A stretch of DNA of 64,000 bases, from the NCBI GenBank assembly GCA_964016885.1, contig CAXHJY010000669.1:1012-65011 (forward strand). The letters are read 5' to 3'. A program made the position numbers and the translations under genes. The notes under the pieces are model-generated. The model had not been told where the DNA came from. It worked only from the letters and a program-made list of their open reading frames with translations, and did not search any database. Source of the DNA: Eledone cirrhosa. Lineage: Eukaryota. Every line of letters begins with the position of its first letter. Position 1 is the first letter of the stretch. Positions 1 to 64,000 of the stretch are shown piece by piece.

Positions 1-1587
1 CACCCCGAGAACAGCTCGACTCCTTTCTCTCCTTCTTCTGCTCCTTCCACCCCTCCCTCCACTTCACCACCTCTATCTCCACCACCCACGTCCACTTCTT
101 GGACATCTCCGTCGCCTTCGACCCCTCCCACCACTCCCTCGTCACCTCCGCCTTCTTCAAACCCACCGACTCCCACTCTTACCTCGACTTCACCTCTTCC
201 CACCCCACCCACACTAAACTCTCCATTCCCTACTCCCAACTTCTCAGGATCCGCCGCCTCTGTAGCCGAGATGCTGACTTCGAGTCCCAGGCCTTTCCCT
301 AGTCAGCCATTTCCTCCCCTCTTCTCCTCCTCCCCCCTCCTTATCATACGCACACACACGCACCCACTTACACCACCTACCCCACACGCAACTAACATCA
401 CTAACACCCTCCAACCCCACGCACACGTACCCACACACCCTCGTACACCACCAACTCTACACACCCTACCCCACTAACCCCTACTCACACCTGCATTCCA
501 CCCCTCCCCACCTCCCGTATACTAACACCACTAACACCTCTTCACCCAACTACACACACACCAGTACACCACACTCCCTCCATAGAACCACACACACCCT
601 TCTCTCCCCGCCTCCACACTCACTCATCCCACTAACACCCCTACTAATACACACACACACACACACACACACTCCTCACTCCAACTCTCACACCTACCCA
701 TCCTCGCCTCCCTACCATTCTGCCGACTGCTGCTATGCCTTCCGACCACTGTCTCAGAACCAACTGACCACAGCACTTCCACTGCTGACCACTTCCTGTT
801 GCGCGCGCACCCCACATCTCTCCTCTTCCGACCACCGCTTCTTGGATTACCCACACGCGTTTTGACTTCTAACCAAAATCTCCATACATCCGTGTAACTT
901 ACCACTTTTCAACCATCCGCTTACACCATCACCTATATAACTCACCCACACACACACACCCCAAAACAATTTTTTTATCCACACGCCACCCACACACACG
1001 TGCTTCACACCACATATTTACACCCTCAGCCCCCTGATTCCTCTCCCCCCACCCCCCTATCCACACACGCACAGACCCTCCGACCCACAAAACACCCCCC
1101 CACACACACCTTCCTGAACATGCAACCCCGTTCTTCCCCCAACCCTCACTTTCACATACACACACACACACGCACACACACCACCTTCAGCCCTCCCCGC
1201 TCGGACACCCCCGTCTCCCTCTCCCCACTCCACCCGCCACCACCTCTACTCACCCCACACCCTTCCACCACCTGTTTACCCCCTTTTAATTTCAGTTTAT
1301 TTGATCATGCCTTTATTTTAAATTTTCTCATTCCTTGTATTTTGATCATGCTTTATTTTTATTTATTATTTATTATATTTTTGTCTTTATTTGTTGATTT
1401 TTCATTCGCACCGTTTCCTTTCGCTATATGTCTCTCCACCACTCCCCTACACACCTTTTGAACTCTCACCTGAGGAAGGGCTTATGCCCGAAACGTCGTC
1501 CCCGACCTACCCCCCACTCTCCTGAGCGTGAATTTAATAAACATTTATCGTACTGCCTCTCTGTTCTGTCCCTGTTCAATTTTTCAT
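1..1587 (+). mobile_element. Degenerate Penelope-like retroelement, 3' part (RT C-terminus, GIY-YIG remnant, pLTR/3' end)
   Basis: ORF 99-302 reads (FL)DISV..SLVTSAFFKPTDSHSYLDFTSSHPTHTKLSIPYSQLLRIRRLCS, matching the PLE RT/thumb pattern FLD..KPT....YL.F.S.HP...K.SIPYSQ.LR.RR.CS. A weak GIY-YIG-like remnant (TADHF) lies at about 760-810. Hammerhead-like core at 1470, AATAAA at about 1536, then (TA)n. Interrupted by C/A-rich low-complexity sequence; runs off the window start. Confidence 0.85.
1464..1500 (+). ncRNA. Minimal type-I hammerhead ribozyme motif, stem I degenerate
   Basis: CTGAGGA (1470-1476), A, GGGC-TTAT-GCCC stem II, GAAA (1490-1493), then CGTC with palindromic ACGT stem III. Only about 2 bp of stem I can be drawn. 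This is the usual location for a hammerhead in a PLE pLTR. Confidence 0.55.
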
Positions 1588-2493
<906 letters not shown>

Positions 2494-3389
2494 ACACACA
2501 TAATTAGAATGTATGTTACAGAAAGGAATGTAGTGTTAGAATTAGAGATAAGTTTGGTTGAATTCAAATATGTGAAGGTGACTTAGTTGCAATTGTAAAT
2601 TGTATTAGAGAAAGTTACTATGCTTGTACATCCCTGTCTCCATACAATGTGAGTAATTCAATAAACACATGTTATAAACTCTAATATGATAATGAATGGA
2701 AAGATGCTTAATTGAATTACTATTGCTGTCTTATGTCTAGGGTGTATATCAATAGAAGTATATATCACCTCCAGCCAGAACTGCTGGCATGCTCTGAAAT
2801 AAACATGGTGACAGGATGATGAACAGAAGGAGAAATAAGAAGTTCATTGGATAGAGAGGGATGTAATACAAGGATAAGAGACTGTGAAAGATAGATGGGA
2901 AACAATGAGAGCAAAGAGGCAGGGATGGGGGTGAGGAGAAAAGAGGCATAAGAAAAAATAATAGCAGGATGAGAGAGTAGAGCAAGTGAAGCAGAGAGAA
3001 GAAAAGGGAAGAGGGAACAACTGTATTTGTATGTGCATGTTATGAGGTATTAATACATTTATAAACATATTCCTGAGCAAGTAATATAAAATGTTTTCTT
3101 TTTCTCTTGCTACAATATAATTAAAACTTCCCACCCACCCCACCCCACACTGCGCCACCCACTCCCTGCCTAGTAATCAATGATATGACCTTGATCTAAA
3201 TTTGCTATTTGTCAGCCAGTGTAATCTTCTTGGTGGTGTAGAAATTTATAAGCTATGGTGGCTATAAGCTATGGTTGCTAGCTTAAAGCAAAGGAAATGC
3301 TTAGATTGAATGATGGTTTGGGAATGTTATAGGATGATTTAGCTGTGTTATTAAATGGCTTGATGAAAACTATAAGATAACTAGGCAAA

Positions 3390-4180
3390 GATTATCAGAT
3401 GGATAGACAAACATTATGAGATGGATGGACAGACATTATGAGATGGATGGACAGACATTATGAGATGGATGGACAAACATTATGAGATGGATGGACAAAC
3501 ATTATGAGATGGATGGACAAACATTATGAGATGGATGGACAAACATTATCAGATGGATTGGACAAACATTATCAGATGGATTGGACAAACATTATCAGAT
3601 GGATTGGACAAACATTATCAGATGGATTGGACAAACATTATCAGATGGATTGGACAAACATTATCAGATGGATTGGACAAACATTATCAGATGGATTGGA
3701 CAAACATTATCAGATGGATTAGACAAACATTATCAGATGGATTGGACAAACATTATCAGATGGATTGGACAAACATTATCAGATGGATGGACAAACATTA
3801 TCAGATGGATTGGACAAACATTATAAGATGGATCGACAAACATTATCAGATGGATCGACAAACATTATCAGATGGATTGGACAAACATTATCAGATGGAT
3901 TGGACAAACATTATCAGATGGATTGGACAAACATTATCAGATGGATGGACAAACATTATCAGATGGATTGGACAAACATTATAAGATGGATCGACAAACA
4001 TTATCAGATGGATTGGACAAACATTATCAGATGGATGGACAAACATTATCAGATGGATTGGACAAACATTATCAGATGGATTGGACAAACATTATCAGAT
4101 GGATTGGACAAACATTATCAGATGGATTGGACAAACATTATCAGATGGATTGGACAAACATTATCAGATGGATGAACAAA
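3390..4180. repeat. 22/23-bp minisatellite (GGACAAACATTATCAGATGGAT[T])
   Basis: Roughly 35 tandem units, with a 22-bp variant in the first copies and mostly 23 bp later. This explains the repetitive ORFs at 3504-4195. Confidence 0.98.
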
Positions 4181-4216
4181 ATAAAATGGGCTTAAATAAG
4201 TTATGTTATGGGAAGA

Positions 4217-4830
4217 AATAATGGTTTCTCATTTAGACAAGACCAACAATTTTTTTGTTTGGGGGAGGGGGGGGGGGGGTAAGTCAATTAAATCGTGTTA
4301 CTGGTGCTTTACTTTATCAAACCCGTAAGAATGAAAGCCAAAGCTAACCTAGGTGAGATTTGAACTCAGAACATAAAGGAACATAACTATATGTTGCAAA
4401 GCATGTTGTCTGACACTGTACCTATACTGCCAATCTATCAATACATACGGGAAGAAATAATTATTTCTACTTTTGGCACAAGGCCAGCAATTAACTAGTA
4501 CATTACTGGTACTTTATTTTATCGACCCCATAAGGATGAAAGGCAAAGTTAACCTCGGCGGGATTTGAACTCAGACCATAAAGGGCCGTAACTCTTTGCT
4601 GCAAAGCATGGCGTCCAACCCTCTACCGATACTGCCAATCCAAAGAAATAATTGTTTCTATTTTTTGGCACAAGGCCAGCAATTACCCAGTAACTGGTAC
4701 TTTATTTTATCGACCCCGTAAGGATGAAAGGCAAAGTTAACCTCAACGGGATTTGAACTCAGACCGTAAAGGAACGTAACTATGCTGGAAAGCATGGCGT
4801 CCGATCCTCTACCAATACTGCCAATTCACA
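4217..4830 (-). mobile_element. Three head-to-tail tRNA-derived SINE copies (about 4217-4437, 4457-4641, 4648-4830)
   Basis: Each reverse complement has an A-box-like TGGCAGTATCGG, a B-box GAGTTCAAATCC, the central block AACTTTGCCTTTCATCCTTACGGGGTCGATAAAATAAAGTACCAG and a 3' GGCCTTGTGCCAAAAGTAGAAAC(A/T)ATT. Confidence 0.9.
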
Positions 4831-5212
4831 AAGAAATAATGAAGTTGAGTCTCACAGATAAGATGACACAGGATCAAGATAATTAGCAATCTGCTGTCCT
4901 GCTGACCCATCAAACCACCATCAGCATAGGAAGAAATAGGTGTTAGACCTTCTGATATCAAACTACTTGAAACTGTTCCTCATTCCATTATATAAAGTTG
5001 TTCATTGTCAAGTGCTTATATTTATCTGAAAACCTTCCATCATAACATTCTCTCCCTCTCTCTTTCAGATCTAGCTGTTGAAACAGCCGGAGCTCAGCTG
5101 CTGGGGTCCTGACTCTTTTCCTATTACCCACTCTACTATTATAAGTATTGAGTACTCTGGTGGGTTATGGTCCTCCTGGTATCTTACCATACCCTCTTTG
5201 TTTTTGTGTATG

Positions 5213-5261
<49 letters not shown>

Positions 5262-5390
5262 TCAGTATACAAGGATACAACTCACTTCTAGCACTGAACA
5301 TCAAATCACTTCTTAAAAACGAGGATGACAGAGTATATATATAAAGACGAAAATGCGAAGTTGAAGATGTTAGGGTCCTTTATTAATTGA

Positions 5391-5441
5391 GCCGTTATAC
5401 ATATTTCCATGACGATAGATATCGTGATTTCTTCAGACAGC
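5391..5441 (-). ncRNA. Type-I hammerhead ribozyme motif (left arm of foldback 1)
   Basis: Reverse complement is identical to the 7025-7075 motif. Confidence 0.7.
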
Positions 5442-7024
5442 AAAAATTGATTAAAAGGTAACATTTCTGAGAGAATTTGGGGTGGAAGGGAGCGGACTAA
5501 AAAAATGTATGTTTTTCTTTGGATGTCTGCTCCCTTCTAACTTTCAGGACATCCCGACAAGTCTGTGCAGACGCAGAGGTGTGGGTGGCTGACCACTCAA
5601 CTACCAACCTTATTTGTTCTCTCTAGCTACCAGTCCCCCACCACCTCAGCTATACGGTCAGTGGGAGTTCAAACCAGCCAAATTTGTTTACTGCTAACTT
5701 TGGTGTCAAGCAGAATTTTAGAGCATTCGTACCCGCTACCCATTTATGGCGGGATAATATACAGACCATCAACGCCAAAGTGAGAAAGTTACTTATTGCC
5801 ATGGTTAATATAACTTATCATAGAAAACATTTAAGGTTTCACAACCTGAAAATCAAAAAAATTCTGAATTTCAGACATTAAAAATTAAAAGTTAGAAGTG
5901 TAGAAAACTGACAACAGTCAATATACTAAAAATAATATCTAACTGGCTAAAGGGTATATTCATATTAGGGATTGGGTTCATAACTGGATATTAATTTGTT
6001 ATGACTCCCCACTAGAAAAAAACTGGCCTCTTATCGAGAATAACAGGCAAAATTTAAAGTATCGAATGTAAGAATTAGATAATCATATAGTTGGTTTCCC
6101 GGTCAATCCGGTAGAGACAAATAATACATTGATAATGAAGATTTAAGGAAAAATATAAGAAAAGGTACAAATGAGTAAGGATAAATGGGAGAAAGAAATT
6201 ATAAAGAAAATAAGGGTAAAAAATATATATATAAAGGAAAAAGGAATTATAAAGAGAATGAAGGAAAAAATGTGATAAATGTCTGAGTGGGGACGAGTTA
6301 TAGAGAGTCAGTTATATTGACAGTGCTTCGGGTGTTTTGGTCAGTGCAGTTGCAGCCAAGTGAATTTTGCAGGCTGTCCATGGCTATATGAGGCAGGATG
6401 GGACTCGGAAGGAGATCTCCTTTCCAGGTTTTGGTTTGAGATAAGGGAGTTGCATGGGAAATAAGAGATAGTTGTTGCTTTTGGTTCTCTCATTAATCCG
6501 TTCGAAAGCTGTTCCATAGTAAATTTCCGTCAATCATTGATGTGATGTCCTACAGTTGGGGTATTTCTGGGTGTAGTTTGCCTTACTACAATGACCAAAC
6601 TTTTTAGATTTTTGGGTTGTTAAACCTTAAATATTTTCTATGATAAGTTATATTAACCATAACAATAAGTAACTTTCTCACTTTGGCGTTGATGGTCTGT
6701 ATATTATCCCACCATAAATGGGTAGTGGGTACACATCCACTGAAATTCTGCTGGACACCAAAGTTAGCAGTAAACAAATTTAGCTGGTTTGAACTCCCAC
6801 TGACCGTATAGTGTGGTCAGCTGAGGTGGTAGGGTACTGGTAGCTAGAGAGAACAAATAAGGTTGGTAGTTGAGTGGTCAGCCACCCACACCTCTGCATC
6901 TGCGAAGGGCTGTCGGGAGGTTCTGAAAGTTAGAAGGGAGTGGACATCCAAAAGAAAAACATCTTTTTACTCCGCTCCCTTCCACCCAAAATTCTCTCGG
7001 AAATGTTACCTTTTACTCAATTTT

Positions 7025-7075
7025 GCTGTCTGAAGAAATCACGATATCTATCGTCATGGAAATATGTATAACGGC
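7025..7075 (+). ncRNA. Type-I hammerhead ribozyme motif (right arm of foldback 1)
   Basis: Stem I GCTGT/ACGGC; core CTGAAGA (7030-7036); stem II ACGAT/ATCGT with an imperfect base; GAAA (7059-7062); near-palindromic stem III ATATGTAT; predicted cleavage after UA at 7070. Confidence 0.72.
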
Positions 7076-7152
7076 TCAATTAATAAAAGACACTAACATC
7101 TTCAACTTCGCATTTTCCTTTATTTATATATATATATATATATATATAAATA

Positions 7153-9672
7153 TGCTTGGAAAGCATGGCGGGATGGGGGAAGTAGAGAAGACTATCAAGT
7201 GGCCAGGAGGGAAGCTAGGAGACAAGTGTACTTCGCAAGAAGGGAAGCAGAGGAAAGAAAGTTCAAGCATGTTCTACAACGTGAGGACCAAAAACGTGAG
7301 GTGTTCAGGATTGCCAGGCAATGTGTCAAGGAAAACCGTGATATTGTCGGGGTGAAGTGTGTACTTAACGATGATGGCATACTTGCCATCACCGACGCTG
7401 ATAAGAAGGTAGCTTGGAAGTGTCACTACGAAAGGCTTCTAAATGAGGAGAACAAATGGGAGAAAGACAGTCTCCCCCACATCGACCCAATAGAGGGACC
7501 AGCAGTGTTAGTCCAGGGTAGTACAATAAGCAAGGCAATCAAAGATATGAAGATGGGTAAGGCGGCTGGTCCTTCGGAAATAGTTGCTGAGATGATGAAG
7601 GCATCTGGTTCGGTGGGACACACCATGGTCACCTGGATAGTTAACCAAGTCGTACAGAATGGGGTTGTTCCGAAGGACTGGCATAGCAGCATCATCGTTA
7701 ACTGCTATAAGGGCAAAGGAGATGCCCCTAGATAGGAGTAACTATAGAGGCATTAAATTAATCGACCAGGTCATGAAGGTCACGGAAAAAGTAATAGCGC
7801 AACTAATCAGAGAGCGAATTGATCTAGATGAAATGCAGTTCGGATTTGTGTCAGGCAAAAGTACCACAGACGCTCTTTTCATCGTACGACAACTACAGGA
7901 GAAGTACCTACCTAAAAGTAAACCCCTATACTTAGCTTTTGTCGACTTGGAGAAAGCCTTCGACAGAGTCCCCCGTTCCATTATCTGGTGGTCTCTTAGA
8001 AAACTAGGTGTTGACGAATGGCTTGTGAGAGCTATACAAGCCATGTATAAAGAAACAGTCAGTAAGGTTAGAATTAACAACGAATATAGTGAAGAGTTTA
8101 GCGTAAAAGTTGGTGTCCATCAGGGCTCTGTTCTTAGCCCCCTACTATTTATTATTGCCCTTCAGGCTATAACAGAGGAGTTCAAGACCGGCTGCCCATG
8201 GGAACTCCTATACGCAGATGATCTAACGCTCATAGCTGAATCAATGACCGAATTAGAGAAGAAATTCCAAACATGGAAGCACGGCCTAGAATCAAAAGGC
8301 TTTAAAATTAACCTGGCTAAGACTAAAGTTCTAGTTTGTAGGAAAGAAAATAAGGCGGCAGTCCCATCTGGGAAATGACCATGCTCAGTGTGTAGGAAAG
8401 GCGTAGGTAGAAACTTCATTTTATGTCCCAAATGCAAAGTATGGGTGCATAAAAGATGTAGTGGGATCACAGGTAAGCTAACTAAGAACATAGATTTTAC
8501 ATGTGGCCGGTGCTCTGGTGCAATAAGTAGCAGCAAGTGCCCACAAAATACTAGCTCCTTCAACTGCGCAGAGGGTTCTATAGAAATAGTGGACAGCTTC
8601 TGTTACCTGGGTGACAAAATCAGCAGTGGGGGAGGGTGCTCTGAAAGTACAGTAGCTAGAGTCAGAACTGGATGGAAAAAGTTCAGAGAGCTTATACCAC
8701 TATTAGCCGCTAGAGGGTTCTCCCTAAAAATGAAAGGCAGGTTATACGATGCCTGCATACGAACAGCAATGCTGCATGGCAGTGAGACCTGGGCATTGTG
8801 TGCAGAGGATATACGCAGACTAGAGAGGAACGAAGCTTGCATGCTCCGCTGGATGTGCAATAGTAATATACGTGAACGGCAAAGCATAAACGAACTAAGA
8901 AAAAAAAATTAGAAATAAGAGGGATCAGATGTTGTTTACTCGAGAGAAGGCTACGTTGGTACGGTCACGTGATGCGCATGAAAGACGACAGCTGTATAAC
9001 AAAGTGCAGGGCAATAAAGATAGACGGTAGCCACGGAGTAGGCAGACCCATAAAAACATGGGACGAGCTGATAAATTCCGACCTCACACGCTTACACCTC
9101 TCCAAGACAATGTCACTGGACCGAGACCTTTGGCGGTACTCAGTAATAGAGAAGACCCGCCTTACCTAAATACAAAGTAAAAACCTACTACAGTCAGTAG
9201 GCATCTCTATCACCCCCCCCCGTCCCGTCCCACCACCTCCACCCCATCCACACCGCCCTTTCAATGTAAAGTTATGTTGGTCCCACAACATCCAGGCCGA
9301 AACAAATGAGATCGTGTAGGTGTCACGACAAAAAAACACACAGTCCACGCTGTAAATGTGGCCGTGTAGGCAACACGGTAAAAACCTCCCAGCCCCACAC
9401 TGTAAATGTGGTTGGTGTTAGGAAGGGCATCCAGCTGTAGAAAACCCGCCAGACAGTCCACGCTGTAATGTGGCCGTGTAGGCAACACGGTAAAAACCTC
9501 CCAGCCCCACACTGTAAATGTGGTTGGTGTTAGGAAGGGCATCCAACTGTAGAAAACCCGCCAGACAGTCCTATGCGAGCAAGACAACCACTCTTGCCTC
9601 AAGTGGGAAAACCCCCGTCCAAACCCATGCAAGCGTGGAACACGGACGCTAAACCTGATGATGATGATGATG
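7153..9672 (+). mobile_element. 5'-truncated RTE-clade LINE, disabled
   Basis: ORF pieces 7199-7735, 7659-8378, 8388-8912 and 8969-9169 give RT motifs (GKAAGP, NYRGIKL, QFGF, FVDLEKAFDRVPR, GVHQGSVLSPLLF, LLYADD), a Cys/His finger, FCYLGD and LRWYGHV. Frameshift at about 7725, TGA at 8376-8378, A-run frameshift at about 8900. The 3' UTR ends in a (GAT)n tail. Confidence 0.95.
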
Positions 9673-10806
9673 ATATATATATATAGGCATACATACACAT
9701 ATATTATATAGGATATAAGATGTTCATTACTTCTACCACTTCTTAAACCTAAAATGTATTTTAGAATTAAGCTTTAAACACACTTTCATATATGGAAATA
9801 CATTTATTAAATAGTGAATATGAAAGTTTCTTTGCTATGTCTCAATTGTTATTATTTAAATGGTATACCAACCAATCTTATAAATCTATAAATATTTATA
9901 AACTAATGAACTCAAATCCTGTTCCCAATTTTAGTAATCTTGGTCAGATTCAAGATACATCTTTTTAATATGAAGAGCTTGCTAACACCCACCCCACTGC
10001 TCTTTAATTACTTCCAGCTTGTCTCTTTTCACATTCATATCTTCTCAGAACGGATAATAATTGAAAGTGTATGTATTTTCTTTTATTTCTTTTATCTATT
10101 TTCTTCTATTCATTTATATATTATTTGTGCACATTTGCATAAACCTTCTGAAATGACATTTTCAATTATGGAATAGCCTGGAGACAGCATGAGTAGTTGT
10201 GTTTCTCACCAAACTTGCATATAAAATAAACTAACTGCTCGATTATAACCAGCTGTGAATGGTTTATATATTGGTAAAGATCAATAGTTTGTATGCATAT
10301 TTCAAGCTAGAAATTTGGAAGTATGCAAAAATATTTATTAAGCATCATTAACATCATCATCATCATCATTTAACGTTCATTTTTCCAGGCTTGCATGAAT
10401 AGAAAAGGTCTTATCCAATTCAACATCTCAACACTTGTTGCTGTATTTTGTCATCTTGTGTACAATATTCAGCTTCTAGAGTTCAACTTTCAACACCCTT
10501 TCCCATGTTTTCCTCAGTTCCTTCTACTTGGATCACTTGGCATTTCTTTCAATACCATATTTTTAATAAAAGACATTGTTTATTATTTTCAAAATTATTT
10601 GAAAATAATCAAGAATTTATAGGGTTTTAATAAAATAGCTAATTTTCTCATTATTATATTTGTGTGTGGTACATAATTTAATATAGGTTCTTACATCGAA
10701 TTAGGATGTGTTTTTTTAGGTAAATATAAACGCTTTAAAATAAAATTTTATATCATAGAACCAGAGGCAGTTTAGATGTTTTGGTGTCATTATGTATGAG
10801 GCTTAA

Positions 10807-10910
10807 TCCCGCCGAGGTTAACTTTGCCTTTCATCCTTACGGGGTCGATAATATAAAGTACCAGTAATGCACTGGGTAATTGCTGGCCTTGTGCCAAAAG
10901 TAGAAACAAT
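10807..10910 (+). mobile_element. 5'-truncated SINE with 18-bp target-site duplication
   Basis: SINE body from TCCCGCCGAGG to AGAAACA, flanked by ATTATGTATGAGGCTTAA at 10789-10806 and 10909-10926. Confidence 0.9.
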
Positions 10911-11599
10911 TATGTATGAGGCTTAACAAAAATACCAACAATAACAACAGAGAAAATATATTTTAGCAAAAATCATGTGATTGAAACAGTATAGAGATAT
11001 TGACTATGACAACAGAAATATTACTAAAAGAATCCCAAACTACACATGTTGATCTAACGCATTGATTTTCTTGAACACTAACCATGTACAGCTAAGATAG
11101 AAATAAGAAAACAACATATATATATATATATATATAAAATAAGTAGAAGAAAAAGGAGGAAAGAAAGAAGAAAAAGAAAAAGGAGGAAAAGAAAAAAAGA
11201 AGAAAAAGAAAAAGAAGACGGAGAAAAAAGAAAGAAAAGAAGAAGAAAAAGAGGAAGAAGGAAAAGAAGAAGAAGAAGAAGAAGAAGACTAGAGAAATAA
11301 AAGAAAGAAATTAACTACACTGCTGTGTGCCTAATTCTTTTAGGGTTTATTTTTCTTTTTTGTATTCAACACCAATTGAATATCTCATTGATCGGGAAAT
11401 ATTGAGTGTTTGATGGAATTTATGTGCAGTTTGTGGCAGATTTTCACACAGGAAAAATGGAAAATAAAAAGAAAAGTAAAAACAACAATAAAAACTAACT
11501 GCATGTTGAAGTAATAAAAGAAACTGAAATTTAAAAAAAAATGGAGAAATTTAATTTAATTCAAGAATATAGACAGCAAAACGTGCGCGTGCGTGTGTG

Positions 11600-11770
11600 T
11601 GATCATTATCATCATTTTATGTCTATTTTCCATGCCTGCATGCATTAGATGGGCTGGGTTGCCATGTTCTGAGGCTAGACACACAGGTCAGAAGACAGTC
11701 TTGCTCATACATTCCATTTTGGCATGATTTCTATGGTTGGATGCTCTTCCTAATGCCAACCACTTCATGA
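11600..11770 (-). mobile_element. Old RTE-tail fragment or RTE-tailed SINE
   Basis: Reverse complement has GTGGTTGGCATTAGGAAGAGCATCCAACC...GCATGGAAAATAGACATAAAATGATGAT, as in the RTE 3' UTR. Related pieces at about 10350-10400 (-), 18420-18482 (+), 23200-23470 (+), 29610-29660 (+) and 32135-32520 (-). Confidence 0.75.
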
Positions 11771-11797
11771 CCTATACAAGATTGATATTTGTATATA

Positions 11798-14700
11798 TCA
11801 TCATCATCATCATCAACGTTTAACGTCCGTGTTCCACGCTTGCATGGGTTTGGACGGGGGTATTCCCACTTGAGGCAAGAGTGATTGTCTTGCTCGCATA
11901 GGACTGTCTGGCAGGTTTTCTGCAGTTGGATGCCCTTCCTAACACCAACCACATTTACAGTGTGGGGCTGGGAGGTTTTTACCGTGTTGCCTACACGGCC
12001 ACATTACAGTGTGAACTGTGTGTTTTTTTGTCGTGACACCTACACGATCTCATTTGTTTCGGCCTGGATGTTGTGGCACCAACATAACTTTACATAGGAG
12101 GGGGTGGTGTGGAAGGGGTGTGGGTGGTGGGACGGGGGTGTATTTTGTTAGAGATGCCTACTGGCTGTAGTAGGTTTTACTATGTATTTAGGTAAGGCGG
12201 GTCTTCTCTATTACTGAGTACCGCCAAAGGTCTCGGTCCAGTGACATTGTCTTGGTGAGGTGTAAGTGTGTGAGGTCGGAGTTTATCAGCTCATCCCAGG
12301 TTTTTCTGGGTCTGCCTATTCCGTGGCTATCGTCTATCTTTATTGCCCTGCACTTTGTTATACAGCTATTGTCCTTCATGTGCATTATGTGACCATACCA
12401 ACGTAGCCTTCTCTCGAGTAGACAACATCTGATCTCTCTTATTTCTAATTTTTCCCTTAGTTCGTTTATGCTTTGTCGTTCACGTATATTACTATTACAC
12501 ATCCAGCGGAGCATGCAAGCTTCGTTTCTCTCTAGTCTGCGTATATCTTCTGCACACAATGCCCAGGTGTCACTGCCATGCAACATTGCTGTTCGTATGC
12601 AGGCATCGTACAACCTGCCTTTCATTTTTAGGGAGAACCCTTTAGCGGCTAATAGTGGTATAAGCTCTCTGAACTTTTTCCACCCAGTTCTGACTCTAGC
12701 TACTGTACTTTCAGAGCACCCTCCCCCACTGCTGATTTTGTCACCCAGGTAACGGAAGCTGTCCACTATTTCTATAGAACCCTCTGCGCAGCTGAAAGAG
12801 CTAGTATTTGTGGGCACTTGCTGCTACTTATTGCGCCGGAACACCGGCCACATGTAAAATCTATGTTCTTAGTTAGCTTACCTGTGATACCACTACATCT
12901 TGCATTTGGGACACTCAAACTTTGCATTTGGGACACAAAATGGAGTTTCTACCTACGCCTTTCCTACACTCTGCGCATGGCCACTTCCCGGAGGGGACCG
13001 CCGCCTTATTTTCTTTCTTACAAACTATAACTTTAGTCTTAGCCAGGTTAATTTTAAGGCCTTTTGATTCTAGGCCGTGCTTCCATGTTTGGAATTTCTT
13101 CTCTAGCTCGGCCATTGATTCAGCTATGAGCGTTAGATCATCTGCGTATAGGAGTTCCCATGGGCAGCCGGTCTTGAACTCCACTGTTATAGCCTGGAGG
13201 GCAATAATAAATAGTAGGGGGCTAAGAACAGATCCCCGATGAACACCAACTTTTACACTAAACTCTTCACTATATTCGTTGTTAATTCTAACCTTGCTGA
13301 CTGTTTCTTTATACATGGCTTGTATAGCTCTCACAAGCCATTCATCAACACCTAGTTTTCTAAGAGCCCACCAGATAATGGAACGGGGGACTCTGTCGAA
13401 GGCCTTCTCCAAGTCGACGAAAGCTAAGTATAGGGGTTTACTTTTAGCTAGGTACTTCTCCTGTAGTTGTCGTACAATGAAAAGAGCGTCTGTGGTACTT
13501 TTTCCTGACACAAACCCGAACTGCATTTCATCTAGATCAATTCGCTCTCTGATTAGTTGCACTATTACTTTTTCCGTGACCTTCATGACCTGGTCGATTA
13601 ATTTAATGCCTCTATAGTTACTCCTATCTAGGGCATCTCCTTTACCCTTATAACAGTTAACGATGATGCTGCTACGCCAGTCCTCCGGAACAACCCCATT
13701 CTGTATGACTTGGTTGACTATCCAGGTGACCATGGTGTGTCCCACCGTACCAGATGCCTTCAGCATCTCGGCAACTATTTCCGAAGGCCCAGCCGCCTTG
13801 CCTGTCTTCATATCTTTGATTGCCTTACTTATTATACTACCCTCGACTAACACTGCTGGTCCCTCTATTGGGTCGATGTGGGGGAGACTGTCTTTCTCCC
13901 ATTTATTCTCCTCATTTAGTAGCCTTTCATAGTGACACTTCCAAGCTACCTTCTTATCAGCGTCGGTGATGGCAAGTACGCCGTCATCATTAAGTACACA
14001 CTTCTCCCCGACAATATCACTGTTCTCCTTGACACATTGCCTAGCAATCCTGAAAACCTCACGTTTTTGGTCCTCACGTTGTAGAACATGCTTGAACTTT
14101 CTTTCCTCTGCTTCCCTTCTTGCGAAGTACACTTGTCTCCTAGCTTCCCTCCTGGCCACTTGATAGTCTTCTCTGCTTCCCCCATCCCGCCATACTTTCC
14201 AAGCCTGCTTTTTGGCCTTAATTGACCCCTCCACCTTACTGTTCCACCACCATGTTACTCTCCTCCTGCCTACAGGCCTGCTCCAGCCACAGACTTCGTC
14301 TGTCGCCGTCAGCAGGTTTGCTTTCAGGAATTCCCACTGTTCCTCTACCTTGTACGACTCTAATTGCTCTTCCTTACTGTCGAAAGCATCAAGTAATATG
14401 CTTTGGAATTTATTTTTGGCTGTGGGGTCCTTTAGCTTCCATATTTTTCTCCTGAGGATAGTCCTCTTCTGTTGTCTAGTACGTCTCATCCTGATTATTA
14501 GGTCGCTAATTATCAGTCTGTGTTGGGAGGTGCATTCTTCATGGGGGAGGGATTTAGTGTTTACAACAGTCACTTTGTAACGTCTTCTGGTAAGGATATA
14601 ATCTACCTGGCTGGTATGTTCCCCTGATCTGTAGGTGATCAAGTGATTGTCTCGTTTTTTGAAGTTAGTGTTGCAGATAGTTAGGTTATTTGCGTCACAG

Positions 14701-15203
14701 AATTCCAGGATTCTGGAGCCTTCCTCATTTCTAGTACCAAACCCATAGCCTCCATGGATTTCGTCGTATCCGTCACAATGTTGTCCAACGTGACCGTTTA
14801 GGTCGCCTGCAATAATTATATAGTCACTGTCGGTTATTTGGGAGGTAGTGAGCATCAGTGTCTCATAGAATCTGTCTTTTATAGTGCTGGGCAGTCCGGA
14901 TTTGGGTGCGTATGCGGATATTACTGTCACCGTGGTTCTATTGAGGACAAGTCTTATTTTAATTATTCTGTCGTTCACTCTATTTACGTCTATTATCTTA
15001 TCTGCCCACTTTTCTGCTACCATGATTCCTACCCCACCCAGCCCATTGTCATTGTCATTTCCCACCCAGAAAAGCTTATAGCATCGTTTTCTACCCACAA
15101 TGAATCTAGCAGATCCACCCCTCCACCTGGTCTCTTGAATACAACAAACATCGACCTCCTTACATTCAAGCATTTCTACAACCTCGTTAGAGCGACCCTT
15201 TAA
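11798..15203 (-). mobile_element. Nearly full-length RTE-clade LINE (APE endonuclease plus RT), disabled
   Basis: The 752-aa ORF 15173-12915 has APE motifs (CCIQETRW, GGVGI, SAYAP, GDLNGHVG, SQVDYIL, SQHRLII) and full RT motifs. The C-terminal part is 12817-12188. Stop and small rearrangement at about 12900-12936; (GAT)n tail at about 11798-11814; truncated inside the first APE motif. Same family as 7153-9672. Confidence 0.96.
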
Positions 15204-15313
15204 TATAAATATATATAAATGAAGTAATTCCGTCAGAAAGGTCCAGGAAAAAAGAGTGCTCTATGAAGGTTACAGAGCTTATTAGTTATGTAATAAACAA
15301 CATAAGATAATTA

Positions 15314-15373
15314 TTTCATTTACCAGTGGTTTCTTGAAAGCAAACAAATTTGCTTTCAGTCATCAGAATGAAA
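15314..15373 (-). ncRNA. Type-I hammerhead ribozyme motif (left arm of foldback 2)
   Basis: Reverse complement is identical to 15521-15580. Confidence 0.8.
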
Positions 15374-15520
15374 AAATCCTGGTGTTTTTATTGAATGTGG
15401 ATTTGAAAAACCTTTATGTCTATTTTCCATACCTGCATGCATTAGATAGTATGGGTGGGTTGCCATGTTCTGAGGCTAGACACACAGGCCAGAAGACATT
15501 CAACAAAAACACCAGGATTT

Positions 15521-15580
15521 TTTCATTCTGATGACTGAAAGCAAATTTGTTTGCTTTCAAGAAACCACTGGTAAATGAAA
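15521..15580 (+). ncRNA. Type-I hammerhead ribozyme motif (right arm of foldback 2)
   Basis: Stem I TTTCATT/AATGAAA (7 bp); CTGATGA (15528-15534); stem II TGAAAGCAAA/TTTGCTTTCA (10 bp, with a C.A mismatch at the core-closing position); GAAA (15561-15564); stem III CC-ACT-GG; GUA cleavage triplet ending at 15573. Confidence 0.82.
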
Positions 15581-15619
15581 TAATTACCATATGTTGTTTA
15601 TTACATAACTATATATATA

Positions 15620-16185
15620 TTTAAAGGTTAAACGAGGTTCAATGAATAAATCACCTCCTTGTGTTTTAGACTATAAAACTTATTCTTTTTCTCCTCTTCT
15701 CTCTATCCTTAATCAATTTTCTTTTGCTTTCGTGCATAAGATAATTCTATATTTCTTGTCATTCTCTCTTTCCTCATCTGTTTCTCTCTCTGTCTTTCAC
15801 GTCCTCTTTCTACAATAATGTGTAATCCATATATTACTTTATTTAAATTATTTAAATTTCTAACAGTTATGTAGGTTTATATTATATTAGTAGTTGTTTA
15901 TTATTATGTATCCTTATAAGCTTTCTCACACGCACCCTCTGTATTATATGTAATTTTTTCATGTCTCAATCTTAAGGTATATAAATATTGTGTTTTGTCC
16001 TAACTTATTCACTGCCATAACTGAATTTTAACCATCAACATAGTCAAGGTATGTCAAGCATCAACTTATTTTATCTGATGAGGACGTACTGGTGAAAATA
16101 GCTCAGTACCTCTGAAATGTGTATAATAAAATATACTTGATCAAACGAATGTCTATATTTGTTAATATTTTGAATTAATATATAT
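15620..16185 (+). mobile_element. Solo PLE 3' end/pLTR remnant between (TA)n tracts
   Basis: Pyrimidine/AT-rich UTR-like segment ending in a hammerhead with overlapping AATAAA, then (TA)n. Same layout as the PLE end at 1280-1590. No recognisable ORF. Confidence 0.55.
16067..16133 (+). ncRNA. Type-I hammerhead ribozyme motif
   Basis: Stem I TATTTTAT/ATAAAATA (8 bp); CTGATGA (16075-16081); stem II GGA-C-GTACTG/CAGTAC-C-TCT; GAAA (16114-16117); stem III ATGTGTAT (self-complementary with GU pairs); cleavage after UA at 16125. Confidence 0.8.
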
Positions 16186-16751
16186 ATATAAGTTCAGAAT
16201 GAGGTGCCACTCCTTATTTTTAAGTTTCTCTTAAGCTAACAATGCCTATATTTCAGGTGTCTATAAGATCATTGGGGGTCGATCATATATATATATAAGA
16301 GAGTATTGAAGTTTGCTTGAAGCATTGTGGAATAATAAGGTCTGCAGAATGTTCAGTTAAGCATTAATTTCAGGAACAATATGAACATTCATTGTCGAAA
16401 CTGACAGAGGTTGATTCCATATATATATATATATATTTATTTATATATAACCATTGATAGAATTAAAACTCATCATCACTTTATTCATTTTTAATTTACT
16501 AGAAATAGATTTTTTTTTTTTTTGTTACTATTTCCTACAATTTTCAGTAGTGTGGCAGCATGTCTTGTATTAGGGAGTGGAATTAAAGAAAGTCCACTGA
16601 AGTATAATAATATCAAATGCAGTCTTTAGGAAATAAATACCATTTAGACATACAGGCAGCTAAATATAACATAATGAACTTTCAAATGAAATTAGCTACA
16701 TCCATATAAAAGTTAGTAAAGAAATGAACAAAAGAAAAAAATATTCTAAAA

Positions 16752-16887
16752 AATGAAGGAAGGAAAGAAGGGAGGAAGGAGGGAGGGGGAAAGGGAGGGA
16801 GGGGGAAAGGGAGGGAGGGAGGGAGTAAAGAAGGGAGGGAGGAAAGCAGGGAGGGAGTGAAGGAGGAAAGAAGGAAGGAAAAGAAAC
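16752..16887. repeat. Polypurine (GGAA/GGGA) low-complexity tract
   Basis: Almost pure A/G tract. A similar A/G tract lies at about 11140-11310. Confidence 0.9.
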
Positions 16888-17613
16888 ACATTTTCCATTA
16901 GTTGTTACATTAATGAATTTCAAATGTAAATACAATTTTATATGATTGCATGTAATTAATTATTTTTGATATTAGACCTTGTTGAAACCCTACTAATTAA
17001 CAGATAACTTATCTGGAAATAATTTGAAAGAAACTCAGGGAAAAGAAAGAAATAATTTGTAATTCTTAAGCTATTTTTGTTAGTTTATTTATTGGCTTTG
17101 AAATCTTGTAATGAATTGTAAACATTTTGTTAAATCTAAATACAGAAATATGTATGATGGTGTAATGATAAGAGTATTAACCCTTTCATTGCCATATTTC
17201 CAATGAAATTAACAGTATTTAAATTAATTAATGAAGAAGTTGAAGGGATTTACTGAAAAATATAATTTCATTAAGGTGGTATTTGTAACAACTTAACAAA
17301 AGGTAAAGATTACGTTAGAAGTGTTTTAATTTAAATCGGAACTCTTTAAAATTGTTGGTTTTGTTTCAAGGAACCAAAAGCAAGAGTAGGCGTGTATAAG
17401 ATGTAAATATATACAAGTTTCTAAGAAATACATACGTATAAATACACAGGAAATAAGTGTAAAACATGTATGTTTACAACTTCCAACATACATTATAAAA
17501 TATATACAGAGAGTTTTAAGTTGAAGATGAAGGTCGTGATAGACACAATTATAGTCAGAAATATAATAAAAGGGAAATATAATATACTAGGATTTTATTC
17601 AACACGCTGATGC

Positions 17614-17653
<40 letters not shown>

Positions 17654-18379
17654 ATACATCTATGTGTATGACTATATAAATTTAAACATGCAAACAGAGA
17701 CACACTTACAAAAATACATACTCACAGACCTAGATTCACACAATCACACACATACAGTCACACACAACGTAGCAAATGGAACACCCGTCGCTGTTTTGCT
17801 ATAGATTTTTTACCATCCCCTTCCTTCCTTTTACATACACACACACACACACATTGTGTGATGTACGGATGGACAGAAGTTGCTCAAATTTATATATAGA
17901 TTGTTAAAAAAGAAACAAGAAGAAAGAATACAATGATTGTCAAGTGAAGAAGAAAAATGGAGAGAGGAGAAGACCACCAAAACGCAAGGTGCTGGAGCCT
18001 CCCTTGAATAATAAGAGGCAAGCCAACACACTTGCAACATTACTGAAATAAAATAAAGACAGACGAAGAGGAAATTAAAATACTACTAAATTTTGCTATC
18101 TGATTCAAGCACATCTAGAGAAGTGCTTGCAGTGTGATGCTGATATATTATACATCCAAATGTTCTGATTCCAACTGTTGCTAAAGCTATTGCATCAGGT
18201 CTCAACATAGGCAAGATAGTCTGCTTGCTGCAGTCAGACTAGCAAACATTTGGATGTTATTCTTATTTCACAGTTGAGTGGTGGAGAGAGTGAGAAAACT
18301 TACTCTCCAGTACTGCATGAAATATGTTTGCATACTTGAGTGTAAATGAAATATTAATACACGCACACATTATATACAT

Positions 18380-18420
<41 letters not shown>

Positions 18421-18699
18421 CCATGCACCCATCTAACCCACGCAGGTATGGAAAATAGATGTTAAATTGTGATCATGATGATATATATATATATATATAT
18501 ATATGTAATTTGAAATGTGTGTCCCAATGAAAATCATAATAGTTAGTCACTATATAATTGAGAAAATAGGATAAAGTACCCCTCGAGATGACAAAAGGTG
18601 GACAGAGGTGCATACAGAAAGAGAGAGAGAGAGAGGGGGGGGGGGATATAACTTAGGGAAGCATGGTAAAGTGAACATAAAATAACAATGATTATATAT

Positions 18700-18900
18700 A
18701 TCATTATCAGCTTTTTTCGTCCACTTGGAATTACAGGTACAATGCATCTGACAGGCTTCCACACAGTTTCAGTCGGCTCAATTTCACTCACAAGGTTTAG
18801 GCCTCTCAGAGACTAACTTAAAAGGCACTTACCACAGATGCCACACAGTGGGACTGAACTTCATGATTCTGAAGCAAAACTTTTTAAATGTCTGGCCATG
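18700..18900 (-). mobile_element. Degenerate second SINE family, possibly CORE-type
   Basis: Reverse complement has GTTCAGTCCCACTGTGTGGCATCTGTGGTAAGTG...TTGTGAGTGAAATTG..GAAACTGTGTGGAAGCCTGTC, a B-box-like motif followed by a decayed CORE-like segment. Recognised from memory only. Confidence 0.5.
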
Positions 18901-19071
18901 CTGCATTCACAAATACCAGTAATATACTACAATTAAATCACTTGGCATGATAAATATGATACCAATGCAAAATTGGTTTCATACTTTCGAAAGAATCTAA
19001 TATCAATTAAAATGCATAAAAATTTAGCTTGAGCTCAAAACAATTATTTCTAATTCAAATATGTCAACTAA

Positions 19072-19299
19072 TTAACCCTTTTGATAGCAACCTACCAAAA
19101 TTGGCTTTGATTCCATGAAACAAAACCACCCATTTTCAAGTATTCCCATTTAAATTGATATCTTCTAACATAATTCTATATTGGAACCATGTTAAGTCTT
19201 AATGAAATAACCAATGATTTTAGTAGATCCTTCAAACTTCTTTGTTAATTAATTGAAACAGAGTGTAGATCATTTGAAATGTGGTCCCGAAGGAGTTAA
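19072..19299 (+). mobile_element. TTAA-flanked MITE, piggyBac-like, diverged copy
   Basis: TTAACCCTTTTGATAGCAA...GAAGGAGTTAA, with internal similarity to the 19702 copy. Confidence 0.65.
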
Positions 19300-19701
19300 C
19301 AAGAATATACTCATTTGTGATTGACATGATAGATAGAAATAATTAAAATGAAGATCCAGTAGGCTGGCAGCTAATATAAAGAACAGTATCAACAACCATG
19401 CATTTATCTCTAAGTAGTCTGCCATCTCTTATGTTAACTTCAGAGCCTCTTATTAAATATGACCTTTTTGAACCTACTAATTCCCCATCTAGTCTTTAGT
19501 AACATTTTGAGGTTCATAACCTTTGGAGAAAAGACATTTAGGTTCATTAAGTTGTTTACTCTTGATATATTCTGAGAAATACTTTTACAGTGATATTTCA
19601 CAAAAGAAAAACAAAATTCATAAAGATGGTAAAAATACAGCTAAAAAATAAACAAGCTATGATGCTACCAAATTTTTAACAGAAATATTTCTTTTTTTCT
19701 A

Positions 19702-19951
19702 TTAACCTTTTCGTTACCAAATCGCATGAAACTTCCCCCTGGTTCTATGATACAAAGATATTTGCTTTAAACTGTTTATATTTACCTAAAATCCTTCTAT
19801 CATAATCTTATGTAAGAACTTTTGTTGTGTTATGTTTCAAATACTAACTTAATGAAAAAGTTCTACCTCTCCAATTTCTTGATTATTTTGACAATTATTT
19901 AAAAACCATAGACAGTATCTTTCATTAGAAATATGATAATGAAAGGGTTAT
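19702..19951 (+). mobile_element. About 250-bp piggyBac-like MITE
   Basis: TTAACCTTTTCGTTACCA...TGATAATGAAAGGGTTA: short TIRs with TTAA-type ends. Related diverged or partial copies at about 10545-10790, 17177-17400, 19960-20130, 20240-20476, 31900-32135, 37408-37500 and 38655-38880. Confidence 0.7.
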
Positions 19952-20842
19952 TGTATTCATATTTATCTGAAAAACTCCCATCATAATTTCAGGTGTGAAT
20001 CTTTGTTATGTTATGTTCCTAACACCAGCTTAACAGCTATATTACTAAATTTTTCCAATTTATTGGTTATTTTCAAAATTATTTGAAAGCCAGTGGCAGT
20101 GTCTTTCAATAGAAATATGGGAACATAAGGGAACATATATAAATGTATGCAACAAAGAAATATGCTAAAAACATGTGATAAATAGTAAGGTGAAAACATT
20201 TAGGTTTTATTTCAGATGCAAACTTGGAATTCTAAAATTTAAGTCTCTCAGTACCATATTTCTGATTAAATACATTGCATGTGTGTTAATCAATGATGAA
20301 TTTGGAGATTCAATACAATTATTTCAGTTATTAAGATGATATTTGCAACCTAGCAAAAATGATTTATATAAAATTATGTTGGAAGATCTTAATTTAAATA
20401 GTAACTTTCTAAATGGTTGGTTTGGTTCCATAAAATCAGAGGCAGTTTTGGGTAGGTTTGTATTGAAAGAATTAATTCACATAAAAAGATGTTATTTAAA
20501 AAAAAAATACAATACTAAATAAGCACCAACCATAATATTATGCCATATGTATTTGTATATTTATATATCTCTATCTGTCGCTCTTTAAAATTTACACACA
20601 CACAATACATTTCCTATCTCTATCAGGTAGCTACAATAAGTAGTACACTTTCCAATCACAAGGTCTTGGGTTCTAACCCTACATTTGTCTTTGTAAATAG
20701 ATATTTCTCCAAAATTACTCATACATTTAATAATCCTGTATGTTATTTGTACATATATGCTGAACATTTATGTAATTATATCCTAGAAATAAATCATTGA
20801 AATATCATTCTTATCTTTAATCACTTCCACATGAGGTAATCA

Positions 20843-21172
20843 ATATAAACTATGTAGGGTTTCTCTTATAGAAACATTAATTTATCAAAACGTAAATCTC
20901 CTAGTTTGTGTGATTCTTCTTATATCTGGTAATCATCAAATAAATGGATTCCAAAAATCAAATATGTTCAATGTTATTACAGTCATTATTCATGGCATGG
21001 ACCACAAGTCATATATAAACTATAGGATTTCTCTTAAGTGAACCATTAATTTATCAAATCGCAAATTTTCCAGTTTGTATGATTGCTCATATATCCAGTA
21101 ATCATAGTATATATGGCATACCAAATTCAATACATTCAACTCTATTATTGATGGCATGGGTCCACTAGTCTA
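20843..21172. repeat. Diverged tandem duplication of about 165-170 bp
   Basis: ATATAAACTAT..GG.TTTCTCTTA..CATTAATTTATCAAA..AGTTTGT.TGATT..GTAATCAT..ATGGCATGG.CCAC.AGTC occurs at 20843-21012 and again at 21013-21172. Confidence 0.85.
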
Positions 21173-21799
21173 TTATAAAAATGTGGGCATATGTGTATGC
21201 GTGTGTTGTGTGTGTGTTATGTATGTGTGTGCTATTGAGCAATTAATAAAGAGCTTCCATATGGAAGACAAATAAAAATTGATTAACAACCAAACAGAAG
21301 TTTGTTCAGATATTTTAGCACTGAGTAAATCAGTCAACCAGAGTCATGCAAATAGGACAGTCTAGCAACTGAAGATGTGTTTATAATTAATTTATTTCGT
21401 TTATTCTATAAAGTGATTCAATAATGATAGAAAGGTGAAAAAATATAGAATTTAAATCACTACAAGTTTTCAATTTCTGTTTATATTTTTTCTTGTGCTT
21501 TTCCAAAATGTAGTTCAACTTAAATTAATTATTATCACATCAATTAATTAATGACCACCAAGAGTTAAGAGATAATCTTATTTTCCTGTCTTTAGAAATC
21601 ATAAAATCCACATTCATATCCAAATAAATAGACAAGTTAAAGGTCAGTAAGTCTCACAAAATACTGAATTGCTTCAAACAATGTTCGCAGAAAATGATTG
21701 AATGAAGTTTCAAATGCTTGCTTTCTGGTTCTAAAATTACTTAGCCATGTCAACAGATATCTACCTTAACTTATAGAAACACATGCTTGTCTGACCAAT

Positions 21800-22230
21800 A
21801 TCAAAAACTAACCTATCAGAAGAAAAGAAGACCAACAAATACCGGGGATTTTCCAGCTGCTTCCTCTTTGCACTGGTCACTGTCAAGACCTCAGACTTAC
21901 TTGAACCCCATACTGCCGAGTTCCTCTGCAAGACTGGAATGTTAGCAGCCCATCTGAGGAAGGAGCTCCGCAAGGTGGGGTGGCTGTTGCAGCAGGTGTC
22001 GCTGGCCATTGTCTTTGGAAATGCTTTTCTGTTTTTTTTTGCAGGGTGCAGCCCCAACACCGTCAAGCCCTAGGTCTAGAGCCCATCACTCTCCCCTTCC
22101 CTTTCTTCTGTGTCCCTAGAGCCCTTGACTTTCCCTTTATTTTCCGTTTTAAAATATCTGTAGTGTTGTTATTTGAATTAGATTTGTTTATGATATTTTT
22201 GATTTTTATTAATAAAACATGGTACAATAA
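21800..22230 (+). mobile_element. 3' fragment of a CRE-like (restriction-like endonuclease) non-LTR retrotransposon
   Basis: My translation from about 21815 is SEEKKTNKYRGFSSCFLFALVTVKTSDLLEPHTAEFLCKTGMLAAHLRKELRKVGWLLQQVSLAIVFGNAF. This fits the CRE-type C-terminus (E..K..KY....F.P.AVET.G.....A..FL..LG.........L.Q..S.AI..GNA). Followed by a pyrimidine-rich UTR and AATAAA. Confidence 0.7.
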
Positions 22231-23148
22231 ATTTCACAATCTATTTTCAATTATAGTAGCTTAAAAGCTATGTACTTTCAGTCAATTTTATGCTGGTTAG
22301 CTGCAGTAGATCCAGATATACTGCAGACCTACTTTTCTGTATTATACAACAATGAGTTCTCATTCTTTAAAACTGTTGAAAGCAATGTAATCTATATACT
22401 ATTAAAACTCTGTGATTGTGTGCTTGTCTGTAATTTAATACAGGTTCATAATGGGAAAATACTTTGAAAGGAAGTTGCCCCTGAAATGGGAATACAAATG
22501 GAATGGAATAAAAGAAGTTTCGCATAACTCGGAGCATGGATTCCCAAGATACTTGGTACCTTCATAAATAGAGAGAAAGAGAAAGTGGTTGTGAGAGAGT
22601 AGATTTAAAGAGAGACATAGAGAGAGAAGGAGACAGAGAAGGAAAATGGAAGAGAGAGAGCTGTAAAAATTATTTTTAAGTGAACGTGACCCAACAGATC
22701 ATGGGTGGTCTAGGTACCTTTAATATTAGCAAAAGAACAACATAGCAAAGCTGCCAGCCTGTCACTCCCATCCAGCTCTTTCACATCTCTTGAATTGGGA
22801 ATTTACCCCCAGTTAACATCATTCCAATGTGCTTTTACACTTTTCTGTATATTGAACTTCTGTCACCTCTAAAACCCTGCACATACTCCTTTAGACTTTT
22901 CACCTAACATTACTCCATAATCGTTCCATACTTAGGTGTCATCTATGTGCAATCTAGATATTTAAAGCCAAAATTTGCACTGCTTCCATAAACAGGGGCA
23001 TTGAAACCTCTTCCAATGAATATTTGACAATCTACTCTATCTATCAAAAGTTCCGATATTAAGGAAGCAGTCTTGAACTAAAGCTCTCCTACTAATAAAC
23101 ACAGCCACTACAAAGGACACACATTTCTTATGATCCCTCATCACAACC

Positions 23149-23193
<45 letters not shown>

Positions 23194-23483
23194 ATATATA
23201 CCCACACTGTAAAGTGGTTGGTGATAGAAAGGGTATCCAGCCATAGAAAGTTTTCCAAAGGGTGTCTTTAACACAACTGAAGGGTCCTTCAGTTGTGTTA
23301 AAGACACGATAACCTCTCCTGTACACTCAGTAGAAAGTGACACTGTATGTAAGCAAGATAACAGAATCGTAGCCTGTCTGGGAGGTCAGTAGCCCCATTT
23401 CAGTAATGACAGTAAACATGTCCAATCCTTGCTAGCAGGGAAAGCAGCCGTTAAAATGGTAATGTTGATTATTTATATATATA

Positions 23484-23903
23484 TGTAGTAAGACACCTCA
23501 CGCCTCCTGGCGGATAATAGAACAACCCTAGTTATCTCCCCCTGGTTGAGAACAAGAGAGGTAAACAGACAGCCACTAGAAAGCAGACGGAACACACGCC
23601 ACAGTGCCACGAAACGATAAACAGCCAAGGGAACAGCAAACAGCAAACCCCACAATACTTTTGTAATTGTAATTCATCACAACTGACCGCGTCTATATTT
23701 GGTATGTTTCATTTGTAATATAATAAACACACATAAACATCACCATTATTTACAATTGTTGAATATAACTCTCGTTGTGGTTATTGTCTTGTTTACGCAC
23801 ACACCCACTCACTTTGTTATAATTCTCACTTACAAAAATGGTAAATAGACGAGGGACCTTCCCTCACGTCTATGTCGATAAACAATCCAACTAGGATACT
23901 ACA
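23484..23903 (+). repeat. 5' LTR
   Basis: Direct repeat of 28691-29114, with about seven substitutions and three short indels by eye. Confidence 0.93.
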
Positions 23904-23914
23904 TTTTACCACAC

Positions 23915-23927
23915 TGGTGACCGACGT
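23915..23927 (+). promoter_or_regulatory. Primer binding site, probably tRNA-Trp
   Basis: TGGTGACCGACGT compared with TGGTGACCCCGACGT, the complement of the metazoan tRNA-Trp 3' end as I recall it; two C are missing. Confidence 0.65.
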
Positions 23928-23930
23928 AAG

Positions 23931-24024
23931 AATTTTACGCAGCCTTTTTATTCATTTGACTAATTAATTTTACGCAGCCTTTTTATTCATTCGACTAATT
24001 AATTTTACGCAGCCTTTTTATTCA
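23931..24024. repeat. 35-bp tandem repeat (about 2.7 copies) in the retrotransposon leader
   Basis: AATTTTACGCAGCCTTTTTATTCATTYGACTAATT starts at 23931, 23966 and 24001. Confidence 0.95.
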
Positions 24025-24535
24025 GTTGAACTTCACTGTTATTGCCACGTTGCCAACCTTTCGCAACTTACGAAAATACAAAATTTCCACCAGGACAGGG
24101 ACATTTTGGAATTGCGTGTGTGTTCCATATTTGATCAAGGGAAAAAAACTTTTTTGTGAACATTACTGCCCCGCAGGGTATATACATGCCTTACTTTTTT
24201 TTAAGGGATTTTTAGCCACTGGCTACCTATTGTTGATATCCAACGTGGATATATTCTAAAACAAACATTTTTTTTTTTTCTCTTTTTCACCTTATTTGAT
24301 TTGGCTGGCTCGTTGAAGCAACACAAGGGGACAGACGTTGAAGGAAAATTTTTTTTTTTTTTTTAAATATATGTATTTTATGTATTTTTCCTATTTCCTA
24401 ATGTTTTGAATGTCTGTTTCTTTTTGACCTTTCATTTTTTCTCAATTTTGGCTGTTTGCTTTTCACTGTGCGAGGGTACATTAATTGCTGTTTATATATA
24501 TATATATATTTTTTTTAAATTTTAAACGTTTTACC

Positions 24536-25316
24536 ATGAATGCGCCACATTTGCCCGCCTTTACCGGAAAACCTAAGCTGTGGTTTGCCGAGTTACAGGC
24601 GTATTTTACGGTCTGTAAGACCGAGTCTGACCAACGTCTCGCTGTCTTGATTAGCGGACTTCCCCCTAATCTAGCAGATTCGGTCCAAGATCTAATTACA
24701 GACCCCCCCCCCCTCTGACTTAATGTATGAGTCTTTGAAAGGCGAGATTTTGAGAAGGAACTGTAAGTCGGTAGAGAGTCGTTTTCGGTCATTCATCGAG
24801 GACGAACGATTAGGTGACAGGACCCCTACCGCTTTTCTCCGGCATTTGCGGGATTTGAGCGATTCCCAAGATCAGGATAGTCCTTTCCTGAAGCAATTGT
24901 TCTTCTCTCGCCTACCTCAAGAGGTACAGGCGATCCTAGCCCATATGCTAGAGGTAAATACCCTCAACCACATTGCTGTCTCTGCTGACAAAATTGTAGA
25001 GGTGACGAAGAGAGACACTTCAAAGCCAAAGTACGTTGCTTCTTCTTCTCTTCCTCAATCACGCTCATCAGCGAGTGATGAGAAATTAGTCACCACAATG
25101 GAAGCCATGACTCGTCAAATGGCGGAGTTGTGCCAGGAATTCAGGTCTTTTGGACGGCAGAGGAGCCGCTCACGAACTTATTCAACTCCTCGCTACCATA
25201 GCCCTTCCAAAACAACAAAACCACCATATTGTTATTACCATGACAAATATGGTGACAAAGCCGCCCGTTGTAGGCCTCCTTGTGCTTACATGGGAAACGA
25301 CGACCAAAGTCACTAA
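24536..25316 (+). pseudogene. gag: gag, frameshifted at a C-run near 24704-24714
   Basis: MNAPHLPAFTGKPKLWFAELQAYF...DLITDPP / YESLKGEIL..LGDRTPTAFLRHLR..LFFSRLP..CYYHDKYGDKAARCRPPC: typical gypsy gag with a variant Cys/His knuckle. Confidence 0.88.
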
Positions 25317-28300
25317 CGGCGGATAGTGCGCTCTGTGAAACATCATCCAACCGCCACTTTTTCATTGAGGACCTGCTATCAGGTAGAGCCTTTCTGGTGG
25401 ACACAGGTGCAGTTTGTTCAGTATGGCCTGTGTGTTGTATGAAGGAGACTCCCCCTGAGACACCTATTGAGTTGCAGGCAGTAAATTGTTTGCCGATTTG
25501 AACCTTCGGACAAATCTCGCTACCTTTGCAGTTCCGTAACCTGCGGCGTGAATTTAAATGGATATTTACTGTCGCTGCCTTGCCGTATCCGATCCTAGGC
25601 GCAGATTTTCTCCACCATTTTACATTGACGGTGGACCTCCGTCGTAAACGCCTAATTGACGGCATCACTGGTTTAACTGTTGTTGGCAAGGCAGCAGGAG
25701 TTCCAACGGTTAGCCTGACCTTTTTTCTTGCTAACACCGGTGATACTTACCATGCGTTGTTGAACTCGTTCCCGCAACTGACTCAGGGAAATTTTCGAGT
25801 TGATGAGCCAACTCATACCACGGAGCACTTCATAACTACAACTGGTGCTCCCGTTTTTTCTCGTCCTCGTCGCTTGCCTCCGGACAAACTCAAAGCAGCA
25901 CAATCAGAGTTTGATCATATGCTGCAGTTGGGGTTATTCGTCCGTCCACGAGCCCGTGGGTGTCCCCATTACACATGGTACCGAAAGCGACTGGCGATTG
26001 GAGACCTACTGGAGATTATCGACGCCTAAATTCGATAACGGAACCGGACCGTTATCCTATCCCTCATCTGCAAGACTTTGCGTCTTCGTTGCAGGGATGC
26101 AAGATATTCTCCAAACTGGATTTAATTCGTGCGTACCATCAAATTCCTGTCCATAAAAATGACATTCCAAAAACGGCTATAGTTATGCCATTTGGGTCAT
26201 TTGAGTTTTTGACCATGCCATTCGGATTAAGGAATGCCGCTAGTACGTTTCAGCGGTTTGTGGATGAGGTTACTCGTGGCCTCGATTTCGTCTATACCTA
26301 TATTGACGACCTGCTCATTGTTAGTTCTTCTCAAGAGCAACATACGCACCATTTGAATCTTCTTTTCCGCCGATTGAAGGCGTATAACATGCAGATTAAT
26401 GCACCCAAATGTGTTTTTGGTGCTGAGTCACTGACTTTCTCGGGTCACGTCATCGACGCTGACGGTATTCGACCCCGGCCTGAGCGAGTTAAGGTCATAG
26501 AGGATTTGCCTCCACCGACCTCACTATGTCAGTTACGCCAGTTCTTAGGCCTGATTAACTTTTATAGGCGTTTCGTGCCAAATTGTGCAAGATTGCTTTT
26601 CTCCCTGACAGAAATTTAAAAAAATTGTCGGAAGAAGAACAAAGACATTTCATTGACAGACACTCAACTTGCTGATTTTCAGCACGCCAAAACTGCTTTG
26701 GCTAATGCTTCGTTACCGACTCACCCGGTACCCGGTGCAAAGCTAACGCTTTGTGTTGATGCATCGGATATCGCTGTGGGCGCAGTGCTACAGCAAAACA
26801 TCAATGGTTACCAGCAACCGCTGGAGTTTTTTTCCAGAAAGCTGAAACCTGCTGAGACGCGCTACAGCACCTTTGGAAGAGAGCTTTTGGCCATCTATTT
26901 GGCCGTGAAACATTTTTCACATATGCTAGAGGGTAGACTGTTTGCTATCCTCACCAACCATAAACCATTGACTTTTGCGTTGAGAGCGAAGGCTGATAAA
27001 TACTCGCCCAGAGAGACGAGACACCTTGATTTCATCTCGCAATATACGAGTGATATCCAACACATTCCGGGTTCACTAAATACAGCGGCCGATGCTTTGT
27101 TCCGCTTACCCGTAACAGCGATCTCGTCACCCTCTGACATAGATCTGACTCGTTTGGCTGCGGATCATCCTCCCCTTGAGTCATTGGATGTTACATCGCC
27201 TGAGTTTGCAAATTGCGAGATGAAATACTTGCCTCTGTCGACTGCAGTTGGCCAAATTCTCTGCGACGTCTCTTTGGACGTGCCTATGCCCTTCGTTCCA
27301 GAGAATCATCGTCGGACCGTGTTTCTGGCATTACATGGTTTCTCGCATCCAGGATCTTCTGCCACAACAAAGCTCATATCAGCTAGATTTTTCTGGCCAA
27401 ATATGAGGCGTGAAATTGCTGCTTGGTGCCGTTCCCGTGTCGCTTGCCAGAAATCAAAGGTCCATCGACATGTCAAGGCTCCCCTGGGTACCTTTACTAA
27501 CCCAGATGCGCGTTTTTCGCACATTCATATTGATATAGTGGGACCTTGGCCTGTCAGCGATGGTTATTCTTATCTGCTGAACATAATTGACCGTTTTTCG
27601 AGATGGCCTGAAGCCATCCCCTTGAAAAACATCACCGCTGAGACAACAGCACATGCTCTTGTGTCTGGATGGATCTCTCGTTATGGAGTTCCATCCACAA
27701 TAACTACCGACCATGGACGACAGTTCGAGTCGAGCCTTTTCCTCGAACTGTCAAAATTAATTGGTGCTAAACGCATCAGAACTACGGCGTACCATCCCGC
27801 TTCGAATGGTATGGTAGAGCGTTTTCACCGACAACTGAAGGCCTCCTTAATGGCCTCAATGAACTCGGCGCATTGGAGCGAGTACCTCCCTATTGTGCTA
27901 CTAGGGATTCGGTCAGCGGTGAAGGTCGACTTTGGATTTTCACCGGCCGAAGTACTGTACGGTGCCCCACTGACGTTGCCCGGGCAAATGCTTGCCCCTA
28001 TCGATCTTGATGCCCAAGATCACGCTTCCTACATGTCCTGTTTGCGCTCCTATTTCCAGGATTTGCCGCCAATGGGCACTAGGAAACAAACTGTCAAGAC
28101 TGCTGTCCCGAGGGATGTTGCCTCGTGGATGCATGTCTTTGTAAGGAAAGATTCTGTGAAGTCCCCGCTCACACAGCCTTACACTGGACTTTACCGTGTC
28201 TTAGCGCGCTCGGCTAAGTATTTCACTTTAGATATTAAAGGGTCCAGGGAGACAGTTACAATAGACAGGCTTAAGCAGGCACACCTTGACACGGACGCTG

Positions 28301-28473
28301 TGGTTCCTGATCAACGAACCCCTTCGTATTTGCCTGTTGAGCGAACACCTGTTCCTGAACCACCATCATCGCCTGTCCCTACACCACCACCATCGCCACG
28401 TTATAAGACCACGACCCGTTCAGGTCGTAGGGTCCACTGGCCCAAAAGATTTTGCAACACCGTCTATATTTAG
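25292..28473 (+). pseudogene. pol: pol (protease, RT, RNase H, integrase) with stops and a frameshift
   Basis: [80 protein letters not shown]. Stops at 25499-25501 and 26617-26619; frameshift near 25935; RNase H TDH motif reads TNH. Confidence 0.95.
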
Positions 28474-28690
28474 ACTGTTAGCTGCACCTTTTTTTTGCTT
28501 CTGTGTTTCTGCTTTTTCTTTGCCTTGTTTTTCATGCATGTTGTTTTTTTTTAACATTTTTCAAATCCTTATTTTGGATTTAATGATTGGTAGAGCGAAT
28601 TGCTTCCCCTTGTTGCATTGCTCGCCATCTTACTCCACGTGTGAGTAATAACATCGATTTTCGATGATTTGAAAATCTGGCAGGGGATAC

Positions 28691-29114
28691 TGTAGTAAGA
28701 CGCCTCACGCCTCCTGGCGGATAATAGAACAACCCTAGTTATCTCCCCCTGGTTGAGAACAAGAGAGGTAAACAGACAGCCACTAGAAAGCAGACGGAAC
28801 ACACGCCACAGAAAACAGCCTCTGTGCCACGAAATGATAAACAGCCAAGGGAACAGCAAACAGCAAACCCCACAATGCTTTTGTAATTGTAATTCACCAT
28901 AACTGACCGCGTCTATATTTGGTATGTTTCATTTGTAATATAATAAACACATATAAACAAAATAAACATCACCATTATTTACAATTGTTGAATATAACTC
29001 TCGTTGTGGTTATTGTCTTGTTTACCCACACACCCACTCACTTTGTTATAATTCTCACTTACAAAAATGGTAAATAGACGAGGGACCTTCCCTCACGTCT
29101 ATGTCGATACTACA
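28691..29114 (+). repeat. 3' LTR
   Basis: Direct repeat of the 5' LTR, lacking 18 bp near its end (GATA microhomology). Confidence 0.93.
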
Positions 29115-29879
29115 TATATATATATATATATATACACACACATATATATCTAAACTGATAAATCTACATCCTAATCACTAGGACTTATCTAAAGAGTCAA
29201 AAAGTACTTTAGCTCTGTTTGTGTATTTTCGATAACACTGTTGGTACACACACACACACACACATACTATACTACTCCCCAGCATTGTTTTTAAGACACA
29301 AAGCCAAACATTTTCATTTGGAGGTGGATAGAGGAGAGATTGATAGTATAACTCATTAATTTAACCCCAGTAGTACTTGGCTGGTACCAACTGAAGCAGG
29401 ATGAAAGACAAAGTAAACTAGTAAGAACATAAAAACAACTAAATGGTGCAAGATATTTCGTCCATCAAACTATCAATTATACCATCAACAGCACTAACAA
29501 CAACAATAATTTATTGTATTTGCCACAAGGGCATCAGATTTCTTTTATCTGCACATTGACACAGATTTATAGAGAAGGGAGAGAGGATATAGTTAATTGG
29601 ATGTGATATAACATCTAACCCATGCTAGCGTGGAAAATGGATGTTAAACGATGATGATGATAGGTGTCTCCAAGGAACCAGTCTTTGGCAATGAGAGATG
29701 AATAATAAAATCAAAGCCATGCACTACTGCAATAAATATAATTTATTGTTTAAACAATGATAACAACATAATGACAGATATCCGTGAAAAGGTGATAAGT
29801 CATTGATTTAAGGATGGATTAAAGAGATAATGTGTCACTGATGCCCTTTCAAATGGCAGGAGCAGTATAAACAAAATCA

Positions 29880-30150
29880 CTTGAAATATATGCATCTGGG
29901 AATCAAATAGATTAAAAGCCTTTGAGCATATTTAGACACTCTCGTAGAAAAAACATAAAACTAGTGATGAAGAACTAAAAATAGTAAAATTTAGCATTTT
30001 ATTCCCCACCATCAAAAACAGAAAAATAAAATACTTAGGAAATTTAATTAGGAGAAAAATTATGGAGACCATTAATAGAAAGCAAAATAAATGGTGAAAG
30101 ATGGAGAGGAAAAGCAAGAATTACATGGATGGATAATATCAAGAATTAGA
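29880..30150 (+). mobile_element. Highly decayed RTE/BovB-like LINE 3' coding remnant
   Basis: Fragmentary translation IKNRKIKYLGNLIRRK...IESKINGERWRGKARITWMDNIKN resembles the RTE C-terminal pattern RKL.YFGH..R....EGK..G.R.RGRPR..W.D.I. Confidence 0.6.
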
Positions 30151-30510
30151 TAGGCAACCACTGCATTTTTCATGACAGTCACTGTCGAGAACTCAGGCGT
30201 CCTCACTTCTCAGGCTGCTATTTTCATCTGTAAAATTGGGAGGAGTGCATCCTACCTGAGGAAAGTACCCTGTCAGGAGGAGTGGCTGATGCAGCTGATG
30301 TTGCTGGCTGTATTCTACAGTAATGCTTTTACCATCTTGTCTGCAGAGCAAAGCAGAACTATACCATTTAGACAGAGGGTATAGAACCAGCACCTCCTCC
30401 CTTACCTCATCTCCTTAGTTTCAGTATTTAATTTTTTAATTTTTCTTCCTCTTTATTATGTGTAATAGTTATGTAAATAAAAACACTACTTGAAATAATA
30501 AAAAAAAAAT
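30150..30510 (+). mobile_element. Second CRE-like non-LTR 3' fragment
   Basis: ORF 30172-30384 (VTVENSGVLTSQAAIFICKIGRSASYLRKVPCQEEWLMQLMLLAVFYSNAFTIL) aligns by eye with the 21800 fragment. Followed by AATAAA and an A-rich tail. Confidence 0.65.
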
Positions 30511-32949
30511 AAAATATAATCAACTGCATAAGAAAGACTCAGATGGTGCTTTATACTTATTCAACTTACTGAAAGCAGATAATACCTGGCAATGAAATAT
30601 ATGGAAAGGCAGAATGTCGAGATGGATATATCCTACTGCACAGCACATGCTTACATGGTGGGTAATATTTACAAAGCTAAAAGAAAACATTATTTCTATA
30701 ACTGGAGAGAGGAATAATGAAACAAGTTTTTTTTATAAAATTATAGAAAACCGATTTTCAACTCTTAACTTAGTAATATAAAGGAAAAACCTTTTATTAT
30801 AATGAAATTCTATAATATACTGCAGATATAACAACAATAGTCGGAGTATTTAACATTTATTTTCTAAATTTTTGCAAAAAATATATAAAATTGTAATAGT
30901 CTTCTTTTTCAATACTTCTATAGAATGTGAAATAAAGTTTTCAGTTTATAGTTTTGACATTTAAAATGTTATCAAATACGAACCCGAGTTCATATTACCA
31001 GCAACATATACACAGATACATACACCCTCACAAATACATGCACACACATGGAGACATATATGTGTGTGTGTATTCATGAGAGAGAATGAGACATAATAGG
31101 ATGTGACAGATAGGACAAACACAAAGGATACAAACACAATTTAATAACAGCTGTTTTTCTTTCTGTAGACTAAATCAAGGCTTTAAATGAATTATTTATA
31201 TTGCTATTGAAAATTAATTTTAACATTTAATGCATTTCGAAATGCATTTTTGAATTGCTATTTTTCTTTTCAAAATTTCTCCCAATCTCTCTCACTCTAA
31301 TCCTCCTCTACCCCTTTCTTTATATATGTATATATGTGTGTGTGTGTGTGTGTGTGTGAATTTATTAAACACCAAAATAAGTTAAAGTTCAATGTGTTGT
31401 ACAAAAATAAAAGAAAAACAAGAAAGAACATGCTAAACACAAAAATAAGAAGGTTTTATGGTTTTACTTAGAAAAGGATTATTTTTATTTTTTTTAAATA
31501 ACAATTCAAGCAACTTTAAAATAGTGAATATTTTTCAACCAAATTCTCAGAGAAAACCAAGATTGGATTGTTTGAAATTCTATAAATATGGCTGATACAA
31601 TATTAACAGAAAAAAAATAATATACAACATTCAATTGGGAGAAAATTTGAAAAAAAAATTAAACAACAATTTAAAAAGATATTTCAAAATGCATTATAAT
31701 GCTGAAATTAATTTTGAAAAGCAATATGCCTTATTGTGTGGTTTATTAGATGTCCACCCTATTACAAGTCTCTATAAACCTTTCTACCTCCTATAAATTT
31801 AAAGTCAATGATGGGAGTTATGAGTTGAGAGTGTGGATTTCAAGCTAAAATTAAGGTGTTCAGCAGGTGAGTAATAGACCTATCGTATATTTTAATCTAC
31901 CCAGAAATAAAACCTAACCATATTTCTGTATCAAAATTACATATATTTGATTTAAATTTAGTTCACCATCCTCGTTTGTGATGAACTTGACATGGTTAGT
32001 GAATGTTTGTCAGGAATAGTGAAGATTTCAGTGAAGTAAATATTACTTGGCATTAGGCCCTTATAATTTTTTCTGATTATTACCTTAAAAACCTGAGTAT
32101 GTTTAATGTGTCCAAAGGCTTTTAGAAGCATTGAAATCATCATCATCATTTAATATCCACTTTCCAAGCTAGCAAGGGTCAGACGAATCTTCACAGTCTG
32201 AGTCAGTACTGAAACAGATCTACTGACCTCCCAGAGGGACTGAGGGTCTGCATCTAGTTTAAATGCAGTCGCATGCCCTAGCAAGGGCATTTTTATCATG
32301 ACACCAGTACTAGGGAGGTTGTAATGTTGACACAACTGAAGGAGCCTCCCAACCCTTTGTTTGGCCATCTGTCTATGACTAGATGCCCTTCCTAACACCA
32401 ACCGCTTTACAGTATCATGTAGATCACCAACATCAGGGAGATTGTCATATCCTCGACATGAATGAAAGATCCTCTCAACCCTTTATTTTAGCAATCTTTC
32501 TATGGCTGGAGGCCCTTCCTATCACTGTACAGTGTAAAATATGGTAAATAACTTATTTTAAGTCCTGATGTACTATACAGAAAGAAAAACAGCTGCTATT
32601 AAATTGTATTTATTCTATTTTCTGTATTTATCCTATTTTCTACATGACATTATTTCTTTCACACAAGTGTGTATGTGTGTGTATGCACACATACATATGT
32701 ATTGTTAAATACACCACTATATTTGAGTTATAACTTTTTTAATCAAATATTTCTCATATTTTTTATGAGTTATGTTGTTCATTTTGAACAAGAAAGCTCC
32801 TAAATTCATAATTTAATTGTTTCTAGATTTTCACACTCTCATTATCAGGATGTGGAGTGTTACTGACTTATTTTTACTGCCTTGTTTATTGTATTACCAA
32901 CAACATTAATAGTTTTAGTGTTATTGTTTAACTTATTATCATTACTAGT

Positions 32950-35780
32950 ATCAGTGGAGTGTTGGACACCATGCTTTGCTGCATAGATTTATGGTTTGAG
33001 TTCAAATTCTGCCGAGGTTAGCTTTGCCTTTCATCCTTACGGGGTCGATAAAATAAAGCACCAGTAATGCACTGGGATAATTGCTGGCCTTGTACCAAAA
33101 AGTAGAAACAATTATTATTATGGTGGTGATAGTGGTGGATTGGGATAGTCATTAGAGCATTGGATAAAATGTTTTAAAGTATTCATTCTGGCACTTTGAT
33201 CTCAAATCAACTTTGCCCTTCATTCTTCTGAAGTAGGAAAGTCAAAATTAGAAACCATTATTGTTATTATTATTACTCTGAAGGGCGGTGGATTGGCAGC
33301 ATCGGTAGAGGGTCGGATGCCATGCTTTAATGCATAGAGTTACGGCCCTTTACGGTCTGAGTTCAAATCCCACCAAGGTTAACTTTGCCTTTCATCCTTA
33401 CAGGGTCGATAAAATAAAGTACCAGTAATGCACTGGGGGAGGGGGGGGGGGGTAATTGCTGGCCTTGAGCCAAAAGTAGAAACCATTATTACTTTGAAAG
33501 GGAGGTGAGGGTGGAGAGAGAAATGCCCCCTCTATCAGTATATTTGTTACAAGATGAGTGAATGACTGGTCCAGGTGAATGGGCCTACTCTAAGCATGTG
33601 CCTCTAGGCTGGAAACAAGAAATGGGAGAGGTACTCATCAACAATGTCTTTAGTGATTGGGGTGATTCCACATCTGTGTGGCTCCTTAATTACCCCCGCC
33701 CCGGGGGGGGGGAGGTGGCTGTTCTCACTCTAATGGGCAAGTCTGTTATTAATTTATTGTTGCAGTGGATTGGCAGTATTGGTAGAGTGTCAGTCACCAT
33801 GCTGCACATCAGAGTTGTGTGGTCATTTATGTTCCGATTTCAAATCCCACAGAGGACAGCTTTGCTTTTCATCCTTCCACGGTCAATAAGATAAAGTACC
33901 AGTAAGACACTGAGGTTGATTTAACCAACTTTCCCTTCTGCCTAACTCAAAAACCATTAATTTATTGTTGCTTTGTTACCTACATTCTTTTTGTTTGTTT
34001 ACATGTTTTATGTAAAACCCACTATTCTGGTTTAATTGTATTGTCCATAGTGATTGTGACCTCAGTGACCAATAAAGAAATTATTGTCAGGGCGGTTGAT
34101 TGGCAGTATCGGTAGAGCATCAAACAAACTGTTTTGCAGTATTTAGTTACAACTTAAAGTACCAGTAATGCACTGGGTAATTGCTGGCCTTGTGCCTAAA
34201 GTAGAAACAAGTATTTAGTTACAACTTACTATGACTTTCATTCTTACGGGGATTGATAAAATCAAGTACCAGTAATGCACTAGGGTTGATTTAATGGACT
34301 TTACCCTCCCCCAAAATGTTGGCCTTGTGCCTAAATCAGAAACCATTATTATTATTACTACTATGAGGGCAGTTGATTGGCAGTATCGGTAGAGGGTCAG
34401 ACGCCATGCTTTGCAGCATAGAGTTACGGCCCTTTATGATCTGAGTTCAAATCCCGCCGAGGTTAACTTTGCCTTTCATCCTTACGGGGTCGATAAAATG
34501 AAGTACTAGTAATGTACTGGGTAATTGCTGGCCTTGTGCCAAAAGTAGAAACAATTATTACTACTAACATTTTCTTTGACAGTTTCATGTGGGTTTATAG
34601 TATATTATCTGGTGCACCTTTATGTTTCCTTGGGGAGGGGTGTTGGTGGGGTAAAGACTCATCCTATTAATGTACTGTTAGTCTTGTTTTGTATGAGGTT
34701 TAGATTGCAGGTCCTTTTGTTATCTCAATACTTGTTCTTTTGTGTATGGTGTGTGTGTAATGTGAGTTGTGTAATTTTATTGGGTATTAAATTTGTAGAA
34801 TATATGTTGTGTGAGTTGAGGGTAATTTTATGGGGTGCTTACACTATAGGGTGTGTGATCTATGAAAGTTAGATATAGTGGCTTACACTTAGCTACAAAC
34901 TTTTCTTGTAGAAGAAAGCATCTGATGTAATCCTTTCTGACAAACAAACACACATGCACACATATCATATCTCATTATACATATATAAGGCGGTGGATTG
35001 GCAGCATCGGTAGCGGGTCAAACGCCATGCTTTGACTCAGAGTTACGACCCTTGCCATTCTGAGTTCAAATCCCGCCAAAGTTAACTTTGCCTTTCATCC
35101 TTACGGGGTCGATAAAATAAAGTACCAGTAATGTACTGGGTGATTGCTGGCCTTGTGCCAAAAGTAGAAACAATTATACATATATAAGGCAGTTGATTGG
35201 CAGTATCGGTAGAGAGTCGGACACCATACTTTGATGCATAGAGTTACGTCCCTTTATGATCTGAGTTCAAATCCCGCCGAGGTTAACTTTGTCTTTCATC
35301 CTTACAGGGTCGATAAAATAAAGTACCAGTAATGTACTGGGTATTTGCTGGCCTTGTGCCAAAAGTAGAAACAATTATTTTTATTATATATGCTTTGCAG
35401 CACAGAGTTACGCCCCTTTATGATCTGAGTTCAAATCCCGCCAAGGTTAACTTTGCCTTTCATCCTTATGGGGTCGATAAAATAAAGTACCAGTAATACA
35501 CTGGGTAATTGCTGGCCTTGTGCCAAAAGTAGAAACAATTATACATATATAAGGGATGTAGATTGGCAATATTGGGAGAGTGTTGAATAACATGCTTTAC
35601 AGTATATAGTTACATCCCTTTACATTATGAGCTCAAATTCCACCGAGGTTAGCTTTGCCTTTCATCCATACGGTGTCGATAAAACAAAGCTCCAGTAATG
35701 CACTGGGGGTCGATTTAATTGACTTTCCTCATAACCCCAAAATGTTTGGCCTTATGTGTAAAGTAAATCAGAACCCATTA
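32950..35780 (+). mobile_element. Cluster of about 10 same-orientation tRNA-derived SINEs
   Basis: Copies at about 32955-33120, 33125-33260, 33282-33492, 33760-33960, 34088-34350 (with a nested fragment), 34366-34560, 34987-35177, 35186-35378, 35390-35541 and 35550-35780. They share the A box, B box, CCTTTCATCCTTACGGGGTCGATAAA core and (ATT)n tails. Confidence 0.92.
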
Positions 35781-37499
35781 TATATGATTATATATATATA
35801 TCACATCTCATGTGTTGTATGTGTGTAGATTTGTGTGTTTGTGTGTCAATTCCCTTTCTTTATGATATGTACTTGCTAAAGGGTGGTAACTCAACAAGAC
35901 TAATAACTAAAGACCACTAAAATAAGTACAAGTCGAATTACTGTGTTTGTAGCAAGTGGGTAAATCTCACTATGCCCCAATGAGTAGATGTAGTTATAGT
36001 TCAATGACTGAATCCAGTTGAATAATATATTTTTATTGTTCTCCACATCAAGAAATTAAATTATTCTCAGCTCCCTTTCTCTTTTCCATCCCTCTCTGCC
36101 CCTACTACTTTCTCTTTGTCCCTTACATGTCTTTCTCTCTCTTCATCCTCTGTTCTCCCTCCTTTCTATCTATTCCCTTTCCTTTCACTATCTCTTAAAT
36201 GTCTTTCTTGCTCTCTACCCCCCCCCCCCTCCTTTCTATCTATCCATTACATACACACATGCCTGTATATTTGCACATTTCTCTAATGTAATTTGTATAA
36301 TCTAACAAATTCTTCATCTAATGAGTTGTATATGAAAGTTAACAAGTGAATTAGAAATAGAAAGAGAGAGAAATAAAATTAAAGAGAGGAAGAGCAAGAC
36401 AAGATTAGAAAGAGAGATAAAAAAGAAAGAGAGGAATAGAATTAAAGAGAGGAAGAGCAAGAGAAGATTAGAAAGAGCACTAGCAAAAGATAGAGAGAGA
36501 AAAAAGAGAGATGATATCACTTACATTTGATGTAAGGTCCCTCCACATCTGTAAATGTAGAATGAAACATTAATAGAAGATTGGATTAAATAAAAAGATA
36601 ACATCTAACTTGCTGAAAATGATGAAATTTAATACTGAAATATTAACAGTAAGAAGTGTGTCCTCCTTCAACAAAGTTCCTGTTAAAGTCAACCAAGCTG
36701 GTGTATGTGACAAGCTTGACATCAGTACAAACGTGAAGATGTCCTGCAATGACAGGTTTATATAACCTATGCCAGAGGAGGAAATAGATTTGTAAAACTA
36801 TGACAATTCTGACAATATTTCAACTCACATAATGAACAGGTTTAATAAGAAGTCTATAAATGTTTATTTCTGTATTTACATTATACATAAATGTAGTAGC
36901 TTCAATAGTTAATTCTTAAACAATCTGTAATGGTTTAGAAAATATCTAAAAATAGCCTTGTTAATTCAAATGTTTATAGCATCTTTACTATTAGATAGAC
37001 CATTGTGAAAATCTTCAGTATTAGAGTAAAGATTTTAATATTAAATAGAATGAAGACATTGTTGTATTTTGTGTTTCAAGAATGTCTTTCTGATGTGGTT
37101 TCATGCAGTACAGGTCATTAAGGGTTAAGAATGCTGACAATACTAAAAGTTCATAACTTTTGTATTGATTTAACTGAAGCTATCCTGGGAAGTAAAAAAA
37201 TAAAAGTTAAATGATATGAAAGCATTAGTTATTTATGAAGGAAAAGGAGTCTGGCTTTAGATACACTTAACTTTAGCCTGTATATTCTAAAAGCAACACC
37301 AAATATATACAGAATCAGTGAAAAATGAAATGGAAAACAATAAATTCTAGTATAGTTATCTAATTCTTTATATACTTCACATTTAATGTTATTGATATTC
37401 AGTATATTTAACCCTTTGGATACCAACTAGCCCCAAACTACCTCTGATTCTATGAAACAAAACCACCTATTTTAAAAGGTTTCCATTTAAATTAAAATC

Positions 37500-37795
37500 T
37501 TGACAGGTTTGATGCCAAGTGCTACATGGCTGGAATGAAAATCAGTGCTGTAAAAACTGAGAGACTCGTTCTCTCGAGGAAGCTTGCACATTGCACTCTA
37601 CATGAGATTGGAGTTCCACTGAAGTCGGTAGAGAAGTTTAAGTATCTCGGGGCTGTGTGCACATGTGATGGAAGGAAGGAGGCTGAATTAAATGCAAGAA
37701 TTGCAGGAGCTGGTGCAGCAATGCACCAGCTTTAGCATTCAGTAATCAGAAGAAGGGAGGTAGACATAAAAGTCAAACTCACTATCTTCAATTCA
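37500..37795 (+). mobile_element. Internal fragment of a different RTE family (Rex3/Expander-like RT C-terminal part)
   Basis: GMKISAVKTERLVLSRK..C.L....PLKSVEKFKYLG..CTCDGRKEAELNARIAGAGAAMHQL*HSVIRRREVDIKVKLTIF matches the RTE post-RT region. Lacks the Cys/His finger of the 7 kb and 12 kb family. Confidence 0.75.
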
Positions 37796-39189
37796 GAGAA
37801 GTAGTAGCTCTACCTGGAATGACTTTCTGATCTCCAAACCATGTACCCTATTGAGTAACGTTGTTCCAAAGACCCTTGAGAAGGACAAGAAGAGGAAGAA
37901 GAAAGAAAAAGAATAAAAAGAAAAGAGATTAGAAATTTCATTTACCATTTTGGAATTTGATATTGGAAACTAGGCCAGAAGAAATAAATGCAGTTTCATA
38001 AGAAAACATTTTAAAATAAAAAATAGAAGATAACATTATGATAAACTGTGAACGTTTTTGCTCTGAAGACATAAATAAGTAGAAAAACTTTAAAGCAAAG
38101 AATGAAGAAGCCTTGCTTGAACAACTATTATTCAGCACACATTAAAGTATTGCTCACATATGGGAACTAGAACAAGCTACATCTTTTAACAACATGCAAA
38201 CAAAGACCATACATCTAATAAAGCAAGCTTTTACATCACTAACAGTTTACAAAACCTAGTGTCTATCATAAACATGTGTTTGCTCTTTCTCTAGCTTCTG
38301 TTACAAAAATGATTTTTGCTTCTCTGAACTTCCTCACTACATACTCTCTCCCCTCCCACCTTATCTATCACAAAGACTGTCTCCTCTCATAGACACAACC
38401 CTAAATGTGTTGCCAAACCCTGCCATGGTTCCTTTCCAACAAGTCTGGCACTCTACTGTCTTGGCCACTTCCACTGCATTTTTATACACTTTCATGATCT
38501 TATTTCTAATGAAAAGTACTTGCTTGGATGCTTTAATATATTTTGAAAATAAAACAAGAATTTCAAAAGGATTTAGTAGAATAAAAAATGTACTTAATTA
38601 AGCTAGTGGTTGAAACACAGCATAGCATTAAGTTTCAATTGAAATATAAACACTTTAAGCCTTTTGATACTGCCTGAAACTGACCCAGGTTTTATTATAC
38701 AAAATTATGTTTTAAAGTGTGTATATTTAACTGAAAACCTTTCACATTTTTATGTAAGGATCTTTGTTAAGTTATTTTTCAAACACCAACTTAATAATGA
38801 GGAAATTAGTTATATTACTAAACCCCTCCAAATTCTTGATTATTTTTTGCTCTATGTCTAAGAATACATTATCCAAAGGGTCTTGTTTTCAAAGTTGGTA
38901 GTGCACGATTTAAGGGAGATTTGGCTGCAGTTTCTAACATAAACAGTTATAATGGAAATTACAATAATGACAGTAATGAAGTTCCAGTTCTGAAAAATGG
39001 AATGTAAATTATTCCACCATGCAGGTATGACGTACAGTTTCTCATGACAAAATTCTCCCCAGAAATTTGAAAACTTAAGACAATTTCAATCGAAGCCATT
39101 TTAACTTGATTACAACACTGAATTTCTATTGCATCAACTACAACAACATGACAATGATAAATATAATGTCAATAATTGAGATGACAATT

Positions 39190-42100
39190 ACTGTTATGAT
39201 GTGAAAATATTAGCTGTTATGATGTGACGAAAGAAACTGTTATGATGTGACAATAGTAACTGTTATGATGTGACAATAGTAACTGTTATGATGTGACAAT
39301 AGTAACTGTCATGATGTGACAATAGTAACTGTCATGATGTGACAATAGTAACGGTCATGATGTGACAATATTAGCTGTTATGTTGTGACAATAGTAAATG
39401 TTATGATGTGACAATAGTAACTGTCATGATGTGACAATAGTAACTGTCATGATGTGACAGTATCTGTTATGATGTGACAATAGTAACTGTCATGATGTGA
39501 CAATAGTAACTGTCATGATGTGACAATAGTAACTGTTATGATGTGACAGTATCTGTTATGATGTGACAATAGTAACTGTCATGATGTGACAATAGTAACT
39601 ATTATGATGTGACAATAGTAACTGTTATGATGTGACAATAGTAACTATCATGATGTGACAATAGTAAATGTCATGATGTAACAATAGTAAATGTCATGAT
39701 GTAACAATAGTAAATGTCATGATGTAACAGTAGTAAATGTCATGATGTGACAATAGTAACTGTCATAATGTGACAATAGTAACTGTCATGATGTGACAAT
39801 AGAAACTGTCATGATGTGACAATAGTAACTGTCATGATGTGACAATAGTAACTGTCATGATGTGACAATAGTAACTGTCATGATGTGACAATAGTAACTG
39901 TTATGATGTGACGATAGTAACTGTTATGATGTGACAATAGTAACTGTCATGATGTGACAATAGTAACTGTTATGATGTGACAGTATCTGTTATGATGTGA
40001 CAATAGTAACTGTCATGATGTGACAATAGTAACTGTTATGATGTGACAATAGTAAATGTCATGATGTGACAATAGTAACTGTCATGATGTGACAATAGTA
40101 ACTGTCATGATGTAACAAGAGTAACTGTTATGATGTGACAATAGTAACTGTCATGATGTGACAATAGTAACTGTCATGATGTGACAATAGTAACTGTTAT
40201 GATGTGACAATAGTAACTGTCATGATGTGACAATAGTAACTGTCATGATGTGACAATAGTAACTGTCATGATGTGACAATAGTAACTGTCATGATGTGAC
40301 AATAGTAACTGTTATGATGTGACAATAGTAACTGTCATGATGTGACAATAGTAACTGTCATGATGTGACAATAGTAACTGTCATGATGTGACAATAGTAA
40401 CTGTCATGATGTGACAATAGTAACTGTTATGATGTGACAATAGTAACTGTCATGATGTGACAATAGTAACTGTCATGATGTGACAATAGTAACTGTTATG
40501 ATGTGACAATAGTAACTGTCATGATGTGACAATAGTAACTGTCATGATGTGACAATAGTAACTGTCATGATGTGACAATAGTAACTGTCATGATGTGACA
40601 ATAGTAACTGTCATGATGTGACAATAGTAACTGTCATGATGTGACAATAGTAACTGTCATGATGTGACAATAGTAACTGTCATGATGTGACAATAGTAAC
40701 TGTCATGATGTGACAATAGTAACTGTTATGATGTGACAATAGTAACTGTCATGATGTGACAATAGTAACTGTCATGATGTGACAATAGTAACTGTTATGA
40801 TGTGACAATAGTAACTGTCATGATGTGACAATAGTAACTGTCATGATGTAACAATAGTAAATGTCATGATGTAACAATAGTAAATGTCATGATGTAACAA
40901 TAGTAAATGTCATGATGTGACAATAGTAACTGTCATGGTGTGACAATAGTAAATGTCATGATGTGACAATAGTAACTGTCATGATGTAACAATAGTAAAT
41001 GTCATGATGTGACAATAGTAACTGTCATGATGTGACAATAGTAACAGTTATGATGTGACAATAGTAACTGTCATGATGTAACAATAGTAAATGTCATGAC
41101 GTAACAATAATAAATGTTATGATGTAACAATAGTAACTGTCATGATGTGACAATAGTAACTGTCATGATGTAACAATAGTAAATGTCATGACGTAACAAT
41201 AATAAATGTTATGATGTAACAATAGTAACTGTCATGATGTGACAATAGTAACTGTCATGATGTGACAATAGTAACTGTCATGATGTAACAATAGTAAATG
41301 TCATGATGTGACAATAGTAACTGTCATGATGTGACAATAGTAACTGTCATGATGTGACAATAGTAACTGTCATGATGTAACAATAGTAAATGTCATGATG
41401 TGACAGTAACTGTCATGATGTGACAATAGTAACTGTCATGATGTAACAATAATAAATGTCATGATGTGACAGTAACTGTAATGATGTGACAATAGTAACT
41501 GTCATGATGTGACAATAGTAACTGTCATGATGTGACAATAGTAACTGTCATGATGTGACAATAGTAACTGTCATGATGTGACAATAGTAACTGTCATGAT
41601 GTGACAATAGTAACTGTCATGATGTGACAATAGTAACTGTTATGATGTGACAATAGTAACTGTCATGATGTGACAATAGTAACTGTCATGATGTGACAAT
41701 AGTAACTGTCATGATGTGACAATAGTAACTGTCATGATGTGACAATAGTAACTGTCATGATGTGACAATAGTAACTGTCATGATGTGACAATAGTAACTG
41801 TCATGATGTGACAATAGTAACTGTCATGATGTGACAATAGTAACTGTCATGATGTGACAATAGTAACTGTCATGATGTGACAATAGTAACTGTTATGATG
41901 TGACAATAGTAACTGTTATGATGTGACAATAGTAAATGTCATGATGTGACAATAGTAACTGTCATGATGTGACAATAGTAACTGTCATGATGTGACAATA
42001 GTAACTGTTATGATGTGACAATAGTAAATGGCATGATGTGACAATAGTAACTGTCATGATGTGACAATAGTAAGTGTCATGATGTGACAATAGTAACTGT

Positions 42101-45100
42101 TATGATGTGACAATAGTAAATGTCATGATGTGACAATAGTAACTGTCATGATGTGACAATAGTAACTGTCATGATGTGACAATAGTAACTGTCATGATGT
42201 GACAATAGTAACTGTCATGATGTGACAATAGTAACTGTTACGATGTGACAGTATCTGTTATGATGTGACAATAGTAACTGTCATGATGTGACAATAATAA
42301 ATATTATGATGTGACAATAGTAACTGTCATGATGTGACAATAGTATCTGTCATGATGTGACAATAGTAACTGTCATGATGTGACAATAGTAACTGTCATG
42401 ATGTGACAATAGTAACTGTCATGATGTGACAATAGTAACTGTCATGATGTGACAATAGTAACTGTCATGATGTGACAATAGTAACTGTCATGATGTGACA
42501 ATAGTAACTGTCATGATGTGACAATAGTAACTGTCATGATGTGACAATAGTAACTGTCATGATGTGACAATAGTAACCGTCATGATGTGACAATAGTAAC
42601 TGTTATGATGTGACAATAGTAACTGTCATGATGTGACAATAGTAACTGTCATGATGTGACAATAGTAACTGTCATGATGTGACAATAGTAACTGTTATAA
42701 TGTGACAATAGTAACTGTCATGATGTGACAATAGTATCTGTCATGATGTGACAATAGTAAATGTCATGATGTAACAATAGTAACTGTTATGATGTGACAA
42801 TAGTAACTATTATGATGTGACAATAGTAACTGTCATGATGTGACAATAGTAACTGTCATGATGTGACAATAGTAACTGTCATGATGTGACAATAGTAACT
42901 GTCATGATGTGACAATAGTAACTGTCATGATGTGACAATAGTAACTGTTATGATGTGACAATAGTAAATGTCATGATGTGACAATAGTAACTGTTATGAT
43001 TTGACAATAGTAACTGTCATGATGTGACAATAGTAACTGTCATGATGTGACAATAGTAAGTGTCATGATGTGACAATAGTAACTGTCATGATGTGACAAT
43101 AGTAACTGTCATGATGTGACAATAGTATCTGTCATGATGTGACAATAGTAAATGTCATGATGTGACAATTGTAACTGTCATGATGTGACAATAGTAACTT
43201 ATGATGTGACAATAGTAATGGTCATGATGTGACAATAGTAACTGTCATGATGTGACAATAGTAACTGTCATGATGTGACAATAGTAACTGTCATGATGTG
43301 ACAATAGTAACTATCATGATGTGACAATCGTAACTGTCATGATGTGACAATAGTAACTGTCATGATGTGACAATAGTAAATGTTATGATGTGACAATAGT
43401 AACTGTCATGATGTGACAATAGTAACTATCATGATGTGACAATAGTAACTGTCATGATGTGACAATAGTAACTGTCATGATGTGACAATAGTAACTGTCA
43501 TGATGTGACAATAGTAACTGTCATGATGTGACAATAGTAACTGTCATGATGTGACAATAGTAACTGTTATGTGACAATAGTAACTGTCATGATGTGACAA
43601 TAGTAACTGTCATGATGTGACAATAGTAACTGTCATGATGTGACAATAGTAAATGTCATGATGTGACAATAGTAAATGTCATGATGTGACAATAGTAACT
43701 GTTATGATGTAACAATAGTAACTGTCATGATGTGACAGTAGTAACTGTCATGATGTGACAATAGTAACTGTCATGATGTGACAATAGTAACTGTCATGAT
43801 GTGACAATAGTAACTGTCATGATGTGACAATAGTAACTGTCATGATGTGACAATAGTAACTGTTATGATGTGACAATAGTAACTGTCATGATGTGACAAT
43901 AGTATCTGTCATGATGTGACAATAGTAACTGTCATGATGTGACAATAGTAACTGTCATGATGTGACAATAGTAACTGTCATGATGTGACAATAGTAACTG
44001 TCATGATGTGACAATAGTAACTGTCATGATGTGACAATAGTAACTGTCATGATGTGACAATAGTAACTGTCATGATGTGACAATAGTAACTGTCATGATG
44101 TGACAATAGTAAATGTTATGATGTGACAATAGTAACTGTCATGATGTGACAATAGTAACTGTCATGATGTGACAATAGTAACTGTTATGATGTGACAATA
44201 GTAACTGTCATGATGTGACAATAGTAACTGTCATGATGTGACAATAGTAACTGTCATGATGTGACAATAGTAACTGTCATGATGTGACAATAGTAACTGT
44301 CATGATGTGACAATAGTAACTGTCATGATGTGACAATAGTAACTGTCATGATGTGAAAATAGTAAATGTCATGATGTGACAATAGTAACTGTCATGATGT
44401 GACAATAGTAACTGTCATGATGTGACAATGGTAAATGTTATGATGTGACAATAGTAACTGTCATGATGTGACAATAGTAACTGTCATGATGTGACAATAG
44501 TAACTGTCATGATGTGACAATAGTAACCGTCATGATGTGACAATAGTAACTGTCATGATGTGACAATAGTAACTGTCATGATGTGACAATAGTAACTGTC
44601 ATGATGTGACAATAGTAACTGTCATGATGTGACGATAGTAACTGTTATGATGTGACAATAGTAACTGTTATGATGTAACAATCGTAACTGTCATGATTTG
44701 ACAATAGTAACTGTCATGATGTGACAATAGTAACTGTTATGATGTGACAATAGTAACTGTCATGATGTGACAATAGTAACTGTCATGATGTGACAATAGT
44801 AACTGTCATGATGTGACAATGGTAAATGTTATGATGTGACAATAGTAACTGTCATGATGTGACAATAGTAACCGTCATGATGTGACAATAGTAACTGTCA
44901 TGATGTGACAATAGTAACTGTCATGATGTGACAATAGTAACTGTCATGATGTGACAATAGTAAGTGTCATGATGTGACAATAGTAACTGTCATGATATGA
45001 CAATAGTAACTATCATGATGTGACAATAGTAACTATCATGATGTGACAATAGTAACTGTCATGATGTGACAATAGTAACTGTCATGATGTGACAATAGTA

Positions 45101-48100
45101 ACTGTCATGATGTGACAATAGTAACTGTCATGATGTGACAATAGTAACTGTCATGATGTGACAATAGTAACTATCATGATGTGACAATAGTAACTGTCAT
45201 GATGTGACAATAGTAACTGTCATGATGTGACAATAGTAACTGTCATGATGTGACAATAGTAAATGTCATGATGTGACAATAGTAACTGTCATGATGTGAC
45301 AATAGTAACTGTCATGATGTGACAATGGTAAATGATATGATGTGACAATAGTAACTGTCATGATGTGACAATAGTAACTGTCATGATGTGACAATAGTAA
45401 CTGTCATGATGTGACAATAGTAACTGTTATAATGTGACAATAGTAACTGTCATGATGTGACAAAAGTATCTGTCATGATGTGACAATAGTAAATGTCATG
45501 ATGTGACAATAGTAACTGTTATGATGTGACAATAGTAACTGTTATGATGTGACAATAGTAACTGTCATGATGTGACAATAGTAACTGTCATGATGTGACA
45601 ATAGTAACTGTCATGATGTGACAATAGTAACTGTCATGATGTGACAATAGTAACTGTTATGATCTGACAATAGTAAATGTCATGATGTGACAATAGTAAC
45701 TGTTATGATGTGACAATAGTAACTGTCATGATGTGACAATAGTAACTGTCATGATGTGACAATAGTAAGTGTCATGATGTGACAATAGTAACTGTCATGA
45801 TGTGACAATAGTAACTGTCATGATGTGACAATAGTATCTGTCATGATGTGACAATAGTAAATGTCATGATGTGACAATAGTAACTGTCATGATGTGACAA
45901 TAGTAACTTATGATGTGACAATAGTAACTGTCATGATGTGACAATAGTAACTGTCATGATGTGACAATAGTAACTGTCATGATGTGACAATAGTAAATGT
46001 TATGATGTGACAATAGTAACTGTCATGATGTGACAATAGTAACTATCATGATGTGACAATAGTAACTGTCATGATGTGACAATAGTAACTGTCATGATGT
46101 GACAATAGTATCTGTCATGATGTGACAATAGTAACTGTCATGATGTGACAATAGTAACTGTCATGATGTGACAATAGTAACTGTCATGATGTGACAATAG
46201 TAACTGTCATGATGTGACAATAGTAACTGTCATGATGTGACAATAGTAACTGTCATGATGTGACAATAGTAAATGTTATGATGTGACAATAGTAACTGTC
46301 ATGATGTGACAATAGTAACTGTCATGATGTGACAATAGTAACTGTTATGATGTGACAATAGTAACTGTCATGATGTGACAATAGTAACTGTCATGATGTG
46401 ACAATAGTAACTGTCATGATGTGACAATAGTAACTGTCATGATGTGACAATAGTAACTGTCATGATGTGACAATAGTAACTGTCATGATGTGACAATAGT
46501 AAGTGTCATGATGTGACAATAGTAACTGTCATGATGTGACAATAGTAAATGTCATGATGTGACAATAGTAACTGTCATGATGTGACAATAGTAACTGTCA
46601 TGATGTGACAATAGTAACTGTCATGATGTGACAATAGTAACTGTTATGATGTGACAATAGTAACTGTTATGATGCGACAATCGTAACTGTCATGATTTGA
46701 CAATAGTAACTGTAATGATGTGACAATAGTAACTGTCATGATGTGACAATAGTAATTGTCATGATGTAACAATAGTAAATGTCATGACGTAACAATAATA
46801 AATGTTATGATGTAACAATAGTAACTGTCATGATGTGACAATAGTAACTGTCATGATGTGACAATAGTAACTGTCATGATGTAACAATAGTAAATGTCAT
46901 GATGTGACAATAGTAACTGTCATGATGTGACAATAGTAACTGTCATGATGTGACAATAGTAACTGTCATGATGTAACAATAGTAAATGTCATGATGTGAC
47001 AGTAACTGTCTTGATGTGACAATAGTAACTGTCATGATGTAACAATAGTAAATGTCATGATGTGACAGTAACTGTCATGATGTGACAATAGTAACTGTCA
47101 TGATGTGACAATAGTAACTGTCATGATGTGACAATAGTAACTGTCATGATGTGACAATAGTAACTGTCATGATGTGACAATAGTAACTGTCATGATGTGA
47201 CAATAGTAACTGTTATGTGACAATAGTAACTGTCATGATGTGACAATAGTAACTGTCATGATGTGACAATAGTAACTGTCATGATGTGACAATAGTAACT
47301 GTCATGATGTGACAATAGTAACTGTCATGATGTGACAATAGTAACTGTCATGATGTGACAATAGTAACTGTCATGATGTGACAATAGTAACTGTCATGAT
47401 GTGACAATAGTAACTGTTATGATGTGACAATAGTAAATGTCATGATGTGACAATAGTAACTGTCATGATGTGACAATAGTAACTGTCATGATGTGACAAT
47501 AGTAACTGTCATGATGTGACAATAGTAACTGTTATGTGACAATAGTAACTGTCATGATGTGACAATAGTAACTGTCATGATGTGACAATAGTAACTGTCA
47601 TGATGTGACAATAGTAACTGTCATGATGTGACAATAGTAACTGTCATGATGTGACAATAGTAACTGTCATGATGTGACAATAGTAACTGTCATGATGTGA
47701 CAATAGTAAATGTCATGATGTGACAATAGTAACTGTTATGATGTGACAATAGTAACTGTCATGATGTGACAATAGTAACTGTTATGATGTGACAATAGTA
47801 AATGGCATGATGTGACAATAGTAACTGTCATGATGTGACAATAGTAACTGTCATGATGTGACAATAGTAACTGTTATGATGTGACAATAGTAAATATCAT
47901 GATGTGACAATAGTAACTGTCATGATGTGACAATAGTAACTGTCATGATGTGACAATAGTAACTGTCATGATGTGACAATAGTAACTGTCATGATGTGAC
48001 AATAGTAACTGTTACGATGTGACAGTATCTGTTATGATGTGACAATAGTAACTGTCATGATGTGACAATAATAAATGTTATGATGTGACAATAGTAACTG

Positions 48101-51100
48101 TCATGATGTGACAATAGTATCTGTCATGATGTGACAATAGTAACTGTCATGATGTGACAATAGTAACTGTCATGATGTGACAATAGTAACTGTCATGATG
48201 TGACAATAGTAACTGTCATGATGTGACAATAGTAACTGTCATGATGTGACAATAGTAACTGTCATGATGTGACAATAGTAACTGTCATGATGTGACAATA
48301 GTAACTGTCATGATGTGACAATAGTAACTGTTATGATGTGACAATAGTAACTGTCATGATGTGACAATAGTAACTGTCATGATGTGACAATAGTAACTGT
48401 CATGATGTGACAATAGTAACTGTTATAATGTGACAATAGTAACTGTCATGATGTGACAATAGTATCTGTCATGATGTGACAATAGTAACTGTTATGATGT
48501 GACAATAGTAACTGTTATGATGTGACAATAGTAACTGTCATGATGTGACAATAGTAACTGTCATGATGTGACAATAGTAACTGTCATGATGTGACAATAG
48601 TAACTGTCATGATGTGACAATAGTAACTGTCATGATGTGACAATTGTAACTGTCATGATGTGACAATAGTAAATGTCATGATGTGACAATAGTAACTGTT
48701 ATGATTTGACAATAGTAACTGTCATGATGTGACAATAGTAACTGTCATGATGTGACAATAGTAAGTGTCATGATGTGACAATAGTAACTGTCATGATGTG
48801 ACAATAGTATCTGTCATGATGTGACATTAGTAAATGTCATGATGTGACAATAGTAACTGTCATGATGTGACAATAGTAACTTATGATGTGACAATAGTAA
48901 TTGTCATGATGTGACAATAGTAACTGTCATGATGTGACAATAGTAACTGTCATGATGTGACAATAGTAACTGTCATGATGTGACAATAGTAACTGTCATG
49001 ATGTGACAATAGTAACTGTCATGATGTGACAATCGTAACTGTCATGATGTGACAATAGTAACTGTCATAATGTGACAATAGTAACTGTCATGATGTGACA
49101 ATAGTAACTGTTATGATGTGACAATAGTAAATGTCATGATGTGACAATAGTAACTGTCATGATGTGACAATAGTAACTGTCATGATGTGATAATAGTAAC
49201 TGTTATGATGTGACAATAGTAAATGTCATGATGTGACAATAGTAACTGTTATGATGTGACAATAGTAACTGTCATGATGTGACAATAGTAACTGTTATGA
49301 TGTGACAATAGTAAATGGCATGATGTGACAATAGTAACTGTCATAATGTGACAATAGTAACTGTCATGATGTGACAATAGTAACTGTTATGATGTGACAA
49401 TAGTAAATGTCATGATGTGACAATAGTAACTGTCATGATGTGACAATAGTAACTGTCATGATGTGACAATAGTAACTGTCATGATGTGACAATAGTAACT
49501 GTTACGATGTGACAGTATCTGTTATGATGTGACAATAGTAACTGTCATGATGTGACAATAATAAATGTTATGATGTGACAATAGTAACTGTCATGATGTG
49601 ACAATAGTATCTGTCATGATGTGACAATAGTAACTGTCATGATGTGACAATAGTAACTGTCATGATGTGACAATAGTAACTGTTATGATGTGACAATAGT
49701 AACTGTTATGATGCGACAATCGTAACTGTCATGATTTGACAATAGTAACTGTAATGATGTGACAATAGTAACTGTCATGATGTGACAATAGTAACTGTCA
49801 TGATGTAACAATAGTAAATGTCATGACGTAACAATAATAAATGTTATGATGTAACAATAGTAACTGTCATGATGTGACAATAGTAACTGTCATGATGTGA
49901 CAATAGTAACTGTCATGATGTGACAATAGTAACTGTCATGATGTGACAATAGTAACTGTCATGATGTAACAATAGTAAATGTCATGATGTGACAGTAACT
50001 GTCTTGATGTGACAATAGTAACTGTCATGATGTAACAATAGTAAATGTCATGATGTGACGGTAACTGTCATGATGTGACAATAGTAACTGTCATGATGTG
50101 ACAATAGTAACTGTCATGATGTGACAATAGTAACTGTCATGATGTGACAATAGTAACTGTCATGATGTGACAATAGTAACTGTCATGATGTGACAATAGT
50201 AACTGTCATGATGTGACAATAGTAACTATTATGATGTGACAATAGTAACTGTCATGATGTGACAATAGTAACTGTCATGATGTGACAATAGTAACTGTCA
50301 TGATGTGACAATAGTAACTGTCATGATGTGACAATAGTAACTGTCATGATGTGACAATAGTAACTGTCATGATGTGACAATAGTAACTGTCATGATGTGA
50401 CAATAGTAACTGTCATGATGTGACAATAGTAACTGTTATGATGTGACAATAGTAAATGTCATGATGTGACAATAGTAACTGTCATGATGTGACAATAGTA
50501 ACTGTCATGATGTGACAATAGTAACTGTTATGATGTGACAATAGTAAATGTCATGATGTGACAATAGTAACTGTTATGATGTGACAATAGTAACTGTCAT
50601 GATGTGACAATAGTAACTGTTATGATGTGACAATAGTAAATGGCATGATGTGACAATAGTAACTGTCATGATGTGACAATAGTAACTGTCATGATGTGAC
50701 AATAGTAACTGTTATGATGTGACAATAGTAAATGTCATGATGTGACAATAGTAACTGTCATGATGTGACAATAGTAACTGTCATGATGTGACAATAGTAA
50801 CTGTCATGATGTGACAATAGTAACTGTTACGATGTGACAGTATCTGTTATGATGTGACAATAGTAACTGTCATGATGTGACAATAATAAATGTTATGATG
50901 TGACAATAGTAACTGTCATGATGTGACAATAGTATCTGTCATGATGTGACAAGAGTAACTGTCATGATGTGACAATAGTAACTGTCATGATGTGACAATA
51001 GTAACTGTCATGATGTGACAATAGTAACTGTCATGATGTGACAATAGTAACTGTCATGATGTGACAATAGTAACTGTCATGATGTGACAATAGTAACTGT

Positions 51101-54100
51101 CATGATGTGACAATAGTAACTGTTATGATGTGACAATAGTAACTGTCATGATGTGACAATAGTAACTGTCATGATGTGACAATAGTAACTGTCATGATTT
51201 GACAATAGTAACTGTTATAATGTGACAATAGTAACTGTCATGATTTGACAATAGTATCTGTCATGATGTGACAATAGTAAATGTCATGATGTGACAATAG
51301 TAACTGTTATGATGTGACAATAGTAACTGTTATGATGTGACAATAGTAACTGTCATGATGTGACAATAGTGACTGTCATGATGTGACAATAGTAACTGTC
51401 ATGATGTGACAATAGTAACTGTCATGATGTGACAATAGTAACTGTCATGATGTGACAATTGTAACTGTCATGATGTGACAATAGTAAATGTCATGATGTG
51501 ACAATAGTAACTGTTATGATTTGACAATAGTAACTGTCATGATGTGACAATAGTAACTGTCATGATGTGACAATAGTAAGTGTCATGATGTGACAATAGT
51601 AACTGTCATGATGTGACAATAGTATTTGTCATGATGTGACATTAGTAAATGTCATGATGTGACAATAGTAACTGTCATGATGTGACAATAGTAACTTATG
51701 ATGTGACAATAGTAATTGTCATGATGTGACAATAGTAACTGTCATGATGTGACAATAGTAACTGTCATTATGTGACAATAGTAACTGTCATGATGTGACA
51801 ATAGTAACTGTCATGATGTGACAATCGTAACTGTCATGATGTGACAATAGTAACTGTCATAATGTGACAATAGTAACTGTCATGATGTGACAATAGTAAC
51901 TGTTATGATGTGACAATAGTAAATGTCATGATGTGACAATAGTAACTGTTATGATGTGACAATAGTAACTGTCATGATGTGACAATAGTAACTGTCATGA
52001 TGTGACAATAGTAACTGTTATGATGTGACAATAGTAAATGTCATGATGTGACAATAGTAACTGTCATGATGTGACAATAGTAACTGTCATGATGTGACAA
52101 TAGTAACTGTCATGATGTGACAATAGTAACTGTCATGATGTGACAATAGTAACTGTTACGATGTGACAGTATCTGTTATGATGTGACAATAGTAACTGTC
52201 ATGATGTGACAATAATAAATGTTATGATGTGACAATAGTAACTGTCATGATGTGACAATAGTATCTGTCATGATGTGACAATAGTAACTGTCATGATGTG
52301 ACAATAGTAACTGTCATGATGTGACAATAGTAACTGTCATGATGTGACAATAGTAACTGTCATGATGTGACAATAGTAACTGTCATGATGTGACAATAGT
52401 AACTGTCATGATGTGACAATAGTAACTGTCATGATGTGACAATAGTAACTGTCATGATGTGACAATAGGAACTGTTATAATGTGACAATAGTAACTGTCA
52501 TGATGTGACAATAGTATCTGTCATGATGTGACAATAGTAAATGTCATGATGTGACAATAGTAACCGTTATGATGTGACAATAGTAGCTGTTATGATGTGA
52601 CAATAGTAACTGTCATGATGTGACAATAGTAACTGTCATGATGTGACAATAGTAACTGTCATGATGTGACAATAGTAACTGTCATGATGTGACAATAGTA
52701 ACTGTCATGATGTGACAATAGTAACTGTTATGATGTGACAATAGTAAATGTCATGATGTGACAATAGTAACTTATGATTTGACAATAGTAACTGTCATGA
52801 TGTGACAATAGTAACTGTCATGATGTGACAATAGTAAGTGTCATGATGTGACAATAGTAACTGTCATGATGTGACAATAGTATCTGTCATGATGTGACAA
52901 TAGTAAATGTCATGATGTGACAATAGTAACTGTCATGATGTGACAATAGTAACTTATGATGTGACAATAGTAATTGTCATGATGTGACAATAGTAACTGT
53001 CATGATGTGACAATAGTAACTGTCATGATGTGACAATAGTAACTGTCATGATGTGACAATAGTAACTGTCATGATGTGACAATAGTAACTGTCATGATGT
53101 GACAATAGTAACTGTCATGATGTGACAATAGTAACTGTCATGATGTGACAATAGTAACTGTTATGATGTGACAATAGTAAATGTCATGATGTGACAATAG
53201 TAACTGTCATGATGTGACAATGGTAACTGTCATGATGTGACAATAGTAACTGTTATGATGTGACAATAGTAAATATCATGATGTGACAATAGTAACTGTT
53301 ATGATGCGACAATAGTAACTGTCATGATGTGACAATAGTAACTGTTATGATGTGACAATAGTAAATGGCATGATGTGACAATAGTAACTGTCATGATGTG
53401 ACAATAGTAACTGTCATGATGTGACAATAGTAACTGTTATGATGTGACAATAGTAAATGTCATGATGTGACAATAGTAACTGTCATGATGTGACAATAGT
53501 AACTGTCATGATGTGACAATAGTAACTGTCATGATGTGACAATAGTAACTGTCATGATGTGACAATAGTAACTGTTACGATGTGACAGTATCTGTTATGA
53601 TGTGACAATAGTAACTGTCATGATGTGACAATAATAAATGTTATGATGTGACAATAGTAACTGTCATGATGTGACAATAGTATCTGTCATGATGTGACAA
53701 TAGTAACTGTCATGATGTGACAATAGTAACTGTCATGATGTGACAATAGTAACTGTCATGATGTGACAATAGTAACTGTCATGATGTGACAATAGTAACT
53801 GTCATGATGTGACAATAGTAACTGTCATGATGTGACAATAGTAACTGTCATGATGTGACAATAGTAACTGTCATGATGTGACAATAGTAACTGTTATGAT
53901 GTGACAATAGTAACTGTCATGATGTGACAATAGTAACTGTCATGATGTGACAATAGTAACTGTTAATATGTGACAATAGTAACTGTTATAATGTGACAAT
54001 AGTAACTGTCATGATGTGACAATAGTATCTGTCATGATGTGACAATAGTAAATGTCATGATGTGACAATAGTAACTGTTATGATGTGACAATAGTAACTG

Positions 54101-57100
54101 TTATTATGTGACAATAGTAACTGTCATGATGTGACAATAGTAACTGTCATGATGTGACAATAGTAACTGTCATGATGTGACAATAGTAACTGTCATGATG
54201 TGACAATAGTAACTGTCATGATGTGACAATAGTAACTGTTATGATGTGACAATAGTAAATGTCATGATGTGACAATAGTAACTGTTATGATTTGACAATA
54301 GTAACTGTCATGATGTGACAATAGTAACTGTCATGATGTGACAATAGTAAGTGTCATGATGTGACAATAGTAACTGTCATGATGTGACAATAGTATCTGT
54401 CATGATGTGACAATAGTAAATGTCATGATGTGACAATAGTAACTGTCATGATGTGACAATAGTAACTTATGATGTGACAATAGTAATTGTCATGATGTGA
54501 CAATAGTAACTGTCATGATGTGACAATAGTAACTGTCATGATGTGACAATAGTAACTGTCATGATGTGACAATAGTAACTGTCATGATGTGACAATCGTA
54601 ACTGTCATGATGTGACAATAGTAACTGCCATGATGTGACAATAGTAAATGTTATGATGTGACAATAGTAACTGTCATGATGTGACAATAGTAACTGTCAT
54701 GATGTGACAATAGTAACTGTCATGATGTGACAATAGTAACTGTTATGTGACAATAGTAACTGTCATGATGTGACAATAGTAACTGTCATGATGTGACAAT
54801 AGTAACTGTCATGATGTGACAATAGTAAATGTCATGATGTGACAATAGTAAATGTCATGATGTGACAATAGTAACTGTTATGATGTAACAATAGTAACTG
54901 TCATGATGTGACAATAGTAACTGTCATGATGTGACAATAGTAACTGTCATGATGTGACAATAGTAACTGTCATGATGTGACAATAGTAACTGTCATGATG
55001 TGACAATAGTAACTGTCATGATGTGACAATAGTAACTGTCATGATGTGACAATAGTAACTGTCATGATGTGACAATCGTAACTGTCATGATGTGACAATA
55101 GTAACTGTCATGATGTGACAATAGTAACTGTCATGATGTGACAATAGTAACTGTTATGATGTGACAATAGTAAATGTCATGATGTGACAATAGTAACTGT
55201 CATGATGTGACAATATTAACTGTCATGATGTGACAATAGTAACTGTTATGATGTGACAATAGTAAATGTCATGATGTGACAATAGTAACTGTTATGATGT
55301 GACAATAGTAACTGTCATGATGTGACAATAGTAACTGTTATGATGTGACAATAGTAAATGGCATGATGTGACAATAGTAACTGTCATGATGTGACAATAG
55401 TAACTGTCATGATGTGACAATAGTAACTGTTATGATGTGACAATAGTAAATGTCATGATGTGACAATAGTAACTGTCATGATGTGACAATAGTAACTGTC
55501 ATGATATGACAATAGTAACTGTCATGATGTGACAATAGTAACTGTTACGATGTGACAGTATCTGTTATGATGTGACAATAGTAACTGTCATGATGTGACA
55601 ATAATAAATGTTATGATGTGACAATAGTAACTGTCATGATGTGACAATAGTATCTGTCATGATGTGATAATAGTAACTGTCATGATGTGACAATAGTAAC
55701 TGTCATGATGTGACAATAGTAACTGTCATGATGTGACAATAGTAACTGTCATGATGTGACAATAGTAACTGTCATGATGTGACAATAGTAACTGTCATGA
55801 TGTGACAATAGTAACTGTTATGATGTGACAATAGTAACTGTCATGATGTGACAATAGTAACTGTTATGATGTGACAATAGTAACTGTCATGATGTGACAA
55901 TAGTAACTGTCATGATGTGACAATAGTAACTGTTAATATGTGACAATAGTAACTGTTATAATGTGACAATAGTAACTGTCATGATGTGACAATAGTATCT
56001 GTCATGATGTGACAATAGTAACTGTTATTATGTGACAATAGTAACTGTCATGATGTGACAATAGTAACTGTCATGATGTGACAATAGTAACTGTCATGAT
56101 GTGACAATAGTAACTGTCATGATGTGACAATAGTAACTGTCATGATGTGACAATAGTAACTGTCATGATGTGACAATAGTAACTGTTATGATGTGACAAT
56201 AGTAAATGTCATGATGTGACAATAGTAACTGTTATGATTTGACAATAGTAACTGTCATGATGTGACAATAGTAACTGTCATGATGTGACAATAGTAAGTG
56301 TCATGATGTGACAATAGTAACTGTCATGATGTGACAATAGTATCTGTCATGATGTGACAATAGTAAATGTCATGATGTGACAATAGTAACTGTCATGATG
56401 TGACAATAGTAACTTATGATGTGACAATAGTAATTGTCATGATGTGACAATAGTAACTGTCATGATGTGACAATAGTAACTGTCATGATGTGACAATAGT
56501 AACTGTCATGATGTGACAATAGTAACTGTCATGATGTGACAATCGTAACTGTCATGATGTGACAATAGTAACTGTCATGATGTGACAATAGTAAATGTTA
56601 TGATGTGACAATAGTAACTGTCATGATGTGACAATAGTAACTATCATGATGTGACAATAGTAACTGTCATGATGTGACAATAGAAACTGTCATGATGTGA
56701 CAATAGTAACTGTCATGATGTGACAATAGTAACTGTCATGATGTGACAATAGTAACTGTCATGATGTGACAATAGTAACTGTTATGTGACAATAGTAACT
56801 GTCATGATGTGACAATAGTAACTGTCATGATGTGACAATAGTAACTGTCATGATGTGACAATAGTAAATGTCATGATGTGACAATAGTAAATGTCATGAT
56901 GTGACAATAGTAAATGTCATGATGTGACAATAGTAACTGTTATGATGTAACAATAGTAACTGTCATGATGTGACAATAGTAACTGTCATGATGTGACAAT
57001 AGTAACTGTCATGATGTGACAATAGTAACTGTCATGATGTGACAATAGTAACTGTCATGATGTGACAATAGTAACTGTCATGATGTGACAATAGTAACTG

Positions 57101-60100
57101 TTATGATGTGACAATAGTAACTGTCATGATGTGACAATAGTATCTGTCATGATGTGACAATAGTAACTGTCATGATGTGACAATAGTAACTGTCATGATG
57201 TGACAATAGTAACTGTCATGACGTGACAATAGTAACTGTCATGATGTGACAATAGTAACTGTCATGATGTGACAATAGTAACTGTCATGATGTGACAATA
57301 GTAACTGTCATGATGTGACAATAGTAAATGTTATGATGTGACAATGGTAACTGTCATGATGTGACAATAGTAACTGTCATGATGTGACAATAGTAACTGT
57401 TATGATGTGACAATAGTAACTGTTATGATGTGACAATAGTAACTGTCATGATGTGACAATAGTAACTGTCATGATGTGACAATAGTAACTGTCATGATGT
57501 GACAATAGTAACTGTCATGATGTGACAAGAGTAACTGTCATGATGTGACAATAGTAACTGTCATGATGTGACAATAGTAACTGTCATGATGTGAAAATAG
57601 TAAATGTCATGATGTGACAATAGTAACTGTCATGATGTGACAATAGTAACTGTCATGATGTGACAATAGTAACTGTCATGATGTGACAATAGTAACTGTT
57701 ATGATGTGACAATAGTAACTGTTATGATGTGACAATCGTAACTGTCATGATTTGACAATAGTAACTGTCATGATGTGACAATAGTAACTGTTATGATGTG
57801 ACAATAGTAACTGTCATGATGTGACAATAGTAACTGTCATGATGTGACAATAGTAACTGTCATGATGTGACAATGGTAAATGTTATGATGTGACAATAGT
57901 AACTGTCATGATGTGACAATAGTAACTGTTATGATGTGACAATAGTAACTGTCATGATGTGACAATAAACTGTTATGATGTGACAATAGTAACTGTCATG
58001 ATGTGACAATAGTAAGTGTCATGATGTGACAATAGTAACTATCATGATGTGACAATAGTAACTATCATGATGTGACAATAGTAACTGTCATGATGTGACA
58101 ATAGTAACTGTCATGATGTGACAATAGTAACTGTCATGATGTGACAATAGTAAATGTCATGATGTGACAATAGTAACTGTCATGATGTGACAATAGTAAC
58201 TGTCAGGATGTGACAATGGTAAATGATATGATGTGACAATAGTAACTGTCATGATGTGACAATAGTAACTGTCATGATGTGACAATAGTAACTGTCATGA
58301 TGTGACAATAGTAACTGTATAATGTGACAATAGTAACTGTCATGATGTGACAATAGTATCTGTCATGATGTGACAATAGTAAATGTCATGATGTGACAAT
58401 AGTAACTGTTATGATGTGACAATAGTAACTGTTATGCTGTGACAATAGTAACTGTTATGATGTGACAATAGTAACTGTCATGATGTGACAATAGTAACTG
58501 TCATGATGTGACAATAGTAACTGTCATGATGTGACAATAGTAACTGTCATGATGTGACAATAGTAACTGTTATGATGTGACAATAGTAAATGTCATGATG
58601 TGACAATAGTGACAATAGTAACTGTTATGATGTGACAATAGTAACTGTCATGATGTGACAATAGTAACTGTCATGATGTGACAATAGTAAGTGTCATGAT
58701 GTGAAAATAGTAACTGTCATGATGTGACAATAGTAACTGTCATGATGTGACAATAGTATCTGTCATGATGTGACAATAGTAAATGTCATGATGTGACAAT
58801 AGTAACTGTCATGATGTGACAATAGTAACTTATGATGTGACAATAGTAATTGTCATGATGTGACAATAGTAACTGTCATGATGTGACAATAGTAACTGTC
58901 ATGATGTGACAATAGTAACTGTCATGATGTGACAATAGTAACTGTCATGATGTGACAATCGTAACTGTCATGATGTGACAATCGTAACTGTCATGATGTG
59001 ACAATAGTAAATGTTCATGATGTGACAATAGTAACTGTCATGATGTGACAATAGTAACTGTCATGATGTGACAATAGTAACTGTCATGATGTGACAATAG
59101 TAACTGTCATGATGTGACAATAGTATCTGTCATGATGTGACAATAGTAACTGTCATGATGTGACAATAGTAACTGTCATGATGTGACAATAGTAACTGTC
59201 ATGATGTGACAATAGTAACTGTCATGATGTGACAATAGTAACTGTCATGATGTGACAATAGTAACTGTCATGATGTGACAATAGTAACTGTCATGATGTG
59301 ACAATAGTAAATGTTATGATGTGACAATAGTAACTGTCATGATGTGACAATAGTAACTGTCATGATGTGACAATAGTAACTGTTATGATGTGACAATAGT
59401 AACTGTCATGATGTGACAATAGTAACTGTCATGATGTGACAATAGTAACTGTCATGATGTGACAATAGTAACTGTCATGATGTGACAATAGTAACTGTCA
59501 TGATGTGACAATAGTAAGTGTCATGATGTGACAATAGTAACTGTCATGATGTGACAATAGTAAATGTCATGATGTGACAATAGTAACTGTCATGATGTGA
59601 CAATAGTAACTGTCATGATGTGACAATAGTAACTGTCATGATGTGACAATAGTAACTGTTATGATGTGACAATAGTAACTGTTATGATGTGACAATCGTA
59701 ACTGTCATGATTTGACAATAGTAACTGTCATGATGTGACAATAGTAACTGTCATGATGTGACAATAGTAACTGTCATGATGTGACAATGGTAAATGTTAT
59801 GATGTGACAATAGTAACTGTCATGATGTGACAATAGTAACTGTTATGATGTGACAATAGTAACTGTCATGATGTGACAATAACTGTTATGATGTGACAAT
59901 AGTAACTGTCATGATGTGACAATAGTAACTGTCATGATGTGACAATAGTAACTGTCATGATGTGACAATAGTAACTGTCATGATGTGACAATAGTAACTG
60001 TCATGATGTGACAATAGTAACTGTCATGAATGTGACAATAGTAACTTCATGATGTGACAATAGTAACTGTCATGATGTGACAATAGTAACTGTCATGATG

Positions 60101-63100
60101 TGACAATAGTAACTGTCATGATGTGACAATAGTAACTGTCATGATGTGACAATAGTAAATGTCATGATGTGACAATAGTAACTGTCATGATGTGACAATA
60201 GTAACTGTCATGATGTGACAATGGTAAACTGTTATGATGTGACAATAGTAACTGTCATGATGTGACAATAGTAACTGTCATGATGTGACAATAGTAACTG
60301 TCATGATGTGACAATAGTAACTGTCATGATGTGACAATAGTAACTGTCATGATGTGACAATAGTAAGTGTCATGATGTGACAATAGTAACTGTCATGATG
60401 TGACAATAGTATCTGTCATGATGTGACAATAGTAAATGTCATGATGTGACAATAGTAACTGTCATGATGTGACAATAGTAACTGTATGATGTGACAATAG
60501 TAATTGTCATGATGTGACAATAGTAACTGTCATGATGTGACAATAGTAACTGTCATGATGTGACAATAGTAACTGTCATGATGTGACAATAGTAACTGTC
60601 ATGATGTGACAATAGTAACTGTCATGATGTGACAATAGTAACTGTCATGATGTGACAATAGTAACTGTCATGATGTGACAATAGTAACTGTTATGATGTG
60701 ACAATAGTAAATGTCATGATGTGACAATAGTAACTGTCATGATGTGACAATAGTAACTGTCATGATGTGACAATAGTAACTGTCATGATGTGACAATAGT
60801 AAATGTCATGATGTGACAATAGTAACTGTTATGATGCGACAATAGTAACTGTCATGATGTGACAATAGTAACTGTTATGATGTGACAATAGTAAATGTCA
60901 TGATGTGACAATAGTAACTGTCATGATGTGACAATAGTAACTGTCATGATGTGACAATAGTAACTGTTATGATGTGACAATAGTAACTGTCATGATGTGA
61001 CAATAGTAACTGTCATGATGTGACAATAGTAACTGTCATGATGTGACAATAGTAACTGTCATGATGTGACAATAGTAACTGTCATGATGTGACAATAGTA
61101 ACTGTTACGATGTGACAAGTATCTGTCATGATGTGACAATAGTAACTGTCATGATGTGACAATAGTAAATATTATGATGTGACAATAGTAACTGTCATGA
61201 TGTGACAATAGTAACTGTCATGATGTGACAATAGTAACTGTCATGATGTGACAATAGTAACTGTCATGATGTGACAATAGTAACTGTCATGATGTGACAA
61301 TAGTAACTGTTATGATGTGACAATAGTAACTGTCATGATGTGACAATAGTATCTGTCATGATGTGACAATAGTAAATGTCATGATGTGACAATAGTAACT
61401 GTTATGATGTGACAATAGTAACTGTTATGCTGTGACAATAGTAACTGTTATGATGTGACAATAGTAACTGTCATGATGTGACAATAGTAACTGTCATGAT
61501 GTGACAATAGTAACTGTCATGATGTGACAATAGTAACTGTCATGATGTGACAATAGTAACTGTTATGATGTGACAATAGTAAATGTCATGATGTGACAAT
61601 AGTAACTGTTATGATGTGACAATAGTAACTGTCATGATGTGACAATAGTAACTGTCATGATGTGACAATAGTAACTGTCATGATGTGACAATAGTAACTG
61701 TCATGATGTGACAATAGTAACTGTCATGATGTGACAATAGTATCTGTCATGATGTGACAATAGTAAATGTCATGATGTGACAATAGTAACTGTCATGATG
61801 TGACAATAGTAACTTATGATGTGACAATAGTAACTGTCATGATGTGACAATAGTAACTGTCATGATGTGACAATAGTAACTGTCATGATGTGACAATAGT
61901 AACTGTCATGATGTGACAATAGTAACTGTCATGATGTGACAATAGTAACTGTCATGATGTGACAATAGTAACTGTCATGATGTGACAATAGTAAATGTTC
62001 ATGATGTGACAATAGTAACTGTCATGATGTGACAATAGTAACTGTCATGATGTGACAATAGTAACTGTCATGATGTGACAATAGTAACTGTCATGATGTG
62101 ACAATAGTAACTGTCATGATGTGACAATAGTAACTGTCATGATGTGACAATAGTAACTGTCATGATGTGACAATAGTAACTGTCATGATGTGACAATAGT
62201 AACTGTCATGATGTGACAATAGTAACTGTCATGATGTGACAATAGTAACTGTCATGATGTGACAATAGTAACTGTCATGATGTGACAATAGTAACTGTTA
62301 TGATGTGACAATAGTAACTGTCATGATGTGACAATAGTAACTGTCATGATGTGACAATAGTAACTGTCATGATGTGACAATAGTAACTGTCATGATGTGA
62401 CAATAGTAACTGTCATGATGTGACAATAGTAACTGTCATGATGTGACAATAGTAACTGTCATGATGTGACAATAGTAACTGTCATGATGTGACAATAGTA
62501 ACTGTCATGATGTGACAATAGTAACTGTCATGATGTGACAATAGTAACTGTCATGATGTGACAATAGTAACTGTCATGATGTGACAATAGTAACTGTCAT
62601 GATGTGACAATAGTAACTGTCATGATGTGACAATAGTAACTGTTCATGATGTGACAATAGTAACTGTCATGATGTGACAATAGTAACTGTCATGATGTGA
62701 CAATAGTAACTGTCATGATGTGACAATAGTAACTGTCATGATGTGACAATAGTAACTGTCATGATGTGACAATAGTAACTGTCATGATGTGACAATAGTA
62801 ACTGTCATGATGTGACAATAGTAACTGTCATGATGTGACAATAGTAACTGTCATGATGTGACAAGTAACTGTATGATGTGACAATAGTAACTGTCATGAT
62901 GTGACAATAGTAACTGTCATGATGTGACAATAGTAACTGTCATGATGTGACAATAGTAACTGTCATGATGTGACAATAGTAACTGTCATGATGTGACAAT
63001 AGTAACTGTCATGATGTGACAATAGTAACTGTCATGATGTGACAATAGTAACTGTCATGATGTGACAATAGTAACTGTCATGATGTGACAATAGTAACTG

Positions 63101-64000
63101 TCATGATGTGACAATAGTAACTGTCATGATGTGACAATAGTAACTGTCATGATGTGACAATAGTAACTGTCATGATGTGACAATAGTAACTGTCATGATG
63201 TGACAATAGTAACTGTCATGATGTGACAATAGTAACTGTCATGATGTGACAATAGTAACTGTCATGATGTGACAATAGTAACTGTCATGATGTGACAATA
63301 GTAACTGTCATGATGTGACAATAGTAACTGTCATGATGTGACAATAGTAACTGTCATGATGTGACAATAGTAACTGTCATGATGTGACAATAGTAAACTG
63401 TCATGATGTGACAATAGTAAATGTCATGATGTGACAATAGTAACTGTCATGATGTGACAATAGTAACTGTTATGATGTGACAATAGTAACTGTCATGATG
63501 TGACAATAGTAACTGTCATGATGTGACAATAGTAACTGTCATGATGTGACAATAGTAACTGTCATGATGTGACAATAGTAACTGTCATGATGTGACAATA
63601 GTAACTGTCATGAAGTGACAATAGTAACTGTCATGATGTGACAATAGTAACTGTCATGATGTGACAATAGTAACTGTATGATGTGACAATAGTAAATGTC
63701 ATGATGTGACAATAGTAACTGTCATGATGATGACAATAGTAACTGTCATGATGTGACAATAGTAACTGTATGATGTGACAATAGTAAATGTCATGATGTG
63801 ACAATAGTAACTGTTATCATGATGTCGACAATAGTAACTGTCATGATGTGACAATAGTAACTGTTATGATGTGACAATAGTAATGGCATGATGTGACAAT
63901 AGTAACTGTCATGATGTGACAATAGTAACTGTCATGAATGTGACAATAGTAACTGTTATGATGTGACAATAGTAAATGTCATGATGTGACAATAGTACTG
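39190..64000. repeat. 23-bp satellite array (GTGACAATAGTAACTGTCATGAT)n, more than 24.8 kb, over 1000 units, continuing past the window end
   Basis: Continuous head-to-tail units with recurrent point variants (GTTATG, AAATGT, GTATCT, 20-21-bp deletion units). No ORFs and no insertions seen. Confidence 0.99.

What the first reader, a model, noticed from the sequence alone, without database searches (positions are those of the whole stretch)
15283..15611. Mini foldback made of two mirror-image, outward-facing hammerhead ribozymes
Seen: 116-bp near-perfect inverted arms, each mostly a complete type-I hammerhead (7-bp stem I, CUGAUGA, 10-bp stem II, GAAA, short stem III, GUA), with no ORF. Known: PLE pLTRs carry minimal type-I hammerheads, PLEs can form inverted pLTR structures, and retrozymes carry hammerheads in direct tandem. 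Inference: this may be a non-autonomous 'inverted retrozyme'. A read-through transcript from either strand meets an antisense copy first and then a sense ribozyme, so the long hairpin should compete with self-cleavage and could also feed siRNA or ADAR pathways.
Basis: partly seen in the sequence, partly recalled or inferred. Interest (0 to 1): 0.75.

Follow-up and report, generated by a model that had tools for sequence, protein, structure and literature searches.

The report
Back-to-back Penelope stub, later RNA-edited
This hairpin is the very short, back-to-back stub of a known kind of jumping gene (a Penelope-like element) whose end carries a hammerhead self-cutting RNA motif, one of many such stubs in this genome; a related copy of one arm on another chromosome has clustered A-to-G changes, which likely record the hairpin RNA being edited by the cell and then copied back into DNA.

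Summary
The inverted arms and both hammerhead folds are real. They are not a self-standing 'inverted retrozyme'. They are the 3' ends of a Hydra-clade Penelope-like element (PLE), whose full-length form (pLTR-hammerhead-tail-RT/GIY-YIG ORF-pLTR) is in this genome. Such stubs are common: 30 of 85 sampled sites had an outward-facing partner, 29 of 30 pairing one tailed with one tail-less arm. In 14 of 42 such pairs neither arm can be a copy of the other, and truncated arms often start with an extra G at one fixed base. Likely mechanism: two cDNAs primed on opposite target strands, run to the capped RNA end and joined head to head. A 3.6-kb copy on another contig (left arm plus the adjacent RTE) has 7 of 7 arm substitutions A>G, likely ADAR editing of this hairpin. 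Opposite-strand hammerhead pairs, one-sided tails and edited retrocopies are all published, and this scan noted similar rules and edited copies on other DNA of this genome. Cleavage and expression are untested.

The parts
15218..15282 (-). 65-nt PLE 'tail' (family positions 133-197), present on the left arm only; in full-length elements it continues into the 5' leader and ORF start
15283..15412 (-). Left arm: 3' part of the pLTR (family positions 3-132), starting at the fixed 5' end with an extra G at 15412
15314..15373 (-). Type I hammerhead motif of the left arm; predicted cut after 15321
15413..15495 (-). 83-nt filler between the arms; 91% identical to 11616-11697, its best match found in the genome; likely locally templated
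15496..15611 (+). Right arm: family positions 17-132, ending at the tail-less pLTR end
15521..15580 (+). Type I hammerhead motif of the right arm; predicted cut after 15573
15204..15217 (.). (TA)n-type linker, left part of the target microsatellite
   Evidence: sequence
15612..15621 (.). (TA)n, right part of the target microsatellite
   Evidence: sequence
11786..15203 (-). 5'-truncated, broken non-LTR retrotransposon (APE endonuclease + RT; the RTE label is recalled, from its protein and (GAT)n tail). It was copied together with the left arm to G000:C7 (L103:3111-6688)
11616..11697 (-). Old repeat fragment about 90 nt beyond the RTE 3' end; likely template of the spacer

Best explanation
The foldback is a doubly 5'-truncated, inverted insertion of a Hydra-clade Penelope-like element in a (TA)n target, one arm ending at the pLTR end and the other 65 nt further at the tail end, likely made by two separate cDNAs primed on opposite strands of the cut target and joined head to head. 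Shown: family identity, parent ORF, the one-tail rule, the fixed 5' end with an extra G, the local match of the spacer, and the related copy with A>G changes. Inferred: the element's RT starts at two internal sites just 3' of the hammerhead; when it uses the copy of these sites near the RNA's capped 5' end, it runs off after about 130 or 195 nt; the two cDNA ends are joined by end-joining, here with a filler copied from nearby DNA. Later an RTE inserted in the TA beside the tail. A minus-strand read-through RNA likely folded into the roughly 116-bp duplex, was A-to-I edited in the arm, stayed uncut at the hammerhead site, and was retrotransposed by RTE machinery to contig C7. The hammerheads are passengers that would be trapped in the duplex, not working parts of a new element.
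For: Family: 8,190 exact matches to a 22-nt 3'-end motif and 734 to the hammerhead-core 22-mer, controls 0. Parent: of 20 fetched regions, L148, L149 and L162 read pLTR-hammerhead-tail, ORF, 3' UTR, pLTR-hammerhead, and L153 and L156 show the 5' half. The broken ORFs carry RWK, DKT, CxCX5C, CxxC and CxH, the Hydra features in PMC8557442 section 11. Architecture: 26 of 90 core-anchored loci have an outward-facing inverted partner within 1.5 kb, 1 an inward one, and 16 of 90 have two complete hammerheads. 30 of 85 distinct 3'-anchored sites (88 loci) have an outward partner within 500 bp: 29 tail+short, 1 short+short, 0 tail+tail (p 3e-8 against 0.5; 44 of 94 ends are tailed). In 14 of 42 tail/short pairs the short arm reaches more than 5 nt further 5', so neither arm is a copy of the other. 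5' end: where the template stops at the fixed G, the next base is G in 16 of 20 arms (10 of 13 after removing those a partner arm could explain; p 1e-4 against 0.25), versus T in 84 of 88 where the pLTR continues. An extra G marks cap copying in L1 insertions (PMC11702581 passage). A PLE protein nicks and extends both strands and starts at two internal sites that bound the tail (PMC11167929, parts 1-2 read). Related copy: L103:3111-6688 matches window 15377-11786 at 98% with different flanks and a 20-nt flanking repeat. The junction occurs at only these 2 places. The two share rare tail variants (4 and 11 of 157 tails) and 6 RTE variants that differ from the majority of 10 other copies. Arm substitutions: 7 of 7 A>G, 7 of 32 A against 10 of 1,161 A elsewhere (p 8e-8). 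It is the only arm of 269 with more than 2 A>G at conserved A, and no G-rich subfamily turned up.
Against: No RNA evidence: cleavage, start site, expression and editing are all inferred from DNA. The edited copy is a single event and rests on the assembly alone. Its confinement to the paired arm rather than the unpaired tail is weak (p 0.07 on the tail's 15 A). The ADAR neighbour preference is not evident in 7 sites (1 has G upstream). If the source RNA began at the left arm's own capped start (15411), it would lack the inverted arm, and pairing would have to be in trans. The spacer differs from its proposed template at 4-5 places in 86 nt, more than the arms differ from each other (3 in 116). 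One short+short pair and 7 unclassifiable pairs depart from the rule. Samples are position-ordered, come from contig C1 (plus 9 loci from C2), need an exact 22-mer, and so favour young copies. No intact parent ORF was seen among the 9 copies translated (output partly cut). Clade assignment is by motifs, not a tree.
Confidence: 0.8

Rival explanations
1. Non-autonomous 'inverted retrozyme': the two-hammerhead foldback is itself a mobile unit, transcribed and re-inserted as such.
For: The arrangement recurs (16 of 90 loci with two complete hammerheads). Seven pairs share the same junction geometry, both arms aligning from position 3. Non-autonomous PLE-derived retrozymes exist (bioRxiv 10.64898/2026.07.22.740005, abstract, introduction and part of methods read).
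Against: Arm lengths and junctions form a continuum from tail-only stubs to kilobase inverted copies. The shared junction geometry occurs in different sequence subfamilies, so it is convergent. This locus's spacer is not found with arms elsewhere. The only copy derived from this locus was carried with the RTE and lacks the second arm. Outward-facing hammerheads on opposite strands cannot excise a monomer from one RNA.
Confidence: 0.06
2. Self-priming fold-back: one cDNA folds on the near-palindromic 5' end and copies itself, giving the second arm (model of PMC3846280, passages read).
For: The fixed 5' end is an imperfect 14-nt palindrome (sequence). In 28 of 42 tail/short pairs the tailed arm reaches as far 5' as the short one or further, so the short arm could be its copy. 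The window's own pair is of this type.
Against: In 14 of 42 pairs neither arm contains the other, including tail-only partners with no overlap (L214, L274). A fold-back would have to stop exactly at position 132 each time. An 83-nt foreign filler sits at this junction.
Confidence: 0.12
3. The A>G cluster in the C7 copy is not editing of this hairpin, but an assembly error, gene conversion from a G-rich copy, or editing through trans pairing with antisense PLE RNA.
For: Single event. Arm-versus-tail confinement p 0.07 and no clear neighbour motif. One of the seven Gs is a common family variant (59 of 269 arms).
Against: All seven changes are A>G on the transcribed strand, with 0.5 substitutions expected in 95 nt (Poisson p 1e-6). 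The next-best genome match is 93%, the level of the unedited sequence. The other 3.5 kb shows an ordinary spectrum.
Confidence: 0.2

Closest known systems
Hydra clade of C-terminal EN+ Penelope-like elements (Craig et al. 2021, PMC8557442; passages and section 11 read)
   Same: RT followed by GIY-YIG; RWK, DKT, CxCX5C, CxxC and CxH motifs; hammerhead in the pLTR; (TA)n targets; inverted 5'-truncated copy; tail often at one end only.
   Different: Tail is 65 nt, not 30-40. The 3' non-coding region is long and microsatellite-rich (1.3 kb or more). This copy has lost the ORF entirely. The one-tail pattern is near absolute here (29 of 30).
Minimal type I hammerheads of metazoan PLEs (Cervera and de la Pena 2014, PMC4209133; abstract and Results read)
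   Same: Long helix II, small near-palindromic helix III, location in pLTRs. The paper already reports dual motifs about 100-700 bp apart on opposite strands in Schistosoma mansoni, with low in vitro activity and none as monomers.
   Different: Helix I is 7 bp. The base of helix II is a C.A (also U-A or A.A) opposition, not a single bulge. Activity is untested here.
Poseidon_Ac internal initiation (Frangieh et al. 2024, PMC11167929; parts 1-2 of 4 read)
   Same: Two fixed ends bounding a tail just 3' of the hammerhead; AT-rich targets; uncut RNA is copied.
   Different: Different clade. There the ORF starts inside the hammerhead; here it starts about 110-120 nt after the tail end. The parts read do not link the two start sites to the two arms of inverted insertions.
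Animal non-LTR retrozymes (PMC7229834, passages read; bioRxiv 10.64898/2026.07.22.740005)
   Same: Short, non-coding, type I hammerhead, PLE-related.
   Different: Retrozymes are head-to-tail tandem monomers of about 170-400 nt that give circular RNA. This is head-to-head, with variable junctions, and part of an ORF-bearing family.
ADAR-edited retrocopies made by L1 (PMC11702581, section 7 read)
   Same: Clustered editing-type substitutions confined to an inverted-repeat duplex in a retrotransposed RNA (3 of 235 pseudogene insertions there); also locally templated fillers and a cap-derived G.
   Different: There in cultured human cells with Alu duplexes; here a genomic copy in an animal assembly, with a PLE foldback as duplex and an RTE as carrier.

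Membership tests
EN+ Penelope-like element, Hydra clade | pLTR with hammerhead flanking a single RT + C-terminal GIY-YIG ORF | tested here: met
   Met for the family: L148, L149, L162. The window copy itself has no ORF. Pfam found no family for the RT/linker fragment; RT and GIY-YIG motifs were read by eye.
EN+ Penelope-like element, Hydra clade | RWK motif, DKT in place of DKG, CxCX5C linker, CxxC and CxH around the endonuclease end | tested here: met
   All seen in translations, compared with PMC8557442 section 11.
EN+ Penelope-like element, Hydra clade | Insertion in (TA)n; inverted 5'-truncated copy; one-sided tail | tested here: met
   tail is 65 nt against the published 30-40.
EN+ Penelope-like element, Hydra clade | Phylogenetic placement of the RT within Hydra | not tested
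   No reference PLE proteins were fetched; no tree was built.
Type I hammerhead ribozyme | Conserved core (CUGANGA, GAAA, UH) with three helices and covariation | tested here: met
   Core columns invariant except N7 in 10 hand-picked subfamily variants. 6 of 11 stem II pairs change on both sides; cells with double change 15 against 6.7 shuffled, 0 of 500; slid controls lower. The sequences are related, so this is not a probability.
Type I hammerhead ribozyme | Paired 10.1-11.1 at the base of helix II | tested here: not met
   C.A in 209 of 269 arms, U-A in 42, A.A in 14: a family trait, not decay of this copy.
Type I hammerhead ribozyme | Self-cleavage as monomer or dimer | not testable with these tools
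   Needs an assay. No clear excess of 5' breakpoints at the cut site (3 of 94 arms at 92-95).
Non-LTR retrozyme | Head-to-tail tandem monomers, each with a hammerhead | tested here: not met
   One full direct repeat among 90 loci; the other three direct hits are fragments. None among 88 loci within 500 bp.
Non-LTR retrozyme | Moves as a defined unit without an ORF-bearing parent of the same sequence | tested here: not met
   Variable junctions; parent with ORF present.
Non-LTR retrozyme | Expressed as linear and circular monomer RNA | not testable with these tools
   No RNA run was available.
ADAR-hyperedited retrocopy (L103) | Clustered, strand-specific A>G confined to a duplex-forming segment | tested here: met
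   the contrast with the adjacent tail alone is weak (p 0.07).
ADAR-hyperedited retrocopy (L103) | G depleted 5' of edited sites (PMC5625713, passages read) | tested here: inconclusive
   1 of 7 edited against 5 of 25 unedited A have G upstream.

The most novel reading that the evidence does not exclude
These stubs are a genome-scale record of how Penelope-like elements integrate: both target strands prime their own cDNA, one from each of two internal start sites, on an RNA whose capped, palindromic 5' end lies about 45 nt before the hammerhead core, and the two cDNAs join head to head. The by-product is on the order of two thousand hairpins in this genome (extrapolated from one contig). They trap their own ribozymes and feed ADAR, and at this locus an edited, uncut hairpin RNA was written back into the genome by an unrelated RTE.
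Probability: 0.55. Interest if true: 0.62.

Novelty: new member of a known kind. Interest (0 to 1): 0.45.

Why it matters
What adds value is that the family makes an open question testable. How PLE inverted repeats and one-sided tails arise is unresolved (PMC8557442 discussion). The near-absolute tail/no-tail pairing, non-nested arms and extra G predict a specific two-cDNA reaction that the existing in vitro system could check. The related copy with clustered A>G is DNA-level evidence that such a stub is transcribed and edited, and that edits can become heritable sequence.

Tried and rejected
Rfam at gathering threshold: 0 hits in the window. Pfam on the PLE RT/linker fragment: 0 families. Idea that arms begin preferentially at the ribozyme cut site: 3 of 94 arms break at positions 92-95 against 8 at 85-89, so not supported. 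Idea of family-wide A>G skew: 86 A>G at 30 conserved A against 80 T>C at 36 conserved T in 269 arms, with only one outlier (overlapping loci may count an arm twice). Idea that the RTE family carries a hammerhead at its 5' end: rejected, since 10 of 10 other close copies have ordinary RTE sequence upstream and the junction occurs twice only. Idea that the window copy derives from C7: rejected, since the window has the family A at all seven sites and 35 more family bases 5'. Assembly fold-back artefact: unlikely, since the arms differ at 3 sites, have different ends and a filler, and the pattern recurs. Sequencing runs: no RNA holder listed. Laying contigs on the C7 junction was uninformative: one search gave short repeat contigs, one 63-nt piece matching the tail-linker-RTE junction exactly; at 100% identity laid nothing on the A>G stretch, which the tool says can be false. 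Paper searches for an ADAR-edited retrocopy gave no direct precedent; one turned up in PMC11702581. A search for a two-cDNA PLE model listed two papers, of which PMC11167929 was read in part; searches cover open-access text only, so absence from print is not established. Supplements were not opened; those of PMC8557442 (Hydra consensus files) may already hold this family.

Full report
Observation. It folds far better than shuffles (z -28). Each arm contains a type I hammerhead motif that is the minimum-energy fold of the isolated 63-mer, with predicted cuts after 15573 (+) and 15321 (-). Rfam has no hit. Ten hand-picked subfamily variants keep the core invariant except N7 and show two-sided changes in 6 of 11 stem II pairs. 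The C.A at the base of stem II is the family norm (209 of 269 arms), with U-A in 42, so it is not decay of this copy. Positions below are those of a 197-nt reference unit, window 15414-15218 read on the minus strand.

What it is. The arm belongs to a high-copy repeat: 734 exact matches to the core 22-mer and 8,190 to a 3'-end 22-mer shared by subfamilies, with controls at 0. Copies sit in (TA)n and end either at position 132 or at 197. Longer copies lead upstream through a microsatellite-rich region into a GIY-YIG-type endonuclease end. Of 20 regions fetched around RT hits, L148, L149 and L162 show pLTR-hammerhead-tail, ORF, 3' region and a second pLTR-hammerhead; L153 and L156 show the 5' half; L152 has a large inverted copy. 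The ORFs are broken but carry RWK, DKT, CxCX5C, CxxC and CxH, the features given for the Hydra clade (PMC8557442 section 11). The window insertion therefore spans 15218-15611: tail, left arm (positions 3-132), 83-nt filler, right arm (17-132). The filler's best match found in the genome is 11616-11697 (91%; next best 80%; 20 of 20 candidates scored), about 90 nt beyond the 3' end of the neighbouring RTE. Without the RTE it would lie about 100 nt from the insertion site, which suggests local templating (inference; precedent in PMC11702581).

How common, and by what rule. In 90 position-ordered loci anchored on the core, 26 have an outward-facing inverted partner within 1.5 kb (24 with gaps of 32 nt or less), 1 an inward one, 16 have two complete hammerheads, and one has a full direct repeat. 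In 88 loci (85 distinct sites) anchored on the 3' end, 30 have an outward partner within 500 bp: 29 tail+short, 1 short+short, none tail+tail, plus one inward pair ('short' is the default for any end without a tail). Since 44 of 94 ends are tailed, chance would give about half (p 3e-8). Extrapolating from this part of contig C1 gives roughly 2,400 such stubs; this is a rough figure. Of 49 close pairs in the 178 loci, 42 are tail/short and 7 unclassified; in 14 of the 42 the short arm reaches more than 5 nt further 5', so neither arm is a copy of the other. Arms that stop at the G at position 4 are preceded by an extra G in 16 of 20 cases (10 of 13 after removing 7 that the partner could explain), against T in 84 of 88 copies where the pLTR continues (a looser count gave 18 G among 38 classifiable truncated arms, 16 of them T, mostly with template continuing).

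Mechanism. A purified PLE protein nicks and extends both strands of AT-rich DNA and starts at two internal RNA sites that bound the tail, using uncut RNA (PMC11167929). An extra G marks copying of the cap in L1 insertions (PMC11702581). I infer that each target strand primes its own cDNA, one from position 132 and one from 197. When the 5' copy of these sites is used, RT runs off the capped end after about 130 or 195 nt, and the two ends are joined, often through the near-palindromic 5' end and here through a filler. I put this at about 0.65. Self-priming fold-back (PMC3846280) fits this locus and 28 of 42 pairs but not the other 14. A unit-mobile inverted retrozyme is unlikely: junctions vary, the parent has an ORF, and tandem monomers are nearly absent.

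Fate of the hairpin. L103:3111-6688 on contig C7 matches window 15377-11786 (arm positions 38-197, linker, whole RTE) at 98% over 3,593 columns, with unrelated flanks and a 20-nt repeat on both sides within a microsatellite. The junction occurs at only these two places. The pair shares rare tail variants and six RTE variants, although the RTE family as a whole is also about 98% alike. The window has more family sequence 5' and the family base at each arm difference, so C7 is the derived copy. In the arm all 7 substitutions are A>G (7 of 32 A); in the other 3.5 kb 10 of 1,161 A changed to G among 47 substitutions (p 8e-8). It is the only one of 269 arms with more than 2 such changes at conserved A, and no similar copy exists among 40 scored candidates. 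The simplest reading is A-to-I editing of the foldback in a minus-strand read-through RNA that was uncut at the hammerhead site and retrotransposed by RTE machinery (about 0.8). Against: one event; no read-level confirmation; weak arm-versus-tail contrast (p 0.07); no neighbour motif; one of the Gs is a common variant. Being uncut is the norm for copied PLE RNA, so it does not prove that the hairpin blocks cleavage. One change hits the A after GAA in the core and would likely impair the motif (knowledge of the hammerhead core, recalled).

Comparison and novelty. Opposite-strand hammerhead pairs 100-700 bp apart in PLE remnants were reported in 2014 (PMC4209133), inverted 5' copies and one-sided tails in PMC8557442, and edited retrocopies in L1 experiments. 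Earlier notes of this scan on other DNA of this genome describe the two-end rule, an RNA start inside short hairpins, Hydra assignment and edited DNA copies; nothing was listed near this place or for this sequence. These notes were read after my own tests and are not independent support. Verdict: real feature, new member of a known kind, interest 0.45, carried by the clean end rule and the traceable edited copy.

Noticed in passing
window 16068-16132 (+), within about 15622-16180: A third hammerhead-like motif (CUGAUGA, long stem II, GAAA, 7-bp stem I) of a different repeat family directly right of the foldback, read by eye. A relative forms its own small inverted pair in L073. It lies about 550 nt downstream of the right-arm hammerhead in the same orientation.
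   Followed up: no
L064, L092, L111 (upstream flanks): A further family with a CUGAUGA motif also appears as short inverted pairs in (TA)n, so the stub architecture is not limited to one family.
   Followed up: no
window 7154-9710 (+): Second RTE copy, 94-96% identical and inverted relative to 11786-15203; a read-through RNA could form a 2.5-kb duplex. Five A>G differences between window and C7 cluster at 12435-12330, not polarised.
   Followed up: partly
window 24696-28473 (+): Broken ORFs resembling a Ty3/Gypsy-type LTR retrotransposon (gag, RT, RNase H, integrase), judged by eye from translations; label recalled.
   Followed up: no
window 39190-63997: 23-bp satellite, 1,082 copies, 94% matches.
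   Followed up: no
window about 3500-4195: Short-period minisatellite evident from repeating translations.
   Followed up: no
L012, L040, L050 and others, about 30 nt upstream of family position 4: A pyrimidine tract ending in CAG, like a 3' splice site, followed by an initiator-like motif in the pLTR; no spliced copies were noticed.
   Followed up: partly
G000:C1, pairs L177/L178, L189/L190, L234/L235, L252/L253, L256/L257, L179/L180: Outward-facing pairs 3-20 kb apart also follow tail+short in 5 of 6 cases; L179/L180 (20 kb) is tail+tail.
   Followed up: partly
L109:1-2682 (-): An uninterrupted 894-aa frame whose start resembles the PLE ORF start, apparently of another family.
   Followed up: no
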